The notes under the pieces were generated by a model. That model saw nothing but the letters and a program-made list of their open reading frames with translations, was not told the origin of the DNA and ran no database searches. A DNA stretch of 40,930 nucleotides, from NCBI GenBank assembly GCA_045649705.1, contig JAZRQI010000283.1, forward strand, positions 1 to 40,930, written 5' to 3'. This document shows positions 1 through 40,930 of the stretch, in pieces; position 1 is the stretch's first letter; every line of letters begins with the position of its first letter. The position numbers and the translations under genes are program-made. This stretch comes from Acutalibacteraceae bacterium. Its GTDB lineage: Bacteria > Bacillota > Clostridia > Oscillospirales > Acutalibacteraceae.

Positions 1-113
1 ATATTGGAAAAAGTAACATTTGAAAAACTGCTTGCAGCAACAAATATAATTGAAATTGCCGCAATAACAATCAGTAAAATTTTACCTATGAAACTTATGT
101 TTCTTTTTTTCAT
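1..113 (-). CDS. partial CDS, 5' end only (continues past the left edge); N-terminally membrane-anchored or secreted protein, function unknown
   Basis: My own minus-strand translation from ATG 113-111 gives MKKRNISFIGKILLIVIAAISIIFVAASSFSNVTFSN..., a basic n-region plus hydrophobic span. GGAAGGA lies upstream. Absent from the ORF track because it has no stop in the window. Confidence 0.35.
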   Translation of the reverse strand, partial: MKKRNISFIGKILLIVIAAISIIFVAASSFSNVTFSN

Positions 114-130
114 TTTACATTTTCCTTCCG

Positions 131-865
131 TTAATAATAAACCTTGTTAAGATACAAGCCTTCAGGCGGTGCTGTACAACCTGCTTTTTCACGGTTTTCA
201 GCAGAAATTATTTCGCTTATTTTACCTTTTTCAATTTTTCCGCTTGATATATCAAGAAGTGTACCAACCATAATCCGCACCATATTGTACAGAAAACCGT
301 TACCGCTGACATAAAACAGAACTTCATCACCCTGTCTTTCAACGCGACAGGAATAAATTTCCCTAGTCATATCTTCAACTGAACTGCCCGTTGCACAAAA
401 AGATGAAAAGTTGTGAACACCTACAAAACTCTGTGCCTCTTTGTTAAGCATATCGGCATCAAGATTATATTTGTAATGATAATACAAACCGTTAGTGAAC
501 GGATTTCTCTCCTGCGCATTCCAGATTTTATACACATACTCTTTACCTTTACAGTCATATCTTGCATGAAAATCATACGGCACTTCTTTGCAGGATTTCA
601 CTGCTATATCAAAAGGAAGATTAGCATTAAGTGCCGCAGGAATTCTTGAAACAGGAATATCTTTTTCAGTTCTGAAATTACAACAGAACATATTAGCATG
701 AACACCTGAATCAGTTCTGCTACATCCCTTTACATCTTCTCTTTTACCGAAAACTGATTCAATTGCATCCTGAAGTTTTTCCTGTACCGTAACGGCATTT
801 GACTGCACCTGCCAACCATGATATGCACTTCCGTTATAACTTATTTCCAAAAGAAAGTTTTTCAT
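131..865 (-). CDS. truA: tRNA pseudouridine(38-40) synthase TruA
   Basis: The N-terminus ...LLEISYNGSAYHGWQVQ and the RTDSGVHA catalytic-Asp motif are TruA hallmarks. The track start at 877 is TTG; I prefer ATG at 865, which has GGTGA upstream. It follows ecfT, as is usual in Firmicutes. Confidence 0.9.
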   Translation of the reverse strand: MKNFLLEISYNGSAYHGWQVQSNAVTVQEKLQDAIESVFGKREDVKGCSRTDSGVHANMFCCNFRTEKDIPVSRIPAALNANLPFDIAVKSCKEVPYDFHARYDCKGKEYVYKIWNAQERNPFTNGLYYHYKYNLDADMLNKEAQSFVGVHNFSSFCATGSSVEDMTREIYSCRVERQGDEVLFYVSGNGFLYNMVRIMVGTLLDISSGKIEKGKISEIISAENREKAGCTAPPEGLYLNKVYY

Positions 866-877
866 ATCTTTCACCAA

Positions 878-1705
878 TCAGATTACTGAAACAAATTTTA
901 TGTTCAGGAAAATTATACCTGCAAAAACCACTGTAAAGATGAGACCTACAAACAAATCACAGATTTTGAATTTCATCTGTTTCATTCTTGTTCTTCCGTC
1001 ACCGCCTGTATAACAACGGCAGTCCATTGCAAAAGCAAGTTCATAAGCTCGCCTGAAAGAAGAAACAAAAAGAGGAATTATAATCGGTATAAGAGCCTTT
1101 GCTCTCTGCATAATGCCTCCGCTTTCAAGGTCAGCACCTCTGGCTTTCTGCGCATTCATAATCTTATCAATTTCTTCAATAAGTGTGGGTATAAAACGCA
1201 AAGCAAGAGTCATCATCATTGCAAGTGTATGAACTCTGAAATTAAATGGTTTCAGAATAAAATCAAGAGGTTTCAGAAGTTTTTCAATACCGTCAGTCAG
1301 CATTGTTGGGGTAGTTGTGTAAGTAAGAAGCGAACTGATGATAATAAGACAGAATATTCTGATTGCGATAAAAATTGCCGTGAAAACTGATTTGTAAGTA
1401 ATTGTAATTTTCCAGAAAGAAACGAGAACTTCTCCTCCTGTTGTATAAAAAATATTAAGCACTGCAGTAAACAATACAAGCGGAATAATAGGTTTTATAC
1501 TTTTAAGGAACATTTTTACGGGAACTTTTGATACAAGCATTGAAACGAAAGTAAGTAACGCCATAAGTCCCAGTGAATAAAAGTTTTTACAAAGAAAAAT
1601 GACTATAATAAATGCAATAGTCAACAAAAGCTTTGTTCTGGGGTCACACTTATGGAGAACGGAATCCGCTTTATAATACTGTCCGATAGTTATATCTTTA
1701 ATCAT
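878..1705 (-). CDS. ecfT: energy-coupling factor (ECF) transporter transmembrane component EcfT
   Basis: Polytopic membrane protein with the AQKARGAD coupling-helix motif. Its ATGA start/stop overlaps ecfA2. The ecfA1-ecfA2-ecfT-truA order is conserved. Confidence 0.9.
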   Translation of the reverse strand: MIKDITIGQYYKADSVLHKCDPRTKLLLTIAFIIVIFLCKNFYSLGLMALLTFVSMLVSKVPVKMFLKSIKPIIPLVLFTAVLNIFYTTGGEVLVSFWKITITYKSVFTAIFIAIRIFCLIIISSLLTYTTTPTMLTDGIEKLLKPLDFILKPFNFRVHTLAMMMTLALRFIPTLIEEIDKIMNAQKARGADLESGGIMQRAKALIPIIIPLFVSSFRRAYELAFAMDCRCYTGGDGRTRMKQMKFKICDLFVGLIFTVVFAGIIFLNIKFVSVI

Positions 1706-2565
1706 AATGAATAACCCTCCTTTTTAAGTCGGATTATTTCCTGAACACCTTGCTCAACTGTATAGATGTTTCCGTTTATGGGGAAACCGTCATTTTTAAG
1801 TTTCATAAATACTCTTGTAATCTGAGGAACATTAAGTCCCATAGTTACAAGTTCATCTGCACGTGAATAGACTTCATCAATAGTACCGTACATTGCAACT
1901 TCGCCTTTGTTCATAACAAGTGCTTTTGTCGCAATACGGGCAACATCTTCCATACTATGTGAAACTATAATAACAGTACTACCTGTCTTTTCCTGATAAT
2001 CTTTAATCAGACCGAACACAGTGTCTCTGCCACGGGGGTCAAGACCTGCTGTAGGTTCATCAAGCACAAGAACCTCAGGTTCCATTGCCATAACACCGGC
2101 AATTGCAACTCGTCTCTTTTCGCCACCTGATAAATCAAAGGGAGATTTTTCAAGATATGATTTATCAAGACCTACATAGTCAATACATTTAAGTACACGG
2201 CGATTTATTTCTTCTTCATCAAGCTTCATATTTTTAGGACCGAAAGCAATATCTCTGCCAACAGTTTCTTCAAAAAGCTGATATTCCGGATACTGAAAAC
2301 AAAGACCTACTTTAAAACGTGATTCAATAGTAGTCTGCTTATTCTCATTTATATCCTTACCGTTGAGAAGCACCTGACCGTGAGTAGGTTTCAGCAAACC
2401 GTTAAAATGCTGAATAAGGGTGCTTTTACCCGAACCTGTGTGACCGATAATGCCCACAAGTTCTCCTTTTTCTATATCAAAACTGCAATTGTTTAATGCT
2501 ACTGCTTCCGAGGACGTTCCCTGCCCATAAATATGGGTCAGCCCCCTTACGGATAACACGTTCAT
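1702..2565 (-). CDS. ecfA2: ECF transporter ATPase component EcfA2
   Basis: ABC ATPase with Walker A GHTGSGKST, signature LSGGEKRR and Walker B VLVLDEPTAGLD. It is the second of two tandem ATPases upstream of ecfT. Confidence 0.9.
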   Translation of the reverse strand: MNVLSVRGLTHIYGQGTSSEAVALNNCSFDIEKGELVGIIGHTGSGKSTLIQHFNGLLKPTHGQVLLNGKDINENKQTTIESRFKVGLCFQYPEYQLFEETVGRDIAFGPKNMKLDEEEINRRVLKCIDYVGLDKSYLEKSPFDLSGGEKRRVAIAGVMAMEPEVLVLDEPTAGLDPRGRDTVFGLIKDYQEKTGSTVIIVSHSMEDVARIATKALVMNKGEVAMYGTIDEVYSRADELVTMGLNVPQITRVFMKLKNDGFPINGNIYTVEQGVQEIIRLKKEGYSL

Positions 2566-2585
2566 TACAACACCTTTTTTCTAAC

Positions 2586-3434
2586 TTAAAATAATTCTTT
2601 TATGGCTTGTACACAATCGTCCTCAAAAAGAACGTTTCCTGCCATATCTATACCGTTTTCTTTGAGTCTGAACTGCAGTTCTCTTGCCTGAGGCACATCG
2701 AGACCTACTTCTTTCAGACCGTTTACATCACTGAAAACATCTTCAGGTTTACCGTCTGTCATTATCTCACCGTTGTTGACAACAATAACTCTGTCAGCCA
2801 TTACAGCCTCATCCATAAAGTGAGTAATAAACATAACTGTTTTACCCTGTTCTTTATTTATTTTCATTATTGTGTTCATAACTGCTTGTCTGCCTCTAGG
2901 GTCAAGCATTGCAGTAGGTTCATCGAAAACAATACCGTCTGTCTGCATTGCAAGAATACCCGCAATTGCCACTCGCTGTTTCTGTCCGCCTGACAAGTTA
3001 TGAGGTTCTGCAAGACGCTTTTCATACATTTCCACAGCTTTAAGAGAAGCATCAACTCTTTCTCTTATTTCCTCAGGCGGTACACCCAGATTTTCAGGTC
3101 CGAATGCAACATCGTCTTCTACAATTGTTGCTACAATCTGATTATCAGGGTTCTGGAAAACCATACCAACCTTGCGTCTTATTTCATATTTTAATTCTTC
3201 ATCCGACGTGTCCATACCCATTACTGTAACTTTCCCGCTTTCGGGGACAAGAATCGAGTTTGTAAGTTTAGCAAGTGTAGATTTACCTGAGCCGTTATGA
3301 CCGAGCACTGCAACAAGCTCACCTTTGTTTATTGTAAGGTTTATATTTTTCAGAGCCAAGGGCAACTCAGGTTCATCTTCCGCGTTTTCGTAACGGAAAG
3401 ACACATTATCAAATTTTATAAATTCTTCAGCCAT
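2586..3434 (-). CDS. ecfA1: ECF transporter ATPase component EcfA1
   Basis: ABC ATPase with GHNGSGKST, LSGGQKQR and IVFDEPTAMLD. The start is trimmed to ATG 3434 (MAEEFIKFDN), which has AAGGTGA 5 nt upstream. The track extension to 3470 would overlap the upstream gene. Confidence 0.9.
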   Translation of the reverse strand: MAEEFIKFDNVSFRYENAEDEPELPLALKNINLTINKGELVAVLGHNGSGKSTLAKLTNSILVPESGKVTVMGMDTSDEELKYEIRRKVGMVFQNPDNQIVATIVEDDVAFGPENLGVPPEEIRERVDASLKAVEMYEKRLAEPHNLSGGQKQRVAIAGILAMQTDGIVFDEPTAMLDPRGRQAVMNTIMKINKEQGKTVMFITHFMDEAVMADRVIVVNNGEIMTDGKPEDVFSDVNGLKEVGLDVPQARELQFRLKENGIDMAGNVLFEDDCVQAIKELF

Positions 3435-3444
3435 ATCTATCACC

Positions 3445-4314
3445 TTATTTCTGCCAGATTGCCGTTGCACCGCAAGGAAGAACCATTTTTGATGATGTTA
3501 CGGGAATACCGATTTCATCACTTGAAACACTTCCGCCGAATTTAGGTACCATTATACTGCCCAGTATGTACTGCATAACGGAAGGTGCGAGACCTGTTGT
3601 GTATGAGTTTATAAACATTGCAAGTGCATCGTCTGCCACGATTTCACTGCAAAGAGAAACAAAGTTATATACTTCATCTTCAAGTTTCCAGATTTCACCA
3701 CCGGGTCCTCTGCCGTATGAGGGCGGGTCCATAATGATTATATCGTATTTATTGCCTCTGCGGATTTCTCTCTGTACAAATTTAATACAATCATCTACAA
3801 GCCACCTTACAGGCTTGTCACTAACTCCGCTGAGAGAAGCATTTTCCCTTGCCCACTGTACCATACCTTTGGAAGCATCAACGTGTGTGACAGATGCTCC
3901 TGCTTTAAGACAAGCAATTGTAGCGCCGCCTGTGTAAGCAAAAAGGTTAAGAACTTTAACAGGACGTCCCGCGTTTTTGATAATATCGGTCATATAATCC
4001 CAGTTAACTGCCTGTTCAGGGAAAAGACCTGTATGCTTAAATCCCATAGTTTTAATATGGAAAGTAAGGTTATTATAATCTATGTTCCACTCTGCAGGAA
4101 TCTTCGTATATGTTTCCCACTGACCACCGCCACTGTTTGAGCGGTGATAACGGGCATTGGCTTTTCTCCATAAAGGATGAGTTTTATTTGTTTTCCAGAT
4201 CACCTGAGGGTCCGGTCTGATGAGAACAATATCTCCCCATCTTTCAAGACGCTCACCTTCTGAGCAATCAATAAGTTCATAGTCCTTCCACGATAACGGT
4301 GTACGCATAATCAC
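3445..4314 (-). CDS. class I SAM-dependent methyltransferase (RlmI/RlmK-like catalytic domain type)
   Basis: Carries a SAM-binding core FAYTGGATIACLKAGA..VTHVDAS and IIIMDPPSYGRG (DPP-type motif). The GTG start forms a GTGA overlap with the glmM stop; ATG at 4308 is an alternative. Confidence 0.75.
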   Translation of the reverse strand: MIMRTPLSWKDYELIDCSEGERLERWGDIVLIRPDPQVIWKTNKTHPLWRKANARYHRSNSGGGQWETYTKIPAEWNIDYNNLTFHIKTMGFKHTGLFPEQAVNWDYMTDIIKNAGRPVKVLNLFAYTGGATIACLKAGASVTHVDASKGMVQWARENASLSGVSDKPVRWLVDDCIKFVQREIRRGNKYDIIIMDPPSYGRGPGGEIWKLEDEVYNFVSLCSEIVADDALAMFINSYTTGLAPSVMQYILGSIMVPKFGGSVSSDEIGIPVTSSKMVLPCGATAIWQK

Positions 4315-5660
4315 ATTAACCTTTCTTCAACTACTTTTGCTACTTCGGATGCCAGACGGTTTATAAGTTTTTCGTCTTCACCCTCAAGCATGACTCTTAC
4401 TAATGGTTCTGTCCCTGAAACACGGACAAGAACTCTTCCTTTATTTCCTAACTCTTTTTCAGCCTCTATTATGGCAATTTTTATTGATTCATCAGTTGCA
4501 AAACGAACTTTTCCCATTTGTGAAACACGGACATTTCTTGTCACCTGAGGATAAACATTCATTTCTGATGCAAGTTCCGACAACTTTTTACCTGTCTTTT
4601 TCATTACCCTCAACAGTTGCAATGCTGTAAGCTGACCGTCACCTGTAGTGGCATAGTCAAGAAATATCACATGACCTGACTGTTCACCGCCGATATTGTA
4701 TCCGTTCTCCAGCATATTCTCAAGAACATATCTGTCGCCTACTTTTGTCTTTTCGCAGGAAATTCCGTTTTCTTCGCAGAATCTGAAAAATCCCATATTA
4801 CTCATAACTGTTACAACCGCAGTGTCTTTTTTCAGTCTGCCTTCTTCTTTCATTGCCTTTGCACAAATGGAAATAATTTTATCTCCGTCAACAATTTCTC
4901 CGTTTTCATCAACACAGAGAAGTCTGTCAGCATCTCCGTCAAAAGCAAGACCTATCTGACAATGAGGGTTATTTTTCACGTATTCACTGAGATTTCCAAG
5001 ATGAGTAGAACCGCAGTGAAAGTTAATATTTGTACCGTCAGGATTTGCTGAAAGAACCTGACATTTTGCACCGAGACGCTCAAACATCTTCGGTGCTGTA
5101 ACACTTGAAGAGCCGTTTGCACAGTCTATGGCAATATTCATGCCTTCAAGGTCACAATCAATCGTTGTTTCAAGATGAGCAATATAATCAAATATTGCGA
5201 AAGATGACCTATCAATTCTACCTATATTCTCACCTGTTGCCTGAGGTACAACACCTGTGTCGTCAAGAATAATAGCTTCTATTTCTTCTTCAACACTGTC
5301 AGGTAATTTGTATCCGTCAGACTTAAAAATTTTAATTCCGTTATATTCAAAAGGGTTATGGGAAGCAGAAATCATTATTCCTGCATCATACCTGTATTTT
5401 TTTACAAGATACGCTACTGCGGGAGTAGGAATAACACCCAACAGTAATACATCTGCACCTACAGAGCACAGACCGGCTGAAATTGAGGATTCAAGCATTT
5501 CTGATGAAATTCTTGTGTCCATACCAATCATAACCTTAGGTCTTTTGTTATCAGCAGAAAGCACCATAGCCGTTGCTCTGCCGATTTGCATTGCCAGTTC
5601 ACAGGTTAAATCTGAATTTGCAATGCCTCTTGCTCCGTCTGTACCGAATAATCTTCCCAT
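4311..5660 (-). CDS. glmM: phosphoglucosamine mutase GlmM
   Basis: The MGRLFGTDGARG N-terminus matches the canonical GlmM start. The active-site loop SASHNP and a DGDADR Mg site are present. ATG 5660 has GGAG 9 nt upstream, whereas the track start 5675 is TTG. Confidence 0.92.
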   Translation of the reverse strand: MGRLFGTDGARGIANSDLTCELAMQIGRATAMVLSADNKRPKVMIGMDTRISSEMLESSISAGLCSVGADVLLLGVIPTPAVAYLVKKYRYDAGIMISASHNPFEYNGIKIFKSDGYKLPDSVEEEIEAIILDDTGVVPQATGENIGRIDRSSFAIFDYIAHLETTIDCDLEGMNIAIDCANGSSSVTAPKMFERLGAKCQVLSANPDGTNINFHCGSTHLGNLSEYVKNNPHCQIGLAFDGDADRLLCVDENGEIVDGDKIISICAKAMKEEGRLKKDTAVVTVMSNMGFFRFCEENGISCEKTKVGDRYVLENMLENGYNIGGEQSGHVIFLDYATTGDGQLTALQLLRVMKKTGKKLSELASEMNVYPQVTRNVRVSQMGKVRFATDESIKIAIIEAEKELGNKGRVLVRVSGTEPLVRVMLEGEDEKLINRLASEVAKVVEERLM

Positions 5661-5675
5661 AAATGAACGCTCCAA

Positions 5676-6701
5676 TCACATCATCATTTGTTGACCGGGC
5701 ATCGGAATTCCTAAATGGTTGTATCCGGCAGGTGTTACTACCCTGCCTCTCGGTGTTTTGCTGATAAAACCGAGTTGCAACAGATAAGGTTCGTAAACGT
5801 CTTCAATTGTAACGGATTCTTCACCGATTGTTGCTGCTATTGTTTCAAGACCAACGGGACCGCCGTTGTAGTTTTTAATCATTGAAGTCAACATCAGTCT
5901 GTCGATATTATCAAGACCTAACCTGTCAATTTCCATTCTTGACAAAGCAAGGTTTGCACTGTCGGAGGTGATTGTACCGTTACCTACAACTTCGGCAAAG
6001 TCACGAGAACGTTTAAGAAGTCTGTTCGCAATTCTTGGAGTGCCTCTTGAACGGGAGGCAATTTCCAACGCCCCTTCATTTTCTATGCCAATACCTAAGA
6101 TATTAGCACTTCTTGTGACTATTTTGCCCAATTCTTCGGGAGAATATAATTCAAGTCGCAGTACAACACCGAATCTGTCACGAAGCGGTGCAGAAAGCTG
6201 ACCTGCTCTTGTTGTTGCACCTACAAGTGTAAAATGGGGTAAATCAAGTCTGATTGAACGTGCTGAAGGTCCTTTACCAATGATAATATCAAGTGCATTA
6301 TCTTCCATTGCGGGATAAAGAACTTCTTCTACTGCACGGGAAAGACGGTGAATTTCGTCAATAAACAAAACGTCACCCTCATTAAGATTTGTAAGCAAAG
6401 CTGCCAAGTCACCGGGTTTTTCAATTGCAGGGCCTGATGTTACTCTGAAATTAACACCCATTTCATTTGCAATGATACCTGCAAGTGTTGTTTTACCAAG
6501 TCCGGGAGGTCCGTAAAGTAAAACGTGGTCAAGTGCTTCGTTTCTGTTTTTAGCAGCCTCAATATATATTTTTAAATTTTCTTTTGCCTTTTCCTGTCCT
6601 ATATAATCTCCGAGACTTCTCGGTCTGAGCGACAGTTCAAGGTCAACGTCCTCCGGAGAATAATCAGGAGTCACTATACGGTTTTCAAAATCTGTATCCA
6701 T
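5676..6701 (-). CDS. ruvB: Holliday junction branch migration DNA helicase RuvB
   Basis: AAA+ motifs are present: [25 protein letters not shown] and sensor residues. It sits in ruvC-ruvA-ruvB order. Start is ATG 6701, or GTG 6704 one codon upstream; GAGGAG is the RBS. Confidence 0.95.
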
Positions 6702-6720
6702 CACTGTTCACTCCTCACTT

Positions 6721-7323
6721 TCAAGACATAAGTTTTTTAAGTCCGATTTTTATAAGGTCTTCCGTGCTGACAGTTGCATCTGCACCTTTGAGTACATTCT
6801 GTGCTTCTCCTCTTGTGTAACCGAGAGATACAAGAGCTGCCGTTGCCTCTGCAATGTTTCCTGAGGCTGTAGTTGCTGTAACATCTTCTTCTCTGAGTAT
6901 TCCCACTGCTTCTTCAAGGTCAATTTTAAGTTTATTCTTAAGTTCAAGAACAACTCTCTGTGCAAGTTTGGGACCTACACCCTGAGCCTGTGTAATAGCT
7001 TTTACATCACCTACCGCAACACTTGCTGCCAGTGCCTCAGGACTAAGTCTTGACAGAATTGCAAGACCTGCTTTCGGTCCTACACCTGAAACTGAAATAA
7101 GCTGTTTGAAACATTCAAGTTCTTTTTTATCGTGGAATGCAAACAAATCCATTGCATCTTCACGGACATTCAGGTAAGTGAAAACAAAAACTTCCTCACC
7201 TGTTTTAGGTAATCTTTTCAGTGTGTTTGCTGTTGAAAAACACATATATCCTACTCCGCCGCACTCAACGGCAAAAGAGGTTTCATCAGAAAAAATCAAT
7301 TTTCCTCTTAAACTGTAATACAT
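6721..7323 (-). CDS. ruvA: Holliday junction DNA-binding protein RuvA
   Basis: Carries the helix-hairpin-helix pair LISVSGVGPKAGLAIL / ITQAQGVGPKLAQRVVLELK. At 200 aa it sits between ruvC and ruvB. Confidence 0.93.
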   Translation of the reverse strand: MYYSLRGKLIFSDETSFAVECGGVGYMCFSTANTLKRLPKTGEEVFVFTYLNVREDAMDLFAFHDKKELECFKQLISVSGVGPKAGLAILSRLSPEALAASVAVGDVKAITQAQGVGPKLAQRVVLELKNKLKIDLEEAVGILREEDVTATTASGNIAEATAALVSLGYTRGEAQNVLKGADATVSTEDLIKIGLKKLMS

Positions 7324-7337
7324 TTAATCACAACCTT

Positions 7338-7829
7338 TTATCTGAGTTTTCCAAGCAATGACCCGTGAGCATGAGCGTGACATATCGCCATTGCCAACGC
7401 ATCAGCCACGTCGTCAGGTTTGGGAATTTTTTCAAGATGCAGAATCATTCTTGTCATTTCCTGAACCTGTTTCTTCTCTGCTCTACCGTAGCCTACAACA
7501 CTTTGTTTTACCTGCAAGGGTGTATATTCAAAAGCAGGAAGATTGTTCTTCTGTGCCGCAAGCATTATAACGCCTCTTGCTTGTCCTACATCTATAACCG
7601 TTTTCTGGTTTGAATTAAAAAACAGTTTTTCAATTGACAATGCATCCGGATGAGTTCTTTTTATCATTTCATCAATGCCGTCATAGATAACTTCAAGTCT
7701 TCTGTTAAAAGGCATTTCTGCAGGTGTTGTTATCGCTGAGTATTCAATCACCCTGAAATGGTTATTTACATATTCAATTACACCGCATCCTACGATAGCA
7801 TATCCGGGGTCAATTCCTAAAATTATCAT
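7338..7829 (-). CDS. ruvC: crossover junction endodeoxyribonuclease RuvC
   Basis: MIILGIDPGYA... is the canonical RuvC N-terminus with the catalytic Asp. The start is trimmed to ATG 7829 because a strong promoter (7872-7900) lies inside the track's 5' extension to 7940. Confidence 0.9.
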   Translation of the reverse strand: MIILGIDPGYAIVGCGVIEYVNNHFRVIEYSAITTPAEMPFNRRLEVIYDGIDEMIKRTHPDALSIEKLFFNSNQKTVIDVGQARGVIMLAAQKNNLPAFEYTPLQVKQSVVGYGRAEKKQVQEMTRMILHLEKIPKPDDVADALAMAICHAHAHGSLLGKLR

Positions 7830-7871
7830 TATTAAACGCCTCATATACATACTTAGCCATATTATCAAGAT

Positions 7872-7900
7872 ATTATAGCACATTTGTACGTTTAAAGCAA
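7872..7900 (-). promoter_or_regulatory. sigma-A type promoter of ruvCAB (TTGCTT-17-TATAAT with TG extension)
   Basis: The minus strand reads TTGCTTtaaacgtacaaatgtgcTATAAT. It lies about 45 nt upstream of the ruvC ATG. Confidence 0.6.
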
Positions 7901-7909
7901 GATAAATAT

Positions 7910-7950
7910 AAACAAAATTCAGCGACTGTGTTTTTTTCACAGTCGCTGAA
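7910..7950 (-). terminator. rho-independent terminator after the HAD phosphatase gene
   Basis: A 13-bp stem TTCAGCGACTGTG/CACAGTCGCTGAA with a 7-nt loop is followed on the minus strand by TTTTGTTTAT. Confidence 0.75.
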
Positions 7951-7952
7951 AC

Positions 7953-8486
7953 TCACTTGAAATATATTGATTTTAAATCTCTGTTTATATTGATTTTCTT
8001 TAAATAATCAATCTCGTCCTGTCTTGCTTTTTTCCAGTAAAAAGAAGCCAACTCTTTCCTGTAAGGTTTCACATAAACGGAAACTGCACCGCAATTATTT
8101 GCACCTACAACATCAGTAAAAAGTCTGTCACCGATAAGCGCCATCTCACTGATATCCACACCTGTTCTCTCTGCCGCAAGAAGCATCATTTTTGTATCTG
8201 GTTTTTCAGCAGGACCAAAAGACAGACACCCAAACATTTTACCCATTACCTTTGCTCTGAGTTCAAATGAGTTTGAGATAATTACCACATTAAAACCTGC
8301 CTCTTTGACTTTCCTCAACCATTTCCTGACACCTTTCAGAGGAGTTATTGTGCAATCATAGACAGAAGTGTTATCAAGGTCTATTGCAACAGTTTTAACA
8401 CGCATTTTTTTCAAATCATCTACTGTAATATCTACAAGACGATCAAACAGATAATTAGGAGTCGCATTAACAGAAAAATCAGTCAT
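7953..8486 (-). CDS. YqeG-family HAD-IIIA phosphatase
   Basis: Motifs DLDNT, ISNS, KP and GDRLFTD are collinear with Bacillus YqeG. The start is trimmed to ATG 8486 (MTDFSVN), which overlaps the MFS gene stop by 8 nt. Confidence 0.75.
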   Translation of the reverse strand: MTDFSVNATPNYLFDRLVDITVDDLKKMRVKTVAIDLDNTSVYDCTITPLKGVRKWLRKVKEAGFNVVIISNSFELRAKVMGKMFGCLSFGPAEKPDTKMMLLAAERTGVDISEMALIGDRLFTDVVGANNCGAVSVYVKPYRKELASFYWKKARQDEIDYLKKININRDLKSIYFK

Positions 8487-9918
8487 CTGACATCTCCGCT
8501 TCTTTGATAAGTTCATCAGGAATAGCCTCACCGTGTCTTACAAAGAGAATGCAAAGCAATGAAAGTATAAATGCGATGGGGCTGAATACAAAGAGTGTGC
8601 TGTAGGTTCCTGAGAACATACGGAACATACCGAACACGATGGGAGCTGCAATCTGTGCTGAGAATGTTGCTGTGTAGTAGTATCCTGTGAAAGTACCGAT
8701 TTTTTCCTGACCACCGATTTCAAGAACGAGAGGAAGTGTGTTAACAGTGATAAGCATATTTGCTGCACCGCCGATAACAAGGAGAATCCAGATTACCCAA
8801 TTGAGTGCAGAACTGTCTTTCAGGAAATAAACAAGTGAAAGTGTTGAGAAGAGGCAAAGTCCGATAAGAATCGTCTTCTTTCTGCCGATTTTTTTACCGA
8901 GTTTACCTGCAGGAATAGCAGCAGCCATTGAGCATACCGCAAACACCGCCATAAGGAATGTTGCCTGAGCTGTTGTCTTGTGAAGAACTTCCTCTGCGAA
9001 AAGCGCAAAGAATGTTGTGATAGCGTTTGATCCGCAGAAAAGGAAGAAGAGACCTGCAAGCATAAACACAAGACTGACTCTTTCACCTTTTGAGAGTTTG
9101 TTCGCTTTAAGACGTTCTTTTTCTTCTTTCTGAGCCTTTGCAACAGCTTCTGCTTCTCTGTTATCAGCAACTGCTTTAAGACGGCTATCAGGTTCTTTAA
9201 CACCGAAACGTAGAACAAAAACTGCAATTACCATAACAACTGAGCCAATAAGGAAAACATAAGGATATGTTGCAGTTTCATCAAAATTGCCTTTGCCGTA
9301 GATTGTGTTGAACACAATAGTAATAATTGAACCCGCAATCATACCAACAAGGCTACCTGCTCCGCCGCAGAGGTTGATAATAGCATTACCCTCACTTCTG
9401 AGTTCAGAGGGAGTAAGGTCAGGCATAAGAGCAACAACAGGTGCTCTCCACAATGACATCGTGAAAACAAACATAATAACTGTTGCCATAAGAAGCGGAA
9501 GGCTTCCGTTTGACAGAAACACAACAGGTATAAGTGCAAAAATGAGTGCTGAAATGGGAGCACCAAGGAAAATGAAAGGTCTGCGTCTGCCGTATTTTGA
9601 GTGGCATCTGTCAGAAAGTTTGCCAAATGTGGGCTGGAAGATAACACCGAAGATGTTATCGAATGTCATAATAATACCGATAAACAGCGGAACAAGAGAA
9701 AAGCCTGCATTACCCTGTGCTTTTGAAAATTCAAGCAAGGCAGGGAATTTTTCCATAAGCTCTGTACTCCATGCATTGATTGTAGCATTGCTTGAAAGTA
9801 CTGCATTGAGGATTTTTGTGATATAAGGGTCATAAATCGCCCAGGCAATTGAAGTTGACATAAAACCAAAACCAATAAGAATGGTCTTTTTAATGTCGAG
9901 TTTTAATTTTTCTGACAT
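8479..9918 (-). CDS. MFS transporter (GPH / sugar-cation symporter-like) with a charged central loop
   Basis: About 12 hydrophobic spans are split by a Lys/Glu-rich loop (KAQKEEKERLKANK). The RRRPFI motif follows TM2-3. ATG start with AGGAG RBS. Confidence 0.8.
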   Translation of the reverse strand: MSEKLKLDIKKTILIGFGFMSTSIAWAIYDPYITKILNAVLSSNATINAWSTELMEKFPALLEFSKAQGNAGFSLVPLFIGIIMTFDNIFGVIFQPTFGKLSDRCHSKYGRRRPFIFLGAPISALIFALIPVVFLSNGSLPLLMATVIMFVFTMSLWRAPVVALMPDLTPSELRSEGNAIINLCGGAGSLVGMIAGSIITIVFNTIYGKGNFDETATYPYVFLIGSVVMVIAVFVLRFGVKEPDSRLKAVADNREAEAVAKAQKEEKERLKANKLSKGERVSLVFMLAGLFFLFCGSNAITTFFALFAEEVLHKTTAQATFLMAVFAVCSMAAAIPAGKLGKKIGRKKTILIGLCLFSTLSLVYFLKDSSALNWVIWILLVIGGAANMLITVNTLPLVLEIGGQEKIGTFTGYYYTATFSAQIAAPIVFGMFRMFSGTYSTLFVFSPIAFILSLLCILFVRHGEAIPDELIKEAEMSDD

Positions 9919-10081
9919 AAGAAAGCTCCTTTACTTTTATGTTCTTTGAGTATTATATATTTTTTATTTGAAAACGGCAATAGATTTTCAAAAAATTGTT
10001 ATGTTTTATTGAAAGATTTTATTGTATATGTAAGTTTTGTAAAAGAACTGATTATATTCAATAAGTTAAAAATTATTTTAA

Positions 10082-11767
10082 TCAGTACAATTCTCCGTCA
10101 AGAGATTGTTCACACAAAACATCTGATTCATCAGCAATATATTCCCCTAAATCAAGACGAATAAAGTCATGAGTACCTACTCTTTGAAAAATCGGAGGTT
10201 CTTCAAGATAGTTTTCACCGTATATATGTTTCAAAAACTCATCATAGTTTACAGGAACAGGTACTTTTACACCTTCAAAGTCCATTTCAGTCAATTCTTC
10301 AACACAACTTCTTTTGAATGCGCCCCTGTCGATATTAAGACCTGTACCGTCAATCAAATAATCAGATTTCTTTTTTCTGAAAATTGTAAAAGTCTTATTT
10401 GAAAAACGATAAATAACTTTAACAGGAATTAACTTGACAAACGGTTTTACAATTAACGATAGTTTATATCCTTTGAAAGAGTCTTCAATCTTGAATGCTT
10501 TTTTTATATAGAGAAAACGATGGGCTATTTTGATGAGATTTATATGAATTTTCTGCATTTTTAATTTTGGTGAAGTTGTATCGTAAACAAAGACATCGAC
10601 AAACACGCCATCCTGAATTTTATTATCAGATAATACCCCTGTTGAAAAATATGTATTTTTAAGTCTGACTTTATCAAATGGATTACGATAATTTTCTTCA
10701 GTTGTGCGAGAAGAATAGGCAAATCTTGTTTTATCTATTAATTCAGGACAAATTTTTCTGAATTTTTCAAAATCACTTCTTAACATTCCTATGTCAAGGT
10801 CATCATCCCAAGGAATACTGTGGCCATATCTCACAGCACCAAGAAGGCTACCGCCTGTAAGGAAGTATTTTATATCATTTTCTTTACAGATTCGATCAAT
10901 TTCTTTCAGAATTTCCAACTCGGTTTTCTTAAGAATATCAAGCTTTGAACAATACTGAGGAAGATTCTTACCATAATCATATTCAAAACCGTAATGTGAG
11001 GAAACAGTAAGATAAAGTGCATTTCTGATATCTGTCGGGACAAAACCTGATGAACTGATTTTCAGAGAACAAAGCGCCTTGACTTTCTGACTACCCTTCC
11101 GCGACAAGGAGCATTCAAGAGAAAATTTTTCACTGAAAAGTTTATAAATCTCCTGTTTGATTTCAAAATCTGATGCTTTAAAAGAAGAAACATTGTAAAT
11201 GTTGCCTTTCTTCAGCTTTTGAACAGCCATAACTATTGCCGTAAGAGTGTCGCGGATGTATGTATAACCGTAAACATTTGCTATATCTTCATCAGAAACA
11301 GAAATTTTTCCGTCAGCAAATCTGAAATTATCTTTGACTTTACAACCGGGACCTATAATCTCATCAAAAACCAAAAGATTCAACGGAACTTTTTGCGACA
11401 ATTCTTTTGCTTTTTCAACAATATTTTTTTCATCGGTCAAAAAAATATATTCACGCTCTGAAACAGTTATACCTCTTGAATCCGGTCTTAATGAATTGTT
11501 GTCACAGATAATACATTTTTTGCAATTATATGTTGAAACAGTATCAGACACTTTCTGAAGAATTTCTTCTTTGTTAACAGAACCGTAAATCACACCGATT
11601 ACACATACATTCTCTGACTTTTTATCCGAACAAGGCTTAAAAACACATTTAAGTGTTTCAAAAAGATAGTCACCATCTTGTCCGATTATTACATAGTCAT
11701 AACAATCAGATTTCAGAAAAGAACGTGCGTATTCTATTTCATTTTGGTAAAAAATATCGCGAGTCAA
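10082..11767 (-). CDS. LicD-family phosphotransferase fused to an N-terminal degenerate epimerase-like domain
   Basis: The C-terminal half has LicD hallmarks YFLTGGSLLGAVRYGHSIPWDDDLDIGM and VDVFVYD. The N-terminal about 270 aa are discussed in findings. TTG start at 11767 with GGGTGA RBS; there is no in-frame ATG for about 180 codons. Confidence 0.75.
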   Translation of the reverse strand: MTRDIFYQNEIEYARSFLKSDCYDYVIIGQDGDYLFETLKCVFKPCSDKKSENVCVIGVIYGSVNKEEILQKVSDTVSTYNCKKCIICDNNSLRPDSRGITVSEREYIFLTDEKNIVEKAKELSQKVPLNLLVFDEIIGPGCKVKDNFRFADGKISVSDEDIANVYGYTYIRDTLTAIVMAVQKLKKGNIYNVSSFKASDFEIKQEIYKLFSEKFSLECSLSRKGSQKVKALCSLKISSSGFVPTDIRNALYLTVSSHYGFEYDYGKNLPQYCSKLDILKKTELEILKEIDRICKENDIKYFLTGGSLLGAVRYGHSIPWDDDLDIGMLRSDFEKFRKICPELIDKTRFAYSSRTTEENYRNPFDKVRLKNTYFSTGVLSDNKIQDGVFVDVFVYDTTSPKLKMQKIHINLIKIAHRFLYIKKAFKIEDSFKGYKLSLIVKPFVKLIPVKVIYRFSNKTFTIFRKKKSDYLIDGTGLNIDRGAFKRSCVEELTEMDFEGVKVPVPVNYDEFLKHIYGENYLEEPPIFQRVGTHDFIRLDLGEYIADESDVLCEQSLDGELY

Positions 11768-11817
11768 AAAATCACCCTGAATCTTTATTTAATTTAATTG
11801 CTTAAAAATAAAGTCAA

Positions 11818-11853
11818 CGGCATCGCCGTCAGCAAACACAGACAGCGATGCCG
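11818..11853 (-). terminator. probable terminator after the 115-aa membrane protein gene
   Basis: A 9-bp GC-rich stem CGGCATCGC/GCGATGCCG with a large 18-nt loop is followed on the minus strand by a T-rich tract. Confidence 0.45.
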
Positions 11854-11860
11854 AAATTTA

Positions 11861-12208
11861 TTATTCTTCTTTATTTTCAGGTTTTTCAATGAAAGTATCT
11901 TCTTTTTTCGATGTAAAGAAAGTAAGTCCTTTTTCAACCTGTTCTTCCTTTATATAATCATCTTCTGAACTTTCATAAAGTTCTTTTTCGTTTTTCTTTG
12001 ATTTCACAATACAAATAATCGCTGAAATCAGAGCAACGATACCGATTACAATAGGAATCAATGCAGAACGCTGTCCCGTCACGGGGATAGACACAGTATT
12101 CACAATACCGTCTGTGGCAAAAGCGGAAATTGCAGCACCGAAAACACCTAACAGCATCAGAGCTGCCATTACTATTGCAACAATACGTATAACTTTTTTA
12201 CTAAACAT
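11861..12208 (-). CDS. small two-span membrane protein with signal peptide, IPVTG motif and acidic tail
   Basis: Good ATG and AAGGA RBS. It has an N-terminal signal-like segment ending AFA, a second hydrophobic span followed by KSKKNEK, and a 45-aa Glu/Asp/Lys-rich C-terminus. Confidence 0.6.
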   Translation of the reverse strand: MFSKKVIRIVAIVMAALMLLGVFGAAISAFATDGIVNTVSIPVTGQRSALIPIVIGIVALISAIICIVKSKKNEKELYESSEDDYIKEEQVEKGLTFFTSKKEDTFIEKPENKEE

Positions 12209-12231
12209 AAAAATCCTTACCTGCCGTAAAC

Positions 12232-13953
12232 TTATTTGATATCAAGTAGCTTCTTCATATCTTCAGTTATTTCCTCAGTGATTCTATTTGCATCATCAAA
12301 ACTTTCTGCATGAGCAGTGATATAAATTTTGATTTTCGGCTCTGTACCTGAGGGACGTACAATTGCAGAACATGCATCTGTAAGACCATATGACAATACG
12401 TTTGATTTCGGCAAATCAATATGAGTCATAATGCCACTTGGTTTTTCTGTTGCAACACTTGTTTTGTAGTCAGAAATTTTAACAACATCAAGACCTGCGA
12501 TTGATGAGGGAGGATTCTGACGAAGATTATCCATCATCTTGCTCATTGTTGCCATACCCTCTGCACCTTCAAATGCAAAGTTAAGAAGTGTGTTAAGATA
12601 GATACCGTGTTCAGCATAAATATCATCCATAACATCTGCAAGTGTTTTGCCGAGTTTCTTATAGTGTGCAGCCATTTCTGTAATAAGCATTGCTGCAACA
12701 ACACCGTCTTTATCACGTGCATAAGTTCCTGCAAGATATCCATAGCTTTCTTCAAGACCGAGAACATAACGCTCTGCCTCACCTTTTTCTTCAAGCTGAG
12801 TGATAAGTTCACCGATATATTTGAAACCTGTAAGCAAATCAGCAGTTTCAGCATTATATTTGTCAGCAACAGACCTGATAAGTTCACTTGTAACAATAGT
12901 TTTTACAACCATTGGATTCTTCGGAAGCGTTCCCTCATTTTTCTTAGTTGAAAGAATATACTCAGCAAGCATTGCACCGACTTCGTTGCCTGTCATAAGG
13001 CGGTAGTCATCCCCTGTTTTAACTGCAATACCTACACGGTCGCAGTCAGGGTCAGTTGCAAGCAGAAGGTCTGCACTTTCTTCCTCAGCCATTTTAAGAG
13101 CACATTCAAAAGCCTGACGGATTTCAGGGTTGGGATAAGGACATGTGGGGAAGTTTCCGTCGGGATTTTCCTGTTCGGGAACAATTCTAACGTTTGTAAG
13201 ACCTAATCTTTTAAGGATTCTGCGGACAGGTTTGTTACCGGTACCGTTAAGAGGTGTATAAATGATTTTAAGGTCACTGTCGACACAAGCTTCTTTATCG
13301 ACTCTCTGTTCTTCAACGCAATCAAAGAATTCTTTAATAAGCCAATCCTCAATGTATTCAATCTTTTTGTTTTCAAGTGCATAGTCAAAATCAGCAACTT
13401 TAACGCCGTCAAAAATATCAACTTTCTGAATATATTCGTATGTTTCTTTTGCACCCTCATCTGTCATCTGGAAACCTCTGGGGTCGTAGCACTTGAACCC
13501 GTTATATTTAGCAGGGTTATGGCTTGCTGTAATTACTATACCTGATGAACAGCCAAGACGTCTTACTGCAAAAGAAAGCATAGGTGTGGGAACGAGTTCT
13601 TTGTAAAGATAAACTTTGATTCCGTTAGCTGCAAGAACACAAGCAGCACTCTTTGCAAAAACATCCGACTTGATTCTTGAATCGTGTGCAATTGCAACAG
13701 AAGGATTTTCAAAGTTTTCTTTAAGGTAATCAGCAAGTCCTTGGGTTGCCTGATTTACTGTAAAAATATTCATTCTGTTAGTACCGGCACCGATAACACC
13801 TCTAAGTCCGCCTGTACCGAATTCAAGAGAACGATAAAATCTATCGTTTATCTCATTCTCATTACCTTTGATGCTTTCAAGTTCTGAAATTAAATCTGCA
13901 TCATTTTTTGCTTTTTCACACCACAAATCATACAACTGGTTTACATTGCTCAT
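12232..13953 (-). CDS. pgcA: phospho-sugar mutase (alpha-phosphoglucomutase, PgcA-like)
   Basis: The active-site loop TASHNPAKYNG and the Mg site DPDCDR are present. The N-terminal FGTGGLRGVIGAGTNRMN is collinear with B. subtilis PgcA (about 580 aa). Confidence 0.88.
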   Translation of the reverse strand: MSNVNQLYDLWCEKAKNDADLISELESIKGNENEINDRFYRSLEFGTGGLRGVIGAGTNRMNIFTVNQATQGLADYLKENFENPSVAIAHDSRIKSDVFAKSAACVLAANGIKVYLYKELVPTPMLSFAVRRLGCSSGIVITASHNPAKYNGFKCYDPRGFQMTDEGAKETYEYIQKVDIFDGVKVADFDYALENKKIEYIEDWLIKEFFDCVEEQRVDKEACVDSDLKIIYTPLNGTGNKPVRRILKRLGLTNVRIVPEQENPDGNFPTCPYPNPEIRQAFECALKMAEEESADLLLATDPDCDRVGIAVKTGDDYRLMTGNEVGAMLAEYILSTKKNEGTLPKNPMVVKTIVTSELIRSVADKYNAETADLLTGFKYIGELITQLEEKGEAERYVLGLEESYGYLAGTYARDKDGVVAAMLITEMAAHYKKLGKTLADVMDDIYAEHGIYLNTLLNFAFEGAEGMATMSKMMDNLRQNPPSSIAGLDVVKISDYKTSVATEKPSGIMTHIDLPKSNVLSYGLTDACSAIVRPSGTEPKIKIYITAHAESFDDANRITEEITEDMKKLLDIK

Positions 13954-14050
13954 AATATCTCATTCCTTTCAGAAATTTAAAACTTATTCATCATATATTG
14001 TACCCCTAAACAGTTCTGTTGTCAATAAATTATTTGATACAAAATGCGAC

Positions 14051-14094
14051 AAAAAAAATAAATAAGCAGGAAAATTTTCACTTTCCTGCTTATT
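14051..14094 (-). terminator. rho-independent terminator of the 1562-aa gene
   Basis: The stem AAGCAGGAAA/TTTCCTGCTT (extendable) is followed on the minus strand by T8. Confidence 0.85.
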
Positions 14095-14097
14095 GTT

Positions 14098-17000
14098 TTA
14101 ATAGGGAGTTTGTTTTATTTCGCCTTGAGAAATACCAATATCTTCCATTACAGAAGTATCTGACTCCGTCACAATATAATCGTGGTTTACATCCATTGCT
14201 TTGATTTGTGCATCTGCAAACTGACTTCTCAGGAAATATCCGTAAATATACATTTTTGTAATAAAAGCATCGTTTGCATTTACATCTCCGTCTCCGTCAA
14301 TGTCACCATAAATAACGACAGCCAGGGTTCTGTAGATCTTTCCGCTTCCGTCAAGAAGCACCAGATTGTCACCTGTACCCACTTTGTCGTTATCGCCCTT
14401 CCTGTTACCGTTTTTGTCATACAGGGCTATATTTACATTTTCAAACTGAAGACAAAGGCCTTTTGCTGTATATGTATTGATTGTCAATCCGTAAACCAGC
14501 CTCTGACCGTATTTATCAATAATAATCGAAGCATTATCCCTGAGTCCGAAGTCATCTGCAAAGATGACATTGTTTTCATCAAGAGAGTATGTTGAGTCAA
14601 CAAGTGTGAATTTGCCTGAATATTTGCTTATGTCGTCATTGGTTGCAATAACGGATGAACCGATAATATAGTTCTCCATTTCAACGTTACCAATCAGTTC
14701 GGGAACGACATATTCTTTAACTATCTCATTACCCTCTTCATCATAAATCGGGTCAGGACGTTGCACATTTATAACCTTGTCGTCAGCAAGATAAATACTA
14801 TTTGACTCATCAACACCTGCACCGTCATAAATGTTCAGTGTTCCGTTTGAATAAATACCCACATTTGCGTTGTCAAAAATCGTACCACCGAAATAGTTCA
14901 TATTACCGTCAAGAATGTAAACTGCACCTTTATCTATAATGTTTTCAGTGATTTTACCGCTGTGCATCTCCACAGTACCTTCTGATTTGACTGCACTGTC
15001 AATTCCGTTCGCACCGAAAATAACAGTTCCTGAATAAATTTTCAAAACACCGTTTCCGGAAACTTCAATCATTGAGTCAGCTGTAACATTTGTACCGTTA
15101 ACAAACAGAACATCTGTTGTGTAATCGTCGGTGATATTACCAAATGAAAGGACGGACATAGTCTGTTCAGGGTCAGCGTTCTCCACCACTCTGAACATAG
15201 GTCCTTCAAAACCTTCAGCAACTGAAATTGAATGTTCAATTCCGTCAGATTCAATAGTGATATTACTTTTTATAACCACAGTTTCTTTCAGTACAATATC
15301 ATCAATCAGAGTTATAATCGCAGGTTTATCACCAATATCTGCCATTGCTTCTTCTATTGAAGTGTACGGAACTTCATCTGATTGGAAGAAACTTGCTTTA
15401 AGAACGTATTTTATTTCATTTGTTGTCAGTCTTCCGCCTGAATTAACGTGCCATACAGTCTCATCCTGAGGTGTGATTGCACAAAGGTTTGAGTTCATAG
15501 CAGTGTAACTGCCATCAAGAACACGAACACCTTCTTCATATATTTCAGGTGTTACTGTGACAATTGATGATGAATAAATTGATTTCGCCATCATCATAAT
15601 TTTCTCACCATAAGGCAAGTAAACATCATTTGATGGATCAATAAATGCACCTGAATAGAAGCTGAGTGTTCCATCAGTATAAACAGCATCACCACAGACT
15701 GTGGATGTATTATCATAAACACTACCATCATAAATGTTAAATTTGCCCTTGTCAGCTACGCTGAATGCGCCACCATATGAAGCTGAGTTAAGATAAATTG
15801 CGCCACCGTTGAAATTGACAGTACCACCGCCAACATATACAGCACCACCCTCACCTGAGGTATTGCTATAAATGTCGGTACCTGTGTTAATATTCAGTGT
15901 GCCACCTGCATTGAATATTGCACCACCTGCAAGTTTCGCGTTGTTGTTTGTCATTTCAACAGAAAATACATTCATTTCGCCTTTATTGTATGCAACACCG
16001 CCTGCCTGTAAACCCGTACCTGCAGAAATTGAACCGCCATAGAAATTAACAGTACCTTCATTGTAAACGAAACCACCCATACCTGCTGTGTTATTCGTTG
16101 TCACTACATCATAGCAGTTAAATGTACCGCCTTTTTCAACAGTAATAAGGGACGATGCAAATTTTGAATTAGTAATATCCACAACGTTATTACCATCGAT
16201 GTTAAGTACTGCATATTTAGCGTCATCTGCACCGAAATTGAGCACACCACCATCTTTAACAGTAAACACCTGATCGTAATAGTGCTTTACTCTTTTAAGC
16301 TTTATCGAGTCATTTGTAGGAATTATAGTTACATTACCTGTCACAACTATTTCGCTTCCTATTTTCTCCAAATCAGCCATAATTTCAATTATGCCTGTAC
16401 CTGTACCGATTTTTTCAGTAGCCTCTGTAAGAGTTTTATAATATGAAGTCTCACTACTGCTGATAACTTTACATATAAGACCGGCTTTGAGATAAGCTAC
16501 ACTCTCAGCCGAAATATCATAGAGATCAAAATCAGGAGATGAAACAAAAGTTTCCAACTGAGGATAATTCACGAAAAACTCTGTATCTGCTGTAGGAATC
16601 CAATAATCAACAGAGAAACCCACAAGGTTAGACAGTGCATTCAGACCTGTCATTTTTGTTGTAGCAAGACCTGTGGCAAACCTATCCGTTACTGATATTT
16701 TATTCTTATCATAATACGAAGATTTCACTGTACCGTTTGTAAGTTCACCGAGGATTGCATATATTTCCGTTGCACTGTCGCCTAATCCAAGAACATCTCC
16801 AACAGAATATGTAGAATCGATTATACCCTGAGTTCTCAGTCCGCCTGATATACCACCGGCTCTTGCTGCAGAAGAAACAGTGCCTCTGTTATAACAGTTT
16901 GAAACAACAGAACCGTCGCTGATTCTTCCTGCAATACCACCCGCATACATTGTTGTTGCAGTTACTTCACCTGCATTGAAAGAACGGGAAATATCGCTGA

Positions 17001-18786
17001 CATTTTCACCTACAATACCGCCTACAACCTCTTCGCCTGTAACAGTATTGTATGAACAACAGGTTTCAACAATAGAGTCAACAAAAGTTACACCTGCAAT
17101 GCCGCCTATATTTCTGATGCCTGTTACATCTGAATAAATACTCGAGGATTCCACAATTTCTCCGGCATTTTCACCTGCAATACCACCGACGTTTGTTTCA
17201 CCGATTATTTCTGAATAAATAATTTTTACACCATAAATCTTTCCGTCATTTTTACCTGCTACTGAGCCTACAAAATCAGAACCGGAAACAAGAGACTCGG
17301 TAATTGTCACATCAGATATAATTGATGTGACACTTGTAGCACCAAACAAACCAACAGAATCACCTGAAGGCACATACAAACCTCTAATACTGAAACCGTT
17401 ACCTGAGAATTCACCGCCGAACTCACTGCCTTCAACAGACCCGATGGGTGTCCATATATTTGATTCTTCACCCAGGTTACCAACATTAAGAACAATACTG
17501 TTCATAAGCATTGCACTTGCAGTATTATCCTGTTCCACACCGTCAAGTGTGCCGTTTACAAGACCTGCAAACCATGCAAGTTCACGTGCATTGGTAATAA
17601 GATAATATTTATTGTCAGAGGATAACTTAGGCGCTGAGACAGTACCGTCCCAGAGGTTCTGGTCAGCCTGCCAGGACATAATGGGATACCCGTTATTTCT
17701 AAGAAGATAATCGTAATAGTAGTTACCTGCCGCACTGTTGAGTGAAGACACAAAACCATGTCTTTTCATATCATCTGTTGTCATAGGAATACCGTTATCT
17801 TCTTTACCTGTGAAGAGAGTTGAATCATAATAACAATCTGTGATTTTTGCAGTGTAATAGAAAGCTGCAATAGCACCTGTAAGTCCTTCAGGTGTCGAAA
17901 TCGACTCAACAGCCGATGCGTTATAACAAGATGATATATCGCCAACATTGTTACCGACAATACCTGCTACACGCAAATCGCCTGTGATTTTACCTCTGTT
18001 ATAGCAGCTGATAACAACACTGCCTGAGTTAGTACCCGCAATACCGCCTACATATTTACCTGTTGATGCAACACTTGCCATATTGAACGACTGTGAAATG
18101 GTAGAATCAGCAAAAATACAACCTGTGATACCTCCGATACGGTGACCCGTAGCTTTAATTTCACCCTCAAAACCGCAAAAAGAAATATTACCTTTATTTG
18201 CAAGATAACCTGAAATACCACCCACATTGTCAGCTCCTGAAACATAGGAACTTGTAACATAAACCTGAGTAACCGAACTTCTGTTATTTGCATAACCTGC
18301 AATTGTACCAACATTACTTCCGCCGCTTACATTAGCATTTGAAATATTAACATTTCTAACCTGACCGTTTTCAATATACCCGAACAACCCCTGATAATCG
18401 GATGTGCTTGAAATTGCGAGTCCGTAAATTGTAAAACCTTTGCCGTCAAAAATACCACTGAACACCCTACCTTCTGCTGAATAGTTACCTATGGGCGTCC
18501 AGTTTTTGAAACTACCGCTTGTTTCGGGGTCACTGAGATATATGTCTTTCATCAGACGAGCTTTCAGAGTTGAATTACCTGCATCAGCATTGACCTGATT
18601 GGCAAACCAGGCAAGGTCTTCCGCACTCTGAATAAGATAGAATCCGTCATTAGACTGAGACGGTATAACAGTTGATGCCTCTCCTGACCATATATCTGCT
18701 GCCACAGCAGTAAGAGACGTTGCGGTAAACGCCATTATCACCGCCATAATACAGACTAAAAATTTATGTAATCTTTTAATTTTCAT
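14098..18786 (-). CDS. giant secreted surface protein: signal peptide, two GLUG-repeat modules, parallel beta-helix-like region, C-terminal dockerin
   Basis: The signal peptide ends ...LTAVAA. The repeated GGIAG/GGISG/GGITG (GLUG) motifs form two collinear modules of about 340 aa. A GGA(V/I)(Y/F)N-type repeat region follows. The C-terminus GDIDGDGDVNANDAFI...MDVNHDYIVTESD is a dockerin. Confidence 0.85.
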   Translation of the reverse strand: MKIKRLHKFLVCIMAVIMAFTATSLTAVAADIWSGEASTVIPSQSNDGFYLIQSAEDLAWFANQVNADAGNSTLKARLMKDIYLSDPETSGSFKNWTPIGNYSAEGRVFSGIFDGKGFTIYGLAISSTSDYQGLFGYIENGQVRNVNISNANVSGGSNVGTIAGYANNRSSVTQVYVTSSYVSGADNVGGISGYLANKGNISFCGFEGEIKATGHRIGGITGCIFADSTISQSFNMASVASTGKYVGGIAGTNSGSVVISCYNRGKITGDLRVAGIVGNNVGDISSCYNASAVESISTPEGLTGAIAAFYYTAKITDCYYDSTLFTGKEDNGIPMTTDDMKRHGFVSSLNSAAGNYYYDYLLRNNGYPIMSWQADQNLWDGTVSAPKLSSDNKYYLITNARELAWFAGLVNGTLDGVEQDNTASAMLMNSIVLNVGNLGEESNIWTPIGSVEGSEFGGEFSGNGFSIRGLYVPSGDSVGLFGATSVTSIISDVTITESLVSGSDFVGSVAGKNDGKIYGVKIIYSEIIGETNVGGIAGENAGEIVESSSIYSDVTGIRNIGGIAGVTFVDSIVETCCSYNTVTGEEVVGGIVGENVSDISRSFNAGEVTATTMYAGGIAGRISDGSVVSNCYNRGTVSSAARAGGISGGLRTQGIIDSTYSVGDVLGLGDSATEIYAILGELTNGTVKSSYYDKNKISVTDRFATGLATTKMTGLNALSNLVGFSVDYWIPTADTEFFVNYPQLETFVSSPDFDLYDISAESVAYLKAGLICKVISSSETSYYKTLTEATEKIGTGTGIIEIMADLEKIGSEIVVTGNVTIIPTNDSIKLKRVKHYYDQVFTVKDGGVLNFGADDAKYAVLNIDGNNVVDITNSKFASSLITVEKGGTFNCYDVVTTNNTAGMGGFVYNEGTVNFYGGSISAGTGLQAGGVAYNKGEMNVFSVEMTNNNAKLAGGAIFNAGGTLNINTGTDIYSNTSGEGGAVYVGGGTVNFNGGAIYLNSASYGGAFSVADKGKFNIYDGSVYDNTSTVCGDAVYTDGTLSFYSGAFIDPSNDVYLPYGEKIMMMAKSIYSSSIVTVTPEIYEEGVRVLDGSYTAMNSNLCAITPQDETVWHVNSGGRLTTNEIKYVLKASFFQSDEVPYTSIEEAMADIGDKPAIITLIDDIVLKETVVIKSNITIESDGIEHSISVAEGFEGPMFRVVENADPEQTMSVLSFGNITDDYTTDVLFVNGTNVTADSMIEVSGNGVLKIYSGTVIFGANGIDSAVKSEGTVEMHSGKITENIIDKGAVYILDGNMNYFGGTIFDNANVGIYSNGTLNIYDGAGVDESNSIYLADDKVINVQRPDPIYDEEGNEIVKEYVVPELIGNVEMENYIIGSSVIATNDDISKYSGKFTLVDSTYSLDENNVIFADDFGLRDNASIIIDKYGQRLVYGLTINTYTAKGLCLQFENVNIALYDKNGNRKGDNDKVGTGDNLVLLDGSGKIYRTLAVVIYGDIDGDGDVNANDAFITKMYIYGYFLRSQFADAQIKAMDVNHDYIVTESDTSVMEDIGISQGEIKQTPY

Positions 18787-18833
18787 ATCAAATCCTCCAG
18801 GATTTTTAAAATAGGCAAAAACATACCCATATA

Positions 18834-18862
18834 ATAATACACTAAAATCCTAACAATTTCAA
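18834..18862 (-). promoter_or_regulatory. candidate sigma-A promoter of the 1562-aa gene (TTGAAA-17-TATTAT)
   Basis: The minus strand reads TTGAAAttgttaggattttagtgTATTAT, about 50 nt upstream of the ATG. Confidence 0.5.
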
Positions 18863-18903
18863 TGTTTTTTCATTAAAAATCATCAAATTTTCTTAATGAG
18901 CAT

Positions 18904-18936
18904 AAAAAATCCTGCTTACGAAAAGCAGGATTTTAA
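18904..18936 (-). terminator. rho-independent terminator after the esterase gene
   Basis: A 12-bp stem AAAATCCTGCTT/AAGCAGGATTTT has A/T runs on both sides. Confidence 0.8.
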
Positions 18937-18940
18937 AAAA

Positions 18941-19765
18941 TTACATATCAAAAGTTAATTTTAACCATTTTGCAGAAAGCTCAACCCATCTTCCTGCATA
19001 TTCATTAAGCACTGTGCACACTTCTTTTGTGCCTGTTGACATTCCGTGACCTCCAAAGGGAAAAATATGGAGTTCATAGGGAATCTTCTTTTCAGAAAGT
19101 GCACTTGCAAACAGCAGAGAATTCTTCACAGGAACTGCACCGTCTTCTGCAGTGTGCATAATAAATGTGGGAGGTGTATCTGATGAAACATTGTTTTCGA
19201 GAGAATATTTCTTAATAAAGTTTTCGTCATCTTTATATTTTCCGAGAAGATTATCTCTTGTTCCTCCGTGAGTAAGTTCTCCGAAAGTAAGAACAGGATA
19301 ACAGAGAATTGCTGCATCAGGTTTATTACTTCCCTCAGGGATTTTAAGTTCATCAAAAATTGCTTTGTCGTTCCACATTGTTGCAAGACTGCCTGCAAGA
19401 TGACCGCCTGCAGAGAAACCTATTATTGCGATTTTATCTGAATCAACATTCCATTCCTCAGCATTTTTTCTGATTATTGACATCGCAAGTGATGCATCAA
19501 GCAAAGGCTGACTGAAATCAGGCATTCTTCTCGAAGCATTTTCACCTACTGAATATCGAAGAACAAAGCAACTCATACCTAAAGCAAGATACTGATTTGC
19601 AATAGGTTCCGCCTCACGGTCAGAACACATTCCGTAACCGCCACCGGGGAAAATAAGCATTGCAGGACGTTTATTGACAGGATACTCTCTTGAAGTATCT
19701 CTTATGTATGTATCAAGATACACGTCCTGTCTGTCTTCATAAAGGTAAATTCTTTCACATTTCAT
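18941..19765 (-). CDS. alpha/beta hydrolase (acetyl-esterase / lipase-like)
   Basis: The oxyanion motif FPGGGY, the nucleophile elbow GFSAGGH, and a late Asp/His (HTAEDGAV...GGHG) are present. Confidence 0.8.
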   Translation of the reverse strand: MKCERIYLYEDRQDVYLDTYIRDTSREYPVNKRPAMLIFPGGGYGMCSDREAEPIANQYLALGMSCFVLRYSVGENASRRMPDFSQPLLDASLAMSIIRKNAEEWNVDSDKIAIIGFSAGGHLAGSLATMWNDKAIFDELKIPEGSNKPDAAILCYPVLTFGELTHGGTRDNLLGKYKDDENFIKKYSLENNVSSDTPPTFIMHTAEDGAVPVKNSLLFASALSEKKIPYELHIFPFGGHGMSTGTKEVCTVLNEYAGRWVELSAKWLKLTFDM

Positions 19766-19769
19766 AGAT

Positions 19770-21044
19770 TCAGCCCCCTATTACTTCAACACCACCGCAA
19801 GGACGGATAGAAAGAACATAACAGGATCTTTCACCGAATACTTTTTTCATTTCAGTAATATATTCATCGAGCAAATCATTAGGTACAAAAGCCTGCATTG
19901 TACCTGCAAATCCACCGCCGTGAACTCTCCATGCACCTTTGTCTGAAAGGAGTCTTTCAGCGATGCAAAGACCGATACTCAGAGGCTGGTCCTGAGGAGC
20001 GGACGAGGGGTAAACATTCTGGTTGTACATATATGATGAACGACCGCTTTCGATTACACCTTTTTTGAATGACTCAAAGTCACCATTCTGAAGTGATTCT
20101 GCTTCAAAATCAACTCTTGCATTATCTGCAAAGAAGTGCATCGCTCTGAGAACTGCTCTGTCCCCTGCTTTTTCGCGGACTTCTGCAATTTTCGAATTAA
20201 ATTCTGCAGGGCAAACTTCTCTGAGTACCTTTTTGCCGAAAACTGCAGCTGCAGATTCCATTTCTGAACGTACTGCGCCATATTCGGGAGTAAGGTCAGC
20301 GTGGCTACCGCCTGTGTTGACAATGCAGAGAGAATGTCCGCAGGATGCAAAATCAAAATCAAGCTTTGTAATAACAGGTTCTTTTGTATCTTTGAAATCA
20401 ATTTCAACAAATCCGCCTACAGATGATGCCATCTGGTCCATAAGACCGCAGGGTTTACCGAAATATTTATTTTCTGAGAACTGTGCAATCTGGGCGATTT
20501 CTACGGGAGAAATTTTGCCCTCATTGAACATATAGTTAAGGATTGTACCGATAAGCACTTCAAACGCAGCAGAACTTGAAAGTCCTGAGCCTGAAAGAAC
20601 TGAAGAAGTAGTATAAGCATCAAATGCGCCTACTTTGTATCCCCTTTCGATAAATCCTGCATACATACCTCTGATAAGTTCACGTGATGTACCGTAATCT
20701 TCTGAATGTACATTCATATCTGTAATATCAACTGTGTCCATATCGTAACCTACTGATTTAACACGTGTGATATTTCCTTCTTTTTTTGCACAAACTGCAA
20801 CTGCATCAAGGTTTACTGCTGCAGCAAGTACCTTTCCGTTATTGTGGTCAGTATGGTTACCACACACTTCTGTACGTCCGGGAGCACTGTAAAATGAAAG
20901 AGCATCATTCTTGCCGTATTCTTCTTCAAACATTGAAGCAAGGCTTACATATCTCTCCCTCTGTTCTGCTACTGCACTGTCAGTAACATATACTCTCTTG
21001 AGTTCTGCATCATATGCTCCTGAACTGATTTTTGATTTTAACAT
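19770..21044 (-). CDS. galK: galactokinase-family GHMP sugar kinase
   Basis: The GalK signature variant APGRTEVCGNHTDHNNG and the GHMP ATP motif SGSGLSSSAA are present. ATG 21044 has AAGGTGA RBS, while the track start 21053 is GTG. Sugar specificity is not certain. Confidence 0.78.
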   Translation of the reverse strand: MLKSKISSGAYDAELKRVYVTDSAVAEQRERYVSLASMFEEEYGKNDALSFYSAPGRTEVCGNHTDHNNGKVLAAAVNLDAVAVCAKKEGNITRVKSVGYDMDTVDITDMNVHSEDYGTSRELIRGMYAGFIERGYKVGAFDAYTTSSVLSGSGLSSSAAFEVLIGTILNYMFNEGKISPVEIAQIAQFSENKYFGKPCGLMDQMASSVGGFVEIDFKDTKEPVITKLDFDFASCGHSLCIVNTGGSHADLTPEYGAVRSEMESAAAVFGKKVLREVCPAEFNSKIAEVREKAGDRAVLRAMHFFADNARVDFEAESLQNGDFESFKKGVIESGRSSYMYNQNVYPSSAPQDQPLSIGLCIAERLLSDKGAWRVHGGGFAGTMQAFVPNDLLDEYITEMKKVFGERSCYVLSIRPCGGVEVIGG

Positions 21045-21771
21045 CTTCTTCACCTTTCCTTCTGATGAATAAAATTATTTTTCTTGTAATCAGCAACCCT
21101 GTTCCCGACAAAAAACTTGAAACCATAACGGGAATAATAAAGGATGCTGAAAAAGGATTGAACGCATTGCGTCCGATAATTGTATATGATATTATTTTCG
21201 GCAGATATCCTGAAACTGAAAGTAAAATAAATTTTTTAAAATCATATTTCATACCGCCATAAATATTACTTACTGTGTTAATTGGGAAAAGCGGAAATGT
21301 TCTGCACAAAAACAGCAACCAGGGATTCCCCTTGCCGTCACGTTCAAGAACATTCCATATTTCATCATAGCTTTTCAATATTCTGTAAGGTAGTGTTTTT
21401 TTGCTTCTCCCTATATAATACCTTATTGAAAAGATTATTACAAGTCCTAAAATGTTCAATATTATCGAAATCGGCAATTTAAACACCATTGCTGAAATCA
21501 TACATACACAGGACACAGGTATTACCGGCAGAGGCATTACGGATTTCAGGGTAAAAAGGAAGAAAATTGCCATAATTATTATCCATTTGTTTTCAAGTGC
21601 CGCTACACGAATTTCCAACTGCAAAAGATAACTTTCATATTCATCGTACCAAAGTTGTAGTTGTGGCAATTTGAAAACAGACAGTAATAACAACAGACAT
21701 ACTGAAAATGATATCAACAAAAAAGCTGACAATTTTATCAAATCAGGTTTTCTGAAAAATTTTTTCGTCAT
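21010..21771 (-). CDS. polytopic membrane protein, TVP38/TMEM64 (VTT/DedA-related)-like
   Basis: It has five to six hydrophobic spans, and its size and layout resemble VTT-domain proteins. The family call is by recollection only. The 3' end overlaps the kinase start by about 35 nt. Confidence 0.5.
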   Translation of the reverse strand: MTKKFFRKPDLIKLSAFLLISFSVCLLLLLSVFKLPQLQLWYDEYESYLLQLEIRVAALENKWIIIMAIFFLFTLKSVMPLPVIPVSCVCMISAMVFKLPISIILNILGLVIIFSIRYYIGRSKKTLPYRILKSYDEIWNVLERDGKGNPWLLFLCRTFPLFPINTVSNIYGGMKYDFKKFILLSVSGYLPKIISYTIIGRNAFNPFSASFIIPVMVSSFLSGTGLLITRKIILFIRRKGEEDVKIKNQFRSI

Positions 21772-21848
21772 AAATTCCGCCTAAATCTTGAATTAAATTA
21801 TTTTTACTTATATAATTATATGTAAATAATGAGAAAAAGAGGTCAATT

Positions 21849-22796
21849 ATGAAAATAATAATTTTAGACGGATACACCGTAAACCCCGGTGACCTTAGCT
21901 GGGACTGGCTTGGTGAATACGGAGAATACAAAGTTTATGACAGAACTGACAGCAGTGACATTCTCAGAAGATGCGAAGGTGCAGATATTGTTATCACAAA
22001 CAAAACACCGCTCGGTAAAGATATCCTCGAAAAACTGCCTGACATAAAATTTATAGATTTGTTAAGCACCGGCTACAATATCACAGACATTTATTATGCA
22101 CGTGAAAGAGGAATACCTGTTTCAAACGTACCTGCATATAGTACAAAATCAGTGGCACAGCTTACATTTGCTTTCATTCTGCAGTTTTCTTCACGCGTCG
22201 CAGAACATTCAGCGTCTACTAAAAACGGTGATTGGCAGAAATGCAAGCACTTTTGTTATATGGTGTCACCACTCAGTGAACTTGCAGGTAAAACTATAGG
22301 CATTGTAGGTTTCGGTTCAATCGGTAAGGAAGTTGCAAAAATTGCTGAGGCTTTCTCAATGAACATTCTTGTGAACACCAATCATCCCGGTGAAGACACA
22401 GAAAACCTTAAATTCTGTGACCTTGACACACTTCTTGAAAACTCAGATTTCGTGTCACTCCACTGCCCTCTTACTGAAAAAACAACATCAATTGCAAACA
22501 GTGATTTCTTCTCAAAGATGAAAAACACTGCTTACTTCATAAACACTTCACGCGGTGCAACTGTTGACGAAGATGCACTGGCAAACGCTCTCAAAAAGGG
22601 GGAAATTGCAGGTGCAGGTCTTGATGTTCTTCTGTCAGAGCCTCCTGTTAATGACAAAATAACAAGTCTTGAAAACACGCTTGTAACTCCACACATCGCA
22701 TGGGCAGCAAAAGAAACAAGAGCAAGGCTGATGGAAGTTACAAAAGAAAACATCAAAGCCTTTGTAAACGGCAATCCCATAAACGTAGTAAATTAA
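21849..22796 (+). CDS. D-2-hydroxyacid dehydrogenase (glycerate dehydrogenase-like)
   Basis: The NAD fold GIVGFGSIGKEVAKIA, the catalytic R..E..H triad context (NTSRG...TPHIAWA) and the MKIIILDGY N-terminus are typical of HprA-like enzymes. Confidence 0.88.
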   Translation: MKIIILDGYTVNPGDLSWDWLGEYGEYKVYDRTDSSDILRRCEGADIVITNKTPLGKDILEKLPDIKFIDLLSTGYNITDIYYARERGIPVSNVPAYSTKSVAQLTFAFILQFSSRVAEHSASTKNGDWQKCKHFCYMVSPLSELAGKTIGIVGFGSIGKEVAKIAEAFSMNILVNTNHPGEDTENLKFCDLDTLLENSDFVSLHCPLTEKTTSIANSDFFSKMKNTAYFINTSRGATVDEDALANALKKGEIAGAGLDVLLSEPPVNDKITSLENTLVTPHIAWAAKETRARLMEVTKENIKAFVNGNPINVVN

Positions 22797-22799
22797 AAT

Positions 22800-22845
22800 A
22801 AGGACTGTATCAAAGAATTATTTTGATACAGTCCTTTCCTTTTTA
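22800..22845. terminator. bidirectional terminator between convergent genes
   Basis: The 14-bp stem AGGACTGTATCAAA/TTTGATACAGTCCT has T-rich tracts on both strands. Confidence 0.85.
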
Positions 22846-22849
22846 TTGC

Positions 22850-24130
22850 TTATTTATAAAATCTTTCAAGATAATTTCTGTGAGCAACTTTCATTTCTTC
22901 GTAGCAAGCCTTTGCGTTCTCATAATCACCGATAAGAGGATGAACCATAAGTGCTTTCATTGCTGCTTCGTCGTCACCATTGAGAGCTGCTTCAACTGCA
23001 TATTTCTCGTATGCTTTTACAGACTGCATAAGACCCTGCATATGTCTGTTTGTCTTTTTCTTAACAGGAACGGGTGTTGCACCGTCTGCACCAATTACTG
23101 CGCTGATTTCAACAACGTCATCGTCTTCCATAAAAGGAAGTGTGCCGTCATTCTTGATGTTAACAACGTGAACATCTCTCTTATCGTTTGCAATAGAGTC
23201 AATAAGTGAAACTGCTGCAAGTGAATATTTGTGTCCGCCACGTTTGTCAAGAAGTGCAGGTTTGATGCAAAGTTCTTCGTCGCTGTACATTTTGAGCAAA
23301 TCTTCTTCGATTTCCATACAAGTCATAGCACGGCTCTTCTTGTCATTTTTAAGATGCTCAATTTTAGCATTTCTGTTGTAGTAATACTGAAGATAAGATG
23401 AGGGAATACCTTCAATTGCTTTGAGGCATTCAAGTGAGAATCCGTCGTCCTTGATGTTAGCCATAACTTTGGGTGAGAAACCTTCTTCGATAAGTTTGGG
23501 AAGAAGTTCTTCACCGTCTTTTACAATTGAAGTAATCCAGCTGAGGTGGTTAAGACCAACGTAAGTTACTTCACTGTCAAGACCTGTGATTTCTTTAACA
23601 TCATCAATCATATCGATGGGTACGTTGCAAAGACCGATTGCCTTAACCTTTGTGTAGTTAAGAAGGAATTCAGTAACGATACCTGAGGGATTTGTGAAGT
23701 TGATAAGCCATGCATCAGGACAGATTCTTTCCATACAGTCTGTGATTTTCTGAATTTCAGGAATAGTTCTGAGTGCTTTGAAGAAACCGCCGATACCTGT
23801 TGTTTCCTGACCGATAAGGCCGTATTTTACAGGGATAATTTCATCAAGATGTCTTGCAGGAAGTTTACCTACACGCATCTGTGTGAGAACAAAGTCAGCA
23901 TCCTGAAGTGCAACTTCAAGGTCATCTGTGAAAACTGTTTCACAATCAATACCTGCTTTTTTAAGCATACGGACACAGAGGTCGCCAACGATTGTGCGTT
24001 TTCTTTCGTCAATGTCCATAAATGACACTTTTTTAAGTTTAAGTGAATCCTGAGCTTTGATAAAGCCGTCAAGAAGTTCGGGACAATATGTACTGCCTGA
24101 GCCGATAACTGCAACGTTAATTTCTTTCAT
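22850..24130 (-). CDS. glycoside hydrolase family 4, 6-phospho-beta-glucosidase type (LicH/CelF/ChbF-like)
   Basis: The N-terminal NAD fold VAVIGSGSTYCPEL and the GH4 GLCNVPI motif with the metal-ligand Cys are present. The length of 426 aa fits. Confidence 0.88.
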   Translation of the reverse strand: MKEINVAVIGSGSTYCPELLDGFIKAQDSLKLKKVSFMDIDERKRTIVGDLCVRMLKKAGIDCETVFTDDLEVALQDADFVLTQMRVGKLPARHLDEIIPVKYGLIGQETTGIGGFFKALRTIPEIQKITDCMERICPDAWLINFTNPSGIVTEFLLNYTKVKAIGLCNVPIDMIDDVKEITGLDSEVTYVGLNHLSWITSIVKDGEELLPKLIEEGFSPKVMANIKDDGFSLECLKAIEGIPSSYLQYYYNRNAKIEHLKNDKKSRAMTCMEIEEDLLKMYSDEELCIKPALLDKRGGHKYSLAAVSLIDSIANDKRDVHVVNIKNDGTLPFMEDDDVVEISAVIGADGATPVPVKKKTNRHMQGLMQSVKAYEKYAVEAALNGDDEAAMKALMVHPLIGDYENAKACYEEMKVAHRNYLERFYK

Positions 24131-24143
24131 TTTGCACGTCTCC

Positions 24144-25085
24144 TTAGTTTTTATAATCCTGGAAAATCCAGTTTACACAGCCTGTAACAGGTGCCTGTGT
24201 GAGCTTGATATATTTAACTTTTTTGTCTGAACGCTCTGCAATTTTCTTTTTGAGACATTCAAGATATACTTCGTTGGGAAGTTTTGTGTGAATTGAACCC
24301 GAAAGAACAACTTCAACCTCACCGTCACCGAAGTTAAGAGAATTAAGGTGAGATACGATGTAATCTGCACCTCTGTCTGACATTTCATCAATTGCTCTGA
24401 GAACAGGTGCATCACCCATTTTTGAAGCAGCAAAGAAGAAGTCGATAAGGCTCATAATGAATCTGCCTCTTTCTTCACTTTCTGCCATAGCAAGTGTGCC
24501 GAGGAATTCTTCTTTTGTATTTACGCCGAACTCTTTCTTGAACATTTCTGTCATAGCAGTTTTTTCAAGACCGAGAACAACTTCGTCATAGATAAGTTTG
24601 AATGATTTGATTGCAACCCATGTGCCGTTGCCCTTATCGTCTGAGAACTCACTGAAACCGCCGAGCTGAACCATTTTACCGTCAAGGTCAATAGCATTAC
24701 AGCAAGTACCTGTACCGCAGTTATAACCGATTGCAGCTTTACCTGTTGCACCTGCTTTTACAACGATGAAACCGTCATTGAAGATTTCAAAGTTCTTAAG
24801 ACCTCTTTTTTCCATCTGTGCACACATTTCGTCGTGCTGATAAGGATGGTCGATACCTGCAAGACCCATAAGTGTGAATCCGATATCGTCAAGTGTAACA
24901 TTACCTGCTTCAAGCAATTTTGTAACGCCGTCCCAGATAATTGTTGCAGCTTCATCAAAACTGCCTTCAAGATTTTCGTGGTTACTGCCTTCAGTTTTCA
25001 CTTCAGCCACGATATTTTTTTCTTCGTCGAAAAGAGCGTAAGCGGTTTTTGTTCCGCCGCCGTCAACACCAATGTAAAATGCCAT
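24144..25085 (-). CDS. BadF/BadG/BcrA/BcrD-type ATPase (N-acetylglucosamine-kinase-like sugar kinase)
   Basis: The N-terminal phosphate-1 motif IGVDGGGTKT is followed by ASKHA-fold motifs. The gene is 313 aa and lies 13 nt upstream of the GH4 gene. Confidence 0.8.
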   Translation of the reverse strand: MAFYIGVDGGGTKTAYALFDEEKNIVAEVKTEGSNHENLEGSFDEAATIIWDGVTKLLEAGNVTLDDIGFTLMGLAGIDHPYQHDEMCAQMEKRGLKNFEIFNDGFIVVKAGATGKAAIGYNCGTGTCCNAIDLDGKMVQLGGFSEFSDDKGNGTWVAIKSFKLIYDEVVLGLEKTAMTEMFKKEFGVNTKEEFLGTLAMAESEERGRFIMSLIDFFFAASKMGDAPVLRAIDEMSDRGADYIVSHLNSLNFGDGEVEVVLSGSIHTKLPNEVYLECLKKKIAERSDKKVKYIKLTQAPVTGCVNWIFQDYKN

Positions 25086-25122
25086 AAAACATTCTCCTTA
25101 TTCTTCCAAATTTCAATTGGTT

Positions 25123-25161
25123 ATTATACCACTTTTTTTAATAACAGTCAATAAAATTGAC
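25123..25161 (-). promoter_or_regulatory. consensus sigma-A promoter (TTGACT-17-TATAAT) with overlapping perfect palindrome GTCAAT-N3-ATTGAC
   Basis: The minus strand reads GTCAATtttATTGACTgttattaaaaaaagtggTATAAT. It lies between the WYL regulator stop and the kinase start, and the palindrome covers the -35 box. Confidence 0.65.
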
Positions 25162-26160
25162 TTAATTATACAAATCTATTATCTCTTGTGCTTTTTCTTT
25201 GAGATGTTCTCTCAGTTCCTCAGGTTTTCTTACGTAAACTGAGTTTCTGTACTGCATCAGCCAGGAAATAAAGCCTTCGCTGATTGCAACCTGTGCTCTG
25301 AGGAAAAATCTTGTGCTGTCCTCATTTCTGATAGTCGCATTTTCACCGAACCTGTCAACTATATCTTCAAGCATCTCGTTTTTGCAGACAATTTCCACAT
25401 CACAGAGTTTACCTGAGAACATATTGAACATTTTGTTGGAGTAATCGGCAACATCAAACTCACCTTTATACTCCGAAACTTCCTCAAAAGAACGGACAGG
25501 AGTTTCTGTAATTTTCACTTTTCTCATTCTGTCAAGCCTTGTGTGCATAAGGTTATCATACTTCGGATTGTTACAGATAAGATAGTAATGGTCATTTGAC
25601 CAGACAAGAGCATACGGGTTTACGGTAAAATCACGGGAAGCCATAACAATCTTTTTACCTGCTTCGATTTTGTGTCTTATGTAGGTGAATGTTACCTGTT
25701 TTTTCTCCTCAATTGCCCTATTGAGAACGTCAATTGTATAGAAAATTTCTTCATTGAAAGTTTTGACTCTGTTTGAAATACTGAGTTGACTCTTGAGCAT
25801 TTCAAACTGTTCTTTACTTACAAGAGTCCCGATTTTTTCTATAAGTTCCTGAGTTTTCTTAGGTGTAATGAAATCAGCAGACTGCACTGCGTCAATTATC
25901 AGCCTTACCTCAGGCAACTGAAAGTTACGAGAGGCAAGGAAATAACCTGATTTAGGTGACTTGACTTTGATTATGTCATAGCCGTTTTCTACAAGCAGGG
26001 CTATATCGGCATATATTGATTTTCTTTCTGCCGTAATTCCCCTCTTTGAAAGTTCTTCAACAATTTCACTTGTTGATATAACATTGTTTTCGTCTGTCAG
26101 CGTTTCAAAAACATCTATCAGACTCAACAGTTTCTGTTTGGAACTTGATTTAACTGCCAA
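25162..26160 (-). CDS. WYL-domain transcriptional regulator (N-terminal wHTH, central WYL, C-terminal extension)
   Basis: The core YALVWSNDHYYLICNNPKYDNLMHTRLDRM is WYL-type. The N-terminus MAVKSSSKQKLLSLIDVF... with ELSKRGITAERKSIYADIALL is HTH-like. TTG start with AAGGGGGA RBS. Confidence 0.85.
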   Translation of the reverse strand: MAVKSSSKQKLLSLIDVFETLTDENNVISTSEIVEELSKRGITAERKSIYADIALLVENGYDIIKVKSPKSGYFLASRNFQLPEVRLIIDAVQSADFITPKKTQELIEKIGTLVSKEQFEMLKSQLSISNRVKTFNEEIFYTIDVLNRAIEEKKQVTFTYIRHKIEAGKKIVMASRDFTVNPYALVWSNDHYYLICNNPKYDNLMHTRLDRMRKVKITETPVRSFEEVSEYKGEFDVADYSNKMFNMFSGKLCDVEIVCKNEMLEDIVDRFGENATIRNEDSTRFFLRAQVAISEGFISWLMQYRNSVYVRKPEELREHLKEKAQEIIDLYN

Positions 26161-26178
26161 GGGTTTTCCCCCTTTATT

Positions 26179-27936
26179 TTATCTTACAAGAATTGAGAAC
26201 AATCTTTTATTGATTTTAATAATTGCTTCGTTATCAATCTTCATAATGTCACGGTCATAAGTCATAATACCGTTGGTTTCGTTTTCAACGTCACTGAGCT
26301 GAGTATAAACCACAGCACTGAGACCCTTGCTGACAAGCGGAATAATCTGTCTGTTAAACAGTTTTTCGTATGCTTTTGTAAGAGATTTCTTATCTTTATA
26401 CATCAGATAGCCGAATGCCTTATTCTCATTCATTGTATGACCGGGAACAATACGTGAATAACCGCCGAATTCAGACAGAACAAAAGCTCTGTTATCAGAT
26501 CTGCCCTTTGTTACGGGGACAACGTATCTATGCATACTTCTCAGATCGCCGCCCTTCTGGTCAAACCAACCACTTGCATGGTCAACAACACGTGAGGGAT
26601 CAAGCTGTTTTACTTTCTCTGCAATTCTCTTTGCATCGAACTGTCCCCAACCCTCGTTGAAAGGAACCCAACAACCGATTGAAACACAGTTATGGAGTGT
26701 TGCCATCATCTGTTCAAGTTCATCTTCAAACTGGTCACGCCAAGCTTTTTCATCACGGTGGAAGAGTGAATAAGCATCGTCTTTAACAGATATCTGGAAG
26801 AACGGCACTGCACCAACAAGGAAGTTACCCGGATGCTTGGCACCGCTTACCATATCCTGCCATACAATCATACCGATTTTATCGCAATGGTAATACCAGC
26901 GTAAAGGCTCAACCTTAATGTGTTTTCTGAGCATATTGAAGCCCAATGATTTCATAACTTTGATATCGAAAATCATTGCCTCATCCGTAGGTGCTGTCAT
27001 AACACCGTCAGGCCAGTACCCCTGATCAAGAAGACCAATCTGGAAATAAGGCTTGTTATTGAGGAAGAGTCTAGGAATACCATTTTCATCTTTCTCCATT
27101 GAGAACTTTCTCATACCGAAATAGCTTACAACTGTATCAACAAGCAAATCTTTATAGTAAAGTTCAAACATTACGTTGTAAAGGTTGGGTTTTTCGGGAC
27201 TCCAGAGTTTAAAACGGGTCATGGGAATTACGTCAACGCAACCGATACCTGATGAGAAAATAACTTCTTCATCTTCGTCAAACACAGTTGCTACGATTTT
27301 GTAGTCAGATTCTGCTGTTGTTTCAATGTCAACGTGAACACAGTATTCGTCGATGTCAGGTGTAAGTTTAACATTTGTGATATACTTTTCATCAACGGCT
27401 TCAAGCCACACTGTCTGCCAGATACCTGTTGTGGGTGTGTACCAGAAACCAACCTGCTTGATTGCCTGTTTACCTCTCTGCTGCCAGCCTTTATCGGTGG
27501 GATCAAAAACAGAAACATGGAGTTCGTTTTCACCGTCAACAAGGTAATCGGTAATATCAAAACTGAAAGGACAGTATCCGCCTGTGTGACCGCCTACAAA
27601 CTGACCGTTTACATAAACTCTGCATTCCCAGTCAACTGCACCGAAATGAAGAATAACGTGTTTTGAATCGTACTCCTCACCCAATGTAAATGTTTTGTGA
27701 TACCAAAGGATATCCATAGGGTCGAGTCTTTTTTCAACACCTGAGAGAGGCGCTTCAATTGCAAAAGGCACAGTGATTTTACCCTCGTATTCAGTGGGAA
27801 TCACTTCCATTGAATCGCTGATTGCATAATCAAACTGACCGTTAAGGTTAGTCCATATATTTCTCCTGAGTTGAGGTCTCGGATATTCCTGAAGAGGTGC
27901 TTCCTTGTCCACTTCTTTAGTCCATCTTGTTTCCAT
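26179..27936 (-). CDS. glycoside hydrolase family 2 enzyme (specificity unresolved)
   Basis: The GH2 sugar-binding N-domain (HFGAVDWECRVYVNGQFVGGHTGGYCPFSFDIT) and the TIM barrel with acid/base NEGWGQ are present. It has no signal peptide. Confidence 0.88.
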   Translation of the reverse strand: METRWTKEVDKEAPLQEYPRPQLRRNIWTNLNGQFDYAISDSMEVIPTEYEGKITVPFAIEAPLSGVEKRLDPMDILWYHKTFTLGEEYDSKHVILHFGAVDWECRVYVNGQFVGGHTGGYCPFSFDITDYLVDGENELHVSVFDPTDKGWQQRGKQAIKQVGFWYTPTTGIWQTVWLEAVDEKYITNVKLTPDIDEYCVHVDIETTAESDYKIVATVFDEDEEVIFSSGIGCVDVIPMTRFKLWSPEKPNLYNVMFELYYKDLLVDTVVSYFGMRKFSMEKDENGIPRLFLNNKPYFQIGLLDQGYWPDGVMTAPTDEAMIFDIKVMKSLGFNMLRKHIKVEPLRWYYHCDKIGMIVWQDMVSGAKHPGNFLVGAVPFFQISVKDDAYSLFHRDEKAWRDQFEDELEQMMATLHNCVSIGCWVPFNEGWGQFDAKRIAEKVKQLDPSRVVDHASGWFDQKGGDLRSMHRYVVPVTKGRSDNRAFVLSEFGGYSRIVPGHTMNENKAFGYLMYKDKKSLTKAYEKLFNRQIIPLVSKGLSAVVYTQLSDVENETNGIMTYDRDIMKIDNEAIIKINKRLFSILVR

Positions 27937-27963
27937 AAAAACGCTCCTTTTTCAAAAAAGATA

Positions 27964-27992
27964 TTGATAAAAGTAAAATTTTCTGATATAAT
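27964..27992 (+). promoter_or_regulatory. sigma-A promoter of tRNA-Leu (TTGATA-17-TGaTATAAT)
   Basis: TTGATA lies at 27964-27969 and the extended -10 TGATATAAT at 27984-27992. The tRNA 5' end is 12 nt downstream. Confidence 0.75.
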
Positions 27993-28004
27993 ATGTGTCA
28001 CTAT

Positions 28005-28089
28005 GCGGATATGGCGGAATTGGCAGACGCGCCAGATTTAGGATCTGGTGGTAAACCCCGTGCAGGTTCGACCCCTGTTATCCGCACCA
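28005..28089 (+). tRNA. tRNA-Leu, anticodon TAG (reads CUN/CUA), CCA encoded
   Basis: I folded it by hand. The acceptor pairs GCGGATA/TATCCGC. The D arm is GCGGAATTGGCAGACGC. The anticodon stem CCAGA/TCTGG has loop TTTAGGA. A long class-II variable arm and the T arm GCAGG-TTCGACC-CCTGT are present, followed by ACCA. Confidence 0.95.
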
Positions 28090-28125
28090 AAAATCCAAGT
28101 TGCAAAACTTGGATTTTTACTTTTT
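28089..28125. terminator. terminator hairpin after tRNA-Leu, usable from both strands
   Basis: The stem is AAAAATCCAAGTT-GCAA-AACTTGGATTTTT. A T-run follows on the plus strand and TTTTTGG on the minus strand. Confidence 0.75.
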
Positions 28126-28159
28126 CACTATTACTTCTTCATTATTCACTAAAAGCGAA

Positions 28160-28207
28160 TTACTTGTATTTAATTATACACTTTTCAAAACCTAATTGCA
28201 ATATATT
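28160..28207 (-). repeat. copy A of a duplicated promoter element (orphan TTGCAA-17-TATAAT on the minus strand)
   Basis: It matches 29321-29368 at 41 of 48 positions by hand alignment, and weaker similarity continues on both sides. No intact gene lies downstream. Confidence 0.7.
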
Positions 28208-28245
28208 ATTTGTTAATAATGTTAAAAATTGCAACAAAACGCAGA

Positions 28246-28280
28246 AACAACAGGCCGTATAAAAAGACCTGTTGTTTTTT
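28246..28280. terminator. hairpin plus T-run, probable end of the two-gene islet transcript (also terminator-like on the plus strand)
   Basis: The stem AACAACAGG/CCTGTTGTT has a 13-nt loop. It is followed by TTTTTTG on plus and TCTGCGTTTTG on minus. Confidence 0.45.
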
Positions 28281-28352
28281 GTTTAATCACATATAAAAAG
28301 AAAAAGTTATAAAAGTTTTTGATTTACACACAGAGAGGTTAAACTCTCTTTC

Positions 28353-28628
28353 TTAAATTAACTTAACACAAATACCAGCTATTACAGTACATATATAGCA
28401 TAAATTGATAAACCAAAACATAATTTTCGCAAATACTCTTTTTCCATTTGAAGCATCAGTGTCCCTGCTCAATAAGAACAACATAATCTGAATTGGTAAA
28501 AAAAACACAAGCACACCCAATGCACTACCGATAAAAGACTCTATCTTCACATTGTTTTGCCTCATTATAAAAATTATAATGAACTCTATTAACACTATTA
28601 TTGAAAGAATCTTATAATGTTTTTTCAT
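28353..28628 (-). CDS. small hydrophobic membrane protein (three predicted spans), unknown function
   Basis: 91-aa ORF with three hydrophobic segments, in a more AT-rich segment. I recognise no family. Confidence 0.5.
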   Translation of the reverse strand: MKKHYKILSIIVLIEFIIIFIMRQNNVKIESFIGSALGVLVFFLPIQIMLFLLSRDTDASNGKRVFAKIMFWFINLCYICTVIAGICVKLI

Positions 28629-28709
28629 ACTGCACCTTCTATTGAAATTATTTAAAAATCAATCTTTGATTTATATCAATATTCAATCACATATTTTTTC
28701 GATAACTTG

Positions 28710-29288
28710 CTATTTATACCACAGCTTACCTTTATCAAACTCAACAACACCGTTTATCATAATTTTATAATCATCAGGTAATTCATCAAGACACCAATAC
28801 CAATAATTATGTTCAAACAACAAAGAATACTCAAATTTTTCATACGTAGTGTTCAGCGAGTCTGAAACAGTTATCATACCGTAATCTTCTTCAGAATAAA
28901 ATGGTTGTGATACCATTATCATATATTTGCCTTTGTACTCTCTTATTATGAGAGTATAATTTGGTTCTTTACCATCAACCGAAAAATATGGGTTAGCTAT
29001 TACATTTTCAGAAATAACTCTCCAACCCTCTTCTGTCTGAAGTAGATATTGAAAAGAATAATTATTAACTTCTGTTCTGCAACAACCGAAACCTGTACCA
29101 TTTTGATATACAAACTCATAGTCTTCACTCAGCAGAGTTTCTTCAACTGCCTCTTCTGGTGTCGGATAACTCTCACTGACATAAAATGGGTTGTTCTGAT
29201 AATTGACAAAAAAATCGAACAATACATACAAAGCAATTACAACCGATACACCTATTAGTATTACTTTTTTCAGTTTTTTATTTTTCAT
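28710..29288 (-). CDS. N-terminally anchored extracytoplasmic protein, unknown function
   Basis: The start MKNKKLKKVILIGVSVVIALYVLF is an anchor or signal. An AGGAGG RBS and its own TTGAAA-17-TATAAT promoter (29334-29362) are present. The Tyr/Glu-rich globular part matches no family I recognise. Confidence 0.65.
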   Translation of the reverse strand: MKNKKLKKVILIGVSVVIALYVLFDFFVNYQNNPFYVSESYPTPEEAVEETLLSEDYEFVYQNGTGFGCCRTEVNNYSFQYLLQTEEGWRVISENVIANPYFSVDGKEPNYTLIIREYKGKYMIMVSQPFYSEEDYGMITVSDSLNTTYEKFEYSLLFEHNYWYWCLDELPDDYKIMINGVVEFDKGKLWYK

Positions 29289-29320
29289 CCTACACCTCCT
29301 ACAGCGATAAGAGTAACCAC

Positions 29321-29368
29321 TTACTTCTACCTAATTATACACTTTCCAAAAACTAATTTCAATATATC
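29321..29368 (-). repeat. copy B of the duplicated promoter element; functional promoter of the 192-aa gene
   Basis: The minus strand reads TTGAAAttagtttttggaaagtgTATAAT, with the -35 at 29357-29362 and the -10 at 29334-29339. It matches 28160-28207. Confidence 0.7.
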
Positions 29369-29376
29369 GTTAAATA

Positions 29377-29405
29377 TTGCAAAAACAAAAAATATATGAT
29401 ACAAT
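29377..29405 (+). promoter_or_regulatory. candidate mscL promoter (TTGCAA-17-TGaTACAAT)
   Basis: TTGCAA lies at 29377-29382 and the extended -10 TGATACAAT at 29397-29405, about 30 nt upstream of the mscL ATG. Confidence 0.6.
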
Positions 29406-29436
29406 GTAGAAAAACATTCAAAAAGGACGGATAAAA

Positions 29437-29928
29437 ATGAAAAAAAGCACATTCTTCAAAGATTTTAAAGAGTTCATCACAAAAGGCAATATCATTGATA
29501 TGGCTGTCGGCGTTGTAATCGGCGGTGCTTTCGGCAAAATCGTTACAGGTCTTGTTGAAAACATCATCAACCCCGTTATTGCTAAGCTTACAGGCAAAAT
29601 CAATATGAACGAACTTATGTATGAGATTCAGCCCGCTACAGACACTGCTGATGCTATCAACATTATGTGGGGTGCTTGGCTTCAGACAATCATCGATTTC
29701 ATCATCGTTGCTTTCTGTGTATTCGTTGTTCTTCGTGTTATCGTAAAACTCAAAAACAAACTTGATGCTGCTAAAATTGCTGAAGCAGAAGCTAAGGCTG
29801 CTGAAGAAAAAGCAAAAGCAGATGCAGAGCTCGAAGCAGTTAAAGCTCGTCAGACTCAGCTTGAAGAAAGCACTCTCAACCAGGAAAAACTCCTTTCAGA
29901 AATTAAAGATATTCTCAGCAAAAAATAA
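29437..29928 (+). CDS. mscL: large-conductance mechanosensitive channel MscL with extended C-terminal helix
   Basis: The conserved TM1 region NIIDMAVGVVIGGAFGKIV is present, followed by a second TM and a long Ala/Glu/Lys-rich helical tail. Confidence 0.92.
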   Translation: MKKSTFFKDFKEFITKGNIIDMAVGVVIGGAFGKIVTGLVENIINPVIAKLTGKINMNELMYEIQPATDTADAINIMWGAWLQTIIDFIIVAFCVFVVLRVIVKLKNKLDAAKIAEAEAKAAEEKAKADAELEAVKARQTQLEESTLNQEKLLSEIKDILSKK

Positions 29929-29941
29929 TTCTTACATAGTT

Positions 29942-29973
29942 AAGGCAGTCAGAAGTGACTGCCTTGTTTTTTT
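29942..29973 (+). terminator. rho-independent terminator of mscL
   Basis: AAGGCAGTCA-GAAG-TGACTGCCTT is followed by GTTTTTTT. Confidence 0.88.
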
Positions 29974-30007
29974 ATTCATTATGTGGTAAAATCAAGAAAA
30001 GTTAACA

Positions 30008-31003
30008 ATGAAAGGATCTTTGACTATGTTATTTTTTAATAAAATTTCTTCTTTTTTCTTTATGCTGATTCTGACAATCACTTCACTATTCGGATTACCT
30101 CTCAACGGGTACGAATCAAGACAGTTATTTAACGACATTAGTTTTGAAAAAGGATTCACGGTTATGTCCCAGACTACAGAAAACGGTGTCGGAATTGAAC
30201 TTGGTAATTTCACTTACAACGATAACAATGAAACTCCCAACTGGATGATAGCTCAGTGGAATTCAGGAAACTGTCTTTGGGAAAACAGAACCGACAGTGA
30301 CAAATTCACAATCACAGACGGTCTCACAAAAACTGTCACCTACAATCCTGATGACAAATCAGTTTCAATGAGACTAAATGCTGCAAATATTTATAACGGT
30401 GGGCCTGCACCGTATGAAAACTGGCCTCACCTGCTCCTTGAACAGTCACCCATCTGCGACTATTTCCAATTAAGCGAAGAAGACAAGTCTTTCTACAACT
30501 GTTCAGCAGACAGAATAATTTTGTCACTTGATATAAGGCTTGAAGATTTTAAGGACACCACAAATAAAGACGGCGTGAACGCTGCACAGCATCTCGCATA
30601 TTTCTACCTCAAAGGAACAGATAACAACAAATTTATCTGGTTCGGTGTAAATCTCTTTGACAGCAGAGGTTATATGGACGAAACATGGTCACTTGACAAA
30701 GGAAGCGGTCAGATGATTTACTCTCTTTCGACAAAAGATACCTTCGGAAGCAAACGTAATTCGCTTTACAGGAACGGAAAGCCATATGTTTCTGACGAAT
30801 GGACACACATAGAAATTGATTTAAAGCCGTATATCGAACACGCAATGGTACGTGCAAACGAATCCGATACTTTTGGTGAGGAAGTCGGCGCAGAAGATTT
30901 CTACATTGGTGGAACAAATATCGGTTTTGAAATCCACGGAAACTACGATTGCACCGTTGGTATAAAGGATTTCAAACTGACATCATATAATAAAGTTAAA
31001 TAA
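30008..31003 (+). CDS. secreted protein of unknown function
   Basis: It has a hydrophobic N-terminal signal (…FFFMLILTITSLFGLPLNG). ATG 30026, preceded by AAAGGA, is an alternative and perhaps better start. I recognise no family. Confidence 0.7.
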   Translation: MKGSLTMLFFNKISSFFFMLILTITSLFGLPLNGYESRQLFNDISFEKGFTVMSQTTENGVGIELGNFTYNDNNETPNWMIAQWNSGNCLWENRTDSDKFTITDGLTKTVTYNPDDKSVSMRLNAANIYNGGPAPYENWPHLLLEQSPICDYFQLSEEDKSFYNCSADRIILSLDIRLEDFKDTTNKDGVNAAQHLAYFYLKGTDNNKFIWFGVNLFDSRGYMDETWSLDKGSGQMIYSLSTKDTFGSKRNSLYRNGKPYVSDEWTHIEIDLKPYIEHAMVRANESDTFGEEVGAEDFYIGGTNIGFEIHGNYDCTVGIKDFKLTSYNKVK

Positions 31004-31011
31004 CAAACAAC

Positions 31012-31046
31012 AAAGCCACACTCATTGCTGAGTGTGGCTTTGTTTT
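31012..31046. terminator. bidirectional terminator between convergent genes
   Basis: The 12-bp stem AAAGCCACACTC/GAGTGTGGCTTT has TTTGTTTTT on plus and TTTGTTGTTTGTT on minus. Confidence 0.85.
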
Positions 31047-34003
31047 TACCAGAGAAGCGCAGTCTTCTTAACATGTCTCAGAATAGAAGTATAATCAAGA
31101 ACATTGACTTTACCATTTGCATCAACATCTGCACAGATTGCCTCATAACCTTCAAGAAGTTTTGTTTTCTTAACATGACGCAATACCATTGTATAGTCAA
31201 GAACATTAAGTTTGCCATCACCATTCACATCACCGATAAGATGAATTTTATATTCAAGACCTGAAATCTCCTTACCGCTTACTGTGAGTTCATATTCACG
31301 CATTGTGTGGTTCCACTTAATTATTCTCACCTGATATGTTCCGCTGGGAACACTTTCGAATAAAAACTCATTGACTCCAAAACCTTCGACATCAACAATC
31401 CGGATCGTTTCACCATTCTGCATTAACTCAATTGTAGAAATTGATTCACCTTCATCACCTTCATATGATGGGAAACTTTCAAGTATACCTGAAACGACAT
31501 AGCCTGACGGATCGAAAACCAAATCAAGACTGATTTCCTGACCGTTTAATGAACCTATAAATTCTGCAAAGAAAAGTGTAATTTCCTCAACAACTTCATC
31601 ACTTGTTTGACAGGATTCAAGATTTGATATAAAATCACTAACATTTCCGTTATCACTATAACCTGAAATTCCTATTGTAAGGAAATCATTGAATGTCATT
31701 CTGTGGTTGCCAATTGCAAAAATTGAACCTACAGGAATATAAATTTCAATCAATCCGTCTTCAATAGCTTCTGCTTTTTCAAACTTGAATTCAGGTTTTT
31801 CTTCAACCTTACTGAATGTATAAATCTCATCCGGATTTTCAAAAGTAAGCCTATCTGTACCTATCTGAATGTATGCTGTACCGGGAAGTTTGATATGGTT
31901 TGTGATACGATTTGCCTCTTCTTCATCCGTGGGGAAGTCTTCATCATATTTCTCGATTTTTTCAGATGTAATATGAGACACAAACTCGCTGAATGCTGCA
32001 CTTGCATCATCCTTGCTTGTAGGCACCGCGTTCATTACATATAACTCTGATGTATTTGCTGAAGTAATATTATAATCAAAATTCTTATAGACAACATTGC
32101 TTGTTGAATCCTTGGTACTTACTGTACCTGACAATGTTGCATTTTTAAAAGCAGATAAATAATCTCCAAATGCAATTTCTTTACCCGTTTCTGATTTCAC
32201 TGTACTCTGATAAGTAACCTCATCTTCAATGCCGAATGAAGGCATATCAGAAACAGAGAGAGATGTTGTAACACCGCTTGTATTAACTATCGAGTTTTTA
32301 GGAACTGTAAAATTAAAATTAAAGTCTGAGTCTGCAACAGTTGTAAAGAAGGTATTACCGTTTGACTGTGCACTCATAATAAAATTACCTACAGGTTTAG
32401 GCATAATATGTGAACTGATAACAACATCACAGTCTGCACAATGGATATATCTTATACCATCAACAATAGCAGTAGGATAGATATACTCTGCTCTGCCCGG
32501 TGTATGACCTTTTGCGGGAGTAAATCCATCATTATATGTATGGTCTCCACGGATACAGGAGTAAATTGTATAACCCTCTTCAAGACAAGTAGGTGGTACT
32601 ACTTCTGTTTCATATTCGTGACCGAGTTCATCGAGTACGCGTGTGTTAACCGGATTTCCGCACATTGTACAGTGCTGTGCTTCCTCACCCTTTGTTGTAC
32701 AAGTGGGAGCAATTGTAACAACCCATTCATCTGAGGGATTACAAGCAGATGCATCACCTACTACGGTTTTTGTCTTACCGCAGATACAAGTGTATGTTGT
32801 TGTTCCGCCACTACCACAAGTTGCTGAACCACCAATAATAGGATCTTTGTAATATCCCCATTTATCAACATCATCTTTATACATATCCCAGATACAAGGT
32901 GCTTCCTGAAGATTACTGAACGCATCAACAAGTGCCTGGTCAGCATTTTTACCGTTTTCACAGGCAATTCGGAATCCGTAGTTGGGACCTGCAACTGCAA
33001 GACCTACCTGATATGCCATATCAAGTGCTGAAACGAAGTTACTCCACGATTCTGCAGTATATCTGCCCTCCTGTACATAACAACCGTCCACAAACATACC
33101 ATTAAGGCCAAGCATTCTGTCCGCATACGTTTTAGCACTCTGTTTATCAAAACTATCAAGATAGTACATTTCTGTGCTAAGAACAGTGTTTGACTCATCA
33201 TCCCACTTTACATTTGTGGCATTCATATCAATTGTGAAATTATAGTAACCCGAATCAGGAGTTGACCACATAAGCCATGTGCCTTCTGCCTCCTGTCTGT
33301 ACCACTGAACTGTGGGCCAGTGAACATCATAGAATCTCATTGTATCTGGAACATTACCGGATATAACCTGAGTTACTGATGTTCTTGTGCTGAATGTAAT
33401 GAAAAAGTGCTGCGTTTTCAATGTGTAAAGAAGTGCAGCTGAGGGCACCTGAACATAACAGGAATTAAGTTTATCCATCGATGTAAAACGTGCACCATCG
33501 TCCAAATCACCAGGGTTATTGGGTTCTGTGCCGATTGCACCTGTTTTCTCTTCGGTAGCAGAAGCCACACCATAAGCGTATCCTGTAAGGTTTTTCCATA
33601 CAGTATCGCCGTTCTTATCAAGAATATCATATTTGATTGTGTAGCGTACCACTGAGTTTGTGGTTTCGCTGATATGACCTGTTACAGGAAACTTCGTTTC
33701 ACTTTCAACAATCTGATCTGCCTGATATGTAACAGTAAGATTTGAGGTGTCCCCCTCTTCAACAAAAGGAAGTTCTACGCCTATATTATCAATTCTGACT
33801 TTATAATTACTGTCAGTTATGGTTGCAACAAAGTTTGCTTCAACTTTCGTTACACCTATAATATCATTTTCCTGTCTGAATTGAACAGGGTTGAAACTTT
33901 CCGCACCGCCGCCGATACCTATCTGACGGGCACTTACCGCCATAGAAAAACAACCGGCAAGAATTGTCAGAACAAGAATCACAGAAATGACCTTTTTGAA
34001 CAT
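31046..34003 (-). CDS. secreted modular dockerin protein, architecture A-module / Cys-repeats / C-module / dockerin (985 aa)
   Basis: Signal peptide MFKKVISVILVLTILAGCFSMAVSA. The N-half is collinear with the 810-aa paralog and the C-half with the 463-aa paralog. The C-terminus GDVNGDGKLNVLDYTMVLRHVKK...ADVDANGKVNVLDYTSILRHVKK is a two-segment dockerin. GGAGG RBS. Confidence 0.85.
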   Translation of the reverse strand: MFKKVISVILVLTILAGCFSMAVSARQIGIGGGAESFNPVQFRQENDIIGVTKVEANFVATITDSNYKVRIDNIGVELPFVEEGDTSNLTVTYQADQIVESETKFPVTGHISETTNSVVRYTIKYDILDKNGDTVWKNLTGYAYGVASATEEKTGAIGTEPNNPGDLDDGARFTSMDKLNSCYVQVPSAALLYTLKTQHFFITFSTRTSVTQVISGNVPDTMRFYDVHWPTVQWYRQEAEGTWLMWSTPDSGYYNFTIDMNATNVKWDDESNTVLSTEMYYLDSFDKQSAKTYADRMLGLNGMFVDGCYVQEGRYTAESWSNFVSALDMAYQVGLAVAGPNYGFRIACENGKNADQALVDAFSNLQEAPCIWDMYKDDVDKWGYYKDPIIGGSATCGSGGTTTYTCICGKTKTVVGDASACNPSDEWVVTIAPTCTTKGEEAQHCTMCGNPVNTRVLDELGHEYETEVVPPTCLEEGYTIYSCIRGDHTYNDGFTPAKGHTPGRAEYIYPTAIVDGIRYIHCADCDVVISSHIMPKPVGNFIMSAQSNGNTFFTTVADSDFNFNFTVPKNSIVNTSGVTTSLSVSDMPSFGIEDEVTYQSTVKSETGKEIAFGDYLSAFKNATLSGTVSTKDSTSNVVYKNFDYNITSANTSELYVMNAVPTSKDDASAAFSEFVSHITSEKIEKYDEDFPTDEEEANRITNHIKLPGTAYIQIGTDRLTFENPDEIYTFSKVEEKPEFKFEKAEAIEDGLIEIYIPVGSIFAIGNHRMTFNDFLTIGISGYSDNGNVSDFISNLESCQTSDEVVEEITLFFAEFIGSLNGQEISLDLVFDPSGYVVSGILESFPSYEGDEGESISTIELMQNGETIRIVDVEGFGVNEFLFESVPSGTYQVRIIKWNHTMREYELTVSGKEISGLEYKIHLIGDVNGDGKLNVLDYTMVLRHVKKTKLLEGYEAICADVDANGKVNVLDYTSILRHVKKTALLW

Positions 34004-34051
34004 TTTTATTTTCCTCCTCGCATTCTCGTAAAATACAAATACGTCTATATA

Positions 34052-34080
34052 ATCATAGCACTTTCAAAAAGATAAATCAA
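34052..34080 (-). promoter_or_regulatory. candidate promoter of the 985-aa gene (TTGATT-17-TATGAT)
   Basis: The minus strand reads TTGATTtatctttttgaaagtgcTATGAT. It sits between the upstream terminator and the RBS. Confidence 0.45.
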
Positions 34081-34091
34081 GTAAAATCAAT

Positions 34092-34131
34092 AAAAAAACA
34101 CCTCTTACGACATGATATCGTAAGAGGTGTT
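34092..34131 (-). terminator. rho-independent terminator of the 463-aa gene
   Basis: The 12-13 bp stem CACCTCTTACG/CGTAAGAGGTG is followed on the minus strand by T7. Confidence 0.88.
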
Positions 34132-34144
34132 AATTTAAAAAATC

Positions 34145-35503
34145 TTACCAGAGTGTATCTGTTTTCTTAACATGTCGGAGAATTGCTGCATAGTCTGAAA
34201 CATTCACTCTGCCGTCGCCATTGACATCAGCACAGTCGTATTCATAACCGGTAAGTTCCGCTGTTTTCTTAACGTGTTTGAGAGTTTCTGTGTAGTCCAT
34301 AACGTTGATTTTATCATTACCGTCAACGTCACCGATAAGGTTAAGTTTAAGGTTTTCAATAACAATCTCACCGTTAACTTCGATTTCGTATTCACGTGTT
34401 ACGTGATTTTCTTTTGAAACTCTGATTGTGTATGTACCGTTTGTTACAGCATCAAAGTTATAAGAATCTGTTGCTGTGATTGACTGAAGAACTTCACCAC
34501 CAGATACGAGTTCAATTGTTGTTTCTTCATCTGCAAGAGCACTGTCAATTGAACCTGAAACCTGTGTGCCTTTTTCTTCTTCAAATTCAACATTTACAAC
34601 AAGATCGTTGCCGTCAATTGAGTTAGCAAAGTCTGTAATAAAGAGAACACCTGCAATGATAATCTCTTCATTTGACTGACAATCTCGAAGTGTTGAGAAG
34701 ATTGTGTTTACGGTATCATTATCATCATAACCGTACATTTTGATTGTTGCACTGTCATTGAGTGTTACAATAGACTGACCAACTGCAAGAACTGTACCTG
34801 CAGGAATATATGCTTCAATCTGTGCATCTTCAAGTTCTTCAACTTCTTCAAGTTTAACTGCTGATCTGATTTCTGCTTTAAGGCCTGTACCCTGCATAAT
34901 GTTGTCAAGTTTCACTGTTTCTTCTGTATTTTCAAAAGAAAGTTTTTCTGTACCAATCTGAATATATGCAGTACCGGGAATTTCAGCATAACTGTCATCT
35001 TCTGCTTTTGTTCCTGCTGTTATGTGTGATGCGAGTGCCTGATAAGCTTCTCTTACTGCTTCTTCACTTTCAGGGATTGCTTCGACTGTGTAACTTTCAG
35101 CAGTATCAAATGCTTCGATATTATATTTATATTCAATACCGTCAATTGTACCTGAAACTGTTGCACTTTCAAAAGCAGGAAGATAGTTATCAAATGCAAC
35201 TTCATTGTCAACGCCTGTTGTAATTGTTTTTGAATAAGTTCTTGTGCCTGTGATACCGAGAGATGCGATATCTGTCATACTGATTGTGCCTGTAAGTTCT
35301 TTTGCATTGATAACAGAGCCAAAAGGAACTGTAAGTTTAGCAGAATAGTCGCTCATTACAACGCCTTTCATAAAATCTGTACCATTTGAATTAAGTGTCA
35401 CTGACACTTTTTCGCTGATGTCATCCTTAGCTGTAACTGCCATTGAGAAACAGCCGAAAACAACAGCCAGTGCAAGGAAAAGTGCAATAATTTTTTTACA
35501 CAT
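34145..35503 (-). CDS. secreted dockerin protein, architecture C-module / dockerin (452 aa from ATG 35503)
   Basis: The signal is MCKKIIALFLALAVVFGCFSMAVTA, with a GGAGG RBS 8 nt upstream of ATG 35503 (track start 35536 is TTG). The body is collinear with residues about 540-985 of the 985-aa paralog. The dockerin is GDVDGNDKINVMDYTETLKHVKK...ADVNGDGRVNVSDYAAILRHVKK. Confidence 0.85.
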   Translation of the reverse strand: MCKKIIALFLALAVVFGCFSMAVTAKDDISEKVSVTLNSNGTDFMKGVVMSDYSAKLTVPFGSVINAKELTGTISMTDIASLGITGTRTYSKTITTGVDNEVAFDNYLPAFESATVSGTIDGIEYKYNIEAFDTAESYTVEAIPESEEAVREAYQALASHITAGTKAEDDSYAEIPGTAYIQIGTEKLSFENTEETVKLDNIMQGTGLKAEIRSAVKLEEVEELEDAQIEAYIPAGTVLAVGQSIVTLNDSATIKMYGYDDNDTVNTIFSTLRDCQSNEEIIIAGVLFITDFANSIDGNDLVVNVEFEEEKGTQVSGSIDSALADEETTIELVSGGEVLQSITATDSYNFDAVTNGTYTIRVSKENHVTREYEIEVNGEIVIENLKLNLIGDVDGNDKINVMDYTETLKHVKKTAELTGYEYDCADVNGDGRVNVSDYAAILRHVKKTDTLW

Positions 35504-35539
35504 ATTAAGACCTCCGTTTATTTTTAATTGTCTCAAATT

Positions 35540-35568
35540 ATAATATCACCATTTAGTTATAAAATCAA
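35540..35568 (-). promoter_or_regulatory. candidate promoter of the 463-aa gene (TTGATT-17-TGaTATTAT)
   Basis: The minus strand reads TTGATTttataactaaatggtgaTATTAT, in the 89-nt gap after the 810-aa gene. Confidence 0.45.
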
Positions 35569-35592
35569 GTCTGTTTGTTAAAAGATTATTTT

Positions 35593-38025
35593 TTATATAG
35601 TCGGCACCTGACCGATTTCAGTTTCACCGTTAACAACAGAATTGAGGATTGCAAGGTCATAGATATCTGCAACGGTATCTCCGTTAAGGTCTGCTGCAAA
35701 AAGAATCGGTGAATCTTCCTCAAGGACCATATCGCCATTTACTATTGCTGCAAGAATTGAAGCATCGTAAATATCCACAACGCCGTCACCGTTAAGGTCA
35801 CCAAAGATTACAATTACGAAAGTTTCCCATTCATCTTCACCACGGTAAGTAGTAACAACAGAGCCTGTACCTACACCATTAGAAAGTTCTACTGTTACGT
35901 TTTCAGCATAATCAACATAATCTTCAATATCATCGAGTCCTATATCAAGACCATAGATGAAACCGAGTTCTCTGTCAATAACTGTTGTTGAACCGTCTTC
36001 TTCTTTGAAATAACCGCCCGTCATGGGAATAACAACTGTCGTTCGGCTTAATTCATCGCCACAGACTGTACAATAAACCACTTCATCATATGAACCTGAC
36101 GTTGTGTCGGTAGCTTCGATTCTGTTTTCTTCAACCGTATCTCCCTCAGTATGTGCTATTGTAGAAACGGGTGTAGTTGCACGTGAAATTTCATCATCAC
36201 ATACTTCGCAGTAAACTACTGTATCAAATGAGCCTTCTTTTGAGCAAGTCGGGTCAACCACATTTTCAATAACTTCTTCAAGTGGTGTATGTCCCGAAGC
36301 ATCAATATAATTTGCTGTATAGCTATCATCACAATATGAACAAATATATTCAGTATAGCCCTGTTCTGTACAGGTAGGTGCAACATCTGTAGCTTCATAT
36401 ATATGACCTTTTGCAGGAACATAGTTACTTGTTCCAACATATGTACAGTTTCTGCAAGAGTAAACCGTATATCCCTGTTCTGTACAGGTAGGTTTCACAG
36501 TGTAATAGTTATATGAATGTCCTGTGGGTATAACATAGTCACTTGTGTAAGTATAACCACAGATTGTACACACATTTGTTGAGTAACCCTGTTCAGTACA
36601 TGTGGGCGGTGTAGATGTTGTTGCAAATACATGTGCAATTTTGGGTGTTATTTTTTCTTCTACAACAACATTACAAACTGTACAACGCACTTCCTCTTTA
36701 CCCTCGCTGTCACATGTTGCTGTTTTTACAACTGTCCATGCACCGCGTGTATGTCCTGTTGCAGGAATAACGTTTGTTTTTGTTTCACCGCAGATACATG
36801 TGCAGAATTCTGAACCGTCTTCTGTACAAGTCGGAGGTGTAACAACAGTATCTTTGTATGTATAGAAATCGTGTTCTGCTTCTTTAAGATTTGCAAAAGC
36901 TGCATCAACTGCTTCGTCTGCTGACTGTGCATTGAGACAAGCAAGTTTGTAACCATAGTTCGCATTGGGAACTGCGAGTGTTACCTGATATGCAATATCA
37001 AGAGCCTGAACGAATTTATCCCATGAATCCTGAGTATATTTGCCTTTCTGCACATAATAACCGTCTGCAAAGGTATTTGTTGTTTTCACATACTTGTTTG
37101 CAGCATTTATTGCATTAACTTTATCAGCATTTCTGATGTAGTACATCGTTGTGGTTTCTGTGATATTTGACTGGTCTTCCCATTCATCTCCCCATGTGTT
37201 GAAGCTGATTGTGAAGTTATAGTAACCTGATTCCGGTTCTGTCATTCTCAGCCAGTCACCACTTGCTGAACGATACGCCGCACCGCATTTAGGCCAATTC
37301 ATAGTACCTTCTTTCTGCGAACCACCGTTATCAGGCATCATCATAACAGTTGATGGTGCATTACCTGAAATAATACCTACCCCTCGTGTTCTCGGGTCAT
37401 GATAATGCCAGGCTGACTGTGTTCTGACTTTATAAAGAAGGTTAAGTTCAGACTGCTGAACATAAGTTGTATTGAGAGTATCAAGAACTTCAAAATAACA
37501 ACCATCACTCAACTGACCGGGGTAAGCATGGTTTGTGCCAACTGCACCTGTTGTTGCCTGGTTTGTACTTACAAAAGCGTAGGAATATCCTGTAAGATTT
37601 TTCCATACTGTTGTATCTTTCTTATCAAGAATATCATACTCAACTGTATAACGGACAACAGAGTTAACATTAGCTGTAAGTGAGCCTGTAACAGTAAATG
37701 CCTCTGCACCGCTGACAACCACACCTTTTGTATAAGCGACATTAAGATAAGAAATACCGCCCTCGATGTAATAAGGGATATAAGCAGTAATTGAGTTGAT
37801 TCTGACTTTATAGTTCTTATCAGTCACTTCCACATTGAATGTAGTGTTAACTTCACTGCCTACAAGCAAATCTTTTGCAGGAGAAAACTTAACAGGATTG
37901 AAACTTTCCGCACCTGCACCTACTCCTACATCCCTTGCCTGTGAAACAATCGAACCGAATCCGATTGAAAAACAACCTGTAAGCATTGTTACAACAAGTA
38001 ATAATGAAAGTAATTTTTTACCCAT
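35593..38025 (-). CDS. secreted modular dockerin protein, architecture A-module / 6-7 Cys-repeats / small beta-domain / dockerin (810 aa)
   Basis: Signal MGKKLLSLLLVVTMLTGCFS. The N-module is collinear with the 985-aa paralog. The repeats follow PTCTEQGY..C..C....GH. The C-terminus GDLNGDGVVDIYDASILAAIVNG...ADLNGDTVADIYDLAILNSVVNG is a dockerin of a different sequence type. Confidence 0.85.
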   Translation of the reverse strand: MGKKLLSLLLVVTMLTGCFSIGFGSIVSQARDVGVGAGAESFNPVKFSPAKDLLVGSEVNTTFNVEVTDKNYKVRINSITAYIPYYIEGGISYLNVAYTKGVVVSGAEAFTVTGSLTANVNSVVRYTVEYDILDKKDTTVWKNLTGYSYAFVSTNQATTGAVGTNHAYPGQLSDGCYFEVLDTLNTTYVQQSELNLLYKVRTQSAWHYHDPRTRGVGIISGNAPSTVMMMPDNGGSQKEGTMNWPKCGAAYRSASGDWLRMTEPESGYYNFTISFNTWGDEWEDQSNITETTTMYYIRNADKVNAINAANKYVKTTNTFADGYYVQKGKYTQDSWDKFVQALDIAYQVTLAVPNANYGYKLACLNAQSADEAVDAAFANLKEAEHDFYTYKDTVVTPPTCTEDGSEFCTCICGETKTNVIPATGHTRGAWTVVKTATCDSEGKEEVRCTVCNVVVEEKITPKIAHVFATTSTPPTCTEQGYSTNVCTICGYTYTSDYVIPTGHSYNYYTVKPTCTEQGYTVYSCRNCTYVGTSNYVPAKGHIYEATDVAPTCTEQGYTEYICSYCDDSYTANYIDASGHTPLEEVIENVVDPTCSKEGSFDTVVYCEVCDDEISRATTPVSTIAHTEGDTVEENRIEATDTTSGSYDEVVYCTVCGDELSRTTVVIPMTGGYFKEEDGSTTVIDRELGFIYGLDIGLDDIEDYVDYAENVTVELSNGVGTGSVVTTYRGEDEWETFVIVIFGDLNGDGVVDIYDASILAAIVNGDMVLEEDSPILFAADLNGDTVADIYDLAILNSVVNGETEIGQVPTI

Positions 38026-38107
38026 ATTAATTTTCCTTTCTGTAAATTTACAATTTGTTTACATTTATACAAACTAATAATAACACTTTAACAAAAAAAA
38101 ATCAAGC

Positions 38108-38144
38108 AAAAAAAAGAATGTCTTGTAAAAAAACAAGACATTCC
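38108..38144 (-). terminator. rho-independent terminator after the sugar isomerase operon
   Basis: The 11-bp stem GAATGTCTTGT/ACAAGACATTC is followed on the minus strand by T8. Confidence 0.88.
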
Positions 38145-38149
38145 ATAAA

Positions 38150-39016
38150 TTATTCTACAAAATATTTTAAATTTTTCAAGCCCTGTTCAACAGCCTGGAT
38201 ATTATCTTCAATTCCTTCAAATTCGACACTGAAATAACCGTCATATCCTGAATTTTTAATAACCTCAACACACTGTTTGACAGGAGCATCACCCTGCCCG
38301 ACAATTGTGCCTCTGAGATAGTTACCTCCCCTTGTACGGAAAAATCCGCAACCGGGGTCATAGAGCATTCCGCTTCTTATGAAGAAATCCTTAGCGTGAA
38401 CATACTTTACATAGTTTGCAAGTTTACCTGCTGCAATAACGGGATTCTCGTCTGCACAAAGGAAATTACCACAATCAAAAAGAACACCGAAATTAGGGTC
38501 ACCTACACCGCAGACAATTTTTTCCACTCTGTCTGAATCCTGACAGAAGAAACCGTGATTTTCAATCATTGTTACTATGCCTTTTGTTTTTGCATATTCA
38601 GTAACAGCTTTGCAACCCTTGATAAAAACTGGAAGTGCCTCATTAAAGCCCATATATGACTTTCTTTCATCATTATAGCCCCAACCTGCATCGTGTCGCA
38701 TAAACTTAACGCCAAGTGCTTCCGCAACGTCAACCTTTGCTTTGATACGGTCGATTTCTTTTTCAAAATCTCCGTCACAGCCGTTGAGCATATCGGCGCC
38801 GATTGTGTAGCTTGAAATTTTAAGACCTACTCTGTCTGCCTCTGCACGGATTTCTTTTGCATATTCAAGTTCAGTTTTTCCCTCAGGCACAATCAGATCA
38901 GTAAATTCAATGGCATCAAAGCCCATTTCCTTTACTTTTTCCACAAGTGTGAAGTGTGTGTATTCACCTGAATTCAGAAGTTTCTGAAAGCTGTAAGATG
39001 TAACTGCAAATTTCAT
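38150..39016 (-). CDS. sugar phosphate isomerase/epimerase (xylose-isomerase-like TIM barrel)
   Basis: The 288-aa sequence has the typical layout FDAIEF...E.H....D.GN...HAKD...E.E of the AP-endonuclease-2/xylose-isomerase-like TIM family. Confidence 0.82.
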   Translation of the reverse strand: MKFAVTSYSFQKLLNSGEYTHFTLVEKVKEMGFDAIEFTDLIVPEGKTELEYAKEIRAEADRVGLKISSYTIGADMLNGCDGDFEKEIDRIKAKVDVAEALGVKFMRHDAGWGYNDERKSYMGFNEALPVFIKGCKAVTEYAKTKGIVTMIENHGFFCQDSDRVEKIVCGVGDPNFGVLFDCGNFLCADENPVIAAGKLANYVKYVHAKDFFIRSGMLYDPGCGFFRTRGGNYLRGTIVGQGDAPVKQCVEVIKNSGYDGYFSVEFEGIEDNIQAVEQGLKNLKYFVE

Positions 39017-39020
39017 AAAC

Positions 39021-39893
39021 TTATGCCTCGTTCATAATATCATTGAGATATTTTACTGCAAGACCGATATCTTTTGCAGGGTCATCGCCGACTTCTCTTT
39101 CGATTGTAAGGAAGCCTTTATAACCAATATCCTCAAGTGCTTTAAGATAGTACGGGAACGGAACTGAACCTGTACCAAGCGGTACTTCTTCGTAAGAATC
39201 GCCTTCAACTGCGTGTTCACCTTCAGCCATTTCACGTGCACCGGGCATACCGTAAACGATTTCGGGATTTTCATAGAAACGCATATATCCGTCTTTTGCG
39301 TGTGTATGTACGATATAATCTCTGAGATTGTAAACTGCTTCTACAGGAGCATCACCTGAAACCATAATAAGGTTAGCAGGGTCAAGGTTTACACCTACAC
39401 CTCTTGAATTAAGTGAATCAAGGAATTTTTTAAGGATGATTGATTTTTCAGGACCTGTTTCAACAGCAAAATGTGACTGGATGCTGTCAGCAAATGAACT
39501 GAGTTCAAAACAAGCTTCCTGCATAATTTTATATCTTTCATTATTTGCATCGTTGGGAACAACACCAATGTGAGTTGTTACGATATCTGTACCAAGTTCT
39601 TTTGCAAGTTCAAGGATTCTCTTTGATTTTTCAACTTTCTCAGCATTTTTATCGGGGTGAACAAATCCGCCACCGCCAAGGTCACCGCAAAGTGCAGAAA
39701 TAACAAGACCGTTGTCGCTTACAAGTTTTCTGAATTCGCTGATTTTAGCGGGAGTCATATTTTCAGGAGCCATATCTCCGTGTGAAGCATAAACCTGAAT
39801 ACCTTGTGCGCCTACTTCCTTTGCTTTTTTAACTGCTTCTGCCATAGGAAGTCTGAAACTGTCAACGATTACACCAACGGGAAATTTGTACAT
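39021..39893 (-). CDS. sugar phosphate isomerase/epimerase (xylose-isomerase-like TIM barrel), second distinct copy
   Basis: The 290-aa sequence has GAQGIQV..., ETGPE, VNLDPANL, HAKD and TIERE metal-ligand-type motifs. It lies 4 nt upstream of the other TIM-barrel gene. Confidence 0.82.
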   Translation of the reverse strand: MYKFPVGVIVDSFRLPMAEAVKKAKEVGAQGIQVYASHGDMAPENMTPAKISEFRKLVSDNGLVISALCGDLGGGGFVHPDKNAEKVEKSKRILELAKELGTDIVTTHIGVVPNDANNERYKIMQEACFELSSFADSIQSHFAVETGPEKSIILKKFLDSLNSRGVGVNLDPANLIMVSGDAPVEAVYNLRDYIVHTHAKDGYMRFYENPEIVYGMPGAREMAEGEHAVEGDSYEEVPLGTGSVPFPYYLKALEDIGYKGFLTIEREVGDDPAKDIGLAVKYLNDIMNEA

Positions 39894-40021
39894 AATAATC
39901 TACCTCTTTTATAAAAAAATTTGTAAAAAAACAGAGCGTTTTTTCACGAAACTGTTTACAAATTTGATTATAACTGATATGATTATTTTTGTCAATAACT
40001 CTATTTAAGGAGGAAAAAACA

Positions 40022-40930
40022 ATGTCAAAATTAAGAGTTGCAATCATCGGTTGCGGTAACATCGCAAACAGCGCACACATCCCCAACTACATAAAAAATG
40101 AAAATGCGGAAATTATGTATTTCTGTGATATTATCCCCGAAAGAGCTGATGCAGCTGTAGAAAAATACGGTTGTGGCAAAGCAGTATATGACTACAAAGA
40201 AATTTTAAATAACGATGACATTGATGCAGTTTCAGTTTGTACTCATAATGACCATCATGCTATGATTTCAATCGACTTTATGAGAGCAGGAAAAGACGTT
40301 CTCTGTGAAAAGCCTGCTGCAAGAACACTTAAAGAAGCACTTGCAATGCAGGAAGTTGCAAAAGAAACAGGCAGAATGCTTTCAATCGGCGTTGTAAACC
40401 GCTACAACGACTCTGTAAACCGAGTAAAGAAAATGATTGAAAACGGTGAATTAGGTGATGTTTTTCACGTTTATGCATCATTCAGAGCACACCGTTCAAT
40501 CCCCGGACTTGGCGGTGATTTCACAACAAACGCTTCTTCAGGCGGTGGCGCACTTATCGACTGGGGTGTTCACTATCTCGACCTTATCCTCTACTGTTGC
40601 GGTGACCCCAAACCTCTTACTGCAAGTGGCGAGGCTTTCTGCAGACTCGGCAAAGATATGAAAAACTATGTTTATGAAGGTATGTGGGCAGAAGAAACAT
40701 CCGACGTTGAAAACGGAACATATGATGTTGACGACTCTGTAACCGGTATTGTAAGAACAGAAGGTCCTACAATTACTTTCAACGGTGCCTGGGCACAGAA
40801 CATCGGCATCAACGAAACATACATCGACTTTATGGGTGACAAGGGCGGTATCAGACTCAACTACTGCGGTTACTTCACATTCTTCACAACAAAAGACGGC
40901 GCACTTGTTGAAGAAAAACCGAAATTCAGA
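40022..40930 (+). CDS. Gfo/Idh/MocA-family NAD(P)-dependent oxidoreductase, partial (3' end beyond the right edge)
   Basis: Not in the ORF track because it has no stop in the window. I translated 303 open codons from ATG 40022, which has an AAGGAGG RBS: MSKLRVAIIGCGNIANSAHIPNY...DAVSVCTHNDHHAMISIDFMRAGKDVLCEKPAA. The Rossmann GxGxxA and EKP motifs are present. Confidence 0.88.
   Translation, partial: MSKLRVAIIGCGNIANSAHIPNYIKNENAEIMYFCDIIPERADAAVEKYGCGKAVYDYKEILNNDDIDAVSVCTHNDHHAMISIDFMRAGKDVLCEKPAARTLKEALAMQEVAKETGRMLSIGVVNRYNDSVNRVKKMIENGELGDVFHVYASFRAHRSIPGLGGDFTTNASSGGGALIDWGVHYLDLILYCCGDPKPLTASGEAFCRLGKDMKNYVYEGMWAEETSDVENGTYDVDDSVTGIVRTEGPTITFNGAWAQNIGINETYIDFMGDKGGIRLNYCGYFTFFTTKDGALVEEKPKFR

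Follow-up and report, generated by a model that had tools for sequence, protein, structure and literature searches.

Three neighbouring genes on the minus strand of an Acutalibacteraceae contig encode proteins that end in dockerins and otherwise consist of modules that an initial annotation of this DNA could not place in any named family. How these proteins are related to one another, and what they might do at the surface of the cell, are the questions addressed here. The window, meaning the whole 40,930-nucleotide stretch of DNA that was analysed, contains the three genes side by side, and the coordinates of their features are collected in Table 1.

Organization of the locus

An ORF check placed the three genes where the initial annotation had them, coding for 810, 452 and 985 aa, with one revision. 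The middle protein had been read as 463 aa from a TTG at 35536, but it starts at the ATG at 35503, which is preceded by a GGAGG ribosome binding site; the TTG extension runs into the -10 box of this very gene, and it is the 452-aa form that is deposited in the public record. Each gene had been credited with its own promoter-like element, and an extended -10 layout, CTTGATTT-N-GTGnTAT(T/G)AT, is indeed present upstream of all three. Likewise, two of the genes possess the terminators ascribed to them, as 16-bp stems after gene 2 and gene 3, and none was found between the gene of the 810-aa protein and the middle gene. The neighbourhood includes sugar metabolism genes (GH2, GH4 and sugar-phosphate isomerase-like TIM barrels), and the metabolic genes on either side, which are cytoplasmic, remain syntenic regardless of the architecture of the cluster.

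Table 1. Positions of the genes, modules and transcription signals in the window (SP, signal peptide; bs, transthyretin-like beta-sandwich)
Feature	Position	Strand	Evidence
Gene 1, 810 aa: SP-A'-B(about 7 units)-X-Doc2	35593..38025	-	ORF; Dockerin_1 26.4 bits; orthologues; dN/dS 0.11
Gene 2, 452 aa: SP-C'N-bs-Doc1	34145..35503	-	ORF, RBS; orthologues; dN/dS 0.24
Gene 3, 985 aa: SP-A-B(about 4 units)-CN-bs-Doc1	31046..34003	-	ORF; 24 full-length orthologues; dN/dS 0.16
Promoter-like element of gene 1, TTGATT-17-TATTAT with TG	38077..38105	-	
Signal peptide of the 810-aa protein, residues 1-30, predicted cleavage after SQA/RD	37936..38025	-	
Module A' (810-type head), two beta-sandwiches + helical bundle	36856..37935	-	44% identity to A of 985; separate clade
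Module B (proposed stalk) of 810, about 7 Cys3His units of ~38 aa (PTCTEqGY..CxxC..GH)	36031..36855	-	
X module preceding Doc2 (810)	35806..36030	-	Always beside Doc2 in relatives
Dockerin type 2 (Pfam Dockerin_1) of 810	35596..35805	-	84-97% conserved among 810-type orthologues
Promoter-like element of gene 2, TTGATT-17-TATTAT with TG	35540..35568	-	
C'-N domain of gene 2, ~270 aa, beta-rich + two helical segments	34613..35416	-	AF2
Transthyretin-like beta-sandwich (bs) of gene 2, X-like partner of Doc1	34337..34612	-	Weak CarboxypepD_reg/PEGA; Foldseek
Dockerin type 1 of gene 2	34148..34336	-	34.7 bits; 65% identical to 985 Doc1
Intrinsic terminator 3' of gene 2, 16-bp stem + T-run	34097..34131	-	
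Promoter-like element of gene 3, TTGATT-17-TATGAT with TG	34052..34080	-	
Module A (985-type head)	32849..33925	-	AF2 model, Foldseek
Module B (proposed stalk) of 985, about 4 units, partly degenerate	32384..32848	-	
C-N domain of 985, paralogue of C'-N, 33-38% identical	31514..32383	-	
Transthyretin-like sandwich of 985	31244..31513	-	NOMO2 + X-Doc profile matches
Dockerin type 1 of 985	31049..31243	-	Dockerin_1 38.7 bits
Intrinsic terminator 3' of gene 3, 16-bp stem	31009..31044	-	

Modules of the three proteins

The large collinear blocks reported for the three genes proved significant in BLASTP. Residues 1-535 of the 985-aa protein align with 1-537 of the 810-aa protein (40% identity over 550 aa, E=8e-124), which corresponds to modules A and B, and residues 543-985 align with 46-463 of the 463-aa form of the middle protein (38% over 452 aa, E=2e-91), which corresponds to module C and the dockerin, while the 810-aa protein and the 463-aa form have only the signal peptide and a weak dockerin similarity in common. 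The strings and module boundaries quoted in the initial annotation were correct on checking, and so was its description of the genes as modular paralogues. Its module C, however, is actually two units, a domain of ~270 aa (C-N) and a transthyretin-like sandwich, and the statement that the dockerin travels with module C holds for the sandwich but not for the ~270-aa domain. Similarly, modules A and C-N do lack a named family in Pfam, NCBIfam and PDB sequences, whereas module B and the sandwich-dockerin pair can be placed. Searches with Pfam, NCBIfam, PDB profiles and Foldseek gave no catalytic or carbohydrate-binding signature, in agreement with the first reading, nor any confident CAZy, CBM or peptidase match for A or C; in the PDB profile searches only the dockerin and X-Doc parts were matched.

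Module A of the 985-aa protein was modelled by AF2 with a pLDDT of 88.4 and a pTM of 0.85, and the model, with strands at residues 14-255 and helices at 258-337, describes a pair of Ig-like beta-sandwiches followed by a helical bundle. Foldseek on the PDB returned only generic tandem Ig/FnIII sandwiches (TMq <=0.28). The helical part had been likened to a FIVAR segment, but Pfam FIVAR (PF07554) is undetected in the helical tails of the 985- and 810-aa proteins even at E<=10 and is likewise missing from the whole-protein scans, and with a helical bundle modelled at this place the resemblance is at the motif level only. Remoter proteins with module A bear BspA-type LRR_5 and Big_3 domains, and beta-sandwich heads of this kind are compatible with many roles.

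Module B, to which Pfam and NCBIfam have no match, is built of repeated units in which C14, G18, C24, C27 and H41 are invariant across 34 units; these Cys3His units are probably stabilised by zinc. The profile of the unit matches the IgA protease of Thomasclavelia ramosa (9qa6_A, E=1.7e-6) three times in its C-terminal tail, although the best single-unit i-E is 0.11, that is, the homology per unit is weak, and the matched positions agree with CTD2 (880-1008) and CTD4 provided that the chain begins after the signal peptide. This link came to light through a 794-aa neighbour in a related locus (L002), which had been checked as a cohesin partner. In the protease, CTD2 and CTD4 are Cys/His beta-sheet domains that form an extended rod by SAXS and have been proposed as periscope domains (PMC12415215). 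By sequence comparison, module B is related to these zinc-linked "periscope" rods, and the weak per-unit homology suggests zinc binding and a rod shape here too. The CxxC span in the A' lineage varies between species in whole-unit steps (114/152/190/376 and 162-166/204-206/251 aa), and among the 23 orthologues of the 985 lineage it measures 77 aa in all but P0021, which has 78 aa.

The C'-N region was modelled with moderate confidence (AF2 pLDDT 70-87), and Foldseek gave no convincing fold match in the PDB or in BFVD. A C-N profile finds 200 representative clusters at 50% identity, 137 of them at E<=1e-10, and the modules that co-occur with these relatives are SLH (24/58), Big_2, Flg_new, dockerin, PG_binding and SH3, with no enzyme domain among them. 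Invariant positions in these proteins are mostly G, P, Y and W, which are structural residues, and the conserved polar residues of C-N are D221, T218 and S10 (invariant) and H131, E162 and E251 (near-invariant).

That all three proteins carry dockerins was borne out by Pfam Dockerin_1 (PF00404), which scores 38.7 (985), 34.7 (middle) and 26.4 bits (810), in each case above the gathering cutoff of 22.9 bits. Each C-terminus contains two D-x-N/D-x-D/N-G loop-helix repeats, and the family profiles match PDB dockerins. The X module that precedes the dockerin of the 810-aa protein has a weak match to FG-GAP_3 (26.6 bits, just under the 26.9 cutoff). For the sandwich of the middle protein, Foldseek returned 2nsm, 1qmu, 6hif_Y (TMt 0.65, rmsd 2.9) and 4v4c_B (rmsd 3.6), and against the viral structures of BFVD a CarboxypepD_reg protein at TMt 0.68, over the sandwich only; PF13620 scores 17.8 bits in the middle protein and 25.5 in a relative (P0034), under its cutoff of 32.3. 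Sandwich and Doc1 together match the X-Doc chains 5k39_B, 5m0y_B, 2b59_B and 4u3s_B (prob 1.0, ~155 columns, 21-23% identity in Foldseek), and a profile match to 4u3s_B extends across both sandwich and dockerin at E=2.9e-8. Model and profiles thus agree in presenting the pair as an X-Doc-like dyad, which occurs on unrelated proteins as well (L001, 584 aa; L012, 533 and 874 aa; L016, 2452 aa). Pfam found no cohesin in the three proteins, so they are cargo rather than scaffold. No cohesin partner was found within the window, and the only candidate nearby, the 794-aa neighbour mentioned above (L002:395-2779), stayed below threshold as such a partner (21.0 bits against a cutoff of 24.1, E~0.7).

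Evolution of the cluster

Among MAGs of ruminant-gut Acutalibacteraceae, about 12 species have the cluster in a single syntenic slot. The 985-aa protein has 24 full-length orthologues with 41-86% identity, the 810-aa protein has P0041-P0054 and an 812-aa protein of L002, and gene 2 has orthologues of 449-471 aa in L001, L002, L005, L009-L012 and L022. Proteins closely related to the 810-type protein have no annotation beyond 'hypothetical protein', and in the relatives P0026-P0029 a single chain bears two dockerins.

At least seven cluster layouts exist in this same slot, which supports the earlier view of a recombining family. The proposal that the 985-aa protein is a recent fusion, or that the other two are its fission products, did not survive: A and A' are only 44% identical and C and C' 33-38%, whereas within the separate orthologue lineage of each, identity across species is 55-90%, and these identity levels together with the module trees rule out a one-step fusion or fission. 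The trees rather indicate that the three genes are old paralogues whose architectures have repeatedly been rebuilt by recombination between neighbours; a crossover between C and C' is seen in L021, and bs-Doc1 has been exchanged as well. Gene 2 retains the family signal peptide, and the C' clade has fused A-B-C'-Doc1 forms at its base, therefore the stand-alone C'-Doc1 gene looks like a derivative that arose by internal deletion of A and B.

All three genes are under purifying selection, with dN/dS values of 0.11 (810), 0.24 (gene 2) and 0.16 (985) compared to 0.00-0.03 for the flanking enzymes; gene-wide positive selection was not seen, as every value lies below 0.3. The cluster proteins evolve far faster than these flanking enzymes, being 59-81% identical where the flanks are 86-99% identical, and fast evolution is typical of fibrillar adhesins (PMC9210967). 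The sandwich of the 985-aa protein has a raised dS of 2.2 in comparison with L002.

Proposed function and alternatives

We propose, with a probability of roughly 60%, that the three genes encode secreted, non-catalytic stalk-and-head surface proteins that are docked to cohesins and whose heads bind an external ligand, in the manner of 'periscope' or fibrillar adhesins. Signal peptides are present, consistent with the export predicted earlier for all three proteins, and signal peptidase I would cleave each of them at a conserved A-x-A/R or A-x-A/K site. The C-terminal dyad, either the transthyretin-like sandwich with Doc1 or X with Doc2, would then attach the protein to the cohesin of a scaffoldin that is bound to the cell or to a complex, and the two dockerin types most likely select different cohesins. 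The module B rod of ~38-aa Cys3His units would serve the 810- and 985-aa proteins as a stalk that keeps the N-terminal module A head at a distance from the anchor, and the 985- and 452-aa proteins would also display the ~270-aa C-N domain, which other Clostridia carry on proteins with an SLH, peptidoglycan or dockerin anchor. It is most likely that the heads recognise a ligand outside the cell, such as a substrate particle, a host glycan or another cell. In the 985-aa protein, C-N sits between stalk and anchor, which makes it a poor fit to a simple head-stalk-anchor layout. A more specific version can be offered only tentatively, namely that A and C-N are two new ligand-binding families and the cluster a fast-evolving, recombining locus of attachment specificity, encoding cohesin-dockerin-anchored periscope adhesins with two dockerin specificities and a stalk length tuned by the number of Cys3His units.

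Several other explanations have to be weighed against the stalk-and-head proposal. Apart from the unusual arrangement itself, nothing favours chance similarity or the decay of one ancestral gene into fragments, whether as pseudogenes or as an assembly artefact, and the probability of this is negligible given the BLASTP E-values, the intact orthologues of each gene in the same slot of many independently assembled MAGs, the dN/dS of 0.11-0.24 and the separate promoter and ribosome binding site of each gene. It is also very improbable that the proteins are lipoproteins held by a lipidated N-terminal Cys, in which case the topology would be reversed, with the dockerin at the free end and in a position to capture partners that bear cohesins. 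By the lipobox criterion ([LVI][ASTVI][GAS]C at the end of the signal peptide), L-A-G-C in the 985-aa and L-T-G-C in the 810-aa protein place a candidate Cys18 after a K-rich n-region and a hydrophobic core. However, the Cys of this 'GCFS' segment is not conserved across the family (it is missing in P0025, P0029, P0030, P0033 and P0036), the -1/-2 positions often break the lipobox (F-S-C, V-F-G-C), and the hydrophobic stretch goes on to the A-x-A/R or A-x-A/K signal peptidase I motif, which is kept in all family members; the lipoprotein assignment was rejected on these grounds.

The proteins could instead be purely architectural or adaptor parts (spacers, stabilisers or geometry regulators) of a cellulosome-, amylosome- or mucinolysome-like complex, with no external ligand, an unlikely reading that nevertheless agrees with the absence of catalytic and CBM signatures, with the structural nature of stalk repeats and X-Doc dyads, with the adaptor-like layout of the two-dockerin relatives and with the cohesin-dockerin complexes known in the same bacterial family (PMC12997984). 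The lack of a cohesin in any of the three argues against it, as do the conserved N-terminal domains, where a dN/dS of 0.08-0.09 for module A suggests a specific function, and the presence of C-N on many different anchors, as expected for a functional head domain. Less likely still is an unrecognised catalytic domain in module A or C-N, representing a new glycoside hydrolase, lyase or peptidase family in a degradative complex. C-N has no fold assignment, its model confidence leaves room for a cryptic catalytic fold, and conserved polar residues and nearby sugar metabolism genes would fit such a role; on the other hand, Pfam, NCBIfam and PDB profiles gave no match, module A is modelled as an Ig-like sandwich pair, the invariant positions are mostly structural, the C-N relatives are S-layer or adhesin-type proteins without co-occurring enzyme domains, and the metabolic genes nearby are cytoplasmic and syntenic whatever the architecture.

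Comparison with known systems

CttA of R. flavefaciens, in which N-terminal binding modules are anchored through an X-Doc to a cell-wall cohesin (PMC4266597), is the closest functional precedent. It is likewise a secreted, non-catalytic protein with a C-terminal X-dockerin dyad from related gut Clostridia with elaborate cohesin-dockerin systems (PMC4266597, PMC5301203). However, its heads are cellulose-binding modules with a demonstrated ligand, to which A and C-N are unrelated, it lacks the Cys3His stalk repeats of the 810- and 985-aa proteins, and the X module described here is a transthyretin-like sandwich.

The M64 IgA protease of T. ramosa (9qa6; PMC12415215) resembles module B in the Cys/His pattern and sequence of its repeats, which, as in the 810- and 985-aa proteins, separate the functional part at the N-terminus from the surface anchor at the C-terminus. 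The protease carries a metzincin catalytic cargo and a sortase anchor, in contrast to the non-catalytic cargo and dockerin anchor found here, where the repeats also follow one another in regular tandem, with 4-8 or more ~38-aa units per array and a number that differs between orthologues. With periscope and fibrillar adhesins such as SasG, Aap and Sgo_0707 (PMC8201768, PMC9210967, PMC9999234) the cluster proteins share fast evolution and would share a head-stalk-anchor plan with a tandem-repeat stalk, here of variable length in the A' lineage, but the canonical members have G5/E, SHIRT or Rib stalks and LPXTG anchors instead of a Cys3His repeat and a cohesin-dockerin pair, and their repeat number varies between strains (PMC8201768), whereas the variation seen in this family is between species.

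The dockerin proteins of Ruminococcus cellulosomes and amylosomes and of Limousia mucinolysomes, all Oscillospirales, similarly combine a signal peptide, uncharacterised modules and a C-terminal dockerin (PMC2930009, PMC4611034, PMC12997984), and no sequence relationship of A or C-N to the described Ruminococcus or Limousia components was found. A link to the Limousia mucinolysome was considered and dropped: the bacterial family is the same, but the MAG names and accessions searched for were not found in the supplement text (PMC12997984). Ruminococcus-type genomes are well known to encode dockerin proteins that are non-catalytic and of uncharacterised function (PMC2930009, PMC4266597), so that the term 'undescribed system' used in the initial annotation was too strong.

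Conclusions

The proteins neither open nor settle a long-standing question. They do add three sequence families that are absent from Pfam and NCBIfam, namely the C-N domain, the module A head and the Cys3His rod unit; the first of these comprises about 200 clusters at 50% identity, the majority belonging to proteins with an S-layer anchor, and the last is widespread and has so far been known only from one paper on an IgA protease. The locus is a clean natural case of domain shuffling through recombination of tandem paralogues, with intermediates that survive in sister species. If the stalk-and-head proposal is true, it would join cellulosome-type cohesin-dockerin assembly with the stalk-and-head adhesins of Gram-positive bacteria, which are usually treated as separate topics, and the three proteins would be candidate attachment factors of the abundant, uncultured Acutalibacteraceae of the ruminant hindgut.

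Gene organization of the cluster

All three minus-strand ORFs reported by the initial annotation are present, and encode A'-B-X-Doc2 (810 aa), C'-Doc1 (middle gene) and A-B-C-Doc1 (985 aa). The shared collinear blocks that it had read by eye proved correct by BLASTP, as the 985-aa and 810-aa proteins are 40% identical across the first ~535 residues (E=8e-124), and nearly the whole middle protein aligns with the C-terminal 443 residues of the 985-aa protein at 38% identity (E=2e-91). Between the 810-aa protein and the middle one, similarity is limited to the signal peptide and, faintly, the dockerin. The expected dockerins are found in all three (Dockerin_1 above the Pfam gathering cutoff), and besides these no family reaches the cutoff in Pfam and NCBIfam scans of the three proteins.

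Each gene is preceded by a purine-rich ribosome binding site (RBS) and, as had been described, by a promoter-like element, which has the shared layout CTTGATTT...GTGnTAT(T/G)AT (-35 box and extended -10). The two strong hairpin terminators were also recovered, one after the middle gene and one after the 985 gene; none was found between the 810 and middle genes. The middle gene had been read as 463 aa from a TTG at 35536, which lies merely 4 bases past its own -10 box and 5' of the GGAGG RBS, therefore the real start is the ATG at 35503, giving 452 aa, the form also found in the public record.

Features of the window, of related loci in other genomes (L numbers) and of related proteins (P numbers)
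Feature	Location	Strand	Remarks
Mature N-termini with near-invariant motif	window 33880-33928, 37885-37935		first 8 residues of low pLDDT in model
bs-Doc1 (sandwich-dockerin) end of 985 gene	window 31049-31513	-
Fourth dockerin protein, 1562 aa	window 14098-18786	-	signal peptide; weak Peptidase_M26_N and Glug matches
331-aa ORF	window 30008-31003	+	N-terminal hydrophobic segment; convergent to 985 gene
794-aa protein	L002 395-2779	+	~3 kb upstream of cluster
2452-aa BspA-type LRR protein	L016 69-7427
>1252-aa module-A protein	L016 7446-11201		next after the 2452-aa protein
1170-aa proteins	L008 2530-6045 (P0026); L014 2-3073		Doc2 internal, Doc1 terminal
[A'-B-X-Doc2][C'-Doc1][A-B-C-Doc1]	window, L002, L005, L009
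[A'-B-X-Doc2][A-B-C-Doc1]	L003, L004, L006		middle gene missing
[A-B-C-Doc1][C'-Doc1][A'-B-bs-Doc1]	L001, L012
Gene order as L001/L012	L010		third gene with X-Doc2
A'-B-C'-Doc1	L022		third gene
A-B-C'-Doc1, 953 aa	L021		one gene in place of genes 1 and 2

Probable stalk and head

Module B consists of ~38-aa units of the pattern H-x10-PTCTExGY-x4-CxxC-x13-GH, in which C, G, C, C and H do not vary across 34 units. The unit profile matched one relevant chain in the PDB, 9qa6_A 'IgA protease' (E=1.7e-6), with three matches in its C-terminal tail. This tail would correspond to CTD2 and CTD4 of the T. ramosa IgA protease, which are described as beta-sheets joined by predicted Cys/His zinc sites (PNAS 2025, PMC12415215); CTD2 is an extended rod by SAXS, and the same paper proposes an 'uncharacterized metal-associated periscope domain' by which the catalytic domain is held at a distance from the cell. 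B-type repeats are widespread among Clostridia surface proteins with LRR_5, cohesin, fn3, SLH or Big_1 modules. Stalk length is constant in the 985 lineage, and in the A' lineage it varies in steps of one or more complete units.

The module A model, built from a 54-sequence family alignment (pLDDT 88.4, pTM 0.85), consists of a pair of beta-sandwich domains (~14-122 and ~145-255 in model numbering) and, C-terminal to them, a helical bundle (258-337), and the FIVAR-type tail suspected earlier was undetected by Pfam even at E<=10. Foldseek against the PDB returned only generic tandem Ig/FnIII-type sandwiches (~10% identity, TMq <=0.28), including transglutaminase C-terminal barrels, VesC, RbmA and Fabs. 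All module-A proteins have in common a near-invariant R-x-x-G-V/I-G-x-G-A-E-S-F-N-P-V-x-F directly past the predicted signal peptidase site. Among GTDB species representatives, module A was found at 18 loci, all in MAGs that bear the label Acutalibacteraceae, Oscillospiraceae, Clostridia or Eubacteriales; both of those with a stated origin come from deer rectum. In L016, the LRR protein ends in the same sandwich-Doc1 dyad as in the cluster, and the next protein carries LRR_5 and Big_3 alongside a module A of 39% identity, thus module A is also used outside the three-gene cluster.

The composite nature of module C

Module C had been described as one unit, and turned out to be composite. The model of the middle protein (pLDDT 70.6) has first a beta-rich stretch of ~270 aa that includes two helical segments (C-N); a seven-strand sandwich and the dockerin come next. 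The latter two match the type-II X-Doc dyads of C. thermocellum (Foldseek prob 1.0, 21-23% identity) and also transthyretin-like carboxypeptidase regulatory domains, and the family profile covers both parts of the A. cellulolyticus ScaA X-Doc (E=2.9e-8). The placement of A and C outside named families holds for A and C-N (no Pfam/NCBIfam match), the sandwich and dockerin of C resembling known X-Doc dyads. 'Undescribed system' was too strong a term.

For C-N, neither the PDB nor BFVD offered a convincing fold match. A trimmed C-N profile, run in an exhaustive HMMER search, matched proteins of 350-2750 aa, some of them multi-copy, in 200 representative clusters, 137 of them at E<=1e-10. SLH domains are present in 24 of the 58 scanned proteins, Big_2, Listeria-Bacteroides repeats, dockerin, fn3, PG-binding or SH3 modules in others, and enzyme domains in none; these partners indicate that C-N is an undescribed domain, predicted to be surface-displayed on varied anchors. 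The metagenomic P0123 (2468 aa) has six C-N copies in tandem, thus C-N can itself serve as a repeat.

Recombination and evolutionary rates

The cluster always occupies one slot, GFO_IDH / 2x AP_endonuc_2 / cluster / (PfkB) / 326-aa hypothetical / MscL. Negatives of the word-indexed homologue search are unreliable for these sequences, as the sub-segments window:32849-33925 and window:31244-32383 gave 0 matches, the full-length protein gave 318, and the 449-471-aa C'-Doc1 orthologues are absent from the full-length list.

The module A tree has 985-type and 810-type clades, and the module C tree C and C' clades, with the fused C' forms P0030, P0025 and P0024 basal or interleaved. The signal peptide of stand-alone C'-Doc1 proteins is that of the full-length genes. 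Doc1 is invariably preceded by the sandwich and Doc2 by the X module, regardless of the part further upstream, therefore the travelling unit is the X-Doc dyad, and not a dockerin type bound to module C as had been proposed. In L021, the parts are joined precisely where the homology of C and C' begins ('...KPEG|KVVFSTQSNG...SDYSA'), indicating that paralogous modules in neighbouring genes have recombined. Old paralogy with repeated neighbour recombination replaces the earlier choice between fusion and fission for the 985-aa protein. The ~1170-aa relatives (also P0027-P0029) have two dockerins per chain, in the order A-B-X-Doc2, ~290 aa without assignment and sandwich-Doc1, and could bridge two cohesins.

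Among five genomes, identity is 86-99% for the flanking AP_endonuc_2 proteins, compared to 59-81% for the cluster proteins. Between the window and L002, dN/dS is 0.11 (810), 0.24 (452) and 0.16 (985), versus 0.00-0.03 for AP1 and AP2 (the AP_endonuc_2 genes), GH2 and GH4, which shows that the cluster genes are functional and constrained, yet 5-20 times less than their neighbours; this comparison gave no gene-wide positive selection in the three genes. The bs-Doc1 segment of the 985 gene has a dS of 1.2-2.2 versus L002, higher by a factor of two to four than elsewhere in the gene (0.5-0.7), and dockerin identities among orthologues do not track whole-protein identities, which suggests that the dyad was exchanged by gene conversion or replacement.

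Neighbouring proteins

The dockerin of the 1562-aa protein is Doc2-like (30% over 70 aa versus the 810 dockerin, E=6e-5) and possibly preceded by an X-like module; L022 has a 1554-aa Glug and dockerin gene close to its cluster. The 331-aa ORF lacks a Pfam match and has a dN/dS of 0.09 versus L002; its 325-326-aa counterpart adjoins the cluster in L001, L002 and L021, and is absent beside it in L022. The L002 794-aa protein, whose equivalent position falls past the window end, contains Cys/His repeats matching the T. ramosa IgA protease (9qa6_A, E=4e-25), a Big_2 domain, a Doc1-type C-terminal dockerin and a sub-threshold cohesin signal (Pfam 21.0 versus 24.1 bits; PDB type-II cohesins E~0.7), and is a possible adaptor scaffoldin.

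Proposed function

Chance similarity and pseudogenes are excluded by the alignments (E=8e-124, 2e-91) and by dN/dS of 0.11-0.24. A lipoprotein topology would draw on the lipobox-like 'LAGC/LTGC' of the window proteins; this motif is unconserved in the family and every member has an A-x-A|R/K signal peptidase I site, so that ordinary secretion appears to be the better reading and lipoprotein topology the less well supported one. A cryptic enzyme might be sought in A or C-N, the parts outside named families, and is likewise less well supported, as is a purely architectural role, to which the stalk repeats and X-Doc dyads would be suited.

The best-supported reading is that the three are secreted, non-catalytic proteins, which would dock onto cohesins through their X-Doc dyads. 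The 810-aa and 985-aa proteins would project an Ig-like head on a putatively zinc-binding rod, while the 985-aa and 452-aa proteins would display the C-N domain, with ligand binding as the presumed activity. As such, they may be functional analogues of R. flavefaciens CttA (PMC4266597) and of periscope or fibrillar adhesins (PMC8201768, PMC9210967).
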